Part shown: in pieces, positions 1-64,000 of the stretch
How the letters are laid out: the number at the start of each line of letters is the position of its first letter
Numbering within the stretch: position 1 is the first letter of the stretch
Origin: Candidatus Falkowbacteria bacterium HGW-Falkowbacteria-1
Lineage (GTDB): Bacteria; Patescibacteriota; Patescibacteriia; Patescibacteriales; UBA12465
Reading direction: 5' to 3'
Assembly (NCBI GenBank): GCA_002840305.1
Contig: PHAI01000001.1
Span: 29,734 to 93,733 of the forward strand
Length of the DNA stretch: 64,000 nucleotides
Position numbers and translations under genes: made by a program
The notes under the pieces: generated by a model
The model's database searches: none
What the model was told of the DNA's origin: nothing
Seen by the model: only the letters and a program-made list of their open reading frames with translations

Positions 1-1
1 G

Positions 2-1717
2 GGTATAAGAATATTATCTGAGAATGGAGAAATTCTTTGGCGAAGAGATGTTTTTTCTTTTGATCCTGACTTGGCTTCTCAAACAGTTTTCTTTGATGTG
101 AACAAAACGATAGACGAGGCTTTTTTATTCGGTAGGAGTGGGAATATATTGTCTGATTTTGCCTTTAAAATAAAGTCTTTATTTAAGAAAGAAGCAGTTT
201 ACCTTTCCTTTTATATTGAAGAAAGTAAAATCAAAAATCTTTTAAAAGATAGTTTTTTTGAATTAAATAATACTCCTCAAGATGCCAAAATAGTTAGTAA
301 CCAAGCAGGGCTTTTATATAAAGATCTATCAGAAGTAAATGCGGACGAAAATAGTGATATCATAAACGAAGACAGTGAGATTAAGTTTTCTATAAATTCA
401 GAGGTTTATGGCGAAGAGGTAGATTATGATAAATTTTTTAGTGAATTTAAAAACAATTTGTCTTTATTGAAAAACAACGATATACGCTTGTCTTTTATAG
501 AGAACAAGCCAATGATAAAAAAAGAAGAAATTATTGGCCTTGATTTTTATGCTTATGACCTTTTAAATCTTGCGCCTTTCGATTTGAAATATATAGAAAA
601 TAGCAGTGAAAAAAAATTCACTGTAGATGAAAAGATTTTTTCAACTTGGTTTAAATTAGAAAAACAAGAGTCCGAAGATGGGGGGGCCGAGATTATATTT
701 TCTTTAGATTATGATGAAGTTGTCAAATTTTTTGAGGCTAATGTTATAAAAGATATAAACAAAGAGCCCACAAAACCTCAGTTTGAGTTTAAAGATGATA
801 AAGTGAACTTATTTTTTGCCGGGCAAGATGGTTTAAAATTGAATTATGAGAAAAGTTTTAAAAATATTCTGAATTCTTTTTTAATGAAAAACATGAGCAA
901 TGTTCTGTTAGAAGTTGAGGTTGATGAAATAGAGAAGGTCGACAGTATTAATGAGTTGGGCATAAAAGAACTAATAGGCAGTGGGCACTCGAATTTTGCT
1001 GGCTCCCCTACAAATCGTCGTTATAATATAAAAGTTGGCGCCGAGAAATTGAGTGGGTTGATAATCAAGCCCGGAGAAGAATTTTCTTTGGTGGGCGCAT
1101 TAGGGGCGGTTACTAAAGAAACTGGATATTTACCAGAGCTAGTTATTAAGGGGAATAAAACTGTCCCAGAATATGGAGGTGGTCTTTGTCAGGTTGCGAC
1201 AACTATGTTTAGGACGGCTCTAGCCAGTGGTTTGCCAATCACCGAAAGAAGAAATCATTCTTATCGAGTTTCGTATTATGAACCAGCAGGAACCGATGCT
1301 ACTATTTATAGCCCTCGTCCAGATTTAAAATTCAAAAATGATACTAATAATAATATTTTAATTCAGGCCCGCTTTGAGGGAACAAATGATATGTATTTTG
1401 ATTTTTGGGGGACCTCTGACGGCAGAACCGCTACAACTACCTATCCGGTTATTTATAATATAGTCAGTCCTGGTCCAACTCAAATTATTGAGACAACGGA
1501 GTTGCCGGTTGGAGAGAAAAAATGTACAGAAAGAGCTCACTCTGGTGCCGAAGCTTATTTTGACTACACCGTTGTTTATAATCCTAATTCTGCAGAAGAA
1601 AATAAAGTAGAGACCAGATTCCAATCTAAATATGTTCCATGGCGCGAAGTTTGTTTGGTGGGAGTAGAAAAAATAGAGGAAGAAATTAGTGATGACAATA
1701 TAATTATTGTCGAATAG
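2..1717 (+). CDS. VanW domain protein; 5' end lies outside the window
   Basis: The frame of ORF 71..1717 stays open back to nt 2 (GIRILSENGEILWRRDVFSFDPD...), so the TTG at 71 is probably not the start. The C-terminal third carries the VanW-like signature GGGLCQVATTMFRTALASGLPITERRNHSYRVSYYEPAGTDATIY. Confidence 0.8.
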   Translation, partial: GIRILSENGEILWRRDVFSFDPDLASQTVFFDVNKTIDEAFLFGRSGNILSDFAFKIKSLFKKEAVYLSFYIEESKIKNLLKDSFFELNNTPQDAKIVSNQAGLLYKDLSEVNADENSDIINEDSEIKFSINSEVYGEEVDYDKFFSEFKNNLSLLKNNDIRLSFIENKPMIKKEEIIGLDFYAYDLLNLAPFDLKYIENSSEKKFTVDEKIFSTWFKLEKQESEDGGAEIIFSLDYDEVVKFFEANVIKDINKEPTKPQFEFKDDKVNLFFAGQDGLKLNYEKSFKNILNSFLMKNMSNVLLEVEVDEIEKVDSINELGIKELIGSGHSNFAGSPTNRRYNIKVGAEKLSGLIIKPGEEFSLVGALGAVTKETGYLPELVIKGNKTVPEYGGGLCQVATTMFRTALASGLPITERRNHSYRVSYYEPAGTDATIYSPRPDLKFKNDTNNNILIQARFEGTNDMYFDFWGTSDGRTATTTYPVIYNIVSPGPTQIIETTELPVGEKKCTERAHSGAEAYFDYTVVYNPNSAEENKVETRFQSKYVPWREVCLVGVEKIEEEISDDNIIIVE

Positions 1718-1739
1718 AAAGATATATTTTTTTACAAAC

Positions 1740-1766
1740 AAAAAAGGCCTTTTATGGCCTTTTTTA
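1740..1766. terminator. Bidirectional rho-independent terminator
   Basis: AAAAAGGCC-tttat-GGCCTTTTT forms a 9-bp stem flanked by an A-run and a T-run, just after the VanW stop. Confidence 0.7.
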
Positions 1767-1935
1767 AAAAATCGACTTAAGCGGGTTGGACAAGAAAATC
1801 TCTTCTAGAAACTTTAGAGCCGTAGCCCTAGAAACCCTAAAAGAAAATCCCATGCTTGTCGTGCCCTCCCCGCTTAAATCGGCTTTTACTTCAAAATGTT
1901 TTTCAATTGTTAACTTGGTATTGTATCATATAAAT

Positions 1936-1976
1936 AAAAAAATGTCAATAGGGGGCGCCCACTGACATTTTTTTTG
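1936..1976 (-). terminator. Terminator downstream of tsaD (hairpin usable on both strands)
   Basis: aaaaaaATGTCAaTAGGGGGCGCCCAcTGACATtttttttt is a GC-rich hairpin between A- and T-runs, about 30 nt beyond the tsaD stop. Confidence 0.7.
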
Positions 1977-2001
1977 TTTTTAAGCTTTATTTTAAAGGTT
2001 T

Positions 2002-3063
2002 TTATTTAAATGTTAGACTGGAGTCGACTTTTATTTTTTTATAGTTTTTTAAATTTTTTTTATTTTTTAAAAAGTGATAAACACCAGCTAGTGCTATCAT
2101 CGTAGCATTGTCACCGCTATACTTAAGTGATGGAAAAACAAATTTGATATTTTTCCATTCAATATTATTTAAGCGTTCTTTCCCAATTTTTTCAGAGAAT
2201 TCTCTTTTTAGTTCATTATTGGCTGACACTCCGCCCACTAACATAATTGTTTTAATTTTGTATTTTTTTGTGGCTTTTATAGTTTTTGTTATTAGGACGT
2301 CGATTACTGCTTTTTGAAATGAATAACAATATAATGGAATATTTTTTTTCCATTGTTTATCTTTTTTTAATTGGTATAGTAGGGCAGTTTTAAGACCAGA
2401 AAATGAAAAATTAAAATTTGGAGAATAAATCATTGGTCGAGGGAGATTTGTTTCTTTCAAATTTTTATTTTTTTCTATATATTTTTGTGCCATTTTTGAA
2501 ACTATAGGTCCACCAGGGTAGCCTAAATTCATCATTTTGGCTGCCTTATCAAAAGCTTCTCCAGCCGCGTCGTCTAGAGTTTGTCCGATAATTTTGTATT
2601 TTAGATGGTTTTCCATTAAAGCTAAAATATTATGTCCGCCAGAAACAGTCAAAATTAGAGCTGGAAATTTTATATTTTTTTGGTTTTCGATGAAAGCAGA
2701 ATAAACATGACCCTCAATATGATTAATTGGAATTATGGGAACATTCCAAACGCAGGCCAACGACTTTGCTGTTTCACTGGCAGAAATTAGGGAGGTTATA
2801 AGTCCCGGCCCGGAAGTTACGGCAATGGCCGATATTTTTTTTGGGTCTATCTTTGCTTCTTCCAAGCTTTGGTCAATTACTGGTAGAATGTTTATGACAT
2901 GTTCTCTAGCTGCCAATTCAGGCACAACCCCACCATATTTTTTGTGAATATCAATTTGTGAGGAAACTATATTAGACAGAAGTTGAAAATCTCCGTTTTT
3001 ATTAAATTTTATAATAGCAGCTGCGCTTTCGTCACAACTGCTCTCTATTCCTAGTATATACAT
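2002..3063 (-). CDS. tsaD: tRNA N6-adenosine threonylcarbamoyltransferase (Kae1/TsaD family)
   Basis: N-terminus MYILGIESSCDESAAAI, metal-site region INHIEGHVYSAF, and C-terminal VGGVSANNELK. Full-length 353 aa. Confidence 0.9.
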   Translation of the reverse strand: MYILGIESSCDESAAAIIKFNKNGDFQLLSNIVSSQIDIHKKYGGVVPELAAREHVINILPVIDQSLEEAKIDPKKISAIAVTSGPGLITSLISASETAKSLACVWNVPIIPINHIEGHVYSAFIENQKNIKFPALILTVSGGHNILALMENHLKYKIIGQTLDDAAGEAFDKAAKMMNLGYPGGPIVSKMAQKYIEKNKNLKETNLPRPMIYSPNFNFSFSGLKTALLYQLKKDKQWKKNIPLYCYSFQKAVIDVLITKTIKATKKYKIKTIMLVGGVSANNELKREFSEKIGKERLNNIEWKNIKFVFPSLKYSGDNATMIALAGVYHFLKNKKNLKNYKKIKVDSSLTFK

Positions 3064-3113
3064 ATATTTATAAATACAGTTTAATTGATATTTATATTAA
3101 AAACAAGATTATA

Positions 3114-3140
3114 TTGACAACTAAAAAAAATAAATATAAT
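3114..3140 (+). promoter_or_regulatory. Sigma70-like promoter upstream of tRNA-Glu
   Basis: TTGACA (3114-3119) and TATAAT (3135-3140). The spacer is only 15 nt, so this is tentative. Confidence 0.4.
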
Positions 3141-3192
3141 ATATAAATACTTTGGCAATAACAGGGATTTTTTTATTTTGCTCAAAAGAAAA

Positions 3193-3233
3193 ATAGATCT
3201 CTCCACTCACTTCGCTCGGTCGAGATGACAAAG
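3193..3233 (+). repeat. REP-like dispersed element, copy A (short form)
   Basis: tAGATCTCTCCactcacttcgctcGGTCGAGATGACAAAG. The same termini recur at 38737-38927, 48802-48850, 59995-60030 (reverse) and 60942-61032. Confidence 0.8.
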
Positions 3234-3260
3234 TATCCTAATAATCTCAAGAATCCCATC
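3234..3260 (+). repeat. 9-nt phased motif array (3 units) abutting tRNA-Glu
   Basis: tatcctaat|aatctcaag|aatcccatc, then 2 nt, then the tRNA 5' end. Confidence 0.7.
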
Positions 3261-3262
3261 TA

Positions 3263-3337
3263 ATGGCCCCTTCGTCTAACGGTTAGGACACCAGGTTTTC
3301 AACCTGATAACACGGGTTCGACTCCCGTAGGGGTCAC
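3263..3337 (+). tRNA. tRNA-Glu (anticodon UUC)
   Basis: Acceptor tggcccc/ggggtca with a G-U pair; anticodon stem ccagg/cctga with loop tt-TTC-aa; T-arm gggttcgactccc. Confidence 0.9.
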
Positions 3338-3343
3338 AGAAAC

Positions 3344-3377
3344 AAAAAAATCAGCTTGTATATAGCTGGTTTTTTTG
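3344..3377 (+). terminator. Terminator after tRNA-Glu
   Basis: aaaaaaatCAGCTtgtatatAGCTGgttttttt. Confidence 0.65.
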
Positions 3378-3406
3378 TAAAAAAAGAGCCCCATCCTTGG
3401 TGGGGC
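3378..3406 (-). terminator. Minus-strand terminator after small ORF 3418..3513
   Basis: GCCCCA-tccttgg-TGGGGC hairpin. On the minus strand it is followed by CTCTTTTTTT. Confidence 0.6.
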
Positions 3407-3417
3407 ATTAGAGCACT

Positions 3418-3513
3418 TCAATTTCTTTTTGCACTGTTTTTCGGGCGTCCGAGCATTTTTTCGGTTGCGTTGCTTGGTCGACCACGTGGTTGATAAGACA
3501 TAACATTTCTCAT
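3418..3513 (-). CDS. Small basic hypothetical protein (31 aa); not in the ORF track
   Basis: Hand translation gives MRNVMSYQPRGRPSNATEKMLGRPKNSAKRN*. It has locally elevated GC, a weak aaaggg SD-like run 8 nt upstream, and its own terminator 12 nt after the stop. It lies downstream of ychF on the same strand. Confidence 0.35.
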   Translation of the reverse strand: MRNVMSYQPRGRPSNATEKMLGRPKNSAKRN

Positions 3514-3671
3514 AAGAATACCCTTTCTTTTTAAGTTAAAAATGTTACTTCTAGGAATTGCCTAGACCTAGAAGAGGCCTTGTTAATGGACTATGTTCTT
3601 ATTATAAATAATTTTAAAAATAAAGCAATAGTTTAAACAAGGAATTAGTTTTGTGGATTTTTTATTTGGCT

Positions 3672-4733
3672 TTACTTATTAATTAAAAAATTACAAATAT
3701 CTCCGTCGGAAACAACATAGTCCTTGCCTTCGGTTTTTACCCAGCCCATTTCCTTCGCTTTGGTTTCGCTGCCAGCTTCAATAAATTTTTCCCAATTCAT
3801 AACTTCAGCCCTGATGAATCCTTTTTCAAAATCAGTATGTATCTCTCTGGCTGCTTGAGGGGCGCGACTGCCTTTTTTTATGGTCCAAGCTCTAGTTTCA
3901 TCTTTTCCGGTAGTAAAGAAAGTTTCTAGGCCTAGTAATTTATAAGAAGTTGCGATTAATTTATCAAGTCCACTTTTGTTTATTCCTAGTTCTTTCATGT
4001 ATTCCGCTTGTTCTTCTTCTGGCAAAGCAGCAATTTCTTCTTCCATTTTAACGTTTATTCTAATTATTTCACCATCCCAATTAAAAGCAGATTCTTTTTC
4101 TGTGTCGTCGGAATTAATGGCGTAGATAATTGGTTTTATGGTTAATAAATTTAAACTTTTAACAAAAAGTTCTTCGTCTTCTTTAATTTCCATTTCTCTA
4201 AGCGCTTTACCGTCGCTTAACAGATTCTTTATTTTTTCTAAAATTTCTTTTTGTTTTATAATCTCTTTGTCGTTGCTTTTGGCTTCTCTTACAACTTTTT
4301 CTAGCCTTTTTTCGACAGTTTTTAAATCGGCAAAAATTAATTCCATATTGATAGTTTCTTGATCGTCTACAGGGTCTATTTGTCCGTTAACATGAATAAC
4401 GTTTGGATCTTTAAAGTCGCGGACAACTTCACAAATTGCATCACATTCTCTGATGTGTGATAAAAATTGATTTCCTAATCCTTCTCCTTCGTGGGCACCT
4501 TTGACTAACCCAGCTATATCAGTGAATTCAATGAATGCCGGAATGATTTTTGCTGGTTTAGATATTTCGGCTATTTTATTTAACCTTTCATCCGGAACCT
4601 TAACTACTCCGACGTTAGGGTCTATGGTACAAAAAGGGTAGTTAGAAGCTTCTACTTGTTTTTTGGTTAAAATGTTGAATAATGTTGATTTTCCGACGTT
4701 TGGTAAACCAACAATTCCTATTGATAACGGCAT
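3672..4733 (-). CDS. ychF: Ribosome-binding ATPase YchF (Obg-like)
   Basis: [20 protein letters not shown] Walker A; coiled-coil insert; C-terminal TGS-like FIRAEV...[10 protein letters not shown]. Confidence 0.9.
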
Positions 4734-4952
4734 ATATTTTTATTAAAAATTTTAGCATTGCTCACGCTTAGCTTAATTTATTTTGTGAGTGGATAATAAA
4801 TATTTAGAATTTTTAGAGCGCTTAAAGGTCTTGTTTTATCTTATATTATTTATTTAAAAATGACAATCAACGTTTGTTAAATCAATTTTTTTTGGTATAA
4901 TAATAAAAGTAACATAAAAACATAAATTTTTTATAAGTATTTTTTTAAATCT

Positions 4953-6464
4953 ATGTTTAGATCAAAAAAAGCTTTTACGCTCATAGAACTTCTAGTAGTA
5001 ATAGCCATTATTGGCATACTCGCTACTCTAGCAGTTGTAGCTCTTCAACAAGCCAGACAAAGCGCTAGAGACTCCAAGAGAATAGCGGACATGAAACAAG
5101 TCTCTACTGCTCTAGAGTTGTTTTATAATGAAAATGGTAGATATCCTACTACGGAAGAATGGGATAGTGGTTCTATAGTATCTTCTTCTACGGGAGAAGT
5201 GTTCATGTATAACGTCCCTGCCGCCCCCACCCCTGCCGACGGAGATTGTTCTTCTGCTTCTAACACTTATACCTACACACCTCAAAATGGCGGAGCCAGT
5301 TATACTATAAACTTCTGCACAGGTAGACAAGTATCAGACATGCCAGAAGGAGTAAAGAGCGTAACGCCAGGAGGAATAATTGTAAACAGCATTGAAGAAG
5401 AGGAAGAGGTGGTGATAAACTGCTTAGAAGATTTAGACAGCTGTTCTTGGCAGGTAGTCGGTTCTTCTGGGATTTCTGATGCTGCCGGATATTTTTCTTC
5501 TTTATTTGTAAGTAATGGAACTCCTTATGTCGCTTATAGGGATGTATCAGTATCAAACAAGGCTACAGTTAAAAAGTTTAATGGCTCGTCTTGGGAAAAC
5601 GTTGGTTCGGCTGGTTTTTCGGCTGGCCAGGCTGATTATATTTCTTTGTTTATGTATAACGGGACTCCTTATATTGTTTATAAAGATTTTGTAAATTTAT
5701 CAAAGGCTACGGTTATGCGATACAATGGTTCTTCTTGGGAAAACGTTGGTTCGGCTGGTTTTTCGGCGGGGGAGATATTCCAAAGCTCATTGTTTATTTA
5801 TGAGGGGACGCCTTATGTTGCTTATAGAGATATGTCAGTGAATAGAGCTACTGTTATGAAGTTCAACGGTTCTTCTTGGGAAAATGTTGGTCCGGCTGGT
5901 TTTTCAAGTAGTGTAGCGGTTTATACTTCTTTGTTTATTTATAATGGAATACCCTACGTTGGTTACGGTGATTATACTTGCAATCCCGATGCGGCTACCG
6001 TTATGAAATTCAATGGTTCGTCTTGGGAAAATGTTGGAGCTAGCTGTCTTTCTTCGGCTGGCGCTGCTAAGTTTACATCGATGTTTGTTTACGAGGGAGT
6101 GCCCTACATAGCTTATAGAGATGATGGTGCGCCGTACCAGGCGGTTGTTAAAAAATTTAATGGGTCGTCATGGGAGTCCCTTGGTGTCGTGGGATCCCAA
6201 AATAGTAGCGGCAATTATCATCTTTCTTTTTATATTTATGACAACATTCCTTACGTGGCTTATTCGGATAGCACAAATTCAAATAAATTAACAGTAAAAA
6301 GATTTAATGGTTTGTCGTGGGACGTAGTTGGTGTCGCCGGTGTTTCAAACGGTACAGCCGAATATATTTCTATGTCTATTTATAACAATATAATATACGT
6401 TGGTTATGGAGACGTTTCGGATTCGAACAAAGTTACGGTTGTAAAATTTGCTCCAAACCTTTGA
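4953..6464 (+). CDS. Prepilin-type (type IV pilin-like) protein fused to a 7-blade propeller-like repeat domain
   Basis: Leader MFRSKKA followed by [24 protein letters not shown]; a pilin head with a Cys pair (DGDC...FC) ending in TPGGII; an acidic linker; then seven ~48-aa repeats (xTVxKFNGSSWENVG...SLFxYNGxPYVAYxD). Confidence 0.85.
   Translation: MFRSKKAFTLIELLVVIAIIGILATLAVVALQQARQSARDSKRIADMKQVSTALELFYNENGRYPTTEEWDSGSIVSSSTGEVFMYNVPAAPTPADGDCSSASNTYTYTPQNGGASYTINFCTGRQVSDMPEGVKSVTPGGIIVNSIEEEEEVVINCLEDLDSCSWQVVGSSGISDAAGYFSSLFVSNGTPYVAYRDVSVSNKATVKKFNGSSWENVGSAGFSAGQADYISLFMYNGTPYIVYKDFVNLSKATVMRYNGSSWENVGSAGFSAGEIFQSSLFIYEGTPYVAYRDMSVNRATVMKFNGSSWENVGPAGFSSSVAVYTSLFIYNGIPYVGYGDYTCNPDAATVMKFNGSSWENVGASCLSSAGAAKFTSMFVYEGVPYIAYRDDGAPYQAVVKKFNGSSWESLGVVGSQNSSGNYHLSFYIYDNIPYVAYSDSTNSNKLTVKRFNGLSWDVVGVAGVSNGTAEYISMSIYNNIIYVGYGDVSDSNKVTVVKFAPNL
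5445..6461 (+). repeat. Seven tandem ~144-nt coding repeats (blade-like)
   Basis: Period is 144 nt (for example gct at 5562 versus 5706). The string tcttgggaaaacgttggttcggctggtttttcggc occurs twice verbatim. Confidence 0.85.
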
Positions 6465-6524
6465 TATTATTAATAATAGATTTTCTTAAAAGGCTTTTTG
6501 TTTTAAAAGTCTTTTTTATTTAGA

Positions 6525-6553
6525 TTGACAAAACAATTTAAATATGCTATAAT
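6525..6553 (+). promoter_or_regulatory. Near-consensus sigma70 promoter with extended -10
   Basis: TTGACA (6525-6530), 17-nt spacer ending in TGC, TATAAT (6548-6553). A strong SD GGGAGG lies 9 nt before the ATG at 6633. Confidence 0.7.
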
Positions 6554-6632
6554 ATGATCACACAATTGATAGTATATTAACAAGCCAAAGTCTAAACAAA
6601 TAGACAGGGCATAAAATTGGGAGGACAAAGTA

Positions 6633-7370
6633 ATGAAAAAAAACAAGTCTGGTTTATGGAATGCAAGTTTTGGACAAGTTGTTGCAACTCTAAAGGCATT
6701 AGAAGATCAGGGGCTATCTTTAGAAGAAATGGCACTTTTGCGTTCTGACAAAGTCTTGGTTAAGGAGGTCGTTAATCTTATCAAAACAAAACTACAGATT
6801 GACAGCGTTGATGCTATCTTTCTCGCTGTTTGGCAAAAAATTTACCGCGAATGGTTTGACGTGGATGTTGATATTTCCGGTTTACAAGTTCCCGAAAACT
6901 ACAATCCCGAAAAGCATTTTTTGGTATTAGTTGCCAAAGGAATTACTATGAACACGGTTATAGCTGCTATGCGAAAAAGATTTAATGTGCATTTATACAC
7001 AGAAAATCTTGATGTCAGTGTTACAAAAAACGACCGCACATTAGAAAATGGGACTTATATTGTTCTTTTTAATCGCAATATTGAGGTAGACGAAGAATTC
7101 AAGAACATGTCAGCCGATGATTTAGCAAAAAAGGGGCACAAAGGCATTACATTGTTCGAGCGCCTATTGTTAGAGGTTTTATATTACAACGAAACCAAAG
7201 AACATTTAGATGTCGAGAGCTTGACTCTGTGTTCCGGTTCGCGTCATTTTGACGATCGTCATGTTCCCCGCGTCGGTTGGGGCTTTGGCTACGAGGGACT
7301 CAGGGTTTATGGGTACGATCCTGGCCATTCCCGCAACTGTTTGCGTCCCCGTTCTGTAGTTTCTTTGTAA
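6633..7370 (+). CDS. Hypothetical protein (245 aa); no family recognised
   Basis: Long ORF with a strong promoter, SD and its own terminator. It is visibly GC-richer than its neighbours, especially at the 3' end. Confidence 0.6.
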   Translation: MKKNKSGLWNASFGQVVATLKALEDQGLSLEEMALLRSDKVLVKEVVNLIKTKLQIDSVDAIFLAVWQKIYREWFDVDVDISGLQVPENYNPEKHFLVLVAKGITMNTVIAAMRKRFNVHLYTENLDVSVTKNDRTLENGTYIVLFNRNIEVDEEFKNMSADDLAKKGHKGITLFERLLLEVLYYNETKEHLDVESLTLCSGSRHFDDRHVPRVGWGFGYEGLRVYGYDPGHSRNCLRPRSVVSL

Positions 7371-7398
7371 TCCTTAAAACTTTTTACCTTATATACTT

Positions 7399-7429
7399 AA
7401 GCTTAGTTCTTTAAACTAAGCTTTTTTTA
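7399..7429 (+). terminator. Rho-independent terminator
   Basis: AAGCTTAGTT-cttta-AACTAAGCTT (10-bp stem) followed by TTTTTT. Confidence 0.8.
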
Positions 7430-7436
7430 TTGCCCC

Positions 7437-7466
7437 TTGACACCCCCAGGGGGTATGTGCTAAGAT
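7437..7466 (+). promoter_or_regulatory. Promoter with embedded CsoR-family-type operator
   Basis: TTGACA (7437-7442), then the G/C-tract palindrome ACCCCC-A-GGGGGT (7442-7454), then the -10-like TAAGAT (7461-7466) 6 nt before the ATG at 7473. Confidence 0.6.
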
Positions 7467-7472
7467 ATAAAT

Positions 7473-7715
7473 ATGAGAAATACAGAACAAAGAATAAACA
7501 TAATAATAGGTCAACTGGAGGGTATAAAAAGAATGCTTAATCAAAAAAATAAAACTTGTTTTGATTCAGTTGTCCAGCTAAAGGCGGTCAAGTCAAGCGT
7601 TTCTTCTTTAATGGATAAGATCCTTGAAGAGGAGTTTGACGTTTGCTTCGATAAGCAATGTCCTGCTAGCAAAGATAATTTAAAAAAAATTGTTTCTGAA
7701 TTTTTAAAAAAATAA
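7473..7715 (+). CDS. CsoR/RcnR/FrmR-family (DUF156) transcriptional repressor, Cys-x-Cys type
   Basis: 80 aa. RINIIIGQLEGIKRMLNQ...C29...E54...C58 matches the family helix pattern, with Glu where CsoR has His. Confidence 0.8.
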   Translation: MRNTEQRINIIIGQLEGIKRMLNQKNKTCFDSVVQLKAVKSSVSSLMDKILEEEFDVCFDKQCPASKDNLKKIVSEFLKK

Positions 7716-7785
7716 AAATTAAATAAAAATTAAATAAAACTTTAAAAAAATTATTATAAAATATTTTTTTAAAGTTAATAAAATT

Positions 7786-8118
7786 ATGAGTAAAGCACAA
7801 GATGTAAGCAAAAATGATTTTGTTAAAGAAGTTTTAGAATCTGAATTGCCAGTTTTAGTAGATTTTTGGGCTCCATGGTGTATGCCTTGTAAAATGATGG
7901 CTCCAATTTTGGATGAGTTAAGTGCGGACATGAATGGCAAAGTTAAAATAGTAAAAGTAAACACCGAGGATTCAGCTAATCAAGAATTAGCTGCCGAGTA
8001 CCAAATTCAAAGTATCCCTAACATGAAACTTTTTAAGGGTGGTAAAGTAGTAGCTGATTTTATTGGTATGCGATCTAAGGATACCTTGAAAAAAGATATT
8101 GAAGCTCATTTGAGTTAA
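7786..8118 (+). CDS. trxA: Thioredoxin
   Basis: 110 aa. LVDFWAPWCMPCKMMAP; the active site is CMPC rather than the canonical CGPC. Confidence 0.9.
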   Translation: MSKAQDVSKNDFVKEVLESELPVLVDFWAPWCMPCKMMAPILDELSADMNGKVKIVKVNTEDSANQELAAEYQIQSIPNMKLFKGGKVVADFIGMRSKDTLKKDIEAHLS

Positions 8119-8170
8119 TTCTAATAATCTCAAGAATCTTGACGATTATAAAAATCCCAAGAATCTTATA
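8117..8170 (+). repeat. 9-nt phased motif array (6 units) ending 5 nt before the gdh start
   Basis: aattctaat|aatctcaag|aatcttgac|gattataaa|aatcccaag|aatcttata. Confidence 0.75.
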
Positions 8171-8175
8171 AAAAT

Positions 8176-9402
8176 ATGTCTGTTTTTGATAACGTTGTTA
8201 AGCGTTTTAGTGATTTAAAAGAAGTAATAAATTTAAAAGACGATGATCTTAAATATTTATTAGAACCAAAATTAGTTTCCCAGACTGAGTTGGATGTCGA
8301 TGGTGAAAAATTCTCTGCGTGGAGAATTGTTTCTAACCGCGCCCTCGGCCCAGGAAAAGGAGGAATAAGATTTCATCCGGATGTTTGTGAGGATGAAGTA
8401 AAATCTTTAGCTTTTTGGATGAGTTTAAAAAATTCTCTTTTAGGACTGCCTTATGGTGGCGCTAAAGGCGGAATAAAATTTAATCCAAAAGAACGTGATG
8501 CTAAATTTTTAGAAAAAATTTCTCGTAAATATATTGATGCTTTTTACAATGTCTTAGGACAAGATAAAGACATTCCTGCTCCCGATGTTTATACTAATCC
8601 GCAAACAATGGCCTGGATGCTTGATCAATATGAAAAAAACGTTGGACATCATGAACCAGGCATGATTACTGGTAAGCCGATAGAATTAGGAGGTATTGCC
8701 CTAAGAGGAGACTCAACGGCCAAAGGTGCTTATTTAGTAATTTTAGAAATGGTAAAAACTTTAGGATTAAAGGATAAAGAGCTAACCGTCGCTGTTCAAG
8801 GCTTTGGCAATGCTGGTTTAAATATTGCCAAAATGCTTTTTGCTGATAATTTTAAAATAGTTGCCGTAAACGATAGTAAAGGTGGCGTTTATAATCAAGA
8901 GGGTATCGATATAAATGAATTAATAAAGTTTAAAGAAGAATATGGACTAGTTTCATCTTTTGCTGAATATCAAGCAGTGTCTAATGATGAGCTTCTAGAA
9001 ATGGATGTTGATATTTTAATTTTGAGCGCTTTGGAAAATCAGATAACTACTAAAAACGCAGATAAAATTAAAGCAAAACATATAGTAGAGATTGCTAATG
9101 GGCCAGTTGATTATGATGCTGACAAAATTTTGTTTTCCAAGGGCATAACTGTAGTGCCAGATATTCTGGCTAATGCTGGGGGAGTGCTGGTTAGTTATTT
9201 TGAATGGAGTCAAAATAGAACTGGAAATATTTTGGATGAAAATTATTTAGCTGGACTACTTAACGAAAGAATGATAAAGTCATGGTATAATGTTTATAAT
9301 AAATATTTAGATTTAGATAAAAAAGTTGATCTGAGAAAAGCGGCTTATATTATTGCCCTAGAAAGAATAATCAAGGCTGAAAAATTAAGAGGAAACTTAT
9401 AA
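8176..9402 (+). CDS. gdhA: Glutamate dehydrogenase (Glu/Leu/Phe/Val dehydrogenase family)
   Basis: GPGKGGIRFHP catalytic-Lys region; VQGFGNAGLNIA dinucleotide fold. 408 aa. Confidence 0.85.
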   Translation: MSVFDNVVKRFSDLKEVINLKDDDLKYLLEPKLVSQTELDVDGEKFSAWRIVSNRALGPGKGGIRFHPDVCEDEVKSLAFWMSLKNSLLGLPYGGAKGGIKFNPKERDAKFLEKISRKYIDAFYNVLGQDKDIPAPDVYTNPQTMAWMLDQYEKNVGHHEPGMITGKPIELGGIALRGDSTAKGAYLVILEMVKTLGLKDKELTVAVQGFGNAGLNIAKMLFADNFKIVAVNDSKGGVYNQEGIDINELIKFKEEYGLVSSFAEYQAVSNDELLEMDVDILILSALENQITTKNADKIKAKHIVEIANGPVDYDADKILFSKGITVVPDILANAGGVLVSYFEWSQNRTGNILDENYLAGLLNERMIKSWYNVYNKYLDLDKKVDLRKAAYIIALERIIKAEKLRGNL

Positions 9403-9417
9403 TCTAGCATATCTTTT

Positions 9418-10335
9418 ATGATTTACGATTTAATAATTATTGGAACTGGTCCAGCTGGTCTAACGGCATCAATTTATGCTTCTCGTTATAAAATAAAACA
9501 TTTGGTCATAGGTGAAGTACCCGGCGGCCTTATTACAGAGGCTCATAGTATTTGTAATTTTCCGACAGAAATTAGTATTAGTGGCTTTGATTTAATGGAA
9601 AAAATACAAAACAACGCTTTACATTTAGGAGCAGAAGTATTAAACATGGAAAAAATAGTAAAAGTAGAGAAAGATGGTGAAATCTTTAAATTGTACACCG
9701 AAAGTCAAAAAGAATTTGGAGCAAAGACGATTCTATTGGCCACGGGGACTAAGCACAAAAGACTAAGTATAGAGAACGAGGAAAAATATTTGGGGAAAGG
9801 TTTGGCCTATTGCGCTACTTGTGATGCTATGTTTTTTAAGGAAAAAGTAGTTGGTGTTATTGGTAGCGGGAACAGCGCTTTGACCGCCGCCCTGTATTTG
9901 GCCGAAGTTGCTAAAAAAGTTTATTTAATGGTTCGGAGTGAAAGCTTTAAGGGAGAGATCGCCTGGGTTGATCAGGTAAATAAAAATGAAAAAATAGAAG
10001 TTATGTTTAAGAGCCAAGTTAAAAAATTATTAGGAGAAACAAAATTAGAAGAAGTAATAATAGAAAAAAATGACAATGAAGAGAAAATAAAACTTGATGG
10101 GCTTTTTGTAGAAATTGGTACTGATCCAGAAAATTTTCTGTCTGATCAATTGAAAGTTGAGCTTGATAGAGATTTTATAAAAGTAGATTCTACTCAAAAA
10201 ACAAACGTTAATGGTGTTTGGGCGGCAGGAGATTCGACTACAAATTCTAATTTTTTTCGTCAAGTAATTACTGCTTGCAGTGAGGGAGCCGTGGCGGCCT
10301 ATGATATTTTTTCTTATTTACAGAAGAAAAAATAA
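9418..10335 (+). CDS. trxB: Thioredoxin-disulfide reductase-like flavoprotein
   Basis: IIGTGPAGLTASIYA FAD motif, redox CATC, second GSGNSA motif. The position of the E. coli HRR NADPH motif reads VRS. Confidence 0.85.
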   Translation: MIYDLIIIGTGPAGLTASIYASRYKIKHLVIGEVPGGLITEAHSICNFPTEISISGFDLMEKIQNNALHLGAEVLNMEKIVKVEKDGEIFKLYTESQKEFGAKTILLATGTKHKRLSIENEEKYLGKGLAYCATCDAMFFKEKVVGVIGSGNSALTAALYLAEVAKKVYLMVRSESFKGEIAWVDQVNKNEKIEVMFKSQVKKLLGETKLEEVIIEKNDNEEKIKLDGLFVEIGTDPENFLSDQLKVELDRDFIKVDSTQKTNVNGVWAAGDSTTNSNFFRQVITACSEGAVAAYDIFSYLQKKK

Positions 10336-10391
10336 GGCATAAACAATTTATGCGATTGGTTCTTCTTATATTTTATATTTTTTGATATAAT

Positions 10392-10418
10392 AAAAAGACA
10401 TATGGTATATGTCTTTTT
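10392..10418 (+). terminator. Perfect 12-bp hairpin between trxB and the next gene; likely trxB terminator
   Basis: AAAAAGACATAT-ggt-ATATGTCTTTTT. The 3' arm ends at the base before ATG 10419. An extended -10 (TGATATAAT, 10383-10391) sits immediately 5' of it. Confidence 0.6.
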
Positions 10419-13400
10419 ATGTTTAACAGGATTTATATTAATTTTTTAAATAAAAGAATTAAAGCCTTTTCTTTGATAGAGCTAATTTTGGCTGTGTCTA
10501 TTTTGGCTATACTTTCGACAGTAGTTATTATTGCTATAAACCCGGCCAAGAAGTTGGCTGAAGCCAGAAATTCAAAAAGAATAATGAACGTGAGGGCAAT
10601 ATTAGAGGCCACTAATCAATACTTTATAGACAAACAAGACGCTGATATTTTTTCAGTTAAAGACTCTTGGTTTATGATTGGTGATAGCTTGTCCGATTGT
10701 AGTGTAAATTGTAATATTTATTCTTCAACTTCTTCGCCGGCCTTTGTTGACCAAGCTGAGGTTGATTTCTCTAATGGTTCCTATGGTGATACAGAGTATT
10801 CAGGTGGCGGCGTTGGACTGAATGCTTTAGGCAAGACAAATGAAGCGGGATATTATTTGTCAGAAATAAAAGACGGTGGAGACGATTTCTTTTGGAATTA
10901 TTTTTCAGTTTTTCCGAAGTCTCCCTATGGCAAAAGTTTGCCTGAAAATTGTGGAAACGAAAACAATTATTCTGAAAACGGCGTAGGCATGGCTGCCAAT
11001 TCTCTTTTGTTATATTTGGAAGAGGATACTGCACCACTTATTGATAGTTCTTGTCAGGGCAATAACGCTTCTATTGTTGGCTCTGTTTCTTATGGCGAAA
11101 ACGGAATTTTTGGAAATTCGTTAAAGTTCGATGGTGTTAGTGCTTATGCTAGAATAGCCAATCACTCCAGTTTGAATTCTTCTAATAGTTTAAGTTTACA
11201 AGCTTGGGCCAAAATTGATGAGGGCGGAAAAACACAGAGTCTACTTTCAAAGGCCTCCTACAGTTTAAAGGTGGCTTCTGACGATAAGCCATATTTTGAG
11301 ATTCTTGGAGGCTCGGAGAATATAAATTATTCTGGTCGCCCAGGAATAAATGCCCAAGTTAATTCTACAATTGTTTTTGATAATGATTTATATGTTGCAG
11401 CGGCGACTAATGGTAGGGTTTATAGATATGAAGGAGGGAACGATTGGATTGATACTGGAAGACTAGGCACTGCTACTTATATTTGGTCTTTAGTCGAATA
11501 TAATGGACAACTTTATGGTGGCGGTGGAGCAACAGGAACCGTATATCGCTACGAAGGTGACAATAATTGGGTTGATATTGGTCGTTTAGGAGTCGCTACT
11601 TATGTTTATTCCATGGCGGTTTATGATGGTAATCTTTATGCTGGTACTAATGATACTGGACAAGTTTATCGTTATGATGGAGATAATAATTGGGTAAGCT
11701 TAGGACAGGTTGCTACAAACACGCAGATTTGGTCCATGGTTATTTTTAATGGAAATTTATATGTTGGTACTTACGCCACTGGACGCGTTTATCGTTATGA
11801 CGGTGGAACTACTTGGACTGATGTTGGAAGATTAGGAACGGGAACCTATATTTATTCTTTGGTAGTTCATAATGGTAATCTTTATGGAGGAAATAGAGCA
11901 AATGGTCGTGTTTATCGTTATAATGGCGGGACAACGTGGACGGACATAGGAAGACTGGGGACTAGCACTTATATCTATTCTTTAGTTTCTTTTAATGGTT
12001 TTTTATATGGTGCCACTGGTGCCACTGGACGCGTTTATCGTTATGACGGTGGAACTACTTGGACGGATGTTGGTAGATTGGGATTAGCTACTTACGTTTA
12101 TTCTTTGATTGAATATAACGGTGAACTTTATGGAGGGACAAATTATGAAGGATTGGTTTATAAATATAACGGGGTTGATTCTTGGGAAAGTTTAGGACAT
12201 TTTGGTCTTGGAGCGCAGGTTAATTCACTTATATCATACGGCGGCAATTTATATGCCGGGACATATGGATCTGGGCGTGTTTATCGTTACGATGGTAGTA
12301 AAGGATTTTTTAATACTGGAAGACTGGGAACCAATACTTATGTTTATGCTTTGGCTATATACAACGGACAGCTCTATGGTGGTGGTGGGGCAACTGGCAT
12401 AGTATATCGTTACGAAGGCGACAATAATTGGGTTAGCGCTGGTCGTCCAGGGGCCGCTACTTATGTTTATTCTATGGCGGTTTATGATGGCAATCTCTAT
12501 GTTGGTACTAATGATGCTGGGCAAGTTTATCGATATGATGGAGATAATAATTGGGCAAGCCTTGGACAAATTGCTACAAATACACAGGTCAGATCAATGG
12601 TTGTTTTTAATGGAAATTTATATGCCGGGGCTTATGCTACTGGACGAGTTTATCGTTATGATGGTGGAACTACCTGGACTGATGTTGGAAGGCTTGGAAC
12701 TAGTACCTACATCTTTTCTTTAATGGTTTTTGATGGTAAAATTTATGGCGGTGGCGGTTCAACTGGCCGCGTTTATCGTTATGATGGCGGGACTACATGG
12801 GTTGACACTGGAAGATTAGGTGCTGCTACTTATGTTTGGTCTTTGGTTTCTTACGGGGGAAATCTTTATGGCGCTACAAACAATTTGGGACAAGTTTTTA
12901 GATATAACGGAGGGACTACGTGGGCCAGCGTTGGGCAGTTAGGGGTTTCTACCAATGTTTATTCTTTAAGTGTCCATGATGGTAAAATTTTTGCTGGGAC
13001 AAGTGATCAGGGAAAAATTTTTTCTATCGGAGATGGCGCCACTGTTTACTCTGACGTTGACATTAACAATAATGAATTTAACTACATAGCCGGAACTTAC
13101 GATGGTTCAAATTTAAAGCTTTATCTAAATGGTATCGAGAGTTCTTCTAAGGGTTTTACGGCCGGAATTGCTAGTAACTCCAAAGACTTATTAATCGGAT
13201 CTTCTTATGGTTCAAGTTCTGGAGATGGTTCTCAAGTAGGAAGTGAAAATTTTAGTGGGTGGTTAGATGAGATTGCTGTTTGGAAAAGAACGCTTGGTGC
13301 GGCAGATATTTTAAATATTTACAATAGAAGTGTTTTGAATTTAAAATATCAAGTACGTTCTTGCGCTGTTGATAATTGCTCTGACGCTATTTTTGCCGGT

Positions 13401-13772
13401 CCAGACGGAACTGGTGCTTCATATTATAGTGAAGAAACAAACAGAGGAGGTTCTTTGCCTGTTTTTAATTTAGACATAGAAAGAAAACCATATTTTCAAT
13501 ATAGAGTTGATCTTACAAGCAAGAATGAGTTGCTTACTCCTGTTTTGGAAAAGACCGAAATAAGTGGTGATTTAGCAGAAAACTATACTGAGCATGATTG
13601 TTTTAATTTAAACTCTTATTTGGTGCCAAGTTATTTGCCCTCAATTCCTTTTGATCCAAAAACAGGTGATACTGATTTCACTAATTATGCCATAAAGCAA
13701 CTTGACAATGGTCGTTTCGCCGTGAGGTCTTGCTCTTCGGAGCGGGATGATTTTATTGAGCTTTCTAAATAA
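10419..13772 (+). CDS. Prepilin-type N-terminal protein with a LamG/ConA-like domain interrupted by 14 propeller-like repeats
   Basis: KRIKA followed by FSLIELILAVSILAILSTVVIIAI; then LKFDGVSAYARIANHSSL...LSLQAWAKI; 41-aa repeats; then FNYIAGTYDGSNLKLYLNG...FSGWLDEIAVWKRTL. 1117 aa. Confidence 0.8.
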   Translation: MFNRIYINFLNKRIKAFSLIELILAVSILAILSTVVIIAINPAKKLAEARNSKRIMNVRAILEATNQYFIDKQDADIFSVKDSWFMIGDSLSDCSVNCNIYSSTSSPAFVDQAEVDFSNGSYGDTEYSGGGVGLNALGKTNEAGYYLSEIKDGGDDFFWNYFSVFPKSPYGKSLPENCGNENNYSENGVGMAANSLLLYLEEDTAPLIDSSCQGNNASIVGSVSYGENGIFGNSLKFDGVSAYARIANHSSLNSSNSLSLQAWAKIDEGGKTQSLLSKASYSLKVASDDKPYFEILGGSENINYSGRPGINAQVNSTIVFDNDLYVAAATNGRVYRYEGGNDWIDTGRLGTATYIWSLVEYNGQLYGGGGATGTVYRYEGDNNWVDIGRLGVATYVYSMAVYDGNLYAGTNDTGQVYRYDGDNNWVSLGQVATNTQIWSMVIFNGNLYVGTYATGRVYRYDGGTTWTDVGRLGTGTYIYSLVVHNGNLYGGNRANGRVYRYNGGTTWTDIGRLGTSTYIYSLVSFNGFLYGATGATGRVYRYDGGTTWTDVGRLGLATYVYSLIEYNGELYGGTNYEGLVYKYNGVDSWESLGHFGLGAQVNSLISYGGNLYAGTYGSGRVYRYDGSKGFFNTGRLGTNTYVYALAIYNGQLYGGGGATGIVYRYEGDNNWVSAGRPGAATYVYSMAVYDGNLYVGTNDAGQVYRYDGDNNWASLGQIATNTQVRSMVVFNGNLYAGAYATGRVYRYDGGTTWTDVGRLGTSTYIFSLMVFDGKIYGGGGSTGRVYRYDGGTTWVDTGRLGAATYVWSLVSYGGNLYGATNNLGQVFRYNGGTTWASVGQLGVSTNVYSLSVHDGKIFAGTSDQGKIFSIGDGATVYSDVDINNNEFNYIAGTYDGSNLKLYLNGIESSSKGFTAGIASNSKDLLIGSSYGSSSGDGSQVGSENFSGWLDEIAVWKRTLGAADILNIYNRSVLNLKYQVRSCAVDNCSDAIFAGPDGTGASYYSEETNRGGSLPVFNLDIERKPYFQYRVDLTSKNELLTPVLEKTEISGDLAENYTEHDCFNLNSYLVPSYLPSIPFDPKTGDTDFTNYAIKQLDNGRFAVRSCSSERDDFIELSK
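11346..13055 (+). repeat. About 14 tandem 123-nt coding repeats with an 861-nt higher-order duplication
   Basis: Unit G(R/Q)VYRYDGGTTWxDVGRLGxxTYIYSLxxxNGxLYGGT. The phase is exact from 11412 to 13011. The block from 11505 recurs at 12366 (offset 861 nt, or 7 units). Confidence 0.9.
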
Positions 13773-13785
13773 AGATTTGTATAAT

Positions 13786-13814
13786 AAAAAAGCCCTCTTG
13801 AGAGGGCTTTTTTG
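13786..13814. terminator. Bidirectional terminator between convergent genes
   Basis: aaaaaAGCCCTCttgaGAGGGCTttttt. Confidence 0.85.
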
Positions 13815-13832
13815 GTTGGTTTCAATTTGTTA

Positions 13833-14336
13833 CTATTCTGTTGCTCCAGTTTCTTCAAGTTTTAACACTGGTTCTTCATTTTCAGCTCCTGCTTCTTCGA
13901 TGTTTACTGCCGCTTCATCTAAATAAGGATTTACATAAGTATCAATCTCAAAGGCTTGTGGGAAAAATAATGTTCCCTTTTTGTCGATATATGATTCTAT
14001 GTTTTCCCCAGTTCCTACATTAACGGACAACTTATATAAACCATATTCTTCTTCGGCGTTTTCTATAGTCGCTTTTGTTCCTGGCATCATTAAGTTTTCG
14101 TTTATAAAGGATTCAGTTTTTATTTTTGCGTCCTCTAATGTCAAAGTATTTTTTTCTTTAGGGGGAAATTTAAAAATTAAAACTGCTAACAACAATAAAA
14201 CCAAGGCTGATATCAGAATAAAAACTGTTTGTTGTTGTTTTTTACTTTTTTCGCTAATTTTCTCTGTTTTTATTTCTTTTTTTTCTTCATGATGCTCGTG
14301 TTTGCATTCAGAGCTATGCTCATGTTTGTGTTCCAT
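13833..14336 (-). CDS. Membrane-anchored hypothetical protein with a His-rich N-terminus
   Basis: MEHKHEHSSECKHEHHEE, one TM segment (VFILISALVLLLLAVLIF), then a ~90-aa extracytoplasmic domain. Confidence 0.6.
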   Translation of the reverse strand: MEHKHEHSSECKHEHHEEKKEIKTEKISEKSKKQQQTVFILISALVLLLLAVLIFKFPPKEKNTLTLEDAKIKTESFINENLMMPGTKATIENAEEEYGLYKLSVNVGTGENIESYIDKKGTLFFPQAFEIDTYVNPYLDEAAVNIEEAGAENEEPVLKLEETGATE

Positions 14337-14544
14337 ACTTTTGTAAAGATTTCCAGTTGGTAAATTGGCAGATATCAGCTGACAAATCTTATTAATTTAT
14401 TAAAACAATCAAATTTATAATAGCAATTATTGCGAAATCAAACAAGTGGTTGACGTAATAACTAAATTATATTATAGCAGAAAATTAGAAAATATGCTTC
14501 TTTTCAAGGGCCAAGGACTGGTGTTCTTTTTTTATTTAAATTCT

Positions 14545-15918
14545 TTATAATATATTTCTTATTTTTTTCTCAAAGATAAAATAAAAAGTAATCATTGTAA
14601 CTGTTGTTAAAAAGTACTTAATTAGTGTTTTTTCTTTCTCTTCTTTTTCCAAGATTAAATATTTTTCATTTATTAATTCTCCTATTTTTTCTTCTCCGAT
14701 ATTGTTTATGTCTTGTATTGATTTTTCTGATAAGGGCATTATTTTTAATTCTTTTTCGTCCCCACTTAGTGTTCCGCTAATTATGTAATTGTTTCCTTCT
14801 TTTAAGTTTTTGCCAGCAATTTCTGTACCCTTTTTTATGTCTATCAAAATTTCATTTTCGCCATCATCCAAATAAATAGCATTTGTTTTATTTTGGGCTA
14901 TTTTTCCTTTCACTTGAACTAGATTTCCATTTTGATCGGGGGATAGGTCTTTTATTGGAATTGTTTTTTGTTTGTCTATGTTGTTTCCAGATGAAATAAA
15001 TAGAATGTCATTTATATCTTTAGTTTTTATTTTCCAATCATAGTCCTTATTCACGAGTTCTCCTGACACACTTATTTTATCTCCAACTTTTAAGGTTGGA
15101 AAATTTTTATTGTAGCTGTAGACCTGCATTCCATAAATAAGATTTTGTTCTTTATTTTTGTTATTTTCTTCTTCCAAAATATAAAAATATTGAGATCCAA
15201 ATTGTCCTGGTAGATTAGCTACTATTCCTTCGACTTTAACTAAGTCTCCATTTTTCAAGTTTTTTATTTCGTTTATTTTTACCATTTGTTTTATTTTTTC
15301 ACTGCTTTTTGTTGCAGGCTTCTTTTGGTTTTCTTTTTCCGGCAAAAAATAGGTGTTTATCTTTATTATTTCTCCAATTGAATTTTTAATTTCAATATTA
15401 TTTTCAATTATAGTAAAGTCGGCATAATTATTTGGATTTTCTAAATCAATTTTTTTTCTTTTTAAAACTTTATTATTTTCTATTTCGGGGCAGACTTGTC
15501 CAGAAAAATCAGTGGCCTCTCCATATCCGACTTTGTCGCTTATCTTTTTGTCATTATCATATAGTAAGACCGTATTACTTTTAGATAATGATGCCATGGA
15601 TGAATAACATAAATCTGCGTTTACTGTTTGACAATATTCTTTGCTTGATATTAAAAAATAACCATTGCCTGATATTTGGCCTATAAAATTTTTAGCCGAA
15701 ATCAAGCTTGATTCTGACCCGCTGGCAGTTTTCTTTTTGAGCAAGTAACCAGCAAGGTTTATATTGTAATCATTGGGATTATATAATTCTATAAATTCGT
15801 TTTTTGCTCCCTCGTTTTGACCAATCATTATTTGGTTAATTAAAATTGGCAAACTATCAGCTTTTAACGTTTTTGGTAATAAAAATAAAAACAAAAAAAA
15901 TAAAAGTATTTTTTTCAT
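14545..15918 (-). CDS. Lamin-tail-domain (LTD) protein with OB-fold-like modules; secreted and C-terminally anchored
   Basis: Signal peptide MKKILLFFLFLFLLP. LTD pattern LINQIMIGQNEGAKNEFIELYNPNDYNINLAGYLL. Two GDxVxVxG OB-like segments. C-terminal hydrophobic helix. Confidence 0.7.
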   Translation of the reverse strand: MKKILLFFLFLFLLPKTLKADSLPILINQIMIGQNEGAKNEFIELYNPNDYNINLAGYLLKKKTASGSESSLISAKNFIGQISGNGYFLISSKEYCQTVNADLCYSSMASLSKSNTVLLYDNDKKISDKVGYGEATDFSGQVCPEIENNKVLKRKKIDLENPNNYADFTIIENNIEIKNSIGEIIKINTYFLPEKENQKKPATKSSEKIKQMVKINEIKNLKNGDLVKVEGIVANLPGQFGSQYFYILEEENNKNKEQNLIYGMQVYSYNKNFPTLKVGDKISVSGELVNKDYDWKIKTKDINDILFISSGNNIDKQKTIPIKDLSPDQNGNLVQVKGKIAQNKTNAIYLDDGENEILIDIKKGTEIAGKNLKEGNNYIISGTLSGDEKELKIMPLSEKSIQDINNIGEEKIGELINEKYLILEKEEKEKTLIKYFLTTVTMITFYFIFEKKIRNIL

Positions 15919-16000
15919 GGTTTTTTAAGTCAAGATTAAATACTTTTATTATGATATTTTGAGGATGAATTGTCGCTAACTCCTTGATAAACAATTTTAT

Positions 16001-16927
16001 CTATTTTACTTTAGATAGTATTTCCTTTAAGTCTTCGTCCATTTCAATTTTGAATTCTTGCCAGTCGCCATTTAAATCTTTAAACCCTAGAGTGTCGGCT
16101 ATTAAAAATATTCTTCCTGGGTTTAATTTTTTATTTTGGACTTTTGATTTTTTATTCTTGTATAAATTATCGCCCAGAAGTGGATGCCCATAAGCAAAAA
16201 AATGAACACGAATTTGGTGAGTACGACCAGTTTTAATCTTTGCTTTTATCAAAGTGAAGTTTATTAGTTTTTTTATTATTTTAAACTCAGTTATGGCTTG
16301 GCGTGATTTTTCTAACGCTTTTAAGTTTCCCCAGCCCCTATTGGTTAATGTTTTTTTATCTTTGTTTGCCGTAGCATCGTTTGAAGAGCTTTCTTCGTCA
16401 GTTGCGTTATCAGTTATTTCTTCCACTTCTTCTTCGTTATTGTCATTATTATTTGTTTCCGCTGGCGCTTCTTCTTTTTCTTGAGAATAATTTTCATATT
16501 CGCCCTTCCTTTTGTTTAGTAGTTCATTTTCCTCTTCGTTTTTAGGTGATGGTATAGCAGCCATCTTGAAACCTTGGCTGGATCTTTTGATGGGGAAGTC
16601 AATAATGCCTTCGTCTCTCAAAATCTGGCCGCAAACCAAAGCTGTATATTCTTTTTTGATTTTTCTTTCTTTGAATTGTTTTTTGAAATACTCAAAGGCC
16701 TCATTGTTTTTTGGTATCAACATTAATCCACTAGCTTCTTTATCTAGGCGATGGACTATTCCAGGCCTATTTGGGTCTTCTCCAACCTTTTTTATTTCTG
16801 GATATTTTTCAACCAACCAATCGCTTAGGGTTTTTTCTTTGATTCCATTGCCGCCATGGGATATCATTCCGGCTGGCTTGTTTATGACTAAGTAATCTTT
16901 TTGATCTGAAATTATTTTTATTTCCAT
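16001..16927 (-). CDS. RluA-family pseudouridine synthase with an acidic insertion
   Basis: VINKPAGM, catalytic HRLDKEASGLML, and GRTHQIRVH. An ~80-aa D/E/N-rich insert lies between them. Confidence 0.85.
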   Translation of the reverse strand: MEIKIISDQKDYLVINKPAGMISHGGNGIKEKTLSDWLVEKYPEIKKVGEDPNRPGIVHRLDKEASGLMLIPKNNEAFEYFKKQFKERKIKKEYTALVCGQILRDEGIIDFPIKRSSQGFKMAAIPSPKNEEENELLNKRKGEYENYSQEKEEAPAETNNNDNNEEEVEEITDNATDEESSSNDATANKDKKTLTNRGWGNLKALEKSRQAITEFKIIKKLINFTLIKAKIKTGRTHQIRVHFFAYGHPLLGDNLYKNKKSKVQNKKLNPGRIFLIADTLGFKDLNGDWQEFKIEMDEDLKEILSKVK

Positions 16928-16931
16928 ATTT

Positions 16932-18371
16932 TTATATTTTTTTAGGCATAAAAGTTTTTATATCTTCCTTGCTTATTCCTTTTAACATATATAGCAGACT
17001 AAAATAAATTAAGCCAGCTAGGAGTATTATTAGAAGTATAAAAATATTATTAGCATATAAGCTTTTTGGAACTAGAAACATAAACAAGGCCATTCCCAAT
17101 GATGATAAAATTGATTTCTTAAGAACAACAAATTTTGCCTGAAAAGAAGTGAATTTTTTTACGTAATAATATGTTCCAAGCAAAATTAGGGCATTGCTAA
17201 AAATAGTTACCATCGCGGCGCCAATATAGGAAAATCTTGGAATTAAAAACAAATATAGAACCAAAGACAGGGCGGCGGTAATAGCATAAAGCCCTATAAC
17301 CTTTTTTTGTTTGTTTATAGCTATTATTATGTGAGAAAAAATACAACTAACAAAAAGCATGGCGGTTGATATTATTAATATTTGTAAAGCCGGCCCCCCG
17401 CTTCCGAAATCTTGGCCAGCAATCATCATCATTATTTTTGTGGCAATAAATTGAGTTCCGACCGCCAGCGGTAAGGCTAGTATTATCATAAAATCAAATG
17501 ATTTTTGGATTATTTTTTCCAAAAATTTATTTTCCCCTTTTAACCAGTTGGCTGTAAAAATTGGCAACATTATTCCAGCGAACATATAAGGAATAGTTCC
17601 TATTACCTCTATGGCTCGATATGATGCTCCGTATATTCCGACCTCTTCATTGCTCTTGAATAATGATAATATTAAAATATCTCCTTTCAAATAAATGAGG
17701 TTTAATATAATAGTTAAAGCTAGTGGCCAGGTTCTTTTTATTATTTTTTTCCAAAATATTAAATCAAACTCAAGTTTAATTTTAACTGATTTCTGACTGT
17801 ATAGCCATAAAATAATAAAGCCGATAATTCCGCTCAGAACCGATGCCCACAACATGCCGGTTAACCCTTGATTTATTTTTGCAAAAATAAAAATAAAGAT
17901 AACTAAAAAAGTTTTCGATATTACCTCAGAAAGCATAACCTTTTCCATCTCCAGCTTCTTTTGAAATAAGGCAATTAATATTTGGTTTAGAGCTGGGAAT
18001 AAAAAAATTAGAGTGGAAATAAGCACGCCGAGTTTAATGACTTGGTCATAGGGGAAAAATAAAACGGTAATTGGGGCCAGACCCAAAAGAATCAGTGCTG
18101 TAAATAAACGTAGAGAGAAGAGATTGCTGAGTGCCTTTTCTTGGTTTTCGTTTGGATTGCTGATTATTTGAGCGCTTATTAGAGTCAACCCTAAGTCAGC
18201 TGACATAGCAAAAAAAGAGACAAAAGTAATAACCGTTGAATATTCTCCAAAACCACTGGCTCCTAAATATCTAGCCATTATAGCCAGAGATGCTATTCCA
18301 AGAAGAGTTGACAATCCTTTCCCGATTATTTGAATAATAGTATTTTTAGCTATTCTTTTTTTTAATTCCAT
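16932..18371 (-). CDS. Oligosaccharide/polysaccharide flippase (Wzx/PST, MOP superfamily)
   Basis: 479 aa, polytopic. N-terminus KNTIIQIIGKGLSTLLGIASLAIMARYLGASGFGEY is typical of this family. Confidence 0.75.
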   Translation of the reverse strand: MELKKRIAKNTIIQIIGKGLSTLLGIASLAIMARYLGASGFGEYSTVITFVSFFAMSADLGLTLISAQIISNPNENQEKALSNLFSLRLFTALILLGLAPITVLFFPYDQVIKLGVLISTLIFLFPALNQILIALFQKKLEMEKVMLSEVISKTFLVIFIFIFAKINQGLTGMLWASVLSGIIGFIILWLYSQKSVKIKLEFDLIFWKKIIKRTWPLALTIILNLIYLKGDILILSLFKSNEEVGIYGASYRAIEVIGTIPYMFAGIMLPIFTANWLKGENKFLEKIIQKSFDFMIILALPLAVGTQFIATKIMMMIAGQDFGSGGPALQILIISTAMLFVSCIFSHIIIAINKQKKVIGLYAITAALSLVLYLFLIPRFSYIGAAMVTIFSNALILLGTYYYVKKFTSFQAKFVVLKKSILSSLGMALFMFLVPKSLYANNIFILLIILLAGLIYFSLLYMLKGISKEDIKTFMPKKI

Positions 18372-18440
18372 TGTTTTTTCTTGTTTTTTTTAAAAAAGTA
18401 GTATATAATTTATATATTATTAAAATCTTATCATAATTTT

Positions 18441-18857
18441 ATGAAAAAAGCTAAGTATTTTTTTCTAGCGTTTTTGTTCTCTTTTTTTGTTTTTAATTTT
18501 TCTTTAGATTGCGTACGTGCTGCAAGTTTGTGGGATCAACAAGATATGTTGGGCGGAAGCGTCGCCACTACTTTTGGCGAAAGCAAAGCGAGCCCGACCG
18601 ATATAAGATATAGAATTGTAAAAATAATAAATTCAACTCTTGGAATCTTGGGTTTAGTAGTAGTTGTTTTAATAATTTTTGCTGGCTTTAAATGGATGAC
18701 TGCCGCTGGAAATGAAGAAAGCATAAGTTCAGCTAAGGCTATTTTAAAGAATGCGATTATTGGTTTAATTATTATTACTTTTGCTTGGTCGGTTACCTTG
18801 TTTATTATAAAACGGTTAGATAAAAATTATAAAGAAGATTGGGGCGTTACTTTGTAA
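18441..18857 (+). CDS. Small secreted two-TM protein resembling the CPR 'T4SS pilin' (TrbC/VirB2-like) family
   Basis: Signal peptide, then ILGLVVVVLIIFAGFKWMTAAGNEESISSAKAILKNAIIGLIIITFAWSV. This hairpin-TM pattern is recalled from memory, not searched. Confidence 0.45.
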   Translation: MKKAKYFFLAFLFSFFVFNFSLDCVRAASLWDQQDMLGGSVATTFGESKASPTDIRYRIVKIINSTLGILGLVVVVLIIFAGFKWMTAAGNEESISSAKAILKNAIIGLIIITFAWSVTLFIIKRLDKNYKEDWGVTL

Positions 18858-19049
18858 TAAACAAAATTACAGCAACGTTTCTTTCCTGGGTCACTAGCAT
18901 TTTATAACTCTTGTATTTTTTTAAATTATTTATTATAATATACTCATAAAGCTAATTGATAATACAATTAGCTTTAATTTTAGGTATTAATTAAAAGGAA
19001 TCGTTGTTAAATTTTTTATTAAAATATTTAATGGCGGTCTTGTAAAAAT

Positions 19050-20459
19050 ATGTCAGAATTAATTAGCGCTATCAAACAAGTTTGTGAGGAAAAAAAAATT
19101 GATTATGATTTGGTCGTTTCTGCTATCGAGTCTTCTTTGGCGGCAGCATATCGCAAAGACTATGGAAATAAATTGCAGAATATAAAGGTTAATTTTAATC
19201 CTGAAACAGCTAAATCTAAAATTTATGACGTAAAAACAGTCGTGGAAGACTTGTCAGAGGAAGAAAATTTAGAAATTGAAAGACAAAGAGAAGAATTCGA
19301 AAACAGAGAAAAAAACAAAAAAGAGAGAGTCGTTAGGGAAAAGGAAGTTGAAAAAAGAGAAGAAGTTAGAAATGAAGAGCGCGATGAAGATGAAAAAAGA
19401 TTCAATCCTAAAACCGAAATACAACTGAAAGACGCTTTAATTATAAAAAATGATGTAAAAGTTGGAGAAGAGATAGTTTTTGAGCTAGAAGAGCCAGAGG
19501 GTTATGGAAGAATGGCCGCACAAACCGCCAAACAGGTAATAGTCCAAAAAATTAGAGAAATAGAAAAAGAGACCATATTTAATGAATTTAAGGACCAAGA
19601 AGGAGGCGTTGTGAGTGGTATAATTCAAAGAGTTGAAGGAAGATTGGTCTTTGTTGATCTTGACAAGGCCATTGGAATACTTCCAATGGATGAACAGATA
19701 CCGAACGAAAGATACACTATTGGAAATAGAATTAGAGTTTTTATAAAAGAGGTTCGCTCTGGTATTAGAGGTGCAGAAATAATATTGTCTAGAAAATCTG
19801 AAGAAATTGTAAAGCAAATATTTATGATGGAAATCCCAGAATTATCAAATGGACTTATTGAAATAAAAAATATTGCTAGAGAGGCCGGTTCTAGATCTAA
19901 AATAGCCATTTTTACGGATTCTGAAAATATTGACCCGGTCGGTTCTTGTGTCGGTCAAAGAGGAGTTAGAATTCAGACAATTATAAGCGAGTTAGGCGGA
20001 GAAAAAATTGATATAGTTGAATATAGTGATGACCCAGTAAAATATATTGCTAACGCTTTGGCACCTGCCAAGATTATTAATATAAGAATTGATGAAAAGT
20101 CAAAGAGATCGATAGTTAAAGTTGAACCGGATAAATTGTCTCTAGCGATTGGTAAGGCTGGCCAAAACGCCAGGTTAGCAGCTCGCTTAACAGGCTGGAA
20201 AATAGATATTTTGCCTTATATAGAAGGAGAGGAAGCGGTTGTTGAGAATAAAATCGAAACATCAGCAGAGATGGATAATATCGAGCTAGGCAATACTAAT
20301 GAAGAAGAAAATAAAGATAAAAAAGAAACGAAGGGAAAAGAAAAAAAAGAAAAAGTAGCCAAGGAAAAACCTGTTAAAGAAAAAACGGTCAAAGAAAAAG
20401 CAGTGACCAAGGATAAAAAGGAAACAAAAGAAAAGAAAGTAAAAAAATCAAGTAAATAA
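19050..20459 (+). CDS. nusA: Transcription termination/antitermination factor NusA
   Basis: S1 (GGVVSGIIQRVEGRLVFVDL) and two KH domains (VGSCVGQRGVRIQ; LAIGKAGQNARLAARLTGWKIDI). It also has a charged insert and a Lys-rich tail. Confidence 0.9.
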   Translation: MSELISAIKQVCEEKKIDYDLVVSAIESSLAAAYRKDYGNKLQNIKVNFNPETAKSKIYDVKTVVEDLSEEENLEIERQREEFENREKNKKERVVREKEVEKREEVRNEERDEDEKRFNPKTEIQLKDALIIKNDVKVGEEIVFELEEPEGYGRMAAQTAKQVIVQKIREIEKETIFNEFKDQEGGVVSGIIQRVEGRLVFVDLDKAIGILPMDEQIPNERYTIGNRIRVFIKEVRSGIRGAEIILSRKSEEIVKQIFMMEIPELSNGLIEIKNIAREAGSRSKIAIFTDSENIDPVGSCVGQRGVRIQTIISELGGEKIDIVEYSDDPVKYIANALAPAKIINIRIDEKSKRSIVKVEPDKLSLAIGKAGQNARLAARLTGWKIDILPYIEGEEAVVENKIETSAEMDNIELGNTNEEENKDKKETKGKEKKEKVAKEKPVKEKTVKEKAVTKDKKETKEKKVKKSSK

Positions 20460-20560
20460 TATAATTCAAATAATTTATTTAATCTGATTATTTTGGTTTA
20501 TTTAAAAATTACTTTTTATAGTAAGCATAATTAATTAACCAAAATAAAAATTTAAAAAGT

Positions 20561-22546
20561 ATGATCGAAGTTTTTATTATTTCCAGCGCTTTGTTGGCCA
20601 TAATTTTTGGAGCAGTTCTTATTCGTTCAATTTTAAAATTACCAAAAGGTAATGAAAAAATGCAAGAAATTGCAGCGGCTATTCAGGCCGGTGCAAAAGC
20701 TTTTTTAAATCGTCAATATAAAACCGTTGCTATAGTGGCTCTGGTTTTATTTGTAATTATTCTTTTTGTTCCTTCCCTAGGATTTAAAACGGCCTTAGCC
20801 TTTCTTATTGGTGCCTTTTTGTCAGCTTTAACAGGTTATATCGGAATGCATATTAGTGTTAGAGCTAATGTTAGAACCACCGAGGCTGCTAAGCATGGCT
20901 TGAACAAAGCTTTAAACGTAGCCGTTAGAGGCGGTAGTATAACCGGAATGTTGGTTGTTGGTTTAGCCTTGCTTGGAACCGCTGGTTTTTACTTATTGAC
21001 TAAAGACTTACATGCTTTGATTGGTTTTGGTTTTGGAGGATCTTTAATTTCTATTTTTGCTCGTTTAGGTGGGGGTATTTATACTAAGGCAGCAGACGTT
21101 GGCGCCGATTTGGTTGGTAAAGTTGAAGCTGATATTCCTGAAGACGATCCAAGAAACCCAGCGGTTATTGCTGACAATGTTGGTGATAATGTTGGTGATT
21201 GTGCAGGTATGGCCGCCGATCTTTTTGAAACTTATGCCGTTACTTCTATTGCTGCCATGGTTTTAACTGTAATATTTTTTGGCGATTCTCAAGAAAAAAT
21301 ATTATTGCCTTTGTTTCTTGGTGGAATTTCTATTATTTCTTCTATCATTGGTATTTTCTTTATCAGACTGGGGAAAAATAAAAATATTATGCAAGCTTTG
21401 TATAAAGGATTGTTTGCCTCTGGTCTTATATCTGCGATAGCCTTTTATCCGGCTATAAAGTGGTTCATGGCTGATAATTCAGTTTTTCCTTTTGTTAATA
21501 TTTATTTAAGTGCTTTGATAGGTTTAGTCGTTACTGCTTTGATGGTGGTTATAACTGAATATTATACTTCTACCAAATTTGAACCGGTAAAGAGCATCGC
21601 CGAGGCCTCTAAAACGGGTCACGGAACAAATGTTATCGCTGGTTTGGCTGTCTCTATGAAGTCGACTATGTGGCCAGTATTGGTAATAGCAGCGGCTATC
21701 TTGGGAGCTTATAGTTTGGCCGATTTATATGGAGTAGCTATTGCTGCCGTAGCCATGCTTTCTATGGCCGGCATAATTGTTACCATTGATTCTTATGGAC
21801 CGATTACAGATAACGCTGGTGGTATCGCTGAAATGGCAGAATTGGGTGAGGATGTTAGAAACATTACCGATCCTTTGGACGCAGTTGGAAATACCACCAA
21901 AGCCGTAACCAAGGGATATGCCATTGGAAGCGCGGCTTTAGCAGCTTTGGTTTTGTTTGCTGACTTCACTCATAGAGCTGGAGAAAAATATGTTTTTGCT
22001 ATTGATAATCCTTACGTTTTGGCTGGTTTGTTTATCGGTGGATTGCTTCCTTACTTATTTGGTGCTATGGCGATGAAGGCGGTTGGTAAATCAGCCGGTT
22101 CCGTAGTAGAAGATGTTAGGGCTCAATTTAAAGAGAAGCCAGGGATTATGAGTGGTACTGAAAAACCTGATTACGGTAGAACGGTTGATATTGTCACAAA
22201 ATCGGCTTTAAAGGCCATGATAGTTCCGGCCTTAATCCCCGTTGTTGCTCCGATACTTGTTGGTTTTTTATTGGGAGTTGAAGCTTTGGGCGGATTACTT
22301 ATTGGTTCAATTGTAACGGGTATTTTTGTGGCTATTTCTATGACTTCAGGTGGTGGAGCATGGGACAATGCTAAAAAATATATAGAGTCTGGTCATTTTG
22401 GTGGTAAAGGTTCTGATGCTCACAAAGCTGCGGTTACGGGAGATACTGTTGGAGATCCATACAAAGACACTGCCGGTCCAGCTATTAATCCAATGATCAA
22501 GATCGTCAATATTGTAGCATTACTTATTATTGGTTTATTGCTTTAA
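20561..22546 (+). CDS. hppA: Membrane-bound pyrophosphate-energised pump, K+-independent type
   Basis: 661 aa, polytopic. [21 protein letters not shown]; [10 protein letters not shown], where the Lys marks the K+-independent subclass. Confidence 0.9.
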
Positions 22547-22636
22547 TAACAAGTTAAAACATAAAGATAAAGGGTATTTTAATGCCCTTTATTTTATGGT
22601 ATAATTCTTTTTAGATTAGTATTAATTTTTCGAAAT

Positions 22637-23944
22637 ATGAATATCACAAGAAAAGATCTAGAAAAAGGGCAAATTGAATTGAATGTTGAATTAAGTGTAG
22701 ACGAACTTAAACCTCTAATGGAAAAGGGAGCAGAGTCTATTTCCAAAGAAGTAAAAGTAGAAGGATTTCGTCCTGGCAAGGTTCCTTTTGATGTTTTAAA
22801 ACAAAAAGTTGGCGAATTGGCCATACTTGAGGAAGCTGCTAAATTGTCTATCAATAAAAATATTTATAAAGTTTTAGAAGATAATATAAAAGATAAACAA
22901 GTTGTTGGACAACCAGAAGTAGAGATTACCAAAATTGCCGTTGGCAGTCCCTTAGAATATAGAGTAAGAGTTAATATTTTGCCTGAAGTTACAGTTGGAA
23001 AATATAAAGATTTTGATTTTAAGCAAGAAAAATTGGAAGTAACAGAGGAAGAAATAAGCAAAGTCTTAAACGATTTAATTGAAATGAGGGCCAAGGAGAA
23101 AATTTCCGACAAGACCATTGAAAAAGGAGACAAAGTTATTGCTAGTGTTAATTTGTTTATAGAGAATGTTCCAGTTGAAGATGGACAAAATCCAGAGGTT
23201 ACAATAATGATTGGCAAAAATTATTTCGTGGATGGTTTTGACAAAAATTTGATTGGATTAAAAAAAGGAGATAAAAAAGAATTCAATTTAGTTTATCCAG
23301 ATAAACATTGGCAGAAGAATTTGTCCGGCAAGCTAGTTGATTTTAAAGTAGAAATAAAAGAAGTTTATAGCCGAGAGTTGCCGGAGTTAAATGATGAGTT
23401 GGCCAAAATTTTTCAATTTAATAACATGGAGCACTTAAAAGAAAATTTGTCCAAAACTATTGAATCTCAAAAAAAGAGAGAAATGGACCAGAAAATGGAG
23501 GTCAAAATTTTAGATAAGGTAGTAGACAATTTTAAATTTGGCGACATTGCTGAAAGTTTAATAAAAAGTGAAGCGTCTTTGATGATGAGGGAAATGGAAC
23601 AAAGCGTCGTGTCTCAAGGCGGTAAATTTGATGATTATTTAAATAGTATAAATAAAACACAAAACGAGTTGATGTTAGAAATTTTACCAGGAGCGACAAA
23701 AAGAGTGAAAAGTGCTTTAGCCATGAAAGAGATAGCTGAGATAGAAAAGATATCAATTTCAGACGCAGAGATGGAAAAAGAATTGGATAGTTTGAAAAAA
23801 AAATATGGACACGATTCTAAGGTCATCGAAAATCTTTCAAGCGCTCACTATAAAGCTTATTTAGAGAACATGATGTTAAATCAAAAAACAGTTGAAGCTT
23901 TAAAAAAATGGAATATAAAAGATGAAAATTCTAGCGATAAATAA
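22637..23944 (+). CDS. tig: Trigger factor
   Basis: N-terminal ribosome-binding GFRPGKVP motif, central PPIase-like region, C-terminal arm domain. 435 aa. Confidence 0.85.
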   Translation: MNITRKDLEKGQIELNVELSVDELKPLMEKGAESISKEVKVEGFRPGKVPFDVLKQKVGELAILEEAAKLSINKNIYKVLEDNIKDKQVVGQPEVEITKIAVGSPLEYRVRVNILPEVTVGKYKDFDFKQEKLEVTEEEISKVLNDLIEMRAKEKISDKTIEKGDKVIASVNLFIENVPVEDGQNPEVTIMIGKNYFVDGFDKNLIGLKKGDKKEFNLVYPDKHWQKNLSGKLVDFKVEIKEVYSRELPELNDELAKIFQFNNMEHLKENLSKTIESQKKREMDQKMEVKILDKVVDNFKFGDIAESLIKSEASLMMREMEQSVVSQGGKFDDYLNSINKTQNELMLEILPGATKRVKSALAMKEIAEIEKISISDAEMEKELDSLKKKYGHDSKVIENLSSAHYKAYLENMMLNQKTVEALKKWNIKDENSSDK

Positions 23945-24395
23945 AAAAGCCAGTTTTGATTATCAAATCTTGGAAACATATGAGGCCGGAATTGTTTTGT
24001 TTGGTTACGAGGTAAAGTCCGTTAGGTTAGGGCAAACAAATTTAAAGGCCTCTTATATTTCCTTTAAAACCAATAAAAAAGGTAAAAGCGAAGCTTATTT
24101 AATAAACTCCTATATTCCTCTTTATAAACCAGCGGGGATCAAAGATGATTATAACACCGAGAGAGAAAGAAAGGTTTTGTTAAAAAACAAAGAAATCGAT
24201 TATTTGACTATAAAAAAGCAGGAAAAGGGCTTGACAGTTATTCCGATTAAGTTATATACTAAAGGCAGTTTTATAAAGTTAGAATTGGCTGTCGTTAAGG
24301 GAAAAAAGAAATTTGATAAGCGTGATGATTTAAAGAAAAAGGATGTAGACAGACATTTAAGAACTTTGACAAAACAAAAAATACGAACAAATTAG
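23922..24395 (+). CDS. smpB: SsrA-binding protein
   Basis: NKKASFDYQILETYEAGIVLFGYEVKSVR; basic C-terminal tail. It is followed immediately by tmRNA. Confidence 0.9.
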   Translation: MKILAINKKASFDYQILETYEAGIVLFGYEVKSVRLGQTNLKASYISFKTNKKGKSEAYLINSYIPLYKPAGIKDDYNTERERKVLLKNKEIDYLTIKKQEKGLTVIPIKLYTKGSFIKLELAVVKGKKKFDKRDDLKKKDVDRHLRTLTKQKIRTN

Positions 24396-24400
24396 ACATT

Positions 24401-24787
24401 GGGGATGTCTTGGGTTCGATGATAAGATTCTTTTTAAGCATTCAAGACGTGCTGAGTAATCACGTAAAACTTATTCAAAAAATAAGTGCAAAAAACACTT
24501 TAAAGAAGGCTGCTTTCTCATGGAAAGTTCCAGCTTTCGCTCCTGTTGTAGCTTAATAAAATAGCTCAACCATCGGCCTGGTAACTCCTTATAGCCAATC
24601 GCCGGTGTCATTTATAAGGATAGAATTTTTGGGTATCTTTCTCTAAAAATTCGAAGAAAAAGAAAGATAAGCGTTATTTCGTTTCGCTCAATTTTAGAAG
24701 TAATGCCGAAAAAATAACAATTGGGCTACTCTTGTAGTGGTGTTTAAAAAAACTTGTTAGACACGGGTTCAATTCCCGTCATCTCCA
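24401..24787 (+). ncRNA. ssrA: tmRNA (SsrA)
   Basis: 5' GGGGATG pairs with 3' CATCTCC, including the G3-U Ala identity pair. T-arm ACGGGTTCAATTCCCGT. Internal tag ORF runs from GCA 24488 to a double stop at 24554-24559. Confidence 0.85.
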
Positions 24788-24796
24788 CATTTTTAG

Positions 24797-24922
24797 CTGA
24801 GATTATTGAGATCGTTGAGATTATTAAGATCCTTTGGGTGTTTAATTTTATTTTTGTTTAAAAAAGTAAGGTTTTTAAATCCTAAGAATCTTAAGGCTCT
24901 TAAGAATCCTAAGAATCTTAAT
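24797..24922. repeat. Inverted pair of 9-nt phased arrays flanking a ~40-nt core, upstream of tRNA-Leu
   Basis: Left: ctgagatta|ttgagatcg|ttgagatta|ttaagatcc. Right: aatcctaag|aatcttaag|gctcttaag|aatcctaag|aatcttaat. Confidence 0.8.
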
Positions 24923-24928
24923 TCTTAT

Positions 24929-25012
24929 GCCGTGGTGGCGGAACTGGTAGACGCGCTGGACTTAAAATCCAGTGATAGTAATATCGTGGGAGTTCGATTC
25001 TCCCCCGCGGCA
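24929..25012 (+). tRNA. tRNA-Leu (anticodon UAA)
   Basis: Acceptor gccgtgg/ccgcggc; anticodon stem ctgga/tccag with loop ct-TAA-aa; long variable arm; T-arm gggagttcgattctccc. Confidence 0.9.
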
Positions 25013-25023
25013 CATTGAGTCAA

Positions 25024-25095
25024 GCGGGTATCGTATAGTGGTTATTATGCGACCTTGCCAAGGTCGAGAGACGGGTTCGATTCCCGTTACCCGCT
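25024..25095 (+). tRNA. tRNA-Gly (anticodon GCC)
   Basis: Acceptor gcgggta/tacccgc; anticodon stem cgacc/ggtcg with loop tt-GCC-aa; T-arm acgggttcgattcccgt. Confidence 0.9.
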
Positions 25096-25130
25096 CATTA
25101 TTTAGTATTAAAATTAATTTTCATAAAAAG

Positions 25131-25697
25131 ATGAGAAGAAAGTTCAGATTTCCAAAAGTAGACAAAAGACAAAATGAAAAACAATTTAATGCCAACGAAA
25201 AAATAAGGGCTGAAAAGGTTTTTTTAATTAATGAAGATGGTGAGAATGTAGGAGTAATGGAGACCTATAAGGCCTTGCAAATAGCCCAAGAGGCTGGTTT
25301 TGATTTGGTTGAGGTAAACCCTAAAGCCGAAATTCCAGTTGTTAAGATATTAGACTTGGGTCAGTTCAAATATGAACAAGATAAAAAGAGACATAAACAG
25401 AAAGTCTTACAAAAAAAAGTGGAGATTAAAAATATCAAAGTATCCCTTAGAATTAGCGGCCATGATTTTGATGTTAGAGTAGAACAAGCAGTCAAATTTT
25501 TGACCAAGGGCAACAAGGTTAAAATAGATTTAAATTTGCGAGGAAGAGAAAAACAGCATTTTGATAAAGCCAGGGAGGTTATTTCGGATTTTTTGCTTAG
25601 ATTGAAGAGTAATGGTGATTTGTCCATAGAAGAAGAACAGGTATTGACAAAACAACCAGGAGGATATACTATGATACTAGCCAATAAGGCGAAATAA
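25131..25697 (+). CDS. infC: Translation initiation factor IF-3
   Basis: The track ORF 24972..25697 overlaps two tRNAs, so the start was trimmed to ATG 25131. IRAEKVFLINEDGENVGV and DLVEVNPKAEIPVVKILD are present. A non-ATG start cannot be excluded. Confidence 0.85.
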   Translation: MRRKFRFPKVDKRQNEKQFNANEKIRAEKVFLINEDGENVGVMETYKALQIAQEAGFDLVEVNPKAEIPVVKILDLGQFKYEQDKKRHKQKVLQKKVEIKNIKVSLRISGHDFDVRVEQAVKFLTKGNKVKIDLNLRGREKQHFDKAREVISDFLLRLKSNGDLSIEEEQVLTKQPGGYTMILANKAK

Positions 25698-25763
25698 TTC
25701 AGGAGCAGGATTGTAGCCTGATTTTTTAGCTTTTAAATTGTAATAAATTATAATAATATAAAT

Positions 25764-25961
25764 ATGCCGAAAGTAAAAACTCATAAAGCGACAGTTAAGC
25801 GTTTTTCTAAAACAGCTACAAAGAAAATAAAGCACAGAAAAGGAGGTCAAAATCATTTTAATTCTGGGGAGTCTGGTAATACAACGAGAAGCAAGAGAAG
25901 AGACATGACTATCACCAAGACCTTGGAAAAAACAGTCAATAGACTGACTCCGTATAACTAA
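25764..25961 (+). CDS. rpmI: 50S ribosomal protein L35
   Basis: MPKVKTHKATVKRFSKTATKKIKHRKGGQNH. Confidence 0.9.
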   Translation: MPKVKTHKATVKRFSKTATKKIKHRKGGQNHFNSGESGNTTRSKRRDMTITKTLEKTVNRLTPYN

Positions 25962-25969
25962 TAAAATTA

Positions 25970-26058
25970 TTAAAATTTTTAAGATTTTTAGGGTGTTCAA
26001 CTTCATTTTTATCTAAAAAAGCAAGATTTAAAAACCCCAAAAATTCTAATATAAAAAT
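25970..26058. repeat. Second copy of the TIR-flanked ~72-bp intergenic element, between rpmI and rplT
   Basis: ttaagatttttagggtg...core...ccccaaaaattctaa. The core aligns with 24833-24877. Confidence 0.7.
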
Positions 26059-26412
26059 ATGCCAAGAGTAAAAAGAGGAGTGATGCACTCCAAGAGAAGA
26101 AAGAAATTGTTAAAACAAGTAAAAGGTTATAAATGGGGACGAAAAAATTTAATAAAACTAGCTCAAACAGCTCAGACTAAAGCTGGCGCTCATGCTTTCA
26201 TGGATCGTCGCAAGAAAAAGAGAACTAATAGAGCTTTGTGGCAAATAAAAATAAATGCTTTCGTTAGAGAATTCGGCTTGTCTTATTCAAGGTTTATGGA
26301 CGGTTTAAAGAAAAATAATATAGAAATAGATAGAAAAATATTAGCCGACTTAGCAGTTAATAATAAAAAAGTCTTAAGCAAGATAGTGGAAAAAGTTAAT
26401 GTAAAAAAATAA
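26059..26412 (+). CDS. rplT: 50S ribosomal protein L20
   Basis: MPRVKRGVMHSKRRKKLLKQVKGYKWGRKN...RALWQIKINA. Confidence 0.9.
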   Translation: MPRVKRGVMHSKRRKKLLKQVKGYKWGRKNLIKLAQTAQTKAGAHAFMDRRKKKRTNRALWQIKINAFVREFGLSYSRFMDGLKKNNIEIDRKILADLAVNNKKVLSKIVEKVNVKK

Positions 26413-26416
26413 TAAT

Positions 26417-26632
26417 ATGACCTGGATTAAAATAAGTCAATTAATAATCTCAATTCTTTTAATTGTTGTTATACTGCTTCAGAATAAAGGCGCCGCCCTG
26501 GGAGGGGTTTTTGGTGGTAGCGGAACGGTTTTTTTGACTAAACGAGGAATTGAAAAAAAACTATTTATTCTTACTATAATATTGGCAGTACTATTTTTTG
26601 CCAACTCGGTTGCAAATTTGCTTTTAAATTAA
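26417..26632 (+). CDS. secG: Preprotein translocase subunit SecG
   Basis: 71 aa, two TM segments. LLQNKGAALGGVFGGSG motif. Confidence 0.8.
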   Translation: MTWIKISQLIISILLIVVILLQNKGAALGGVFGGSGTVFLTKRGIEKKLFILTIILAVLFFANSVANLLLN

Positions 26633-26683
26633 TATTTTTTATTTTTAAAATTTATAAATAGGCAAATTATAAAAACTCTTATT

Positions 26684-28813
26684 GTGAATTTAACTAATAG
26701 AAGAAAATTTTTTAATCAATACTTAAAAGAAAGTAAAAACGGTTTTGTTTTTAAGCTTTTTTCTTTCTTTAAGAAGAAAAAAGGCTTGGGTATAAATGAG
26801 AATCTAGATGCTTATGATAGTTTAGATAAAAAACTTGTATATTCACTTTCCCCACATAAAACACCCAGTCTAAGACAGATAAAATATGTTAAGAAGGTTT
26901 TATCAAATAATGAAAAAATAATAATTTATACTTCATTATTTATTGTTTTTTTAGCTTTAATTTTTTTAGCAGTAAATTTTTATAGGAAAAATTTGGAGAT
27001 TGTCCCGGCTTACGGTGGTGAATATTCTGAGGCCATATTAGGTTCTCCTAAAAACATAAATCCTCTTTATGATATTGCTCGTGACGCTGACAAGGATATT
27101 AGTCGTTTAATTTTTTCCTCTTTGTTTAAAAGAGACAGTAATGGTTTATTAACAAAAGATTTGGTTAAAGATTATAGTGTTAGCGAAGATGCGAAGGAAT
27201 ACACTTTTGAAATAATACAGGGCGTTTTATGGCACCATGGAGAAAATTTGACGGTTGACGATATTGTCTTTACTTTTTCAGCTATTAAGAATCAAGAATA
27301 TGGATCACCACTTAGAAATTCTTTTGTTGGAGTAGAAATTGAGAAGATAGATGATTTTAACTTTAAATTTGTTTTATCTGAACCTTACGCCGCCTTTTTA
27401 GATTTATTAGTTTTTGGTATTATTCCACAAAATCTTTGGATGAATATTGATCCGAAGAACGCTCCATTGGCAGAATTAAATTTGGAACCGATAGGTTCTG
27501 GTCCTTACAAGTTTAAGTCTTTGACTAAAAACAAGTTAGGAGAAATAAAAGAAATGTCCTTTGTCGCAAACGAAGATTATTATGATAAGGTTCCTTATAT
27601 TAGTAATATAAATTTCAAATTTTTTTCTTATTTTAGTGAATTGACTGGAGCATTAAACAATAATTTGGTTGATGGGATAAGCTATTTGCCTCATAGCTCA
27701 AAGGACGATTTAATATCGCAAAATTCACTTAATTTTCATCAGCTCAATTTGCCCCAGATAGCCTCTTTGTTCTTTAATCAAAAGAGCAGCTCGTTTTTAG
27801 AAGACAAGAATATTAGGAAAGCCTTGGCTTTGTCTATAGACAAAAAAGCTTTAATAAATGATATTTTTTCTGGGAATGCTGGGTTGGCGTATGGTCCTAT
27901 TTTGCCTAATAGTTTCGCCTATAATAGTGAAATAGAGAAATATGATTATAACATTGAAGAGGCAAAGAGGTTGCTAGACGAGTCAAAGTGGCTAGAAGCT
28001 GAAATGACTGAAGACGATTTAGCAAAAATAAGAAATCTTATTTATTTGGAAAACAATAAGGTTGAAAAAATAGAATTAAACACAGAGCAAGAGGCTAGCG
28101 ACGTTGTTGAAATTGAAGATAATTCTCAGGCGGTGTTAGACTATGATCAAAAGCTATCCGAAGCCTCTGAATCAGTTAAAGAACTTGAAAATTGGGAGCT
28201 AAAGAAAAAAATAATAAGTGATTTGGACAAAGACAATTATGAATTATCTGGGAAGTGGAGATACAAGATTTCGAGCGATAAAGAAAAGAAGTATGATTAT
28301 TTGTTCGTAAAACTTACAACTGTTGATCTGTCAGATAATATTGATGTGGCTAATTTTATTAAGATTTCATGGGAATCAGTTGGCGTTAAAACTTCTATAA
28401 AGATAATTAATGCTGGTCAGATTCAAACTGAGATTATAAAAAATAAAAGTTTTGAAATTTTACTTTTGAGTCAGGTTGTTGGTAATGATCCAGATTCTTA
28501 TCTTTTTTGGCATTCATCTCAATCTGGTGAAAATGGTTTAAATATCACTTCTTATAGAAACAGAGACGCTGACAAGCTTTTGGAAGAAGCTAGAATGACT
28601 CTTAATCTTGATGAAAGGATTGAAAAATACAAAAAATTTCAGGAAATATTAAATAATGATTTACCGGCTATTTTTCTTTATTTTCCGACATATACTTATG
28701 TTCAAATTAAAGAAATAAAAGGTTTTGACGTGCTTGGAATCTCAGATCCAGCTGATAGGTTTAACAATATTTCCAATTGGTATATAAAAATTAAAAGAAA
28801 AGTCAATTTTTAG
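26684..28813 (+). CDS. ABC transporter substrate-binding protein, family 5 (peptide/nickel type), membrane-anchored
   Basis: GTG start, N-terminal TM segment, then YGGEYSEAILGSPKNINPLY and a family-5 SBP-like body. 709 aa with an acidic insert. Confidence 0.75.
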   Translation: MNLTNRRKFFNQYLKESKNGFVFKLFSFFKKKKGLGINENLDAYDSLDKKLVYSLSPHKTPSLRQIKYVKKVLSNNEKIIIYTSLFIVFLALIFLAVNFYRKNLEIVPAYGGEYSEAILGSPKNINPLYDIARDADKDISRLIFSSLFKRDSNGLLTKDLVKDYSVSEDAKEYTFEIIQGVLWHHGENLTVDDIVFTFSAIKNQEYGSPLRNSFVGVEIEKIDDFNFKFVLSEPYAAFLDLLVFGIIPQNLWMNIDPKNAPLAELNLEPIGSGPYKFKSLTKNKLGEIKEMSFVANEDYYDKVPYISNINFKFFSYFSELTGALNNNLVDGISYLPHSSKDDLISQNSLNFHQLNLPQIASLFFNQKSSSFLEDKNIRKALALSIDKKALINDIFSGNAGLAYGPILPNSFAYNSEIEKYDYNIEEAKRLLDESKWLEAEMTEDDLAKIRNLIYLENNKVEKIELNTEQEASDVVEIEDNSQAVLDYDQKLSEASESVKELENWELKKKIISDLDKDNYELSGKWRYKISSDKEKKYDYLFVKLTTVDLSDNIDVANFIKISWESVGVKTSIKIINAGQIQTEIIKNKSFEILLLSQVVGNDPDSYLFWHSSQSGENGLNITSYRNRDADKLLEEARMTLNLDERIEKYKKFQEILNNDLPAIFLYFPTYTYVQIKEIKGFDVLGISDPADRFNNISNWYIKIKRKVNF

Positions 28814-28955
28814 ATTTTTTTAAACCTCTTACATTTATAAAATTTCGCTTTAAGCGATATCTCAAAAATTAAATAACAATTATTTTTAAACTATTTTTTT
28901 ATTTTAGAATTTATTTTAAATAAAAGAACAAAATTCAAATAATTTTCAAAGTATT

Positions 28956-30911
28956 ATGATTAGAAAATACAAATCAAATGCAGTTTCTCAAAATTTAAAA
29001 AAAGAAACTGAAGTAAAAAGTGGTAGCGACAATGCTGTTTCTACTAAAACTCCTATTGTCAAAAAAGATTTTGCCAGGACAAAAGGATTTGCTCCCAGAG
29101 GTCATAGACCGGCGGGGCATAATAGAAACAACTCTTTTGGAGTTAGACGTCCATTTTCTTCCGCACCTAGAAACGAAGGAGCCGGATTTCAGTCTGTAGC
29201 CCCAAAAGATCTGAATGGTAAATTAAGGATTATGGCCTTGGGTGGATTAGAAGAGGTTGGTCGCAATATGATGTTGGTTGAATATGAAAAAGAAATCATC
29301 ATTATTGACATGGGTTTACAATTTCCAGAAGAAGATATGCCGGGGATAGATTATATTATTCCTAATGTTTCTTATCTAGAAGATAAGAAAGACTGGATTA
29401 AGGCCGTATTTATTACCCACGGTCATTATGACCATATTGGTGGGATACCCCATATTATGGGTAAAATAGGTAATCCTCCTATGTTTATGGGAAAAATGAC
29501 GGCTGGCTTAGTTAAAAAAAGGGCTGTTGAATTTAGAGACGCTCCAGTTTTGAAGATAAAAGAAATAAATGAAACTGACGTCATAAAGATATCTGATAAG
29601 CTTACAATTGAATTTTTTAGAGTGAATCATTCTATTCCGGATTGTTTTGCTGCTATAATAACGACTCCGATAGGAAAAATAGTTCATACGGGTGATTTCA
29701 AAATAGATTTTTCCCCAGTTAATGATAAGCCAGCAGATTTAAATCGTATTGCTCAAATAGGATCACAAGACATATTACTTTTAATGTCCGACTCAACTGA
29801 CGCTACTCATCCTGGCTATCAACTTTCGGAATCAGCAATTGGTGACGAGATGGGAAAGCTTTTTGATAAAATTACAGGCAGAATTATAATTGGAACCTTT
29901 GCTTCTCAGCTTAGTCGTGTTCAAAAAATATTTGATTTAGCAAATAAATATGGAAGAAGAATATCTCTTCAGGGTAGAAGCATGAATGAAAACGTGGAGG
30001 TGGCCCATCAGATTGGATATTTAAAATTTGACCCAAAAATTTTAGTTGAGGACAGAGATTTAAATAGAATAAGAGATGATAAAATTATTATTATTGGAAC
30101 AGGAGCGCAGGGAGAAAGCAATGCTTTTCTGTCTCGCGTAGTAAATGCCGAGCATCGAGTCGTGAGTCTGAAGCAAGGAGATACTGTTATTTTCTCGTCT
30201 TCGGTTATACCTGGTAACGAAAGAAGTATACAAAATTTAATGGATATGGTTGTCAGACAAGGCGCAAAGATTATTCATTACAAGATGATGGACATACATG
30301 CCGGAGGACATGCCAAGCAGGAAGATTTAAAGCTAATGATGCGCTTGGTAAAACCAAGATATTTTATGCCCATAGAAGCCAATCATTATATGCTACAGGC
30401 TCATGCCGAGCTAGCCGAACAAATAGGTATAAAGCGTGAAAACATTTTTGTTGCTGATAATGGGCAAGTATTGGAATTTAAGAAAGGTGAGAAAATTGTT
30501 GATGGCAAAAGATATGATGTCTTAGGAACTTTAACCAAGGAGAAAGTCCCAACTGATTATGTTATGGTGGATGGCCTGGGCGTTGGTGATGTTTCTAGCA
30601 TAGTGCTTCGCGATAGACGCGTTATGTCTGAGGATGGCATGATAGTAGTGATAGCTACTATTGATGGCCGAACAGGAGCTTTGATTGGCAGCCCGGATCT
30701 TATTTCTCGCGGTTTTATATATATGAAAGAAAATCGTGATTTAATAGAGAAGACTAGAGAAAAAGTAAAAAAAATAGTTAGAGATCAAAACTCAGAAACT
30801 CCAGCCGATGATGATTATATAAAAAATAAAATTAGAAATGAAATAGGCAGTTTTCTATTTGGTGCCACCAAGAGAAGACCAATGGTTTTACCGGTAGTAA
30901 TAAAGGTTTAG
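28956..30911 (+). CDS. rnj: Ribonuclease J
   Basis: Metallo-beta-lactamase THGHYDHIGG; beta-CASP region; C-terminal domain. It also has a ~90-aa basic N-terminal extension. Confidence 0.9.
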   Translation: MIRKYKSNAVSQNLKKETEVKSGSDNAVSTKTPIVKKDFARTKGFAPRGHRPAGHNRNNSFGVRRPFSSAPRNEGAGFQSVAPKDLNGKLRIMALGGLEEVGRNMMLVEYEKEIIIIDMGLQFPEEDMPGIDYIIPNVSYLEDKKDWIKAVFITHGHYDHIGGIPHIMGKIGNPPMFMGKMTAGLVKKRAVEFRDAPVLKIKEINETDVIKISDKLTIEFFRVNHSIPDCFAAIITTPIGKIVHTGDFKIDFSPVNDKPADLNRIAQIGSQDILLLMSDSTDATHPGYQLSESAIGDEMGKLFDKITGRIIIGTFASQLSRVQKIFDLANKYGRRISLQGRSMNENVEVAHQIGYLKFDPKILVEDRDLNRIRDDKIIIIGTGAQGESNAFLSRVVNAEHRVVSLKQGDTVIFSSSVIPGNERSIQNLMDMVVRQGAKIIHYKMMDIHAGGHAKQEDLKLMMRLVKPRYFMPIEANHYMLQAHAELAEQIGIKRENIFVADNGQVLEFKKGEKIVDGKRYDVLGTLTKEKVPTDYVMVDGLGVGDVSSIVLRDRRVMSEDGMIVVIATIDGRTGALIGSPDLISRGFIYMKENRDLIEKTREKVKKIVRDQNSETPADDDYIKNKIRNEIGSFLFGATKRRPMVLPVVIKV

Positions 30912-30937
30912 TTTATCTGCAAAAATAATATTTTTTT

Positions 30938-30969
30938 CAAGACCCTAAATAGGGTCTTGACTTTTTTTG
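30938..30969 (+). terminator. Rho-independent terminator of rnj
   Basis: TCAAGACCCT-aaat-AGGGTCTTGA (10 bp) followed by a T-run. Confidence 0.85.
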
Positions 30970-31006
30970 TTTTTACTGCTAATGTTTTTAGTTAAGAAAA
31001 AAGTAA

Positions 31007-31270
31007 ATGATAGTGAACAAAAATTTCTGTATTTCAGAGTCTATTCTTCTTTTGAAGTCGATAGACTATTTAAAAGAAAGGATTGATTTAAGAGCGGCTC
31101 AAGGAGAAAAAGGATTGTCAGAAGGAATAATATTCTATGATGATATTTTTGCTTCCGAATTTCTCGATTATTTCGTTAAATTAGAAAAAGGCGAAAAAAT
31201 AGAAAGCTCGGCGCCAGTCTCTTCTTTCGATTGTCAGAATCAAGGCCTAAAGGCCTGGTTCAAAAATTAA
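31007..31270 (+). CDS. Hypothetical protein (87 aa)
   Basis: ORF bracketed by two terminators. No motif recognised. Confidence 0.4.
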   Translation: MIVNKNFCISESILLLKSIDYLKERIDLRAAQGEKGLSEGIIFYDDIFASEFLDYFVKLEKGEKIESSAPVSSFDCQNQGLKAWFKN

Positions 31271-31273
31271 GTC

Positions 31274-31304
31274 AACGCCCCTGTTACGACATGGGCGTTT
31301 TTTA
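31274..31304 (+). terminator. Rho-independent terminator
   Basis: AACGCCC-ctgttacgacat-GGGCGTT followed by TTTT. Confidence 0.7.
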
Positions 31305-31379
31305 TAATGTTCTCACTGTTTTCTTGTTTTTAAAAATATGTCCATATTTTAACCTTGTAAATTAGGCATAAAGCAAACA

Positions 31380-31408
31380 TTGACTAAACTTATTTTTTAT
31401 GCTACAAT
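31380..31408 (+). promoter_or_regulatory. Near-consensus promoter with extended -10
   Basis: TTGACT (31380-31385), 17-nt spacer ending in TGC, TACAAT (31403-31408). Confidence 0.65.
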
Positions 31409-31495
31409 ATAAGTGTAAGATATTTGTTTTATTTTTTTTAAAAACTAATTAGATAATTTACCATATTCATTTTTGGCTAATTATCTTTAAAAAAT

Positions 31496-32041
31496 ATGAA
31501 TTTTGAAACAAAGACAAACAATAACGAAGAAATTGATGTTTTGGAAAATAAAGAAAGCGAAAGTGGTCAAGAAAACAAAGGCGACAAAGAAGCTTATCTT
31601 CGAGCCGCAGAAAAAGCTAAGGAAGATTTAGAGATGGCGAAAGAGGGAGACAAGGCTTTAGCTGGTGAAGAAGTAGAAAAAGCTAGAAAATCTATTTTTG
31701 AAAAAATAGCAGGAGCTTTTAAGGGAAAAGAGAAGAGCGAAGAGGAAAAATATGAGAATGAAATGAAAAGTTTCGAAAAGCTAATAAAAAGCTTAACTCA
31801 CGTATCGAGCTCTACTTTAGAATTGGGAGCAAGTTTTAGCGGAGGAATTGATTTCGATGCCGTTAAAAGTCCAGAGTTAAGAAGTAAGTTGGATGAAATA
31901 ATTGATCTTAACAAAAAAATAGCTAAAACAGATAAGGGCCAAGAGAAGGTTGATTTGCTTTATAAGAAAAAAGAATTGATTCAACGCTTAGCTAGAACTG
32001 GAAGAACAGAACTTAAAAATAAATATAACATAGCAGCTTAA
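31496..32041 (+). CDS. Hypothetical charged/coiled-coil protein (181 aa)
   Basis: K/E-rich ORF with its own promoter and terminator. No family recognised. Confidence 0.5.
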   Translation: MNFETKTNNNEEIDVLENKESESGQENKGDKEAYLRAAEKAKEDLEMAKEGDKALAGEEVEKARKSIFEKIAGAFKGKEKSEEEKYENEMKSFEKLIKSLTHVSSSTLELGASFSGGIDFDAVKSPELRSKLDEIIDLNKKIAKTDKGQEKVDLLYKKKELIQRLARTGRTELKNKYNIAA

Positions 32042-32050
32042 ATTAAGAAC

Positions 32051-32087
32051 AAAAAAAGAGGAGCACGATTCGTGCTCCTCTTTTTTT
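32051..32087. terminator. Bidirectional terminator between convergent genes
   Basis: aaaaaaAGAGGAGCACG-att-CGTGCTCCTCTtttttt. Confidence 0.85.
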
Positions 32088-32100
32088 GTTGTGTGTAATT

Positions 32101-32958
32101 TTACACTTTTTTTATTTTAGAAATTTGTATTCCTACAAAAATTCCAGCTATAACTAGTAATAAAATAATAATAAAACTTCTATCTATCTCTATATTTGTT
32201 ATTTTTCCAAAAGGCCAAATTTTTCGAAGGGCCCCGGACATAAAACCAATTAAAATGGCCATGGATTGTTCTTTGTATTTTTTAAATAAAAAGTCTAGCA
32301 ACTTAATGAAAGAAGCTAGGCCGAATATACAACCAAGGGCGAAAACAAGTAAGTATACCAAATTACCACTAATAAAAGGATTTTTTAGAACTGAAATCAT
32401 AAACTCATATTTTCCCAAGATTAGTAGAATAAAAGATCCACTTATTCCCGGCAAAATCATAGCGCAGATAGCCAAAATTCCACTTATAAAGATGTTTAAA
32501 TAAGTGTTGGCTGAATTAATTGAGTTGGAACCAGATATAATCCAAGCTAAAATAAAGCCAGGGATTAGAAACAGAGAGTTTTTAGCTCTGTAGAATTTTT
32601 TTGGCAATATTATAAAAATAGAGGCTATTATTAAACCGAAAAAAAATCCATATAAATAGGAGCTATGATTTTGGAGCAGATAGGAGATAACTTTGGCTAA
32701 ACCGATTATTGCTATAATTATTCCCGAGAACAAAGGAAGCAGAAAGCCTAGATTAATTTTAGAAAACGCTTCTTTAATCTTTAGGTTTAGCAGTAGTTTT
32801 AGAAAGCCAAGGTTTATAGCCTTTAATTCTTTTATTAGTTTTTCGTATATTCCCAAAATTAAGGCCATTGTTCCACCTGATATTCCGGGTATAATGTCAA
32901 CCGAGCCCATGGCGAATCCTTTAAAAAAATATATTAATTTTGTTTTTATTTTTTTCAT
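32101..32958 (-). CDS. DUF368 family membrane protein (family linked to undecaprenyl-phosphate translocation)
   Basis: Duplicated motifs IPGISGGTMALILGIYEKL and LPGISGSFILLILGKYE. Start set at ATG 32958 because a TGCTATAAT -10 lies inside the longer track ORF (to 32994). Confidence 0.8.
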   Translation of the reverse strand: MKKIKTKLIYFFKGFAMGSVDIIPGISGGTMALILGIYEKLIKELKAINLGFLKLLLNLKIKEAFSKINLGFLLPLFSGIIIAIIGLAKVISYLLQNHSSYLYGFFFGLIIASIFIILPKKFYRAKNSLFLIPGFILAWIISGSNSINSANTYLNIFISGILAICAMILPGISGSFILLILGKYEFMISVLKNPFISGNLVYLLVFALGCIFGLASFIKLLDFLFKKYKEQSMAILIGFMSGALRKIWPFGKITNIEIDRSFIIILLLVIAGIFVGIQISKIKKV

Positions 32959-32964
32959 GTTTTT

Positions 32965-32994
32965 ATTATAGCATATAAACAATTTACTTGTCAT
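32965..32994 (-). promoter_or_regulatory. Promoter giving a probable leaderless DUF368 mRNA
   Basis: On the minus strand: ATGACA, 18 nt, TGC-TATAAT, then aaaaac, then ATG (32958). Confidence 0.5.
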
Positions 32995-33097
32995 TTCTGG
33001 TGGAGTTCGTTACTACGAGAAAGAAGCGGGAACGGTAAGGCGATTTTGTTTGTTTTAAGCTAAAAAATAATATATAATAGTAATAAGATGTAAGATT

Positions 33098-36097
33098 ATG
33101 AATAACAAAAAAAACATTCAAAATGATTTAAAATTCTTTAAAGAAGATTTAAAAAAGCTCAACAAAGAACAATTGTCGGCCGTGAAGCATGAAGATGGCC
33201 CTCTTTTGGTTGTGGCTGGCGCCGGAACTGGTAAAACTACTGTTTTGATAAATCGCTTGGCCTATTTAGTTATGGAAAAGGGAATAAAAACTGATGAAAT
33301 TTTTTTAGCCACATTTACCGAAAAAGCGGCCAATGAGATGATAGAAAGAGCTGATAAAATTTTACCATACGGTTATGTTGATTTATGGATAAACACTTTT
33401 CACGGCTTTGGGGAAAGAATTTTAAGGGAAAACGCCCTAGAAATAGGTCTTAGCCCTGATTTTAAGTTATTAGACGAAACCGCACAATGGGTTTTTATCA
33501 AAAAAAATCTAAATTTATTTAATTTGAGCTATTATGCTCCAGTTGGCAATCCTAATAAATTTATTAAAGAACTATTAAATCATTTTTCTCGTTTAAAAGA
33601 TGAAAATATTTTACCCGAAGATTATTTGAGATACTACAAAAAAATAGAAAAAAAATATGATGATAAAAAAGAGACACCTTCGGATATTGGAGACGAATTG
33701 AATCTTGAAAAAATAAAGGAACTGGCTGAAGCTTTTATTGTTTATAATAATCTGTTGATTAAAAATAATTATTTGGATTTTGCTGATTTGATAAATTACA
33801 CTATAAAGTTATTTAAGACTAGGCCAAATATTTTGAAAATTTATCAAGACAAATTTAAATATTTAATGCTTGATGAATTTCAAGATACTAATTTTTCTCA
33901 GTATGAGTTAGTCAAAATTTTATCCAGTAAGAATAATAATTTAATGGTCGTAGGAGATGATGATCAGTCGATATATAAGTTTCGAGGAGCTTCGATTTCT
34001 AATATTATGCAATTTAAAGATGATTACCCGTCGGCCAAGGAGGTGGTCTTAAGTAAAAATTATCGTTCCCAGCAAGAAATATTAGATTTGGCTTATAAAT
34101 TTATTTCCAATAACAACCCAAATCGCTTGGAGATAAAATTAAATATTAATAAGAAATTAAAATCTTTCGTGAATTTTGATAATTTACTTGGACGGATTAT
34201 TTCCGCTGATAGTTTCTTGAACGAATCAGATGAAATGAGTTCCGTTAGTTCAAAAATAATAGAAATTTACCGAAGTGATCCGGAGTGTAATTGGATGGAT
34301 TTTGCTATTTTGACTAGAAGCAACGACTCAGCTGATAAATATTCCAAGGAGCTTAGTCGCCTAAGCATTCCTAACCATTTTGTTTCTTTGAAGGGCCTTT
34401 ATTATAAGTCAATAATCTTAGATATTGTTTCTTATTTTCGTCTACTTGATGATTATCGTGAATCTTCGGCCTTGTTTAGAGTTTTAAATATGGAAGAGTT
34501 TAAAATTACTCACACTGATTTACAAAATATAAGTAGCGAGTCAAAAAAGAAATATTGGTCTTTGTTTGAAGGTTTACAAAACGCCGACAAGATAAAGGGT
34601 GTAAGCTCCGAATCTCTGCCCAAAATAAATAAACTATTAAACTTAATAAATGTTCACAGCCCGCTTGCTAGAGACAAAAAGCCAAGTCACGTATTTGTTA
34701 AATTTATTTATGACAGCGAAATTTTGAAAAACTTAAATCATGAAAAAGACAAAGAAATTTTTTCATATATTAATCAGTTTTATCAAAAGATAAAAAAATT
34801 TGAAGAAGATGACGAGAATTTGAGATTAAAAGATTTTATTGAATTACTTGATTTTGAATTGGAGGCTGGTGATTTTGGGCGATTAAAAAATGACTTTGTT
34901 GATGTAGACACTGTTAAAGTTATGACCGTTCATGCTGCCAAGGGATTGGAGTTTAAACATGTTTTTCTGGTTGATTTGGTTGAACGTAGATTTCCTAGTG
35001 ATAATAGAAGTGATAAAATAAGCCTACCGCTTGAGTTAATGAAAGAAAAGGTGGTCGATTCTGTTGATTTTCATATTGAAGAAGAGAGGCGTCTTTTCTA
35101 TGTCGCATTAACTAGAGCCAAAGAAAGTATTCATTTGAGTTGTGCCAAAGATTATGGTGGAGCTCGTGAAAAGAGGCCGTCAGTTTTTTTCAAGGAGGCG
35201 GGATTAGAAATTAAAGCAGCAGAAAAAATAAACTTCGATGATTTAGAGTTTTTTAAAGATTTAAGAATTTTAAATGAGCAGAATTCTGGAGAATTTTTAT
35301 TAAAAAAAGAAGAATTAAAATTGCCAAATTATTTTTCCTTTTCTCAATTTGCTTCTTTTTCTAAATGTCCGCTACAGTATAAGTATGCTCATTTATTGAA
35401 AGTGCCGGTATCAGAAGAAAAATATAATTTAACATTTGGAAAGGTTATACATAATTGTTTGTATCAATTCTTGTTACCGATTCTTCAGGGAGAAAATAAA
35501 ATGCAGTCAAAGCTTTTTTCTTCTAATGATGAGAGTAAAGAGACAATTAGTAAGGACAGGATTTTATCTTTGTATAAGGAATTATGGCAGAACGATGGTT
35601 ATCAGAACATTGAAACTAGAGATGATTATTATCGAAAAGGGGAGAAACTATTAGTTGATTTTTATGAAGCTTTAAAGACTGATAAATTGCCTAGTGTTTA
35701 TTTTTTAGAAAAAGATCTTCGTTTTAAATTTAAAAACAATACCATAATTGGTCGCATTGATCGTATAGATAAGTTGGAGAATGGTAAATTTGAAATAATA
35801 GACTATAAGACTGGGAATGGCAAGGAAAAACTAACCGCAGACGATAAAAAACAATTAATCTTATATAAAATAATGATTGAAAGTGTTTTGGATATTGAAG
35901 TTGAAAGAATGACTTATTATTATCTCGAAACTAGTAATAAGCTTAGTTTCAGCGCTAAAGAAAAAGAGGTTGAAGCGACAATTGAATGGCTAGCCAGTAA
36001 TATTTCAGAAATAAGTAAAAAAGAATTTTCGCCCAATCCTTCGTCCTTCAATTGTTCTTTTTGTGATTTTAAGGGCATTTGTGAATTTAGACAGTAG
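33098..36097 (+). CDS. UvrD/PcrA/AddA-type helicase fused to a PD-(D/E)XK nuclease with Cas4/AddB-like Cys cluster
   Basis: AGAGTGKTT, DEFQDTN and VMTVHAAKGLEF. C-terminus has C-PLQYKY ... IDRID...EIIDYKTG ... CSFCDFKGIC. Confidence 0.85.
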   Translation: MNNKKNIQNDLKFFKEDLKKLNKEQLSAVKHEDGPLLVVAGAGTGKTTVLINRLAYLVMEKGIKTDEIFLATFTEKAANEMIERADKILPYGYVDLWINTFHGFGERILRENALEIGLSPDFKLLDETAQWVFIKKNLNLFNLSYYAPVGNPNKFIKELLNHFSRLKDENILPEDYLRYYKKIEKKYDDKKETPSDIGDELNLEKIKELAEAFIVYNNLLIKNNYLDFADLINYTIKLFKTRPNILKIYQDKFKYLMLDEFQDTNFSQYELVKILSSKNNNLMVVGDDDQSIYKFRGASISNIMQFKDDYPSAKEVVLSKNYRSQQEILDLAYKFISNNNPNRLEIKLNINKKLKSFVNFDNLLGRIISADSFLNESDEMSSVSSKIIEIYRSDPECNWMDFAILTRSNDSADKYSKELSRLSIPNHFVSLKGLYYKSIILDIVSYFRLLDDYRESSALFRVLNMEEFKITHTDLQNISSESKKKYWSLFEGLQNADKIKGVSSESLPKINKLLNLINVHSPLARDKKPSHVFVKFIYDSEILKNLNHEKDKEIFSYINQFYQKIKKFEEDDENLRLKDFIELLDFELEAGDFGRLKNDFVDVDTVKVMTVHAAKGLEFKHVFLVDLVERRFPSDNRSDKISLPLELMKEKVVDSVDFHIEEERRLFYVALTRAKESIHLSCAKDYGGAREKRPSVFFKEAGLEIKAAEKINFDDLEFFKDLRILNEQNSGEFLLKKEELKLPNYFSFSQFASFSKCPLQYKYAHLLKVPVSEEKYNLTFGKVIHNCLYQFLLPILQGENKMQSKLFSSNDESKETISKDRILSLYKELWQNDGYQNIETRDDYYRKGEKLLVDFYEALKTDKLPSVYFLEKDLRFKFKNNTIIGRIDRIDKLENGKFEIIDYKTGNGKEKLTADDKKQLILYKIMIESVLDIEVERMTYYYLETSNKLSFSAKEKEVEATIEWLASNISEISKKEFSPNPSSFNCSFCDFKGICEFRQ

Positions 36098-36115
36098 TTT
36101 TTATTATTAAAACAT

Positions 36116-38647
36116 ATGGATATTTTAAAACAATCGAATCGTGACATTACTGATATTTTGGGTGACTTGAAAAGTGATTCGGATAAAGGTTTGGATCAAT
36201 TAGATGCGGAAAAAAGACTGGAAGAAAATGGTTTGAATAAAATTGAAGAGAAAAACTCAAAAGCTCTTAAAATATTTTTGGGACAATTTAAGTCGCCTTT
36301 CGTTTATCTTTTAATTGCCGCATCTATCTTGTCATTTTTTTTAGGACAAATTATTGAAGGAGCAATGATTTTGCTTTTTATAGTTATAAATACTTCTTTG
36401 GGTTTTTTCCAAGAATATAAATCGGAAAATACAATAAAATTGTTAAAGAATTACATTAGTTTTAAGACAAAAGTAATTAGGGGCGGTAAGGAGAGATTGA
36501 TTGATAGCGAAAGCTTAGTGGTTGGCGATATTGTTATTTTAGAAACAGGGGATAAAATAAATGCCGATTTAAGAATAATAGAGGCTTATGATTTGTTTGT
36601 TGATGAATCGGTTTTGACCGGGGAGTCATTGTTGGTCTCCAAACAAGGAGAAATAATGACTGAAAAACCAGAAAATTATTTCTCAGCCTCTAATATTTGT
36701 TTTTCGGGGACATCGGTGGCCAAAGGAAAGGCTAAGGGAGTTATTTTAGCTATTGGCAAGACAACTTTCTTAGGAAGTGTCTCAAGACTAACATCTCAAG
36801 TTAAAAGGGTTAGCGAGTTTGAGAAAGGAATATCAAAATTTAGTTCATTCATTTTAAAATTAGTTTTAATTACCTTGGTTTTTGTTTTTATAGCTAATTC
36901 TTTTTTGAAAGGAGGAAATAACTTTTGGGAATTATTAATATTTTCTATTGCTCTGGCCATCTCGGTTATTCCTGAGGCACTGCCGTTGGTGATGACGTTT
37001 TCTTTTTCTAATGGGGCAATGAATTTAGCTAAGCGCAAGGTGGTTGTTAAAAGATTATCGTCCGTTGAGGATTTGGGAAATATTGACATTCTATGTTCAG
37101 ACAAGACTGGTACCTTAACCGAAAACAAGCTTACGGTTTTGGATTTTTATAATTCTACGTCTTCTGTTAAAAATATTTTGCTTTACGCCAATTTAGCATC
37201 TTCACAATCTGGCGACAGGAGTGAACCGTTTGATATTGCCCTGTTTAACAAGCTGGACGAAGATGATAAAGAATTGCTCGCAGAGTTTGATTTTATGTTT
37301 AGTACGCCTTTTGACCCGGCTAGACAAAGAAACAATGTTTTAGTTCAAAAAAATAAAAAGTTAGATTTTATAGTTAGAGGAGCCGCTGAGGCGATTTTTG
37401 GTTTATGTTTGAATATTGATAACAAAAAAATAGATGACATGAGAGCTTGGATAAAGGAGCAGGGCTTGTTGGGCAGGAGAGTTTTGGCGGTTGCCAAGAA
37501 GACAGTAAAGGAAATTGAATTAGACATTTTAAAAAACAATTTAATTGAAGAAGAAAACAACTTAGATTTTTTGGGCTTAATTGCTTTTGCTGACCCTATA
37601 AAGGAGGGCGTTAAAAAGGCTGTTATCGATGCCAGAAAATTGGGGGTTGATTTGAGAATAATAACCGGCGATAGTTTGGAGGTGGCAGGAGCCGTGGCCT
37701 ATCAAATTGGTTTAATAAGTGATCCGTATCAAGTTATTTTAGCCGGAGATCTAGATAAGATGTCGGAAGAGGATAAAAAAAATGCTATAGAGAAATACAA
37801 AGTTTTTGCTAGAGTTTTGCCAGAACAAAAATTTAGTATTATTAAAAATTTGGAGGAAAAATATAGTATTGGTTACTTGGGTGATGGGATAAACGATGCT
37901 CCGGCATTAAAAATTGCTGGAGTTTCTATTGTTGTCTCCAATGCCTCTGACATCGCCAGAGAAACCGCGGATATAGTTTTGTTAGAAAGTGATCTAAATG
38001 TAATCATTGAGGGAATACGAGAAGGTAGAAGAATTTTTGCAAATAGCGCCAAATATATCAAAGCGACTTTGGCGTCTAATTTTGGTAATTTTTATGCAGT
38101 AGCTATTGCCTCCTTGCTTATTGATTTTTTACCGATGCTACCGCTTCAAATACTTTTGCTTAACTTGTTGTCTGATTTTCCCATGATTGCAGTTGCCACC
38201 GACAATGTTGATTCCGAGGAATTGGTTTCTCCAAAAAAATATCAGGTAAAAGATATAATAATTGTGGCCATGATCTTGGGGGTAGTAAGTTCTATTTTTG
38301 ACTTTATGTTTTTTGCTATGTTTTTTTCTATTTCCCCGGGAGTTTTACAGACTAATTGGTTTATTGCCAGCATCTTGACTGAACTAGCTTTCTTGTTTTC
38401 AATTAGAACTAAAAAGCCGATATTTAAAGCGAAAAGACCTTCCAATTTAATTATTTTATTAACCGGCTTGGCCTCTATCGTGACCGTAATAATTCCATTT
38501 ACTTCTTGGGGCCAAGCATTGTTTGGCTTTGTTAGACCTAGCTGGTGGCATTTATTTTTAATTTTTGTGGTGGCTATTTTGTATTTGGTTTGTTCAGAGA
38601 TAGTTAAATTGGCTTATTATAAGAATCAAGAAAAAAAATTAGTTTAG
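36116..38647 (+). CDS. Cation-transporting P-type ATPase (P2/P3-like)
   Basis: LTGES, phosphorylation site CSDKTGTLT, TM4 PEALP, hinge GDGINDAPALK. 843 aa. Confidence 0.85.
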   Translation: MDILKQSNRDITDILGDLKSDSDKGLDQLDAEKRLEENGLNKIEEKNSKALKIFLGQFKSPFVYLLIAASILSFFLGQIIEGAMILLFIVINTSLGFFQEYKSENTIKLLKNYISFKTKVIRGGKERLIDSESLVVGDIVILETGDKINADLRIIEAYDLFVDESVLTGESLLVSKQGEIMTEKPENYFSASNICFSGTSVAKGKAKGVILAIGKTTFLGSVSRLTSQVKRVSEFEKGISKFSSFILKLVLITLVFVFIANSFLKGGNNFWELLIFSIALAISVIPEALPLVMTFSFSNGAMNLAKRKVVVKRLSSVEDLGNIDILCSDKTGTLTENKLTVLDFYNSTSSVKNILLYANLASSQSGDRSEPFDIALFNKLDEDDKELLAEFDFMFSTPFDPARQRNNVLVQKNKKLDFIVRGAAEAIFGLCLNIDNKKIDDMRAWIKEQGLLGRRVLAVAKKTVKEIELDILKNNLIEEENNLDFLGLIAFADPIKEGVKKAVIDARKLGVDLRIITGDSLEVAGAVAYQIGLISDPYQVILAGDLDKMSEEDKKNAIEKYKVFARVLPEQKFSIIKNLEEKYSIGYLGDGINDAPALKIAGVSIVVSNASDIARETADIVLLESDLNVIIEGIREGRRIFANSAKYIKATLASNFGNFYAVAIASLLIDFLPMLPLQILLLNLLSDFPMIAVATDNVDSEELVSPKKYQVKDIIIVAMILGVVSSIFDFMFFAMFFSISPGVLQTNWFIASILTELAFLFSIRTKKPIFKAKRPSNLIILLTGLASIVTVIIPFTSWGQALFGFVRPSWWHLFLIFVVAILYLVCSEIVKLAYYKNQEKKLV

Positions 38648-38700
38648 ACCTTGGTTTAAAAATTTAAACTATTGATTAATGGGGGGCTGCGGTATAATAA

Positions 38701-38737
38701 TAGTAGGATTCTTGGGATTTTTAGGATTTCTTATTTC
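38701..38737 (-). repeat. 9-nt phased motif array, reverse orientation
   Basis: The reverse complement reads gaaataaga|aatcctaaa|aatcccaag|aatcctact. Confidence 0.65.
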
Positions 38738-38927
38738 TTTGTCACCTCGACCGAATGAGAAGCGAAGCTACGTATCACCTTTGTCACCTCGACCGAATGA
38801 GAAGCGAAGCGACGAATGAGTGGAGAGGCCTAAAACAACAGAAAACAGATCTCTCCATTCTCAAATCGCTTTGCGATTTGTTCAGTCGAGATGACAAAAA
38901 AGAAAAACTCAGTCGAGACGACAAATG
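38737..38927. repeat. Composite of four REP-like units (two reverse, two forward) forming a large inverted repeat upstream of a pilin gene
   Basis: B1 38737-38769 and B2 38778-38830 (TTTGTCACCTCGACCGAATGAG...GAGTGGAGAGGCCT). B3 38847-38897 (AGATCTCTCC...CAGTCGAGATGACAAA, with inner hairpin CAAATCGC-ttt-GCGATTTG). B4 is partial at 38907-38927. Confidence 0.8.
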
Positions 38928-38961
38928 AGTATAAATATTTAAATAATTAAAACATAATATT

Positions 38962-40134
38962 ATGTTGAAAAGAAAATTTAAAAACAAAAAAGCCTTGTCA
39001 CGTGGACGCGAAGCGTTTTTACGTGGCTTCACCCTCATAGAACTTCTAGTAGTAATAGCTATCATTGGCATACTTGCCACTCTAGCAGTTGTAGCCCTTC
39101 AACAAGCCAGACAAAGTGCTAGGGACTCCAAGAGAGTGGCTGACATGAAACAAGCCTCTACCGCCTTAGAACTATTCTTTAATGAAAACGGTAGATACCC
39201 CACCACAGATGAATGGAACAGCGGTTCCATTACCTCTTCTACTACCGGAGAAATATTTATGTACAATATTCCTACTGCCCCATCTCCAGCTGATGGCGAT
39301 TGTCTAGAAGCTTCTAATACTTATGCTTATATACCTCAAAATAGTGGGGCTAGTTATACTATAGATTTCTGTACAGGCAAACAAATATCAGACATGCCAG
39401 AAGGAGTGAAACAAATGACCCCGGGAGGAATAATCATGGGAAGTAGTGAGTCGAGCGGTGAAGGAGAAACCGAACCAGCTAGTATTGTTTTTGGTTTTAT
39501 TTATAACTGGTATGCGGTTAACGATGGAAGAGATATTGCTAATGATGAGTGGTTTGTGCCAGATGATTCTCAGTGGAATATTTTAATAAATTATTTGGGT
39601 GGCACCAGCGTAGCCGGGTCAAAGATGAAAGAATCAGGAGTCACATACTGGAAAGACCCAAATACTGGAACTAACGATTTCAACTTTAATGCTAGGGGCG
39701 GTGATGCTCGTGGTTTAAATGGTTACTTTCAATTAGCGGAGAATCAATATGGTCAACTTTGGAGCAAAAGCTCAACGCGATATCTTTCTTTGTATTACGA
39801 GGAAGATTCAGCTGGTGTTTACTCGGACTCTCCTAAGTGGGGTTATTATGTTCGTCTTTTTCGTGACGCCAGCATTGATGAACAAAACAATTTAAGCGAC
39901 GGAGAAAGTGCTGAGGCGTATATTGGTAATGATGGGAAGGTTTATAGAACAGTAAAGATAGGAGATCAGATTTGGTTAGCCGATAATCTTGCCGAAACAA
40001 AGTATTCAAATGGTGACTGGATTCCAGGATTTGACGATGGTTCATATACTGCGATATCTATTTCTAGTTGGGCAAACCTAACCACTGGTGCATTATGTGC
40101 CTACGACGACGATCTTTCCTACGTAATGGAGTAA
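38962..40134 (+). CDS. Prepilin-type protein fused to a FISUMP-like (Fibrobacter succinogenes major paralogous) domain in permuted order
   Basis: ...LRG followed by [24 protein letters not shown]. The pilin head is ~85% identical to that of 4953..6464. Then [10 protein letters not shown]...EWFVP...AGSKMK...[10 protein letters not shown], followed by [20 protein letters not shown]...GALCAYDDD. Confidence 0.8.
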
Positions 40135-40166
40135 TCGACTTATATATAGGGGCAAATTTAATCTAG

Positions 40167-40192
40167 AGAGCTTATAAATTTAAGCTCTTTTT
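40167..40192 (+). terminator. Rho-independent terminator
   Basis: AGAGCTTA-taaatt-TAAGCTCT followed by TTTT. Confidence 0.7.
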
Positions 40193-40246
40193 GATTAGTT
40201 GTTTTTGTTTTATTTCTATAATATAATTACTATATAATTATATTAT

Positions 40247-41425
40247 ATGAATATTCCCTTAGCTTTTCAACTTCGTCCACAAAATTTAAAAGAATTTTTT
40301 GGTCAAGAAAAAATAGTTGGACCAAATACTTGGTTGAGGTCGGTGATTGAAAAAGATCAACTGGCTTCTTTGGTTTTTTGGGGCCCGCCAGGCACGGGCA
40401 AGACCACTTTGGCTTTTATTATATCAAAAGAGGCTAAAGCTGATTTTGTGTCATTGTCGGCTGTCTCTAGCGGAATAAAAGATTTAAAGGAAATCGTTAT
40501 TAGAGCTGGGGAAAATAGAAGGTTTAATAAAAAAACCATTTTATTTATTGATGAAATTCATCGTTGGAATAAAGCTCAACAAGACGCTCTTTTACCTCAC
40601 ATTGAAAATGGGCTTTTGGTTTTAATTGGGGCTACCACTGAAAATCCTAGTTTCTCTGTTAATTCTTCTTTGCTTTCAAGATTAAAAGTTTTAATTTTAG
40701 AATCTTTGTCAGATAATGATTTGATAAATATTATTAAAAGAGCCGAAAAAAATACTGGTTTAAAAATGGGGCAAAAAGAGAGAAAATTAATAGCCAGCTT
40801 GAGCGGTGGTGATGCTAGAAGGGCTTTAAATATAGTTGAATCTATTCTAGAATCAAATGAAACCCCAAATTTGAAGTTAATTAAAGAACTTGCAAATAAA
40901 CCACAACTGCATTATGATAAAGACGGTGAAGAGCATTATAATTTGATATCAGCTTTACATAAATCTTTGCGCGGAAGCGATGCAAAAGCCGCTCTTTATT
41001 GGATAATAAGGATGTTGGAGTCAGGCGAAGATCCTTTGTATGTAGCCAGAAGATTAATCCGTTTTGCCAGCGAAGACATTGGCTTGGCTAATAACAGCGC
41101 TTTGATGATTGCCAACCAAGCGTATGAGGCTTGTGCCAAGATTGGTTGGCCGGAGTGTAGTTTATCTTTGGTACAAGCGACTATTTATTTGGCTAAATCA
41201 AAAAAGAGCATCGCCGTTTATAAGGCCTATAATTTAGGGATGGATGAAATAAGTCAAAGTGGTTCCTTGCCTGTTCCGATACATTTGAGAAATGCTCCAA
41301 CCAAGTTTATGAAGGATATTGGTTATGGAAAAGATTATAAATACACCCCAGAAGAAGATGATACCGGCCAAAATTACTTGCCAGATGGTTTAAAAAATCA
41401 AAAGTTTAAAAAACTAGTTCTATAA
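40247..41425 (+). CDS. rarA: Replication-associated recombination protein A (AAA+ ATPase)
   Basis: GPPGTGKTT, FIDEIHRWNKAQQD, and an MgsA-type C-terminal domain (ALYWIIRMLESGEDPLYVARRL). Confidence 0.9.
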   Translation: MNIPLAFQLRPQNLKEFFGQEKIVGPNTWLRSVIEKDQLASLVFWGPPGTGKTTLAFIISKEAKADFVSLSAVSSGIKDLKEIVIRAGENRRFNKKTILFIDEIHRWNKAQQDALLPHIENGLLVLIGATTENPSFSVNSSLLSRLKVLILESLSDNDLINIIKRAEKNTGLKMGQKERKLIASLSGGDARRALNIVESILESNETPNLKLIKELANKPQLHYDKDGEEHYNLISALHKSLRGSDAKAALYWIIRMLESGEDPLYVARRLIRFASEDIGLANNSALMIANQAYEACAKIGWPECSLSLVQATIYLAKSKKSIAVYKAYNLGMDEISQSGSLPVPIHLRNAPTKFMKDIGYGKDYKYTPEEDDTGQNYLPDGLKNQKFKKLVL

Positions 41426-41555
41426 ACTTCAAATATCTATCGTTTAGTTTAAGTGATCACGAATTTTTTGTTTCTTCTTGCAAATATGTTAGAATTTAAT
41501 TATTATAAAAAGTAATTTTTTATCATTCCCGCTTGCCTATTTTTAAAGGTAAAAC

Positions 41556-42797
41556 ATGGGTAATTTCTATATTTTTATGGATCCGAATTTTTTAATTTTA
41601 ATAGTACTTATAATTTTATCGGCTTTTTTTTCATCGGCTGAAGTTACCTTTTTGAGTTTGAACGACGCCAAGATAACGGCCATGATTGCGGCTAAAAAGA
41701 AAAATTCTTTGTTGGTTAAGCAGTTGAAAAGCAATCCTAGGTCTCTTTTGATAAGCATTTTAATTGGTAACAACATAGTTAATATTGCCGCAGCTTCTTT
41801 GGCTACCGTAACTTTTGCCGAATATTTTGATTCCGCAGTTATTGGTCTGACAACAGGAATAATGACCATTGTCATTCTTATTTTTGGAGAAATAGTGCCA
41901 AAATCTTTTGCATCTTCTCATGCTGTTTTATTGTCTCGTTATTTCGCCCCTATTTTGTTCTTTTTTAAAAAAATATTTTTGCCAATTATTTGGACTATGG
42001 AGAAGCTAACCAATTTGTTAGTTGGCAACCATAAATCTGAAAAAATCAGCGAAGAAGAGTTGAGAGCCCTGGCCATGGTCGGCGTTGAACAAGGGACTAT
42101 TGAAAAAAATGAGGGGGCAATGATAGAAAAACTTTTTAAATTTAATGATATTTCAGCTGAGGATATTATGACTCCTAGGGTAGAATTGGTTTATGCTCTA
42201 GATACTAGTTCCATGGAAGAAATTGCCATTGAGATAGAAAAACACGGGATAACTAGATGTTTGGTGGTGAAAGAAACGACGGATAATGTCTTGGGATTTA
42301 TTCATGCCCAAGATGTTCTGTTGGCCTTTAGGAATGGAAAAGAAAAAGAAGCCATAACATCTTTGATTAGACCGATTGTCTTTGTTCCCAAACAGATGTT
42401 AATCAATAATATTTTAAAAGAATTTCAAAGAAGGAAAATTCATATTGCTGTCGTGCTTGATGAATATGGAGGAACTGATGGTATTATAACTCTTGAAGAT
42501 ATCATTGAAGAGCTGGTGGGAGAAATTGTTGATGAGCATGATATTGATGACGATTTTATCAAGAGAATTGGCAAAAACGAAATTATAGTTTCCGGAAACG
42601 TTGAATGTCGGGATGTAAATCGTTTTTTAAACATTAGATTGTCTGATGACGATCTAGACACAGTGGCTGATTTTATATTAGAAACAATTAAAAGAATACC
42701 GACCGAAGGAACCACGATTGATAAGGATAATTTTTCTTGTTCAGTTGAAAAAATTGAAAATAAGGTAATTAAAACGGTTAGAATTATCAAAAATTAA
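41556..42797 (+). CDS. CNNM/CorC-type transporter (DUF21 + CBS pair + CorC_HlyC)
   Basis: N-terminal 4-TM DUF21 (SAFFSSAEVTFLSL), a CBS pair, and C-terminal transporter-associated domain. The start may be the internal MDPNF. Confidence 0.8.
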   Translation: MGNFYIFMDPNFLILIVLIILSAFFSSAEVTFLSLNDAKITAMIAAKKKNSLLVKQLKSNPRSLLISILIGNNIVNIAAASLATVTFAEYFDSAVIGLTTGIMTIVILIFGEIVPKSFASSHAVLLSRYFAPILFFFKKIFLPIIWTMEKLTNLLVGNHKSEKISEEELRALAMVGVEQGTIEKNEGAMIEKLFKFNDISAEDIMTPRVELVYALDTSSMEEIAIEIEKHGITRCLVVKETTDNVLGFIHAQDVLLAFRNGKEKEAITSLIRPIVFVPKQMLINNILKEFQRRKIHIAVVLDEYGGTDGIITLEDIIEELVGEIVDEHDIDDDFIKRIGKNEIIVSGNVECRDVNRFLNIRLSDDDLDTVADFILETIKRIPTEGTTIDKDNFSCSVEKIENKVIKTVRIIKN

Positions 42798-42808
42798 ATA
42801 ATAAAAAT

Positions 42809-45733
42809 ATGTTAGATAATGACAAAAAAATAAAAACAGAAGAAAAAGTTTTAGATTTTTGGCAAAAAAATGAAATATTTGAAAAAACTATTAACAAAGA
42901 ATCCGTAAAAGGAGAATATGTTTTTTATGATGGACCACCTTTCGCTACCGGGACCCCTCATTATGGGCATATTGTTGGACAGATAATGAAAGATGTTGTC
43001 CCTAGGTTTTTTACTATGAACGGTTACAGAGTTGAAAGAAAATGGGGATGGGATTGTCATGGTCTTCCAATCGAGAACATAGTAGAGAAAGAAATGGGGA
43101 CAAAAAGCAAAAAAGAAATTGAAGAAATTGGGGTTGAAAAATTTAACACAAGTTGTCGATCAAAAGTTTTGGAATATGCAGGCGAATGGTACAAAGCCTC
43201 TGACAAACTAGGCAGATTTGTTGATAAAAAAAATGCTTATAGCACAATGGATCTCAATTACATGGAGTCAGTATGGTGGGTTTTTAAGGAATTATGGAAT
43301 AAGGATTTAATTTACAAAGATTATCGCTCTATGCACGTTTGTCCTCGTTGTGAAACCACTTTATCTCAATCAGAAGTAACCGAAGGATATCAAAATATAA
43401 AAGATTTGTCTTGCGTAGCCAAATTTAAATTATTGGAAGAAGAAAATACTTTTGTTTTAGCCTGGACTACTACACCATGGACTTTAATAGGAAATGTTGC
43501 CTTGGCGGTTGGAGAGGGGATTGATTATGTTAAAATTTCCCATCAGAAAGAAGATGGAAATTATGAATATTATATTTTAGCCAAAGATCGATTAGCTGAT
43601 GTTTTGAAGGATAAAAATTATGAAGTAATAAAAGAATTTAAAGGCGCTAGTTTGATTGCAAAAAAGTATCAGACTCTTTTTGATTATTATGTTAATGATG
43701 AAAAGCTACAAAATAAAGACAATGCCTGGAAAATATATTCTGCCGAATTTGTTAACACTGAAGATGGGACGGGTATTGTTCACATAGCACCGGCCTTTGG
43801 TCAAGACGACATGAATTTGGGCAAGGAAAATAATCTTCCATTTATTCAACATGTTAATATGGATGGACATTTTAAGGATGAGGTTAAAGATTTCGTAGGA
43901 TTAAATGTTAAACCGGTTGAGGATCATATGTCCACTGATATTGAAATTATAAAGTATTTGGCTGCTAGAGGTCTTCTCTTTTCTAAGGAAAAATATGAAC
44001 ATAGCTATCCTCATTGTTGGCGCTGCGACACGCCTCTTATTAATTATGCTACCTCTTCTTGGTTTGTAAGTGTTACAAAGATAAAAGAAAAATTGTTAGA
44101 AGAGGCAAAAAATATAAATTGGTCGCCGGACTACTTAAAAGAAGGCCGTTTTGGTAACTGGTTAGAAGGAGCTAGGGACTGGTCAATCTCTCGTCAAAGA
44201 TTTTGGGCTAGCCCTATTCCAATCTGGGAATGTGCTTGTGGGGAAAGAAAAGTTGTAGGTTCGGTTTCGGAATTAGAAGAATTAAGTGGGGAGAAAATAA
44301 AGGATATTCATAAAGATAAAGTTGATGCCGTTTCTTTTGGTTGTCCTTCTTGTGGCGGAAAAATGAAAAGAATTCCCGATGTTTTGGATTGTTGGTTTGA
44401 AAGTGGCTCCATGCCTTATGCTCAGCTACATTATCCATTTGAAAACAAAGATAAATTTGAAAAAAATTTTCCAGCTGAATTTATTGCTGAAGGAGTTGAT
44501 CAAACTAGAGCTTGGTTTTATTATTTGCATGTAATAGCCTGTGGTTTATTTGGTAAAAATGCTTTCAAGAATGTCATAGTTAATGGCATCGTCTTAGCTG
44601 AAGATGGTAGAAAAATGAGCAAGAGATTAAAAAATTATCCCGACCCAATGTTAATTGTGGACAAATACGGAGCTGATTCTCTTAGAGCTTATTTATTGTC
44701 ATCTCCGGTTGTTTCTGCTGAAAATCTAAATTTTTCTGAAAAGGGCGTGGAGGAAGCACTTAGAAAAAACATAATGTTAATAAATAATATCTATAATTTT
44801 TATCAAATGTACGCGGAAGATTTAAAGGAATCTGACCTTGATAAATATAAAGAGACAAATAACGTTTTGGATCTTTGGATATTTAAAAAAATAAATATTT
44901 TGATAGAAGAAGTTGGCTCGGCCATGCTATCCTATAATTTGGTTAAAGCGATGAGACCTATTACTGCTTTCATTGATGAGTTTTCCACCTGGTATTTAAG
45001 GAGAAGCAGAGACAGACTCAAGGGAGAGGACCAAAATGATAAGATTTTTGCCTTATCTATGATGCGCTTTGTTTTTCTAAATTTGTCGAAAGTTATAGCC
45101 CCCTTCATGCCTTTTATAGCTGAAGACTTGTGGCAGAAAATTACTGCTAATAATTTTTCTGATAACAACAAAAGTGTTCACTTAGAGTCTTGGCCTAAAA
45201 GTGAAGAAAGAAATGAAGTGGGAGACGTGTTGGAGTTGATGTCCGAGGTTAAAAAAATTGTTGAATTGGGTCTAGCAGAAAGAGACAAGGCCGGAATAAA
45301 AGTGAGGCAAATATTAAATAAAATAACCGTTTTCGGCGCAGAATTAAAAATAAGAGACAAAGAAGAATATCTAGGTCTATTGAAAGATGAATTAAATGTT
45401 AAGGGCGTAGAGATTAATGATGGTGGCGATTTAAAAGTTGAACTAGACATTGAAATAACAGAAGAGTTGAGATTGGAGGGCGTGAAAAGAGATTTAATAA
45501 GATTTATTAATTTAATGAGAAAAGATCTTGATTTATCAATAGGCGACTTGGCTAAAGTTTCTTTAATTTCAGACTCGGCTTTAGTTAAAAGTGCGATATC
45601 AAAATTTAAAGAGGAGATAAAAAAAGAGACACTAAGTTCTGATTTGTCGGAGGGAAACAAAGAGCCCGAGAACTTTTTAATAAAAAAAGAAGTTAAAATT
45701 GAAGAAAGCGAGATGTCAGTTTTTATTTATTGA
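42809..45733 (+). CDS. ileS: Isoleucine--tRNA ligase
   Basis: HIGH region PPFATGTPHYGHIV, KMSKS region KMSKRLKN, editing-domain insert. 974 aa. Confidence 0.9.
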   Translation: MLDNDKKIKTEEKVLDFWQKNEIFEKTINKESVKGEYVFYDGPPFATGTPHYGHIVGQIMKDVVPRFFTMNGYRVERKWGWDCHGLPIENIVEKEMGTKSKKEIEEIGVEKFNTSCRSKVLEYAGEWYKASDKLGRFVDKKNAYSTMDLNYMESVWWVFKELWNKDLIYKDYRSMHVCPRCETTLSQSEVTEGYQNIKDLSCVAKFKLLEEENTFVLAWTTTPWTLIGNVALAVGEGIDYVKISHQKEDGNYEYYILAKDRLADVLKDKNYEVIKEFKGASLIAKKYQTLFDYYVNDEKLQNKDNAWKIYSAEFVNTEDGTGIVHIAPAFGQDDMNLGKENNLPFIQHVNMDGHFKDEVKDFVGLNVKPVEDHMSTDIEIIKYLAARGLLFSKEKYEHSYPHCWRCDTPLINYATSSWFVSVTKIKEKLLEEAKNINWSPDYLKEGRFGNWLEGARDWSISRQRFWASPIPIWECACGERKVVGSVSELEELSGEKIKDIHKDKVDAVSFGCPSCGGKMKRIPDVLDCWFESGSMPYAQLHYPFENKDKFEKNFPAEFIAEGVDQTRAWFYYLHVIACGLFGKNAFKNVIVNGIVLAEDGRKMSKRLKNYPDPMLIVDKYGADSLRAYLLSSPVVSAENLNFSEKGVEEALRKNIMLINNIYNFYQMYAEDLKESDLDKYKETNNVLDLWIFKKINILIEEVGSAMLSYNLVKAMRPITAFIDEFSTWYLRRSRDRLKGEDQNDKIFALSMMRFVFLNLSKVIAPFMPFIAEDLWQKITANNFSDNNKSVHLESWPKSEERNEVGDVLELMSEVKKIVELGLAERDKAGIKVRQILNKITVFGAELKIRDKEEYLGLLKDELNVKGVEINDGGDLKVELDIEITEELRLEGVKRDLIRFINLMRKDLDLSIGDLAKVSLISDSALVKSAISKFKEEIKKETLSSDLSEGNKEPENFLIKKEVKIEESEMSVFIY

Positions 45734-45758
45734 TTTTTATTTAAATTTTTGCTATAAT
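45730..45758 (+). promoter_or_regulatory. Promoter with extended -10 upstream of lemA
   Basis: TTGATT (45730-45735), 17 nt ending in TGC, TATAAT (45753-45758). It leaves a ~95-nt leader. Confidence 0.5.
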
Positions 45759-45859
45759 AGACATGCTCTCTGTTGCTTAAATTATCGCCGAAGTTTAGCT
45801 TTGCGAAACGAAAACGGTAATAGCAATGGGCGGGATTTATAATTAATTTATTCAAAAAT

Positions 45860-46420
45860 ATGGCTTTGTGGATTATTTTAGGGATTTTATTCGTTTTGGT
45901 AGTGGCCGTTATTTCAATGTATAATGGCTTGATTCGTCTTAAAAACAGGGTTGATGAAGCTTGGAGTGATATTGATGTTCAACTAAAAAGACGTTATGAT
46001 CTTATTCCAAATTTAATAGAAATTGTTAAAGGTTATGCTTCTCACGAGAAGGAGACTTTTGAAAAAGTTGTTCAAGCAAGATCCAACGCGATGTCATTAC
46101 AAAATAGTGATAACGTCGAAGAGAAGTTACAAGCAGAGAACGCCTTGTCCTCAACTTTAAAATCAATTTTTGCTTTAAGTGAAAATTACCCTGATTTAAA
46201 AGCAAATCAAAACTTTTTAGAGTTGCAAAGAGAATTAGCTGATACTGAAAATAAAATTCAGGCCTCAAGAAGGTTTTACAATGGCAATGTTCGTGACTTC
46301 AATACTAAGTTACAAATTTTTCCAACAAACATGATCGCCAAACAGCTAGGTTTTTCATCGAGAAAGTTTTTCGAAATAGAAGAAGCTGCTCAAAAGGAAA
46401 ATATTCAAGTAAAATTTTAG
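45860..46420 (+). CDS. lemA: LemA family protein
   Basis: N-terminal TM segment; NRVDEAWSDIDVQLKRRYDLIPNL...RRFYNGNVRDFNT. Confidence 0.85.
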   Translation: MALWIILGILFVLVVAVISMYNGLIRLKNRVDEAWSDIDVQLKRRYDLIPNLIEIVKGYASHEKETFEKVVQARSNAMSLQNSDNVEEKLQAENALSSTLKSIFALSENYPDLKANQNFLELQRELADTENKIQASRRFYNGNVRDFNTKLQIFPTNMIAKQLGFSSRKFFEIEEAAQKENIQVKF

Positions 46421-46446
46421 ATTTTTAGTATTTATTATATCGTAAT

Positions 46447-46620
46447 ATGTTTAATTTTATCATTAAGAATGTTTCGGCTTCTGGGCTAGGGACCGAGTTT
46501 GCTCCTCAAGCCAGTATGACTGGTGGTAGTGATAGCATGAGCTTGTTTTGGGTAGTCGGTGGAGTATTGCTCATAGCCGGGGTTGCTGGATTTTTTGCCT
46601 ATAAATTTTTTTTGGAATAA
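46447..46620 (+). CDS. Small membrane protein (57 aa); not in the ORF track
   Basis: Hand translation gives MFNFIIKNVSASGLGTEFAPQASMTGGSDSMSLFWVVGGVLLIAGVAGFFAYKFFLE*. It has a C-terminal TM helix and lies between lemA and htpX on the same strand. Confidence 0.45.
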   Translation: MFNFIIKNVSASGLGTEFAPQASMTGGSDSMSLFWVVGGVLLIAGVAGFFAYKFFLE

Positions 46621-46744
46621 GTTAACTTTTCCACGTTAATTATGCTTTGTTAATTTTTCGTTTATTGGGGGTTTTTATTAAGTGTCTTTTCTGTTTGAAA
46701 AAACATTTAACGATGGCCCCCTCTAATAATTTTTAGAGATATTT

Positions 46745-47641
46745 ATGACCTTATATAACCAAAGTGATAAAAATAAAAGAAAAACTTGGTTTTTATTTTC
46801 GTCTTTTTTAATCTTTGTGATGGCCGTAGGCTATGTTTTTTCCTTGGCCTTTGAAGAACCAGCTATTGTTTATATTGCTGTGTTTATTAGTTTTTTATCG
46901 GCGTTTATTAGCTATTGGTTTAGTGATAAGATAGTTTTGTCTATGAGCAACGCTCATGAACTGAAAATAGATGATAACAGAGAGCTTTATCGTTTGGTGG
47001 AAAATTTATGTATAACAACGGGATCGCCCTTGCCAAAAATATATATGATAGATGATTTGGCTCCGAATGCTTTCGCTACTGGTAGAAACCCCAAAAACGC
47101 AGTAATAGCGGTTACAACCGGCCTTTTGGAAAAGTTAGACAGAAGTGAGCTGGAGGGCGTTATTGCTCATGAGCTTTCTCATATAAAGAGTTATGATATC
47201 TTGATTGCAACTTTAACTACAATCTTGGTCGGTATGATTGTTATTTTGTCTGATATTTTCGTTCGTTGGGCTTTTTTTCGTGGTGGCTCTAAAAGCAGTA
47301 GTAAAGATGGGTCAAAAATATTAATAATTATTATTGCGGTTATTCTTTCTATATTGGCCCCAATCTTTGCTTATTTAATGCAGTTTGCCATTTCTCGTAA
47401 AAGAGAATTTTTAGCTGATGCTGATGGAGCTCTTACCACTAGATACCCAGAAGGTTTAGCCAGAGCACTTGAGAAAATTTCTCAGGATGATAATCAGCTC
47501 AGGGCAGTTAACAAGGCAACGGCCCATTTATATATAGCATCACCTTTAAAAGAAAAGAAAAAAGCTTTCTTTGCTAAAGCTTTTATGACTCATCCTCCGA
47601 TAGAGGAAAGAATTAGCGCCTTAAGAGGAATGGAGTTGTAG
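46745..47641 (+). CDS. htpX: M48-family zinc metalloprotease HtpX
   Basis: HELSHIKS (HExxH), 4 TM segments, and a downstream EFLADADGA Glu ligand region. Confidence 0.9.
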   Translation: MTLYNQSDKNKRKTWFLFSSFLIFVMAVGYVFSLAFEEPAIVYIAVFISFLSAFISYWFSDKIVLSMSNAHELKIDDNRELYRLVENLCITTGSPLPKIYMIDDLAPNAFATGRNPKNAVIAVTTGLLEKLDRSELEGVIAHELSHIKSYDILIATLTTILVGMIVILSDIFVRWAFFRGGSKSSSKDGSKILIIIIAVILSILAPIFAYLMQFAISRKREFLADADGALTTRYPEGLARALEKISQDDNQLRAVNKATAHLYIASPLKEKKKAFFAKAFMTHPPIEERISALRGMEL

Positions 47642-47657
47642 TAGAATTATTAGGATT

Positions 47658-47731
47658 CTTGAGATATTTGTGAAGCTTGAGATAAAAATCCTAACAATCT
47701 TAATGATTCCAAGAGTCTTAATAATCTTAAT
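47658..47731. repeat. Inverted 9-nt phased arrays ending at the pyk start region
   Basis: cttgagata occurs twice, 18 nt apart in reverse orientation. Then aatcctaac|aatcttaat|gattccaag|agtcttaat|aatcttaat. Confidence 0.75.
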
Positions 47732-47740
47732 TTGTTAAAT

Positions 47741-48790
47741 ATGGATACAAAAATAATAGCTACAATTGGACCAAAATCAGAAAATCATGCCATTTTGAAA
47801 TCTATGATTCTAAGTGGTTTGGACATGGTTCGTATAAATTTTTCTCATGCCAGTTATGATCAGTACTACAGGGTCAAAGGAACTTTGGATATAATAAAAG
47901 AAGAAACCGGCATTGACGTAAAAATATTGTTTGATTTACAGGGACCAAGAATTAGGGTGGGCAAGTTAAATCACGATGTTTTAATGAATGATGGTGACGT
48001 TTATTCTTTTTTATTTCAGAAAGGGGATATTGATAACATGGAAATTCCAATCGATGATGCGGAGCTAATTCAGGACTTGAAAATCGATGATCCAATCTTT
48101 TTGGACAATGGCTCAATAGAGCTCAAGGTCATAGAATTAGATTTGTTAAATCAAAAATTTTTAGCCAAAGTGGAGCGAGGCGGTTTGCTTTTACCTCGCA
48201 AGGGTTTAAATGTCCCAAAAACAGTTTTAAAAAGGCCAATACTTACAGCTAAAGATCTACTTGATATTGAATTCGCTAAAAAAGTAAAGCCGGAATACAT
48301 CGCTATTTCTTTTGTTCAAAATAGCCAGGACGTGGTTGAATTAAAGAAAATACTGAATAATGACGACATAAAGATCGTCTCTAAAATAGAAAGAGCCGTA
48401 GCGCTTGACGATATCGATAATATTATTAGGAAGTCGGATTGCATAATGATCGCCAGGGGTGATTTAGGGATAGAAATGCCAATGGAAGATTTACCTATTA
48501 TTCAAAAAAATTTGATAAGACATGCGCATTGGCATAACAAACCAGCTATAGTGGCGACCCAAATGATGGCTTCCATGATTGATCATTATCGCCCAACCAG
48601 AGCAGAGGTGAGTGACGTGGCCAATGCTATTTTTGACGGATCAGATGCTTTAATGCTTTCAGACGAGACTGCCGCTGGTGCTTATCCAATCGATGCTATC
48701 AAAATAATGTCTAAAATAATAAATAAAACTAACGAATACTTCAATAATCGCAACTATTTTAATGATTCAGATGTTATTTATAAAAAATAA
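47741..48790 (+). CDS. pyk: Pyruvate kinase, short form (A and B domains only)
   Basis: MDTKIIATIGP, RINFSHA, DLQGPRIR, MIARGDLGIE, ATQMMASM, MLSDETAAGAYP. The protein ends ~30 aa after the A domain. The track start TTG 47732 was replaced by ATG 47741. Confidence 0.85.
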   Translation: MDTKIIATIGPKSENHAILKSMILSGLDMVRINFSHASYDQYYRVKGTLDIIKEETGIDVKILFDLQGPRIRVGKLNHDVLMNDGDVYSFLFQKGDIDNMEIPIDDAELIQDLKIDDPIFLDNGSIELKVIELDLLNQKFLAKVERGGLLLPRKGLNVPKTVLKRPILTAKDLLDIEFAKKVKPEYIAISFVQNSQDVVELKKILNNDDIKIVSKIERAVALDDIDNIIRKSDCIMIARGDLGIEMPMEDLPIIQKNLIRHAHWHNKPAIVATQMMASMIDHYRPTRAEVSDVANAIFDGSDALMLSDETAAGAYPIDAIKIMSKIINKTNEYFNNRNYFNDSDVIYKK

Positions 48791-48801
48791 ATAAAGAAAA
48801 T

Positions 48802-48850
48802 AGATCTCTCCGCTCGCCATCCGCAGGATGACTCGGTCGAGATGACAAAA
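48802..48850 (+). repeat. REP-like element, copy C (long form with inner hairpin)
   Basis: AGATCTCTCCgctcgCCATCC-gca-GGATGActcGGTCGAGATGACAAAAG. Confidence 0.8.
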
Positions 48851-48857
48851 GAGGGGT

Positions 48858-48886
48858 TTGTCCTTTAGAGACTTTTGTGCTATAAT
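48858..48886 (+). promoter_or_regulatory. Promoter with extended -10 upstream of the sigma factor gene
   Basis: TTGTCC (48858-48863), 17 nt ending in TGC, TATAAT (48881-48886). It leaves a ~100-nt leader with hairpins. Confidence 0.5.
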
Positions 48887-48987
48887 AAACTTAGCAAAAA
48901 GGGTCTAAATACCCTATATTTTGTTTGTGTTTGCCCTTTTTTGCTTATAGGCGACAAACATTCTAAAAAGTAAAAAGTTAAAATAAA

Positions 48988-49560
48988 ATGAGTTTGGATG
49001 TAGTAGAAAAATTTAAAGATAAAAAATTAAAAGAAAAAATAAAAAATAAAGATCAAAAAGCCTTTGAAGAGCTTTATGAAAAAAATGCTGATGATATTTA
49101 TCGTTTTATTTTTTTCAAAATCGGCAAAAAAGATGAGTCGGCTGATTTGTCGTCTCTATCTTTTTTGAAAACTTGGGAGTATATTCAAAAGAACTCCATG
49201 TCTAACAAGGAAACGCTTAGAGCGCTGTTATATAAAATAACTAGAAATGTTATTATTGATCATTATAGAAGCAGTAGAAAAGATAATATTTCCTTGGATG
49301 ATAAAGAAAACAAAATAGATGTTATTGATGAAAATCAAGATGTTAAGTCAAATATTTCGACCCAGATTGATTATGAGATTTTGTCCGAAAAAATGATGGA
49401 GCTCAAAAATGAATACAGAGAAATCGTTATAATGAGATATGTTAATGAACTTAGCCTGGAAGAGATAGCACAGATAACTGGTAAAAAAAAGATAAACGTT
49501 AGAGTATCGCTTCATCGAGCACTTAAAGCTTTAAAGGATATAATGGGAGCAGAGGGATAA
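48988..49560 (+). CDS. Sigma-70 family RNA polymerase sigma factor (ECF-like, regions 2 and 4)
   Basis: Region 2 DIYRFIFFKIGKKDESADL...IIDHYR. Region 4 HTH LSLEEIAQITGKKKINVRVSLHRALKALK. Confidence 0.8.
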   Translation: MSLDVVEKFKDKKLKEKIKNKDQKAFEELYEKNADDIYRFIFFKIGKKDESADLSSLSFLKTWEYIQKNSMSNKETLRALLYKITRNVIIDHYRSSRKDNISLDDKENKIDVIDENQDVKSNISTQIDYEILSEKMMELKNEYREIVIMRYVNELSLEEIAQITGKKKINVRVSLHRALKALKDIMGAEG

Positions 49561-49578
49561 GTCTGCCCCTTTTTTTAT

Positions 49579-50523
49579 ATGGAAAATGAATTAATGTTTT
49601 CAATTATTGTTCCCGTTTATAATGAGCAACATTCTTTGGCTGGTTTGCATAAAGAAATTGTTGAGACAATGAATTCTTTGAAAAATAATTTTGAAATTAT
49701 CTTTGTTAATGATGGTTCAATTGATGGAACCTTGGAGGAATTAAAAATTCTTAGTCCTATAAAAATAATAAATTTTCGTAGAAATTTTGGTCAGACCTCA
49801 GCCCTGGATGCAGGAATAAAGATGGCTGCAGGAAAATATTTAATAACCATGGATGGTGATGGTCAAAACAACCCAATCGATATACCAAAGTTGTTCGATA
49901 AATTGATAAGAGATGATTTGGATTTAGTTTCTGGTTGGAGAAAAGACAGAAAAGATAAGTTTTCAAAGAAATTTTTTTCAAAAGTTATTGCTAGGTTGAG
50001 AAAGTTTTTAATAAATGATGGTATTTCTGACAGTGGCTGCACTTTAAAAATTTATAAAAAAGAATGTTTTGACACCTTAAATTTGTATGGAGAAATGCAT
50101 CGATTTATTCCGGCTATTTTAAAAATTAGAGGATTTAAAATGGGAGAAATTGAAGTTTCTCATCGCCCAAGATTAAGTGGGAAAACAAAATATACATGGA
50201 GAAGGGGCGTGAAGGGCGTTTTGGACCTTTTTTCTGTTTGGTTTTGGTATAAATATGTTCAGAGACCACTACATCTTTTTGGTGGCCTTGGCATATCTTT
50301 AATTCTTTTATCTTTTGTTTCTGGTGTATTTGTTATTTATTTAAAATTCTTTAAAAATCAAAGCTTGTCGGATACTGTTTTGACTGATTTGACGTTATTT
50401 GGATTCTTTATTGGTGTGTTACTTCTTGTATTTGGTCTAATGTCTGACATTTTAGCTAGAACTTATTTTAATACTGCCCAGAGAAGACCATACAATATTA
50501 AAGAAATAATAGAGAATAAGTAA
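49579..50523 (+). CDS. GT2 polyprenyl-phosphate glycosyltransferase (GtrB/ArnC/Dpm1-like)
   Basis: FSIIVPVYNE, VNDGSIDGT, MDGDGQNNP, and two C-terminal TM helices. Confidence 0.8.
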   Translation: MENELMFSIIVPVYNEQHSLAGLHKEIVETMNSLKNNFEIIFVNDGSIDGTLEELKILSPIKIINFRRNFGQTSALDAGIKMAAGKYLITMDGDGQNNPIDIPKLFDKLIRDDLDLVSGWRKDRKDKFSKKFFSKVIARLRKFLINDGISDSGCTLKIYKKECFDTLNLYGEMHRFIPAILKIRGFKMGEIEVSHRPRLSGKTKYTWRRGVKGVLDLFSVWFWYKYVQRPLHLFGGLGISLILLSFVSGVFVIYLKFFKNQSLSDTVLTDLTLFGFFIGVLLLVFGLMSDILARTYFNTAQRRPYNIKEIIENK

Positions 50524-50538
50524 TTATTCTTTTTTGCT

Positions 50539-51645
50539 ATGAAAAGAATATTAATTTTAAATTATGAATTTCCTCCTTTGGGGGGCGGGGCGGGCAATGC
50601 TACCCACTATCTTCTTAGGGAGTTTTCTGGTTATCACGACTTAGAGATTGACTTGGTTACCTCTTCTGTCGATGAATTTAAAATTGAAAAAATATATAAA
50701 AATGTAACGGTTCATTTTTTAAACATAGGGAAAAAGAATAAAAGATTACACTATCAAACGTTGAAAGATATCTTGGTTTATTCTTTTAAGGCTTATTTTT
50801 ACTCAAAGAAATTAAAAAAAAGAAAAAATTTTGATTTCTGCCATGCTTTTTTTGGTATACCATGTGGTTATATAGCAATGAAGCTAGAATTGCCCTATAT
50901 CATTAGTTTGAGAGGCAGCGACGTTCCATTTTATAGTAAAAGATTTTATTTTTTAGATAAAATATTATTCAAAAGATTAAGCTTTAAATTGTGGAAAAAT
51001 GCTAAAAAAGTTATAGCAAACTCTGAAGATTTAATGTTGTTGGCCTTAGAGGTAAACAAAAATCAAAAAATTGTTGTCATAGGAAATGGTGTCGACACTC
51101 AAGAATTTAAACCATTAGAAAAAAAGCTTTTTACAAGACCTATAAAAGCGATTTCGACAGGAAGATTGATAGAGAGGAAGGGTTATGAATTTTTGATAGA
51201 AGCTATTTCTGGTCTTCAAGAGATGGAACTTGAATTGATTGGAGATGGTAGAATAAAAGACAAATTAAAAAAAATAGCAAAAGAAAAAAACGTAAATATA
51301 AAATTTTTAGGCAAGAAGTCTCATGATCAAATAGCTAGTTATTTACAAAGAGCCGATATTTTTGTTTTACCCTCTTTAAACGAGGGAATGTCCAATTCGA
51401 TTTTAGAGGCCATGTCTTGCGGTTTGCCAATAATTATGACCGATACTGGTGGCAAAGAGTTAATAAAAAATAACGGATTTATTGTTAAGAAGGGCAGTGC
51501 GGAGGAATTAAAACTGGCTTTAACAAGATTTGTTAATGAACCACGATTAATTTTAGAAATGGGAAAAAATTCCAGAGAATTAGCTGAAAAAATAAGCTGG
51601 AAGATTGCTTCTCGGGAGTATAGAAAGATTTATGACCTCATTTAA
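50539..51645 (+). CDS. Glycosyltransferase family 4 (GT-B)
   Basis: LNYEFPPLGGGAGNA N-terminus; EGMSNSILEAMSCGLPIIMTDTGG (E-x7-E region). Confidence 0.8.
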   Translation: MKRILILNYEFPPLGGGAGNATHYLLREFSGYHDLEIDLVTSSVDEFKIEKIYKNVTVHFLNIGKKNKRLHYQTLKDILVYSFKAYFYSKKLKKRKNFDFCHAFFGIPCGYIAMKLELPYIISLRGSDVPFYSKRFYFLDKILFKRLSFKLWKNAKKVIANSEDLMLLALEVNKNQKIVVIGNGVDTQEFKPLEKKLFTRPIKAISTGRLIERKGYEFLIEAISGLQEMELELIGDGRIKDKLKKIAKEKNVNIKFLGKKSHDQIASYLQRADIFVLPSLNEGMSNSILEAMSCGLPIIMTDTGGKELIKNNGFIVKKGSAEELKLALTRFVNEPRLILEMGKNSRELAEKISWKIASREYRKIYDLI

Positions 51646-51692
51646 GATTCTTTTTTAGGAAGTTAGAAAAATGTAAAAAATAATACTTGTTT

Positions 51693-52850
51693 ATGAAAGT
51701 GGCATATATTTTTTTGAATAACCTAAAAAGCAAAGAGGCTTGTGTCCATCAAGCCTTATCTTTTGTTTCCAATTTTTCGAAATATGATAATATAATTTTT
51801 TTTTCCAGCTTTATTTCTAAGATAGAATTTACGAAAGTCCTGAATTTCTTTTTAATAGACAACAATTTTAAGACGGTAAGAGCCCCTTTTGTGGTTGTGA
51901 ACAATAATTTTTTTATTGAAAAAATCGGGAGGCTTCTTTCCTGCTTTTTTGTTTTTTTATATTTAAAATTAAAAAAGTTTGACGTAATATATACAGAAGA
52001 TTTTTCATTTGTATATTTTTTGTCATTTATACCTAAGCGGCTTAGGTTTAAAGGCAAAATATTTTTTGAATCTCATAAAATATTCTTTAAAACATCTAAT
52101 AAAGTTAGTTACGAGCAAGAAAATAAAGCCTATAATTCGGTTGATCGTTTTATTTCAGTATCAAAAAATTGCAAAGATGACTTGTCTTTAATTTTTGGAA
52201 TAAAAGATGATAATATAATTGTTTTGCCTAATGCGGTTGATTTTGTTGGGCTTACTGATTTAAAAGAAAGATATAGAAAGCTTGATTCTGTAATAAAAAA
52301 AGAAAAAAAAGATTTTTTCCTTTTGTATTCAGGGTCGTTTATTGCCTGGAAGGGGCTCGACGTTCTTATAAAGGCTTTGAAATACACAGAAAAAGATATT
52401 AAAGCGTTGCTTGTCGGTGGTAATAAAAAAGATATTGATGTTTTGCAAAGATTGGCAGAGAAAGAGCTGGTCGCGGATAAGGTCCTATTAGTAAATAAAA
52501 AAAATAAAAAAGATCTTGTAAAATTCATGCTTTGTTGTGACATTGGTATTTTACCCAATAATACGGATAGCAACAATGTTTATACTAGCCCAATGAAAAT
52601 TTTTGAATATATGGTTATTGGTTTGCCTATTGTATCCTCAGAAATATCATCGGTTAAGGATATTTTAAGAGACATGGAAAACGTCGTTTTCTTTAAAACT
52701 AACAATGAAAAAGATTTGGCTCATAAAATAAATTTTTTATATAACAACAGAGATGTTTGCGGTCGTCTTTCAAAAAACAATTTGAAATATGTAAAAGAGT
52801 TTGATATAAACATTAGGTCTTTAAAGATAAGAGATTTTTTTCAGGCCTAG
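51693..52850 (+). CDS. Glycosyltransferase family 4-like (GT-B)
   Basis: C-terminal SPMKIFEYMVIGLPIVSS region. Start set at ATG 51693 (track TTG 51687). Confidence 0.7.
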   Translation: MKVAYIFLNNLKSKEACVHQALSFVSNFSKYDNIIFFSSFISKIEFTKVLNFFLIDNNFKTVRAPFVVVNNNFFIEKIGRLLSCFFVFLYLKLKKFDVIYTEDFSFVYFLSFIPKRLRFKGKIFFESHKIFFKTSNKVSYEQENKAYNSVDRFISVSKNCKDDLSLIFGIKDDNIIVLPNAVDFVGLTDLKERYRKLDSVIKKEKKDFFLLYSGSFIAWKGLDVLIKALKYTEKDIKALLVGGNKKDIDVLQRLAEKELVADKVLLVNKKNKKDLVKFMLCCDIGILPNNTDSNNVYTSPMKIFEYMVIGLPIVSSEISSVKDILRDMENVVFFKTNNEKDLAHKINFLYNNRDVCGRLSKNNLKYVKEFDINIRSLKIRDFFQA

Positions 52851-52888
52851 AATAAGTTTTTGTGAAAGGTGTCTATTAAAATCAATTT

Positions 52889-54180
52889 ATGAATAAAATA
52901 TTAAGAATTTTTAAAAAGTTTTTTGCATTATTATCGCTTAGGATTTTTTATGTCATTTTTTTGAAAACAAATAAAATAAAAGATGTAGAAAGTGCTTTAG
53001 AGAATAATGACAAGAGTAATGTTGTTATCGTTGGTGGAAACATCTTGAAGAACAAAGGCGATCAGGCTATGCTTTTTTTATTGTTGATTACTTAAAAAAA
53101 AATTATCCCTCCAAGAAAATATTCTTGTTAGCTGATCAGAGAGATCTCGCCGAATATACTTTTGAAAAAAAATATAATTTTACGGCTTATAATTGGACTC
53201 TGTACGACAAAATAAGTATTATAAGGTCTAAAGATAGTCTTGTCACCAATATAATTAAAGAATCTTCTTGTTTTTTTGATATTAGCGGTTATGCATTTTC
53301 TTCTAGTATTTTAAATAAGTTTAAGTTTAAAAATTTTGAACACTCTCTTTCTTATCTTATGAGCATAGTAGTTGCCAAGAATTTTTCTATTCCTTATTTC
53401 ATTTTGCCACAGTCTATTGGCCCTTTTGACTATCCGTTATTTTACAGGAAAATACTTAAATTTTTGTCGTTTTATATTTTAAAATATCCTCGAAAAATAT
53501 TTGTTCGAGAAAAAAAATATTTAGATGATTTAGAAAAAATAAGTGGAAGAGACATAGTCAATTTTAAGGACATTGTTCTAGTCGGTGAGGCTTATGATTT
53601 AAAAAACATTTATAAAGAACGGCCAGTTATTTCAGAAAAAAATATTTTAAATGATTCGGTCGGAGTTATTTTGAACAGAAAAATATTTGACAGAATAGGA
53701 GCGGATGAGTTTTTTGATGTTTATGATCTTGTAATTAAAAAGTTGCTATCTAAAAATAAAAATGTTTATATATTTAGACATTCCTACGAAGATTTAGATT
53801 TGTGCATAAGCCTTAAAAGCAAATTTGGGCACAATGAGAACGTTATTTTTTTTAATGATGATTTTAATTGTTTTGAATTAGAAAAAATTATTTCCAAGCT
53901 TGATTTTGTGATAGCCTCAAGATATCATTCTGTTATCCATGCTTATAAAAACAAGGTTCCAGCTTTGTGCATTTCTTGGGCTAATAAGTATTATGAATTA
54001 TTGGATTATTTTTCTCAATTAAAATATCTTTTTGATTGCAGACAAAAGATAAACAAAGAAGAGTTGAGCAAATCTTTGGATTCTTTATTAAGTAATTATT
54101 TGTTAGAAAAAGGATTGATAGGGGAAAAAATGGAAGAAGTAAGAAAAGAATATAGCATTAGCAGTTTGTTTAAATTTTAG
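52889..54180 (+). pseudogene. Polysaccharide pyruvyl transferase split by a frameshift at a T7 run
   Basis: ORF 52889..53095 ends ...VVIVGGNILKNKGDQAMLFLLLIT*. The -1 frame is open from 53020 and continues ...FIVDYLKKNYPSKKIFLLADQ into ORF 53125..54180. T-run at 53073-53079, A9 run at 53094-53102. Confidence 0.65.
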
Positions 54181-54189
54181 TAGTTTTAT

Positions 54190-55119
54190 ATGGAAAGTTT
54201 TAAATCTAAATCAGAAGAATTTCCTTTTGTTTCCGTGGTCGTTCCAGTTTTTAATGACGAAAAAAGAATTGGTAAATGTATAGAATCTCTTATTTCTCAG
54301 TCTTACCCTAAGGATAAGTATGAAATTATCATTGTCGATAACAATTCAAACGATGGTACGGTTGAAATAGTAAAAAAATATCCAGTAAAAATTCTTCATG
54401 AAAATAATATTCAAAGTTCTTATGCGGCCAGAAACTTGGGTATAAAAAATTCAAAAGGTGAAATAATTGCTTTTACCGATTCTGACTGTATTGCTGATAA
54501 AAACTGGATTTTAAATAGCATTCTTTTTTTTGGAGAAAATAAATGTGACTTAATCGCTGGAGATATTAAATTTTTCTATAAAAACGAACAAGATATTTTT
54601 GAAATTTTAGATTCTTTTGTGCACTTTAATCAGAAAAAAGGAGTTCTCAGCAATAAGGTTCCTACGGCCAATCTTTTTATAAAAAAATATGTTTTTGACA
54701 AAATTGGTTTTTTTAATTCTGATTTAAAATCAGGGGCCGATATTTTGTTGACAAACAAGGCCGTCTTAGCGGGGTATAACCTTTGTTTTTCTCTGGGCAG
54801 TATAGTTTATCATCCTACTAGAAATTTTAAGGAACTAATTTTGAAACACAGAAGAATAGCTTACGACAACATACCGAGTAGATTACAGCAGGGAGAAAGT
54901 GTTCTGTTTATTATTTATAGTTTGCTTGTAGATTTTCTACCTCAAAAAAAATTTTTTTATAAAAGGATAAGAAATATAAATTATAAAAAAAATAAAACTT
55001 TTTTAAGTATAAAGCTTTTTTTCGCTAATTGGTTTATAATTTTTATTACTAACATTTATAGATTCGTTTATTTAAAAGACTTATTAATTAAAAAATTTAA
55101 AAAAAATGAAAAAAATTAG
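54190..55119 (+). CDS. Glycosyltransferase family 2
   Basis: VSVVVPVFNDEKRI, IIVDNNSNDGT, FTDSDC. Confidence 0.8.
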   Translation: MESFKSKSEEFPFVSVVVPVFNDEKRIGKCIESLISQSYPKDKYEIIIVDNNSNDGTVEIVKKYPVKILHENNIQSSYAARNLGIKNSKGEIIAFTDSDCIADKNWILNSILFFGENKCDLIAGDIKFFYKNEQDIFEILDSFVHFNQKKGVLSNKVPTANLFIKKYVFDKIGFFNSDLKSGADILLTNKAVLAGYNLCFSLGSIVYHPTRNFKELILKHRRIAYDNIPSRLQQGESVLFIIYSLLVDFLPQKKFFYKRIRNINYKKNKTFLSIKLFFANWFIIFITNIYRFVYLKDLLIKKFKKNEKN

Positions 55120-55996
55120 CGTGATCATTCCTTGCTATAATGATCCGAATGGGTTAAAAATTACCCTAGAGTCATTAGAAAATCAATCCTTAAGTAAGGA
55201 TTTATTTGAAGTCATTGTTGGTAATGATGGCGCTAGCGAAGACGTGAGAAATGTTTGTAATAATTTTGGAGTACGATTTGTGAACGTGTTTCCTAGGAGA
55301 GGTATTTCTGTCGCTAGGAATAGAGCTATCGAAAAATCATTTTGTAACTTGTTGGCCTTTACTGACGCTGATATAGTAGTTGATAAAAATTGGCTTGAGA
55401 ATGGTATAAAGTTTTTGTCTATTTATGATTATGTGGGGGGCGTAATTAAAACTGTTCTAAATAAAAATAAAATTAGGAATCACGAATATTATCAGTATTT
55501 AACTTCTTTTAATAATGAATACAATTTCAAAAAAGATAAATATTTTGCTGGTGGTAATATTTTTGCCAAAAAAAAAGTATTTGATAAATTGGCTGGTTTT
55601 GAAGAGAAAATTATTTTTGGCGGAGAGGATAGAGAATTTGGTGTTAGGGTTTTTTTATCAAAAAGATATCGCATGTTTTATTCTGAAGAAATAATAGTTT
55701 ATCATCCCGTTCGTACTTTTAAAGAATTGTTGAGAAAGAGTGATATTTATAGAGAATCATCATTTTTTTTGGGAAAAATTTGTTTTGATAAATTCCCTAG
55801 TTTGAAACCAAATATTTTTAAATTTTTTAAATTGATTATAATACCGCCCATTAAAGTTCTGGGGTCTAAAAGGAAAATTAATAAGTTCGTGAAAATAAAA
55901 GTATTTTTTTGGTCTTTCTATTTAGGATTTTTAGATTCTTTAAATTATATTAAAAACAGGATAAAAGGTAAAAAATATTATGACTTTTTTGAATAA
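55106..55996 (+). CDS. Glycosyltransferase family 2
   Basis: ISVIIPCYNDPNGL, FTDADI. It overlaps the upstream gene by 14 nt. Confidence 0.8.
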   Translation: MKKISVIIPCYNDPNGLKITLESLENQSLSKDLFEVIVGNDGASEDVRNVCNNFGVRFVNVFPRRGISVARNRAIEKSFCNLLAFTDADIVVDKNWLENGIKFLSIYDYVGGVIKTVLNKNKIRNHEYYQYLTSFNNEYNFKKDKYFAGGNIFAKKKVFDKLAGFEEKIIFGGEDREFGVRVFLSKRYRMFYSEEIIVYHPVRTFKELLRKSDIYRESSFFLGKICFDKFPSLKPNIFKFFKLIIIPPIKVLGSKRKINKFVKIKVFFWSFYLGFLDSLNYIKNRIKGKKYYDFFE

Positions 55997-55999
55997 CTT

Positions 56000-57679
56000 T
56001 TACCATTTATATATTTGTATTTGATCAATATCCATTATTTTTAATACATTTTTATCGCAAAATAAATAATTATCAATAGCATTGTTCTCTTCCTGACCGA
56101 TTATTGGGTTCCTGTATGTGTCAAAAATCAACATTCCTCTTTTGTTGTTCCTGTTTTTTTTAATTTTATAACATACTTCGTCTTGATTTTTGTTATAGAT
56201 ATTAATTATATTTTCGTTTTTTATATTAAATTCAATTTTTAGTATTGGAGAAAATTTTGTTGTAATAAATATATAATCTTCTTCCTCATCTTCGATTTTA
56301 TTTTTTAAATAGTGTATTAAATTATCAACTTTATGATTTTTTTGATAAGTTATGAAATAACTTGTTGAATTTTTAGCATGTAAAGAATTTCCTATTTTAA
56401 AGTTTAGTATTAAAAAAGTAATTAAAAGAATAGAAAACAAAAACTTTTCGTATTTATTATTTTTGAATATTTTTGCTGTTTCAATCAAAAAATCTATAGA
56501 ACTTGCTATTATTATGGTAAAAAATGGCAAAGCGTAGTATATGTATCTAGGTTTAATCAAGTTCACCTTTAGTATTGTGCTATAAAGAATTATGGTTATT
56601 ATAAATATAAAAAGGTAAGACAAAAGCGCTTTATTTTTTTTGAAGTATAAGTAAACAAAGGATATTATAGAAAGAAACATCACAATTAATAAAAATTTAT
56701 TATGTCCATACCACATAAGCGGCGGTGAGTTGGGGTTCATGAAAAAATTAAACCAGGATATGTCAAAATTTATAGATTTTATTCCTAGCCAATGTTTTAC
56801 TCCATTTTTATACAAAAAGCCTATAATCAAAAAAATAATAATAGGAGTATAAATTAAATATTTCTTAGCTTTTGTTTTTGTGTATAAGAAATAAGAATTT
56901 ATTAAAAAAAGGCTTAAGAATACTATCAGTATATATTTAATAGTTGATAGCCTGTCCGTAAAAAAGGCATATATAAAAAATATTAGAATAAAAATAGCAT
57001 TTATTATAATATTTTTCTTATTTTTGTTTTTAATAGATTCAAAAAAATTAAAACTAATTAAAGTAAATATTATTATTAAAAAAGAATATAGACTGTACTC
57101 TCTGGCAAGCTTTGCCATGCCGATTGCCCAAGGTGAAATAGCCCATAAAATAGATGAAATAATAGCTGTTTTGTTGGATATTTTTTTTCCTAAGTAAAAA
57201 ATGGCTATAGTTGAAAATGCTCCGGCCAACACGCTTGTAATTCTTGTCCAGTAGAGATATTCAAAATAAGTATTAGCTTTGAAAATTAAACATATAAATT
57301 TGCTTATTGATGTTAAAAGCGGAGCTCTAGTATAATTGGATTTTCCAAAGTTTATTAAATCATAAACAGCATTTAATAAAAATTCTTCATCAGTGGACAA
57401 GTGTATAATTGTAAGGTTATTTATTCTAAAATATAGAGAAATTAGACTTATAATAATTAAAAAAAGAATGATATATATTTTTTTTTCTTTACTTTTTTTA
57501 TTTTCCTCCTTACTTTCTTTATTTTTATAAAGAAAATAAATAGAGATGATTATTAACGTGATTAGTGCTATATCAATTAATATATTTTCTAAATTGATTA
57601 ATTGTTTTAAGATTAGGGTAAAAAAAGAAAATAAAAATAAATATTTAACAATAATATAATGATTTTTATTCATTTTCAT
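56000..57679 (-). CDS. GT-C fold membrane glycosyltransferase (GT39/ArnT/PMT-like)
   Basis: Polytopic, 559 aa. It has a first-loop acidic motif (HLSTDEEFLLNAV) and a C-terminal soluble domain. The gene is extremely AT-rich. Confidence 0.6.
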   Translation of the reverse strand: MKMNKNHYIIVKYLFLFSFFTLILKQLINLENILIDIALITLIIISIYFLYKNKESKEENKKSKEKKIYIILFLIIISLISLYFRINNLTIIHLSTDEEFLLNAVYDLINFGKSNYTRAPLLTSISKFICLIFKANTYFEYLYWTRITSVLAGAFSTIAIFYLGKKISNKTAIISSILWAISPWAIGMAKLAREYSLYSFLIIIFTLISFNFFESIKNKNKKNIIINAIFILIFFIYAFFTDRLSTIKYILIVFLSLFLINSYFLYTKTKAKKYLIYTPIIIFLIIGFLYKNGVKHWLGIKSINFDISWFNFFMNPNSPPLMWYGHNKFLLIVMFLSIISFVYLYFKKNKALLSYLFIFIITIILYSTILKVNLIKPRYIYYALPFFTIIIASSIDFLIETAKIFKNNKYEKFLFSILLITFLILNFKIGNSLHAKNSTSYFITYQKNHKVDNLIHYLKNKIEDEEEDYIFITTKFSPILKIEFNIKNENIINIYNKNQDEVCYKIKKNRNNKRGMLIFDTYRNPIIGQEENNAIDNYLFCDKNVLKIMDIDQIQIYKW

Positions 57680-57690
57680 TTTTTTATTGA

Positions 57691-59205
57691 TTAAAACTCA
57701 AATACCCAGATTTGATTATTAAACTTGTAGTCATCTTTAAAGATTAATTTTTGTTTATTTATAAAGTCTATCATTTCTGGGCTAAGCCTATCATCTATGG
57801 CCATATAATCTATTATGATATAGCCATTGTTTTCCTTTGTTATTTTTTCCAAGGTTTCTACATCAAAAATGTTTGTGGCATTGGTATAATAATCTCTATC
57901 TGTTTTTTGCCATTCTTTTATTTCTCCACCAGCTAAATTCATTGCTAGGCAGTAATCGGTTTTTCCTAGATATATTTTGTCCATCACTGGATATGGCGAT
58001 ATGATTAGGCTTATATCATTAAAACCATCGTTTTTTACAGCCTGATATGCCTGCTTAAAATTGGCCTGTGGCGTTAATGGCTCTAAATAATAATGAGACT
58101 CGGGGACAAAATTAAAAACTCTAATATTCAAGTTCATTACTAATATTACGACCAGGGAGGACAGGACTACAAATACGATTTTTGTTTGTCTGGTTCTTTC
58201 ACTTATAAAATAAATGAAGAAAGAACAAAATACAAACAATATTGGTATTAAGAATGTTATATATCTATAAACTTTACGATCGCTACTTATAGCGATTATT
58301 AGAAAAGGAAGTAAAAATGAGATTGCCAATATTATAGATGAGTTTAATTTATTGCTTTGCTGCTTTTTTTTATAATAAAAACAAGCTAAGATAAATCCCA
58401 AAATTGCCAGAATGTAGATAACGGGGAAAAATGATCTTACGAAGTCCAAAAAGTTTACGAGATAATAATTATGTTTATATAACATTTTATAGAATAGGTC
58501 TCGACTGATTTTAAAAATGATTGGGACAAACAAAACAAGAAAACCAAAGCTCAAAATTTTCCTTTTTTTTATTTCTTGGTATATCTTAAGTCTTAGATTT
58601 TTATCCTCACTCAGCCTCCAAAGAATGGTCGCTCCATATATAGCTATTAGGAGATAGCCAAAATAGTGACTCAATATGGCAAAGAGCGTGCTTAGAGATA
58701 GAAACAATAGTTTTCTGTAGGAAAATTTCTTTAAAAGAGAATCGAACAGATAAATTGAAAGAAAAAAGAAAAATTGAAACTGTGAATACATTCTAGCTTG
58801 TCTGCTCCAGGCTATTTGCCAATATGAAAAGGAGGTCATAAACGATGCCAGAATAGCTACGTAATTATTGAATATTTTTTTGCTTATTAAAAATATTAGA
58901 TAAACCGTAAGAATGCCAAAAACGACAGAAGTTATTCTGGTCGCTGTTTCATTGAACCCAAAAAGCATTACGGGGCCACTTATTAAGTAAGTGTTTAATA
59001 TTGATCTGCTATAAACTTCCCCAGAATCCAAAATGGGGTATCCATTTTTTATAGTTGCTGTAACAGCGTTGAGCGTGTACCCTTCGTCTATCCAATAAGA
59101 TTGTTCGTTTAATTTGTATATTCTCAGGAAAAGTCCGGCTAGTATAATTATTAGCAAAATCAGAAATTCAACTTTCTTTTTTTTAAAACCATTCAGAGTA
59201 TTCAT
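57691..59205 (-). CDS. GT-C fold membrane glycosyltransferase (GT39/ArnT/PMT-like)
   Basis: LRIYKLNEQSYWIDEGYTLNAV...ATRITSVVFGILTVYLIFLISKKIF is the typical family-39 N-terminal pattern. 504 aa. Confidence 0.7.
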   Translation of the reverse strand: MNTLNGFKKKKVEFLILLIIILAGLFLRIYKLNEQSYWIDEGYTLNAVTATIKNGYPILDSGEVYSRSILNTYLISGPVMLFGFNETATRITSVVFGILTVYLIFLISKKIFNNYVAILASFMTSFSYWQIAWSRQARMYSQFQFFFFLSIYLFDSLLKKFSYRKLLFLSLSTLFAILSHYFGYLLIAIYGATILWRLSEDKNLRLKIYQEIKKRKILSFGFLVLFVPIIFKISRDLFYKMLYKHNYYLVNFLDFVRSFFPVIYILAILGFILACFYYKKKQQSNKLNSSIILAISFLLPFLIIAISSDRKVYRYITFLIPILFVFCSFFIYFISERTRQTKIVFVVLSSLVVILVMNLNIRVFNFVPESHYYLEPLTPQANFKQAYQAVKNDGFNDISLIISPYPVMDKIYLGKTDYCLAMNLAGGEIKEWQKTDRDYYTNATNIFDVETLEKITKENNGYIIIDYMAIDDRLSPEMIDFINKQKLIFKDDYKFNNQIWVFEF

Positions 59206-59369
59206 ATAACTATTGTCTTTTAGATTTTTTTATATTATAATTATATTGTAGTTATTTTATAATATAATTATAGCTATTTTTTGCACAATTAACAATAATT
59301 TAATAATTATAATTAAAACACGGAATAACTTATTTATATGATTTATTTTGTGTGGTTTTTAAAAAAATT

Positions 59370-59825
59370 ATGACAAAACAAAAGAAAGGTTTTACCTTGA
59401 TTGAGTTGTTAGTAGTTATTGCCATTATTGGTATTTTAGCTACTCTAGCCGTTGTAGCATTACAACAAGCCAGAAAGAATGCTAGAGATGCAAAAAGAAT
59501 CGCAGATGTTCGTCAAATGCAAACTGCATTGGAATTGTATTTCAATGATAACCAATACTATCCGGACGTGGTTACAGATGGAGGCACAATTGCTTCTAAC
59601 GGCGTAACTTATATGAACATAGTTCCAAGTGCTCCAACTCCAGCTGATGGTACTTGCGCGGCTGCTTCTAATACATATACTTATACAGGCGCTGGAACAG
59701 CTGTTGGTGATTACTGGGGAAGTTACACTATTGATTTTTGCTTAGGTGGTCAAACAGGAGGTTTGGACGCTGGTGAAAAATATGCTACTCCAGGAGGAAT
59801 TATTGATGGTTCTTCAACTTACTAG
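59370..59825 (+). CDS. Type IV pilin-like protein, minimal form (probable major pilin)
   Basis: MTKQKKG followed by [28 protein letters not shown]. Cys pair DGTC...FC; ends TPGGIIDGSSTY. Start set at ATG 59370 (track GTG 59352). Confidence 0.85.
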   Translation: MTKQKKGFTLIELLVVIAIIGILATLAVVALQQARKNARDAKRIADVRQMQTALELYFNDNQYYPDVVTDGGTIASNGVTYMNIVPSAPTPADGTCAAASNTYTYTGAGTAVGDYWGSYTIDFCLGGQTGGLDAGEKYATPGGIIDGSSTY

Positions 59826-59850
59826 TATAAACAAAAACTTAATTTCACCG

Positions 59851-59882
59851 AAAGAGCACATTCAAATGTGCTCTTTCTTTTA
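59851..59882 (+). terminator. Rho-independent terminator of the pilin gene
   Basis: AAAGAGCACAT-tcaa-ATGTGCTCTTT followed by CTTTT. Confidence 0.8.
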
Positions 59883-59994
59883 GATAAGTCTAGATATTTC
59901 TGGACTTATCTTGATTTGGGTCAATCTTATTAGTATTAAAACGATATTTCACTGTAACTTTTTCCCTTTTATTACGTATACTATAGTGCAAGCC

Positions 59995-60030
59995 TTTTTG
60001 TCACCTCGGCCGAATGAGTGGAGAGGTCTA
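59995..60030 (-). repeat. REP-like element, copy D (short form, reverse orientation)
   Basis: TTTTGTCACCTCGGCCGAATGAGTGGAGAGGTCTA is the reverse complement of the copy-A pattern. Confidence 0.8.
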
Positions 60031-60058
60031 TTTTAAAAGTAAATAAAAGGCTAAAATT

Positions 60059-60937
60059 ATGACTGATAAAGAATTATTAAAACAACTTAATTCCCTAAAG
60101 AGCATAAGGATGGAAGAGAATTTGAAAGAGTCAAACAAAAGAGTTTTGTTGACTCAGATTTCTAATACCGTTTCAGAAAATTCAGAAGCAAAGCCTTTCA
60201 ATAATTTCTTCTTTTTTGTTAAAAATATTTTAGCTATGAGTTCTCGACCGGCAATGGTTTTGTCCGGTGTTTTTTTATTTCTTTTTGCTTCCTTAATATT
60301 GGGAAGCGATTTTTATAAAAACTCCAAGCCAACCGATTCTTTGTATATTGCTAGAGTGCTTAGCGAGAGAGCTAGATTAAATACAACTTTCGATCAGACA
60401 GCAAAAGAAAAATTAGCAGTTAAATTTGCCAGTCAACACGCAAAGGACATAGCGACACTTTTGATGGACCCAGAGTTTAACAAAGAAGAAAACAGAGAAG
60501 AGGTGGAAAAATTGTCGGTTAGTTTTAAAAGCGAAATAGAAAAGGTGCGAGGCAATATTAACGCTAACGAAGCAACAAGCGAGATAAAAGAAGATGTGGA
60601 CTCTGCGGTTTTTAGCGCCAGCAGCTTGAGAGAAGAAAATGGAACAGATGTTTATATAGAAGAAGAAAATTTCAAGGAGAATAGCGACATGACTCTAGAC
60701 ACTTTAAAGGATGAGGAAAAAATAACAGTCTCTAATGAAGATATCGTCTTGGAAGGATCATCAGAATTGTCCAGTACTAGTGAAGAAGTAAAAGAGTTGG
60801 GAGAAAAAATAGAAGAGTTAAATGGAAAAATTAGTGACGACAGTGTTATAAGCAAGGAATTGTTAGAAGAGATAGAAAGTTTGTTTGAGAATGGTAAGTA
60901 TGACGAAGTTTTATTAAAATTAAATAACATAAAATAG
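60059..60937 (+). CDS. Membrane-anchored hypothetical protein with an acidic C-terminal region
   Basis: N-terminus MTDKELLKQLNSLKSIRMEENL, one TM segment (PAMVLSGVFLFLFASLILG), helical E/K-rich remainder. It may be anti-sigma/DUF5667-like, from memory only. Confidence 0.55.
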   Translation: MTDKELLKQLNSLKSIRMEENLKESNKRVLLTQISNTVSENSEAKPFNNFFFFVKNILAMSSRPAMVLSGVFLFLFASLILGSDFYKNSKPTDSLYIARVLSERARLNTTFDQTAKEKLAVKFASQHAKDIATLLMDPEFNKEENREEVEKLSVSFKSEIEKVRGNINANEATSEIKEDVDSAVFSASSLREENGTDVYIEEENFKENSDMTLDTLKDEEKITVSNEDIVLEGSSELSSTSEEVKELGEKIEELNGKISDDSVISKELLEEIESLFENGKYDEVLLKLNNIK

Positions 60938-60941
60938 GAAT

Positions 60942-61032
60942 AGATCTCTCCGCTCGTCATCCGTAGGATGACTCAGTCGAGATGACAAAGAGGCTAATAG
61001 GAATAGATCTCTCCGCTCGTCATCCGTAGGAT
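60942..61032 (+). repeat. REP-like elements E1 (complete) and E2 (truncated)
   Basis: E1 is AGATCTCTCCgctcGTCATCC-gta-GGATGACtcaGTCGAGATGACAAAG. A 37-nt perfect direct repeat occurs at 60933-60969 and 60996-61032. Confidence 0.85.
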
Positions 61033-61187
61033 CTGTTATTTATAGCAGGGGTTCGGCGTGACCAACAAGGTCGATCCCGAGAGGGAGGACGCGACGTTTA
61101 AATCAAACTTGTTTCTTTAAAAAGAATATTCATTTGAGAAAAAGAAGAAAAGCTTTAAAATTTTTCACATATAGATCGGTTAAGCTT

Positions 61188-61281
61188 TTCTCCGCACGCT
61201 TATTTTTATAAGCTTGCTGGAGTCGTGAAAAATTATCCCATGCTAATTTTTCCTCGCTTATAACAATAAGTGTGCGGGGGA
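61188..61281 (+). other. Long imperfect inverted repeat (about 26 bp of helix) in the region upstream of the surface-protein gene
   Basis: 61188-61203 pairs with 61266-61281 (16 bp including G-U pairs). 61206-61213 pairs with 61256-61263 (8 bp perfect). The two helices are separated by a 2x2 internal loop. Confidence 0.6.
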
Positions 61282-61430
61282 GCGGGATCCTGATCGATTT
61301 ATTTCAGGACTAATTTAAGGGCAAATCTTTTAAATCTCAAAAGATATTCTCGGAGAGAAACAATAAGTTTCGACTACCTTTATAATTTATATCTATATAT
61401 GAATTTAGGGGTGGTATCTTACAAATTATT

Positions 61431-64000
61431 ATGAAAAGATTCAACAAAATCTTTACATCATTAGTCATGGTGATGACAGTTTTTGTAATGAGTGGATTTA
61501 CTATGTTAGTAAATGTTTCTCCTACTTTAGCTGCAGCACAAGCTGGTGACCTTATTAAAAAAGACGGTCTTTCAGCTGTGTATTACTTAGGCGATGATGG
61601 AAAAAGATATGTATTTCCAAACGAATCTACTTACAAATCATGGTACAGTGACTTCTCAGGTGTTGTTACTGTTTCTTCTGATGAATTAGCTAGTTACCCA
61701 TTGGGTGCTAACGTAGTAGTTCGCCCTGGAACAAAATTAGTAAAAATCACAACAGATCCAAAGGTTTACACAGTTGAACCAAACGGATCATTAAGATGGA
61801 TACAAACAGAAGCTGACGCCACTGCTTTATACGGAGCCAACTGGGCACAACGTGTAATCGACGTGTCTGATGCTTTTTTCACTAACTATGTAATCGGAAC
61901 TCCTTTGGCTTCTAATCAGACTCCAGTAGGATCTTTGGTTAAAAAGGCTGGTGAAACTAACATTTATTACTACGATGGTACTAACTATCGTTTAATAGAA
62001 GACGAAGTTGCTTTCTTAGCAAATAGATTCCAACATGCTAATATTTTGACATTAGCTTCTTTCACTGCTGGTGGTTCTACAATCACTGGTTCTGAAGCTG
62101 CTCTTATCAAAACATCACAAGCTGGAGCTGCTACAGGATGGCAACCAGGTCAAGGAACAGGCGTTACAGTTGCTTTAAACTCAATGACTCCTGCTGCTCA
62201 ATCAGTTCCACAAACTGTAGGAAGAATTCCTTTTTTAAAGGTTAATCTAACAGCTTCTAATGATGGTGCAACCAATTTAGAATCTATTACAGTTAAAAGA
62301 ACTGGTTTAACTGGAACTTGGACTACTTTCAAGGTTTGGGCTGAAAAAGACGGAGTAATGGTTACTTCAAAAAGAGCATTAACATCTAATGATGATGCTG
62401 TTTTAACTTTCGCTCCAGCTTTAACTATCGCAGCTGGTCAAACAGCTACTTTAGAAATTTTAGCCGAAGTTGCCGGTGCTTCTGGTAATGGTGCTTTAGG
62501 AATTGCTTCTGCCTCAGCTGTTTCAGCTTCTGGTTCAACAGTTTCTGGATCATTCCCAATCACTGGTAACTTAATGAGTTTCACTGATTATGATGTTACA
62601 GAATTAACATTTGATTCTCCAGCAAACAGCTATGTTTACAAAGTTGGTGATGAAGATGTTGAATTAGGTCAATTTGACATTAACTTTACATCTGACGAGC
62701 GTGATGTTGTTGTTAGCTCCGTAATGTTGAGAAACACTGGAGTTGAAGATTTATCAACAGCTTTAATGAATGTAAAATTAGAAAACAATGGAAACGTTGT
62801 TTCTAGTAATGCCACTTTTAATGGTCGTTATGCAACCTTTACTTTCAGTAATGGTGGATTAACTATGTTAAAAGATGACGGTGATCAAACATTTACTATC
62901 AAAGGTGATATAATCGGAAAAGACAGTACTGGAACAGACAGCGTTGTTTTCAAATTAAATAAGACAGAAGACCTTTATGCTTATGAAAAAGCTACTGGTT
63001 TTGGAGTTTCTTATGGAAATGGAAATGCTGTAGATGTTTCAGACACTGAAATTCAATCTGGCGCTGTAACAGTTTCTAAGAAATCAAGCTCTCCTTCTGA
63101 TACTACAGTTATCAAAGGATCAAAGAGCGTGGTTGCTTTAGTAGCTAACATCAGAGCCGATGAAATTATTTCATCTGACGGTTTATCTGTTTACTATATG
63201 GACGACAGTGCTTTCGACTATTCATTTAGCAATGTTAAAGTTTACTTAAACAATGCTTTATTGGGTTCATTTGATACAGCAGCTACAAGTTCTGTAGCTT
63301 ATACAGCTGAATTACTTGATTCTTCATTGAACTTGAAAAAGGGTGACAATGAAGTTAAAGTTACTGTTGATGTAAAATCAGCTGCTACAGCTGGCGATAA
63401 TATCAAAATCAAATTAGACGGAGCTGATTTATTGGATGTTCCAGAATATGTAAGCAATGGTATTGCTGTTGACGCTGGTGACATTTCAGGAACAGCTACT
63501 GGATCTGAAATCTCAGTAGAAGGTGGTGATTTAACTGTAACTAGAAACGATGGTTATGCTTCAGGCAGAATCGTTGTTAAAGGTTCAGCTGATGTGTCTT
63601 TAGGTAAATTTGCTGTTAAAGCATCTAATGATGTTATCAAAATCACTAGCATTAGTTTGGGTAGCAATGTAGTTACTGGAGATGAAATTACTGATTCTTC
63701 AGTTTACGACATGAAACTTTTTGTTGACGGTGTGCAAATCGGAACAACAAGAAATTTCTCCGGTGGAGCTACTTTCTCTTCATTGAATTACACTATCGCT
63801 CAAAATGTTACAAAGGTTATTGAATTAAAAGGTTCTTTTGATTCAGCATCTACTGGTACTTTTGAGACATTAGCTACTTTCAACTCTCAGGACTCTTTAG
63901 GAAAAGCTATTGGAGCTAAAACAGCTTCAACAACTGATTTTGAAGTTACTGAACTAGGAGATTTGATTGTAGAGACAGGAGCAGATACTCCTAACGCTGA
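61431..64000 (+). CDS. Large secreted repetitive surface protein (S-layer-like); 3' end outside the window; absent from the ORF track
   Basis: Hand translation from ATG 61431 gives no stop through 64000 (>856 aa). Signal peptide MKRFNKIFTSLVMVMTVFVMSGFTMLVNVSPTLAAAQA. Two VYY..G.RY.FPN modules, then four or more ~140-150-aa Thr/Ser/Gly/Val-rich beta-type repeats. GC and codon bias differ from neighbouring genes. Confidence 0.8.
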   Translation, partial: MKRFNKIFTSLVMVMTVFVMSGFTMLVNVSPTLAAAQAGDLIKKDGLSAVYYLGDDGKRYVFPNESTYKSWYSDFSGVVTVSSDELASYPLGANVVVRPGTKLVKITTDPKVYTVEPNGSLRWIQTEADATALYGANWAQRVIDVSDAFFTNYVIGTPLASNQTPVGSLVKKAGETNIYYYDGTNYRLIEDEVAFLANRFQHANILTLASFTAGGSTITGSEAALIKTSQAGAATGWQPGQGTGVTVALNSMTPAAQSVPQTVGRIPFLKVNLTASNDGATNLESITVKRTGLTGTWTTFKVWAEKDGVMVTSKRALTSNDDAVLTFAPALTIAAGQTATLEILAEVAGASGNGALGIASASAVSASGSTVSGSFPITGNLMSFTDYDVTELTFDSPANSYVYKVGDEDVELGQFDINFTSDERDVVVSSVMLRNTGVEDLSTALMNVKLENNGNVVSSNATFNGRYATFTFSNGGLTMLKDDGDQTFTIKGDIIGKDSTGTDSVVFKLNKTEDLYAYEKATGFGVSYGNGNAVDVSDTEIQSGAVTVSKKSSSPSDTTVIKGSKSVVALVANIRADEIISSDGLSVYYMDDSAFDYSFSNVKVYLNNALLGSFDTAATSSVAYTAELLDSSLNLKKGDNEVKVTVDVKSAATAGDNIKIKLDGADLLDVPEYVSNGIAVDAGDISGTATGSEISVEGGDLTVTRNDGYASGRIVVKGSADVSLGKFAVKASNDVIKITSISLGSNVVTGDEITDSSVYDMKLFVDGVQIGTTRNFSGGATFSSLNYTIAQNVTKVIELKGSFDSASTGTFETLATFNSQDSLGKAIGAKTASTTDFEVTELGDLIVETGADTPNA

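Follow-up and report, generated by a model that had tools for sequence, protein, structure and literature searches.

The phased 9-nt repeat arrays found in the analysed window, a 64-kb stretch of the genome of Candidatus Falkowbacteria bacterium HGW-Falkowbacteria-1, are probably the inverted arms of small palindromic inserts, of the type to which the 23S rRNA intervening sequences (IVSs) carrying a PF05635/TIGR02436 gene also belong. On the best reading of the evidence, the window holds only ORF-less miniature and fragmentary copies of an IVS-like selfish cassette. To our knowledge, the origin of rRNA IVSs and the role of the S23p/intervening-sequence protein (IVP) have been a standing question since about 1990.

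By statistical measures the phased 9-nt arrays are real. A phase-aware scanner requiring at least three units, each scored against AATCYYAA, called exactly eight AATCYYAAN arrays across the window, none of them in coding sequence (3234-3260+, 8117-8170+, 24796-24849-, 24878-24922+, 25960-25995-, 38702-38728-, 47640-47684- and 47687-47731+), against expectations of 0.33 per 64 kb from an order-3 Markov simulation and 0.04 from an intergenic-trained simulation of equal total length. All eight are intergenic, intergenic DNA making up about 9.9% of the window. Taken singly, the 9-mer AATCYYAAG shows no significant enrichment (9 matches in the window, 5.1 expected); two phased units with at most 3 mismatches occur 31 times against 8.2 +/- 3.0, a count reached in none of 100 shuffles. 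Run independently, TRF reported period-9 arrays at 24798-24830, 24878-24921, 25962-25990, 38704-38729 and 47683-47731. The 9-nt phased arrays described in a first-pass annotation of this DNA are thus confirmed by the sequence and the scanner and, at five loci, by TRF, as are the distances that it gave between array ends and tRNA-Leu (6 nt), gdh (5 nt) and pyk (9 nt). Its 2-nt gap before tRNA-Glu becomes 4 nt with re-set unit boundaries, and the motif at 1772-1882 that it had considered related is not a phased array and forms a separate long hairpin. At the gathering threshold Rfam recognised the tmRNA and three tRNAs in the window and nothing else, and the window contains no rRNA gene. Several familiar repeat classes were set aside, namely DnaA boxes (the units have no CACA core), GANTC methylation sites (such a site arises only after a unit ending in G) and CsrA GGA motifs (the RR positions are degenerate), all on sequence grounds, and DNA uptake sequences, those being dispersed rather than tandem.

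The arms and elements of the window are listed below, the element between tmRNA and tRNA-Leu, to which attention was first drawn, being termed the flagged element.

3234..3260, plus strand: tRNA-Glu leader arm, solo, three units, abutting a GTCGAGATGACAAA repeat copy
8117..8170, plus strand: trx-gdh array, six phased units filling the thioredoxin-gdh spacer
24796..24832, minus strand: left reversed arm of the flagged element, four clear 9-nt units, in minus-strand reading GATCTTAAT AATCTCAAC GATCTCAAT AATCTCAGC
24833..24877: centre of the flagged element, 45 nt
24878..24922, plus strand: right forward arm of the flagged element, five units, AATCCTAAG AATCTTAAG GCTCTTAAG AATCCTAAG AATCTTAAT
25960..25995, minus strand: reversed arm of the rpmI-rplT element, four AT-drifted units, starting at the rpmI stop codon
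25996..26031: rpmI-rplT element centre, homologous to that of the flagged element
26032..26058, plus strand: forward arm of the rpmI-rplT element, degenerate, AACCCCAAA AATTCTAAT ATAAAAAT, reaching up to the rplT ATG (26059)
38702..38728, minus strand: solo arm after the P-type ATPase gene, three units, 54 nt past the gene
47640..47684, minus strand: reversed arm of the htpX-pyk element, five units
47687..47731, plus strand: forward arm of the htpX-pyk element, five units, with a gap of 9 nt to the pyruvate kinase ATG (47741)

As a whole, the flagged element (24796-24922) is a palindromic insert of about 127 nt, whose left arm starts 8 nt past the tmRNA 3' end (24788) and whose right arm ends 6 nt before tRNA-Leu (24929). 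Its centre is homologous to that of the rpmI-rplT element 1.1 kb away (GGGTGTTYAAYTTYATTTTTRTYTAAAAAAGYAAGR; 24836-24871 and 25996-26031), with differences that are all transitions; apart from these two window copies, centres are unrelated among copies. The forward arm at 26032-26058 does run to the rplT ATG, as the first-pass annotation had it, but it is degenerate (about two units can be recognised) and was not called by the scanner. The two htpX-pyk arms make up a 5+5 element with a 2-nt centre, and the outermost unit of its reversed arm provides the TAG stop of an M48 peptidase gene (46745-47641). Facing arrays at three loci are indeed inverted pairs, although the gaps between them are about 45, 35 and 2 nt and not 30-45 nt throughout. 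In the trx-gdh array the thioredoxin stop lies inside the first unit, the last unit ends 5 nt before the gdh ATG, and the two middle units are degenerate and contain one reversed unit that gives a small hairpin. Upstream of the tRNA-Glu leader arm, near 3113-3141, there is a promoter-like TTGACA-N17-TATAAT site, and the solo arm at 38702..38728 is joined to a GTCGAGGTGACAAA repeat through the same junction as is found at 3219-3260. The copies sit in very short transcribed spacers (tmRNA to tRNA-Leu, rpmI-rplT, trx-gdh, htpX-pyk and the tRNA-Glu leader).

The unit consensus is AATC-YY-AA-N, with C or T at positions 5-6 and a free position 9, a conservation that is partly circular, since the conserved positions are what the scanner selects for. 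At position 8 the final unit of an array typically deviates from this consensus (AATCYYAYN), and since this departure is penalised by the scanner it marks a genuine, defined outer end; the outer ends of elements often read TGT...ACA or TAT...ATA. Arms face outward from mid-spacer to whichever gene boundary flanks them, start or stop. Forward arrays end 0-10 nt before the start codons of gdh, rplT, pyk, atpA, mreB, rpsM and rnhA, and these start codons are genuine, as canonical N-termini show for pyruvate kinase, L20, GDH and S13. Reversed arms abut stop codons as often as forward arms abut starts, and the gene upstream often takes its stop codon from their outer unit, ...AATCCTA.. being ..TAGGATT when reverse-complemented. 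With stop and start both flush with the arms, reversed arm, centre and forward arm therefore take up the whole spacer. The proximity to gene starts first reported is thus real, yet it is only half of a symmetric start/stop pattern. In two genomes (L254 and L256) the forward arm is even translated as an N-terminal extension of the alpha subunit of 2-oxoacid:ferredoxin oxidoreductase (POR), a case in point for the annotation of such genomes, in which start and stop codons beside arrays may come from the element.

Comparison with four other Falkowbacteria (L125-L128), whose L20 proteins are 83-87% identical, places the arrays among additions to a conserved gene neighbourhood. The order tig-smpB-tmRNA-tRNALeu-tRNAGly-infC-rpmI-rplT-secG is common to the window and all four relatives, and the spacer between tmRNA and tRNA-Leu measures 10-12 nt in the relatives against 140 nt in the window, which marks the flagged element as an insertion. 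The outer bases of the old spacer have been retained in the window, which reads ATTT, the 127-nt element and TTCTTAT where L125 has ATTTGTTGTCAT, and a flank pattern ATTT...TTsTyAT is kept across the window and the relatives. Between rpmI and rplT the relatives have a spacer of 52-69 nt without an array, and their overall array density is about 1 per 80 kb, as against eight per 64 kb in the window. Conservation at orthologous loci, as would be expected of regulatory arrays, was not borne out in these four syntenic relatives. Judged by this sequence comparison, the arrays are lineage-specific insertions and not conserved control sites, because they are missing at the orthologous sites of the relatives. 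Neither the tmRNA/tRNA-Leu junction nor the sequence flanking about 20 elements showed a direct repeat representing a target-site duplication, the exact ends of the elements being fuzzy, and a defined cleavage site was not found either.

The identity of the insert is suggested by its counterparts in other Patescibacteria. Pattern scans of genome and metagenome collections returned many coding NPN or ESQ repeat matches, which were treated as noise, and also matched several Patescibacteria with non-coding arrays. In JBAZPX-like genomes these take the form of a stereotyped element of five reversed units, a 13-17-nt centre and five forward units, about 105 nt in total. Among 27 distinct paired elements 18 have a 5+5 arrangement, and five units, found in 42 of the 54 arms, are the mode. 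Centre lengths in these 27 elements are bimodal, with one class at -1 to 30 nt and another at 358-387 nt, and all five long centres are occupied by an ORF for PF05635/TIGR02436, the protein of 23S rRNA intervening sequences (E = 1.4e-32). A complete cassette thus comprises five reversed 9-nt units, an IVP ORF (~120 aa) and five forward units. In NCBIfam the cassette protein is TIGR02436, 'four helix bundle protein'. Assignment as the DGR accessory protein Avd was rejected, as NF033474 scored 37 bits against a cut-off of 80 and the neighbouring gene encodes RNase H, not RT; PADLOC had no match for IVP, so that no link to a defence system emerged.

An independent test used four IVP homologues (69-86% identity) chosen by identity and contig size with their flanks unseen. 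All four proved to be bracketed by AATCYYAAN-type arms, mostly 5+5. One lies in a recJ-IVP-rnhA arrangement and three, in three genomes including a Falkowbacteria MAG, in the POR operon, between the genes for ferredoxin (delta) and the alpha subunit. Autocorrelation showed a lag-9 peak in 11 of 12 flanks, and arms and IVP genes were associated in every case examined. The window itself has no IVP ORF (hmmsearch over all ORFs of at least 60 aa), and among the best 120 homologues of a Falkowbacteria IVP none is attributable to HGW-Falkowbacteria-1; the link between the window and IVP therefore rests on shared architecture and not on a cassette in the same genome. The centre of the flagged element has no similarity to IVP cassettes, and a blastn-short comparison of the window centres with all loci compared gave nothing meaningful, for which reason the idea that these centres are relics of an IVP ORF was rejected.

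The association extends beyond the 9-nt unit. A homologue search with a word filter (E <= 1e-8) yielded more than 7,700 IVP homologues, and six other IVP clades (L125, L107, L146, L262 IVP2, L263 and L265) have inverted arms with a 7-nt phase, so that the arm unit differs between IVP clades. In the Falkowbacteria relative L125 the IVP gene sits between tRNA-Leu and tRNA-Gly, flanked by TGTTCAA TTATCAA TTATCAA TTATCAA TGTTCAA on one side and five AATTGAN units on the other, and in Chloracidobacterium (L107) the units are GTGATGA and the 31-nt arms are 100% complementary; both have about five units per arm. Relatives of the protein in the PDB, 2GSC and 2RLD, have five chains each, and a passage of PMC4990558 cites a Xanthomonas S23p structure as a homopentamer. 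That five units are met by five subunits may be a coincidence.

Some of these features have precedents. It is already known that IVSs carry an S23p ORF and inverted-repeat ends, and heptamer repeats have been noted for Coxiella, whose 23S IVS, termed a selfish element, has a stem of 28-bp terminal inverted repeats that RNase III cuts and combines an S23p ORF with 2-3 tandem GACAGAT heptamers, their number being strain-dependent (PMC4990558). In CPR bacteria, 16S and 23S genes contain IVP ORFs plus many short ORF-less inserts (PMC11270868). No account of the cassette architecture outside rRNA genes was found in a literature search of incomplete coverage, and an earlier description is possible; nor did the literature searched hold an account of five-unit phased arms across IVP clades and their match to a pentamer, or of a proliferation of ORF-less miniatures in CPR intergenic spacers.

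Several observations bear on movement and turnover of these elements. A dN/dS of 0.03-0.18 indicates purifying selection on IVP, which is therefore a working protein, and truncated IVP ORFs of 78-83 aa also exist. One cassette is more alike between two genomes, at different loci, than are their housekeeping genes, as the recJ-rnhA cassette of L262 (8959-9406) and a JBAZPX cassette located elsewhere share 90.6% identity across 449 nt that include the arms, the other megablast match between those loci being lepA only, at 83.5%. The recJ-rnhA site of JBAZPX is occupied by a more distant copy (86% protein identity). One intergenic site, between a DUF2283 start and the end of the next gene, holds a miniature element with 9-nt units in JBAZPX and a different IVP cassette, with 7-nt arms, in L262, and the POR operon of L262 has no insert at the position filled in three other genomes. 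Orthologous miniatures (L146 compared with L229 and L202) show changes at the level of single units with the number of five kept, and a Taylorbacteria arm has expanded in one assembly (L268 compared with L265). Copies within one genome have a common unit consensus and no long identical stretches, unlike recently transposed MITEs.

How such inserts could be tolerated flush against gene ends is suggested by their ability to pair. The flagged element is predicted to fold at -35.4 kcal/mol (z = -4.0), its paired arms giving a long imperfect hairpin, as in other paired elements, while the region 3225-3264 alone folds at 0 kcal/mol, the forward arm being G-poor and predicted to be unstructured by itself. 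In a read-through transcript the two arms would form an imperfect duplex of about 45 bp, with 7-8 bp per unit and a mismatch at the free position, which by analogy with rRNA IVSs RNase III might remove. With such excision, inserts beside start codons, stop codons and tRNA ends would do almost no harm, which would explain their persistence there. The AATC..AA core may be kept because each subunit of a pentameric IVP, or of another element-specific factor, reads one unit; clade-specific units would follow from such recognition, which might serve the spread or maintenance of the cassette. Nearness to gene starts could mean that, in a compact genome, inserts survive only in tiny spacers, and not that they act as promoters. 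Against this scheme, RNase III was seen in the relative L125 only and not among the annotated genes of the window. Folding of both strands of eight paired elements with known transcription direction favoured the sense strand in three, the antisense strand in four and neither in one, and revealed no G-U excess or steady sense-strand advantage. There is therefore no RNA-specific (G-U) signature backing an RNase III hairpin, and the notion of the arrays as, first and foremost, an RNA hairpin under selection was dropped for want of a sense-strand advantage, although inverted repeats are still able to pair. The solo three-unit arms at 3234 and 38702 do not fit a complete element.

A binding protein for the arms, for which the first-pass annotation had offered an abundant regulator or nucleoid protein, is plausible in view of the conserved AATC..AA core, the five units per arm and the pentameric cassette protein. 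The arrays could be viewed as operators, on whose units a protein (IVP or a nucleoid-type factor) polymerises so as to regulate the neighbouring genes, their spread amounting to regulon expansion. Such a view would accommodate the free YY and N positions within an otherwise conserved unit (a pattern that is in part a product of scanner selection), the termination of forward arrays 0-10 nt before true start codons, and the constancy of five units where orthologous elements differ in their units (L146 and L229). It is unlikely nonetheless, given that orthologous genes of syntenic relatives (rplT, tRNA-Leu) have no arrays, that stop codons are abutted by reversed arms equally often, that the downstream genes, tRNAs among them, are functionally unrelated and form no coherent regulon, that arrays lie inside operons (rpmI-rplT, POR delta-alpha), and that a forward arm is translated within the POR alpha gene of L254 and L256. 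Several of the same observations weigh on the proposal that the arrays are a promoter, a UP-like element or a translational-enhancer leader for genes without a Shine-Dalgarno sequence, which we regard as very unlikely. Arrays do stand directly before start codons with no room for a Shine-Dalgarno sequence, and their G-poor forward arm is predicted to be unstructured alone; however, a consensus scan found no sigma-70-like hexamers and no -35/-10 pair in the arrays of the 24300-26500 region, other parts of the window show canonical TTGACA-N17-TATAAT promoters, arrays also occur before tRNAs and after gene 3' ends, most window genes without a Shine-Dalgarno sequence have no array, and neither do the orthologous genes of the relatives. 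The unusual promoter architecture offered by the first-pass annotation is thus not supported, in view of 3'-end arrays, overlap with stop codons, the missing -35/-10 match and the 10-12-nt spacer of the relatives.

A further reading would make the arrays the terminal inverted repeats of a DDE-type MITE, their units being multiple binding sites of an unseen transposase, like those at the ends of Tn7 or Mu, and IVP a passenger. The defined outer ends with a last unit off the internal consensus, the clean insertion into a 12-nt spacer and the fixed element length of about 105 nt would all agree with it, yet we consider it quite unlikely, since none of about 60 arrays examined has a transposase nearby, target-site duplications were not observed, the copies are not near-identical, and the sole recurrent cargo, in 5/5 long centres, is IVP, a TIGR02436 protein not known as a transposase. 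Moreover, each unrelated IVP clade has its own arm unit, as expected under co-evolution of IVP and arms but not for a passenger. Chance low-complexity sequence, or a slipped-strand microsatellite of no wider meaning, could draw on the AT-rich composition of the genome (~33% GC) and on the lack of significant enrichment of the single 9-mer; its probability is negligible, eight phased arrays against 0.33 or 0.04 expected excluding chance, and inverted pairing, the fixed five units, a like architecture in several genomes and the strict IVP association pointing the same way. Palindromic inserts akin to the 23S IVS therefore stay the preferred reading. The interpretation first put forward is in this respect partly supported, its promoter option having found no support and its 'remnants of a small mobile element' coming closest to the evidence, as the flagged element is an insertion and the arms bracket an IVP gene elsewhere.

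The likeness of the window elements to 23S IVSs with an S23p/IVP ORF (of the Leptospira, Coxiella and Xanthomonas type) lies in the terminal inverted repeats and long stem and in a sporadic, insertion-like distribution, and IVP cassettes share with them an optional central ORF for a ~120-aa four-helix bundle of the same family. The Coxiella IVS also has short tandem repeats within its arms (PMC4990558), and CPR rRNA inserts likewise come in ORF-bearing and ORF-less versions (PMC11270868). In contrast to 23S IVSs, the window inserts reside not in rRNA helices but in tRNA/tmRNA spacers, operon spacers and leaders, their arms consist of exactly phased 9-nt units, usually five per arm, and many ORF-less miniatures occur in one genome, RNase III excision being here a putative step. 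Short intergenic palindromes near genes that form hairpins in transcripts are also typical of REPIN/REP-RAYT systems and of MITEs such as the Correia elements of Neisseria; a gene-bearing 'master' version between copies of its repeats is likewise common to those systems and the present elements, and the terminal inverted repeats and fixed small size of the present elements are MITE features. Unlike either, the elements described here have as central gene a PF05635 four-helix bundle rather than a Y1/HUH or DDE transposase, no target-site duplication has been found, only the unit consensus is shared among copies, and the arms are internally periodic; the GTAG-type motif of REP sequences is absent as well.

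TRAP, an 11-mer bound to 11 GAG/UAG repeats, and HutP are rings in which each subunit reads a short repeat, and the five repeats per arm similarly equal the five chains in 2GSC and 2RLD, IVP binding being putative. The inverted two-arm layout, unlike the targets of TRAP and HutP, suggests double-stranded DNA or a hairpin and not a single-stranded RNA track. Operator arrays of phased sites are exemplified by the 8-bp metboxes of MetJ and the 7-bp heptads of omega, direct and inverted, which resemble the present arrays as strictly phased short units set in rows, in both orientations, beside genes; the present arrays differ in lacking conservation at orthologous genes, in being found at 3' ends and in operon interiors, and in defining no coherent regulon.

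These findings suggest that IVP genes are set between inverted phased-repeat tracks in which the number of repeats per arm matches a pentameric assembly, and that gene-less miniatures occupy operon and tRNA spacers of reduced CPR genomes. They yield a testable hypothesis for the function of a very large family so far labelled by NCBI only as 'four helix bundle protein', namely that IVP binds the five-unit arms, and account for conspicuous intergenic repeats that are otherwise open to misreading as promoters or regulatory sites. More broadly, and tentatively, it is possible that IVP proteins are the dedicated nucleic-acid-binding factor of a widespread and hitherto unrecognised class of palindromic cassettes, whose arms would be five 7- or 9-nt repeats, one per subunit, with protein clade and repeat unit co-evolving; rRNA IVSs would then be those copies that landed in rRNA genes, and ORF-less miniatures would be mobilised or maintained in trans. 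Palindromes with a AATCCTAAA unit were also observed in Bacteroidota, Ignavibacteria and Kapaibacteria.

In two of the genomes in which an intervening-sequence protein (IVP) cassette lies within the 2-oxoacid:ferredoxin oxidoreductase (POR) operon, the forward arm 3′ of the IVP gene is translated in frame, adding an N-terminal extension of about 17 amino acids to POR alpha (positions 2863–2920 in both L254 and L256, the loci from these genomes; example peptide MKKTQKSQRSQISPKSQI-LEGS...). The POR alpha start codon overlaps the IVP stop codon (ATGA in L254) or comes directly after it, and position 6 is a C in all arm units read through into POR alpha at these loci, so that a TAA stop codon is avoided.

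A further IVP cassette, with arms built on a 7-nt unit, is located between tRNA-Leu and tRNA-Gly in a close relative (8450–8990 of L125, a syntenic Falkowbacteria locus); in three other relatives, as in the window, only 10 nt separate these two tRNA genes. The tmRNA-tRNA cluster has thus been struck independently by two cassette types, one with 7-nt arms in L125 and one of the 9-nt family in the window. In Taylorbacteria, one arm of an IVP cassette is about 47 nt longer in one assembly (L268 versus L265, at about 975–1075) through extra CTAGAAC/CTAGCAG units, a case of arm-repeat copy-number variation between populations.

Palindromic elements built on the same 9-nt unit (AATCCTAAA) also occur in Chitinophagales, Saprospiraceae, Sphingobacteriales and Kapaibacteria genomes, at the Bacteroidota loci L022, L027, L041, L044, L072, L094, L114 and L116, and at the Kapaibacterium locus L009. 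As a rule these comprise 3+3 units, with sharply defined ends (TTTGAATTAGGATT...AATCCTAATTCAAA or GTCTGAA...TTCAGAC) and variable yet self-complementary centres, and the palindrome of L022 exceeds 250 bp. Five-unit arrays of the 9-nt family are likewise found in MAG CAYVIA, labelled Gammaproteobacteria (L054, L059, L120), one of them stopping 2 nt upstream of the rpsM ATG; either that assignment is open to doubt, or elements of this family are not confined to Patescibacteria.

The window holds other repetitive and structured elements.

Repeats and hairpin in the window
3196–3232, 38738–38925, 48800–48849, 59997–60030, 60940–61040: second repeat family, AGATCTCTCC/TCGGTCGAGATGACAAA
1768–1886, minus strand: long hairpin of about 115 nt, downstream of tsaD
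5559–5944: long coding tandem repeat, period 144 nt, inside large ORF 4953–6464
11775–12106: long coding tandem repeat, period 123 nt, inside large ORF 10419–13772

The second repeat family, of the form AGATCTCTCC-(15–25 nt)-TCGGTCGAGATGACAAA and frequently in inverted pairs, is unrelated to the 9-nt arrays. Its sequence GTCGAGRTGACAAA was counted eight times in the window against 0.38 expected, and is nearly missing in 262 other loci. Twice, at 3219–3260 and 38702–38751, a second-family repeat is joined to a three-unit 9-nt arm by an identical junction.

The hairpin does not belong to the 9-nt family. Its minus strand folds far better than its plus strand (−51.3 kcal/mol, z = −6.9, versus −30.3), and an Rfam search of 1768–1886 returned no match. 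Possible identities are a structured small RNA and yet another palindromic element. Both coding tandem repeats comprise about 2.7 copies at 71–73% identity, and their ORFs probably encode repeat-domain surface proteins.

A Shine-Dalgarno sequence is not recognisable before the ATG of most window genes, intergenic examples lying upstream of 4953, 7786, 10419, 18441, 20561 and 22637. Visible in the sequence are textbook TTGACA-N17-TATAAT promoters (near 3113, 6550, 7440 and 31400) and classic terminators, each a hairpin with a T-run (near 1745, 13790 and 32050).

Follow-up and report, generated by a model that had tools for sequence, protein, structure and literature searches.

In the genome of Candidatus Falkowbacteria bacterium HGW-Falkowbacteria-1, two short conserved blocks around a variable center recur between genes, and the question raised by these units is whether they are mobile DNA or parts of RNA molecules, and which enzyme could have spread them. 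In this work, we analyzed a stretch of 64,000 nucleotides from contig PHAI01000001.1 (hereafter the window), in which four such units lie together just upstream of a pilin gene. The window has 33% G+C and carries a tmRNA and tRNAs; it corresponds to the 302-kb contig Ga0246092_1000074 of JGI metagenome 3300029821. A preliminary description of this DNA had proposed a dispersed family of hairpins, either mobile or recombinogenic like REPs and MITEs, or acting in RNA processing or stability.

The family itself is real. Units of the form AGAYCTCTCC–variable–GGYCGAGRTGACAAAR are present in the window as six full and three partial copies (Table 1), and every one of them is intergenic, placed between long ORFs, as had been described; the number expected by chance is about zero. 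The joint two-block pattern yields these 6 full units against 0.00 expected. Taken separately, the 3' block GGTCGAGATGACAAAG, with up to three mismatches allowed, has 9 matches against 0.22 expected, eight of which are family members, and the 5' block AGATCTCTCC is also commoner than chance. The remaining match to the 3' block, at 31565, lies within an ORF and was rejected as a chance occurrence. A covariance model (R1), of the kind that the preliminary description had suggested, matches those units for which Table 1 gives it.

Table 1. Units of the repeat family in the 64-kb window (positions count from the first nucleotide of the window).
Feature	Position	Strand	Evidence
Copy A, full short unit AGATCTCTCC-ACTCACTTCGCTC-GGTCGAGATGACAAAG	3195-3233	+	block and joint patterns; model R1 36.7 bits, E 3e-9
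Partial unit with 3' block and part of apex, without 5' block; outer left member of the cluster	38737-38769	-	1 mismatch
Full unit, left arm of the inverted doublet	38779-38830	-	block and joint patterns; inverted repeat; doublet fold
Full long unit, right arm of the doublet; apex hairpin CAAATCGC-ttt-GCGATTTG	38847-38899	+	patterns; fold; model R1 E 8e-4
Partial unit, 3' block only, CTCAGTCGAGACGACAAAT; outer right member of the cluster	38907-38927	+	3 mismatches; 26-nt repeat, 81%
Full long solo unit; apex hairpin CCATCC-gca-GGATG	48802-48850	+	patterns; model R1 E 1.4e-4
Full short solo unit, compensated stem variant ACCTC/GAGGT	59996-60029	-	patterns; model R1 27.1 bits, E 3e-6
Full long unit, first in a tandem array; apex hairpin GTCATCC-gta-GGATGAC	60942-60990	+	patterns; model R1
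Truncated second tandem unit, 5' half only	61005-61032	+	5' block pattern

The units are arranged in several ways. The cluster at 38737-38927 consists of two reverse and two forward units, as had been noted, with the outer members being partial. Folding of its inner doublet (38780-38898) gives a single long hairpin that by far surpasses shuffles (z -4.2). In the left arm of this doublet, the 5' block is a variant (GGCCTCTCC with GAGGT), and the apex contains a direct repeat instead of a hairpin; the outer left member forms a 39-nt repeat that is 95% identical to 38779-38817. The same sequence of the cluster was found in four independent assemblies of one population; therefore, it is no assembly artefact. 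A further doublet, in which a reversed unit is followed after 20 nt by a forward one, is located between fmt and def, just beyond the window edge. Of the solo units, the one at 48802-48850 starts 12 nt past the stop codon of ORF 47732-48790, while the one at 59996-60029 lies 29 nt upstream of ORF 60059-60937. The tandem array follows the latter ORF and comprises 1.5 units in the window, compared with 2 or 3 complete units in other assemblies of the same population. Its second copy had been reported as a truncated unit at 61013-61032; the truncation stands, the partial 5' half was corrected to 61005-61032, and it reflects a deletion or copy-number difference between assemblies. Since the other assemblies have complete units at this place, the deletion is carried by the window. 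The preliminary description also placed a degenerate copy within the leader of the pilin gene (38993-39013), which did not hold: the local alignment score of 19 is at chance level, compared with 22-24 at unrelated places in the window and 20 at the 99.9th percentile of shuffles, and model R1 gives no match there at E<=10.

Copy A is located between a promoter and tRNA-Glu (3265-3337), in agreement with the preliminary description, and lies within a lineage-specific insertion of about 83 nt. The promoter (TTGACA, 17 nt, TATAAT) is conserved in relatives, while the insertion of about 83 nt occurs in the window only. As copy A lies downstream of this conserved promoter, it is probably transcribed, and it is very likely part of the pre-tRNA-Glu leader.

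Each unit is an imperfect hairpin composed of a 5'-AG, a 5-bp pyrimidine/purine basal stem, a T-C/T-C internal loop, a variable apex, and a GACA(AAG) tail. The basal stem occurs in covariant pairs, including ATCTC/GAGAT, ACCTC/GAGGT, ATTTC/GAAAT, ATCCC/GGGAT, and others. From all fetched DNA, we gathered copies with the pattern AGA-NNN-CTC ... TCG-NNN-TGACA, which leaves three inner stem positions free. In 258 of these copies the stem triplets are fully complementary and belong to eight types, namely TCT/AGA (154), TTT/AAA (55), TCC/GGA (20), TTC/GAA (20), CCT/AGG (6), and the single cases TGT/ACA, CCC/GGG, and TAT/ATA; non-complementary triplets were found about 10 times. An apex-trimmed alignment of 150 distinct copies (A3) has invariant columns that are set by the search pattern; therefore, only the stem positions that vary and the first apical pair provide evidence. 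Among the free stem pairs (UA142/CG8, CG81/UA65, and UA112/CG33), unpaired cells are hardly found, and the first apical pair is paired in 93% of copies, with six pair types. The covariation score of A3 was reached by 0/500 shuffles, and slid controls collapse. In Melioribacter, T-A takes the place of the closing C-G pair on both sides. The basal stem, which had not been singled out before, is the strongest case of structure conservation in the unit.

Apices are 5 to more than 60 nt in length, and the long ones usually form perfect hairpins with unrelated sequences (median z -1.9; 52% below -1.64). The genome from which the window comes carries five different apical hairpins, the fourth and fifth types being those of the doublet just outside the window. 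The occurrence of different inner hairpins at one position, together with the view that structure rather than sequence is kept, is thus borne out by the apices and by the complementary triplets alike.

The family extends far beyond this genome. The preliminary description had pointed to repeats of the type GGTCGA(A/G)ATGACA in other genomes, and this was correct, as they were found in scans of genomes, metagenome loci, and viral contigs. Among species-representative genomes, at least 119 loci contain the repeat pattern, with about ten phyla among the matches listed. Acidobacteriota have dozens of 39-nt copies in each genome; the other groups among the matches listed are Chloroflexota, Bacteroidota, Ignavibacteriota, Planctomycetota, Verrucomicrobiota, Bacillota, Alpha-, Gamma- and 'Delta'-proteobacteria, and four groups of Patescibacteria. 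On viral contigs, where a looser pattern was used, the triplets are complementary in 169/186 of the matches listed, against 1 in 8 by chance. In a plasmid collection, matches were found at chance level only. This spread across phyla, as well as the link to a small GIY-YIG gene described below, was missed by the preliminary description.

In relatives of the window genome, the units are absent from the loci compared. Model R1 finds none in relatives with a 75-77% identical TsaD (four loci, 84 kb in total), which keep the YchF-tRNA-Glu-TsaD synteny, and none is present at the tRNA-Glu site of a closer relative with an 85% identical TsaD (2-kb contig). Since units are missing from these relatives, including the syntenic tRNA-Glu site, the window copies are, on the sequences compared, lineage-specific gains and not conserved regulatory parts. 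Presence and absence thus differ between related genomes in the manner of MITEs, and copy number differs even between assemblies of the same population.

A candidate for the enzyme behind the repeats comes from other genomes. At an acidobacterial locus, a 97-aa GIY-YIG gene lies between a reversed unit on its upstream side and a forward unit on its downstream side, into which its ORF reads. The same reversed unit-gene-forward unit layout, with compensated stem variants, surrounds GIY-YIG genes at a Parcubacteria locus and a Gammaproteobacteria locus, and further examples are one Patescibacteria genome and Melioribacter roseus P3M-2, which is in culture. The link between gene and repeat was tested with 80 metagenome loci (289 kb), picked by protein similarity alone. 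In these loci, we counted more than 150 occurrences of the strict 3' block TCGRRRTGACR against about 0.15 expected. There are 2.5 blocks per kb within 300 nt of the GIY-YIG gene vs 0.19 per kb beyond, so the block is 13 times denser near the gene. A block is nearby in 33/80 genes, the full layout is present in 18/80, and the nearest upstream block is reversed in 22/26 cases. About half of the 80 sampled genes are without strict flanking blocks; model R1 detects additional, weaker copies flanking GIY-YIG genes. Acidobacterial GIY-YIG proteins end in ..DLSTPLRSGRDDK, which is hairpin read-through, and many acidobacterial protein clusters end in ..TADLSTPLRSGRDDK, which is the forward unit translated. 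As far as these sequences go, the association of gene and repeat is a statistical one.

The partner protein has about 95 aa and is a bare GIY-YIG domain (Pfam PF01541, E 1e-13 to 1e-15) with the GIY, YIG, Arg, and Glu motifs, conserved Y, G, R, E/H, and E columns, and no separate DNA-binding domain. The nearest solved structure, a weak match, is UPF0213 protein BH0048 (1ZG2), and in NCBIfam no specific model matches it. The clade is very large, with E<=1e-10 for 7948 of the 8000 candidates scored from a set of 5.8 billion proteins, and the annotations of its members do not go beyond 'putative endonuclease', 'GIY-YIG nuclease family protein', or 'excinuclease ABC C subunit domain protein'.

When loci are picked by the repeat instead, a GIY-YIG gene is nearby in 4 of the at least 119 genome loci listed and in 0-1/120 of the viral loci, and the window together with about 15 kb of adjoining contig has no such gene. 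In a clustering of neighbor genes, those recurring beside the repeats are housekeeping genes and spurious ORFs over the repeats themselves, and no transposase family recurs. Many repeats and few flanked genes are the same asymmetry as is known for REPs and RAYTs. The doublets, with 17 to 20 nt between a reversed and a forward unit, correspond to the cassettes in which the GIY-YIG gene occupies this place, so that copies without the gene have the same ends as the gene-carrying parent. Stem variants can differ between both ends of a single cassette; therefore, recognition of the stem by its sequence is unlikely. Neither target-site duplications nor sharply defined termini were seen in ten cassettes, nor flanking direct repeats at doublets by inspection, and no transposition event was caught among the loci compared. 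In one pair, L120 and L123, which share the cassette and the downstream gene, the outer TGTCA of the upstream unit is the precise point where homology stops, which is suggestive only.

The explanation that we consider probable is that the units in the window are gene-less, non-autonomous copies of REP/MITE-like elements partnered with the GIY-YIG nuclease, which would be the putative partner enzyme of the family as RAYT is of REPs. Under such a mechanism, the units would act as DNA, extruded as hairpins or cruciforms, and the nuclease would recognize them by their structure and conserved unpaired bases and nick them at the base of the stem. The nick could then start copying or recombination, spreading the cassette and gene-less derivatives, the latter being mobilized in trans. 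GIY-YIG enzymes of the SLX1 lineage cleave cruciform as well as branched DNA (PMC9071465, PMC10287932). Recognition by shape is suggested by these substrates of the lineage, by the differing stems at the ends of a cassette, and by the lack of a separate DNA-binding domain. The copies in the window genome are probably neutral passengers, with possible side effects, given the longer tRNA-Glu leader due to copy A and the position of the doublet in the pilin upstream region.

According to the leading rival, REP- or MITE-like DNA repeats of this family have been spread by host recombination or by another enzyme, for which a RAYT/HUH or DDE transposase encoded elsewhere would be a candidate. The GIY-YIG genes would then be passengers, or homing genes with a preference for inserting into inverted doublets, or they would use the hairpins to express themselves. 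It would account for the many copies without a nearby GIY-YIG gene and for the resemblance of the inverted doublets to REPINs; differing stem variants at cassette ends would fit a gene dropped between pre-existing units, and the outer partial units beside the window doublet would fit nested insertion or gene conversion. However, the lack of any recurrent transposase family next to the units speaks against it, as do the recurrence of the layout in unrelated phyla, the hairpin that abuts or overlaps the ORF end in many acidobacterial clusters, and the absence of the GTAG motif typical of RAYT-type REPs. We regard this rival as unlikely.

A second rival, which we hold to be improbable, assigns the function to RNA: the units would be structured cis-acting stabilizers, processing sites, or regulators located in 3' UTRs and leaders, with the pre-tRNA-Glu leader and the 5' region of the pilin gene among them. 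Probable transcription of copy A from its conserved promoter is consistent with such a role, several copies lie directly after stop codons, and the basal stem covaries by transitions only, as in RNA helices that evolve via G·U. On the other hand, G·U pairs are not in excess over A·C mismatches: among stem mismatches, G·T was counted 9 times and A·C 6 times, so neither strand is favored. Orientation relative to genes, which the preliminary description had proposed to check, is unbiased, with 70 same-strand vs 56 opposite-strand copies with respect to the upstream gene and 64 vs 69 with respect to the downstream gene. Single units in both orientations fold no better than shuffles, a terminator scan found no terminator-like site and no T-rich tail (the 3' tail being GACAAAG), and both orientations flank the GIY-YIG gene. 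The Rfam search that had also been suggested gave no matching family, as the window, the cluster, and 18 diverse loci had no match in Rfam 15 at gathering or permissive thresholds; sub-threshold matches were microRNA-type noise on the palindrome only and were rejected. The unit is also missing from the orthologous tRNA-Glu leader of relatives. Because orientation is unbiased and G·U is not in excess, an element working at the DNA rather than the RNA level is favored, and the earlier suggestion of an RNA processing or stability element is not upheld.

It is very improbable that the units are sites for a host DNA-binding protein (an operator, a nucleoid site, or an uptake-type signal) kept for a cellular function, since against the dyad formed by the conserved blocks, the intergenic position, the pilin gene beside one cluster, and the resemblance of the 3' block to a -35 hexamer (ATGACA) stand related genomes entirely without units, unrelated housekeeping genes as neighbors, the same core in about ten phyla and viral contigs, and an apex of 5 to more than 60 nt that does not fit a fixed protein site.

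Two further candidates were considered and rejected. Small ribozymes (hammerhead, twister, pistol, and hatchet) lack their core motifs here by inspection and have no Rfam match; against a promoter or terminator role stand an inconsistent -10 spacing and the missing T tail.

The GIY-YIG-partnered units can be compared with several known systems. Like REPs and REPINs with their RAYT (a Y1 HUH transposase), they are short, imperfect, intergenic palindromes in many copies per genome, found as solo units, inverted doublets, and clusters, with conserved unpaired bases beside the stem and with a rare partner gene that is itself flanked by inverted copies. By a crude gene model, 82% of copies are intergenic, compared with 16% of the sequence, so the intergenic restriction that the preliminary description had proposed to check is confirmed. 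In contrast to RAYT systems, the flanked gene encodes a GIY-YIG nuclease of about 95 aa (PF01541) in place of a Y1 HUH transposase. Instead of GTAG, which occurs only in two apical loops of the window, by chance, the unit is flanked by AG...GACA(AAG). Additionally, the core is shared by about ten phyla, while a REP family is usually confined to one genus or species, and the apex is hypervariable. With MITEs (for example Correia, RUP, bcr1, and the PATEs of IS200/IS605), the units share gene-less derivatives that have the same ends as the gene-carrying unit, as well as presence or absence that varies between related genomes, and insertion into leaders may affect expression in both. Unlike in MITEs, no target-site duplication was seen here, each 'terminal repeat' is a complete hairpin, and solo half-units are common. 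The original suggestion of a REP/MITE-like mobile or recombinogenic hairpin therefore fits, given the intergenic position, both orientations, the solo, doublet, and tandem arrangements, absence at syntenic sites, and variable copy number.

Integron attC sites are also similar in having conserved complementary outer boxes and a variable yet structured center; recognition as folded single-stranded DNA would be a further likeness. Unlike attC sites, the units are dispersed and have no R/L boxes (RYYYAAC / GTTRRRY), integrase, or cassette array. Intrinsic terminators differ by their G+C-rich stem and T run, which the units do not have. Free-standing GIY-YIG homing endonucleases and Penelope-like elements are likewise selfish units built on a GIY-YIG nuclease, but the former have extra DNA-binding modules and conserved-gene targets, the latter are eukaryotic retroelements with a reverse transcriptase, and neither has dispersed hairpin repeats of such a kind.

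On the protein side, bacterial stand-alone Slx1-like proteins of the UPF0213/YhbQ type, as well as eukaryotic SLX1, ANKLE1, and HIGLE, have the same minimal GIY-YIG domain. SLX1, ANKLE1, and HIGLE cut branched and cruciform DNA, the kind of substrate that an extruded unit would offer. To our knowledge, no known prokaryotic transposase class is of the GIY-YIG type. In a 2006 survey of the superfamily, the prokaryotic stand-alone Slx1-like proteins were described as vertically inherited repair factors, and repeats were not mentioned (PMC1564403). In the searchable literature, outside of which most subscription journals lie, no description of the repeat, of its GIY-YIG link, or of mobility of the bacterial Slx1-like proteins was found; these may be REP/MITE-like repeats with a different partner nuclease, and they may have been described earlier. 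We tentatively put forward, as a possibility, that the hairpins together with the small GIY-YIG gene form an undescribed class of prokaryotic selfish element, in which the nuclease would take the role that the HUH transposase has in REPs and IS200/IS605. The ends of such an element would be hairpins or cruciforms defined by shape and a few unpaired bases, and recognition by shape would explain one core design across about ten phyla and viral contigs.

The units have practical consequences for the analysis of genomes. They break assemblies, as at locus L216, which ends inside a unit, and they seed spurious ORFs with tails such as ..LRSGRDDK. A structure-guided minimal nuclease with a defined 27-40-nt substrate would be a possible tool, and Melioribacter roseus P3M-2 is a cultured organism which carries the layout and is open to experiment. 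For the host, units can insert into the leaders of essential genes, for example that of tRNA-Glu. If the proposed partnership is true, it would give a function to very abundant genes annotated as GIY-YIG or 'excinuclease ABC C subunit domain protein', which have so far been regarded as repair factors. If the nuclease drives the repeats, this would be a sixth enzymatic route of DNA mobility in prokaryotes, beside DDE, HUH, serine, and tyrosine enzymes and Cas1.

The hairpin family extends to a cultured bacterium with a complete genome, Melioribacter roseus P3M-2 (L339, CP003557.1), where a 94-aa gene for a small stand-alone GIY-YIG nuclease lies amid at least six variant hairpins at positions 2800-3600. 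The sequences of these hairpins (AGATTCTTC..TCAGAATGACA and GAGATACTTC..TCAGTATGACA) carry T-A in place of the closing C-G pair of the unit, and the strict search patterns of this analysis therefore undercount the family.

Parts of the unit are also found in multiple copies. Upstream of another GIY-YIG gene, L115:2440-2600 contains five head-to-tail 30-nt repeats consisting of the 3' block only (CCTTGTCATCTCGACCAAGGTGCTACTTAC), while the doublet of inverted units upstream of the pilin-like gene in the window has additional outer 3' blocks on either side, at 38737-52 and 38911-26. Because the block is repeated at both loci, duplication of the outer 3' block seems to be recurrent. Whole units vary in number as well: the tandem array at window 60942-61032 comprises one unit and a truncated one, versus two or three units in other assemblies of the same population, and approximately 70 nt present in the latter are missing from the window. 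Downstream of this array, about 390 nt (61040-61430) are non-coding with a G+C-rich core (GCAGGGGTTCGGCGTGACCAACAAGGTCGATCCCGAGAGGGAGGACGCGACG), and precede a very large surface-protein-like ORF running from 61432 beyond the window end; no Rfam family matched this stretch at gathering score.

A second short repeat, ATCCTAAnAATCnCAAGAATCC, occurs four times in the window, versus 0.03 copies expected. Two copies directly adjoin hairpin units, and the ORF that follows the other two is glutamate-dehydrogenase-like. This repeat may represent a separate motif or an extended module of the hairpin element.

Positions of the second short repeat and of the tandem array in other assemblies
Feature	Position	Strand	Context
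ATCCTAAnAATCnCAAGAATCC repeat	3235-3256	+	immediately adjoins hairpin copy A (before tRNA-Glu)
ATCCTAAnAATCnCAAGAATCC repeat	38706-38727	-	immediately adjoins hairpin copy 38737
ATCCTAAnAATCnCAAGAATCC repeat	8118-8139	+	shortly upstream of ORF 8176-9402
ATCCTAAnAATCnCAAGAATCC repeat	8145-8166	+	shortly upstream of ORF 8176-9402
Tandem array	L200:10886-11100; L201; L202		counterpart of window 60942-61032

The YchF-TsaD interval, syntenic to window 3064-3671, is a variable region among three relatives: L208 carries an IS of the rve type there, close to an HpaII-like restriction-modification pair, L209 a Cys-rich ORF of 90 aa, and L210 an ORF of 264 aa. At the pilin-upstream cluster, another assembly of the same population (L216) ends within the hairpins. 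In the pilin-like gene, which encodes N_methyl and Fib_succ_major domains, the leader preceding G|FTLIEL (window 38962-39027) is 22 aa long if translation starts at ATG 38962; initiation from the TTG in the same frame at 38993 would shorten it to 11 aa.

In forward copies (e.g., window 3225-3230 and 38918-38947), the 3' block terminates in ATGACA or ACGACA, similar to an outward-facing -35 hexamer, and one such end is followed 18 nt downstream by AATAAT, immediately before the pilin gene. Given this resemblance, hairpin insertion might create weak hybrid promoters.
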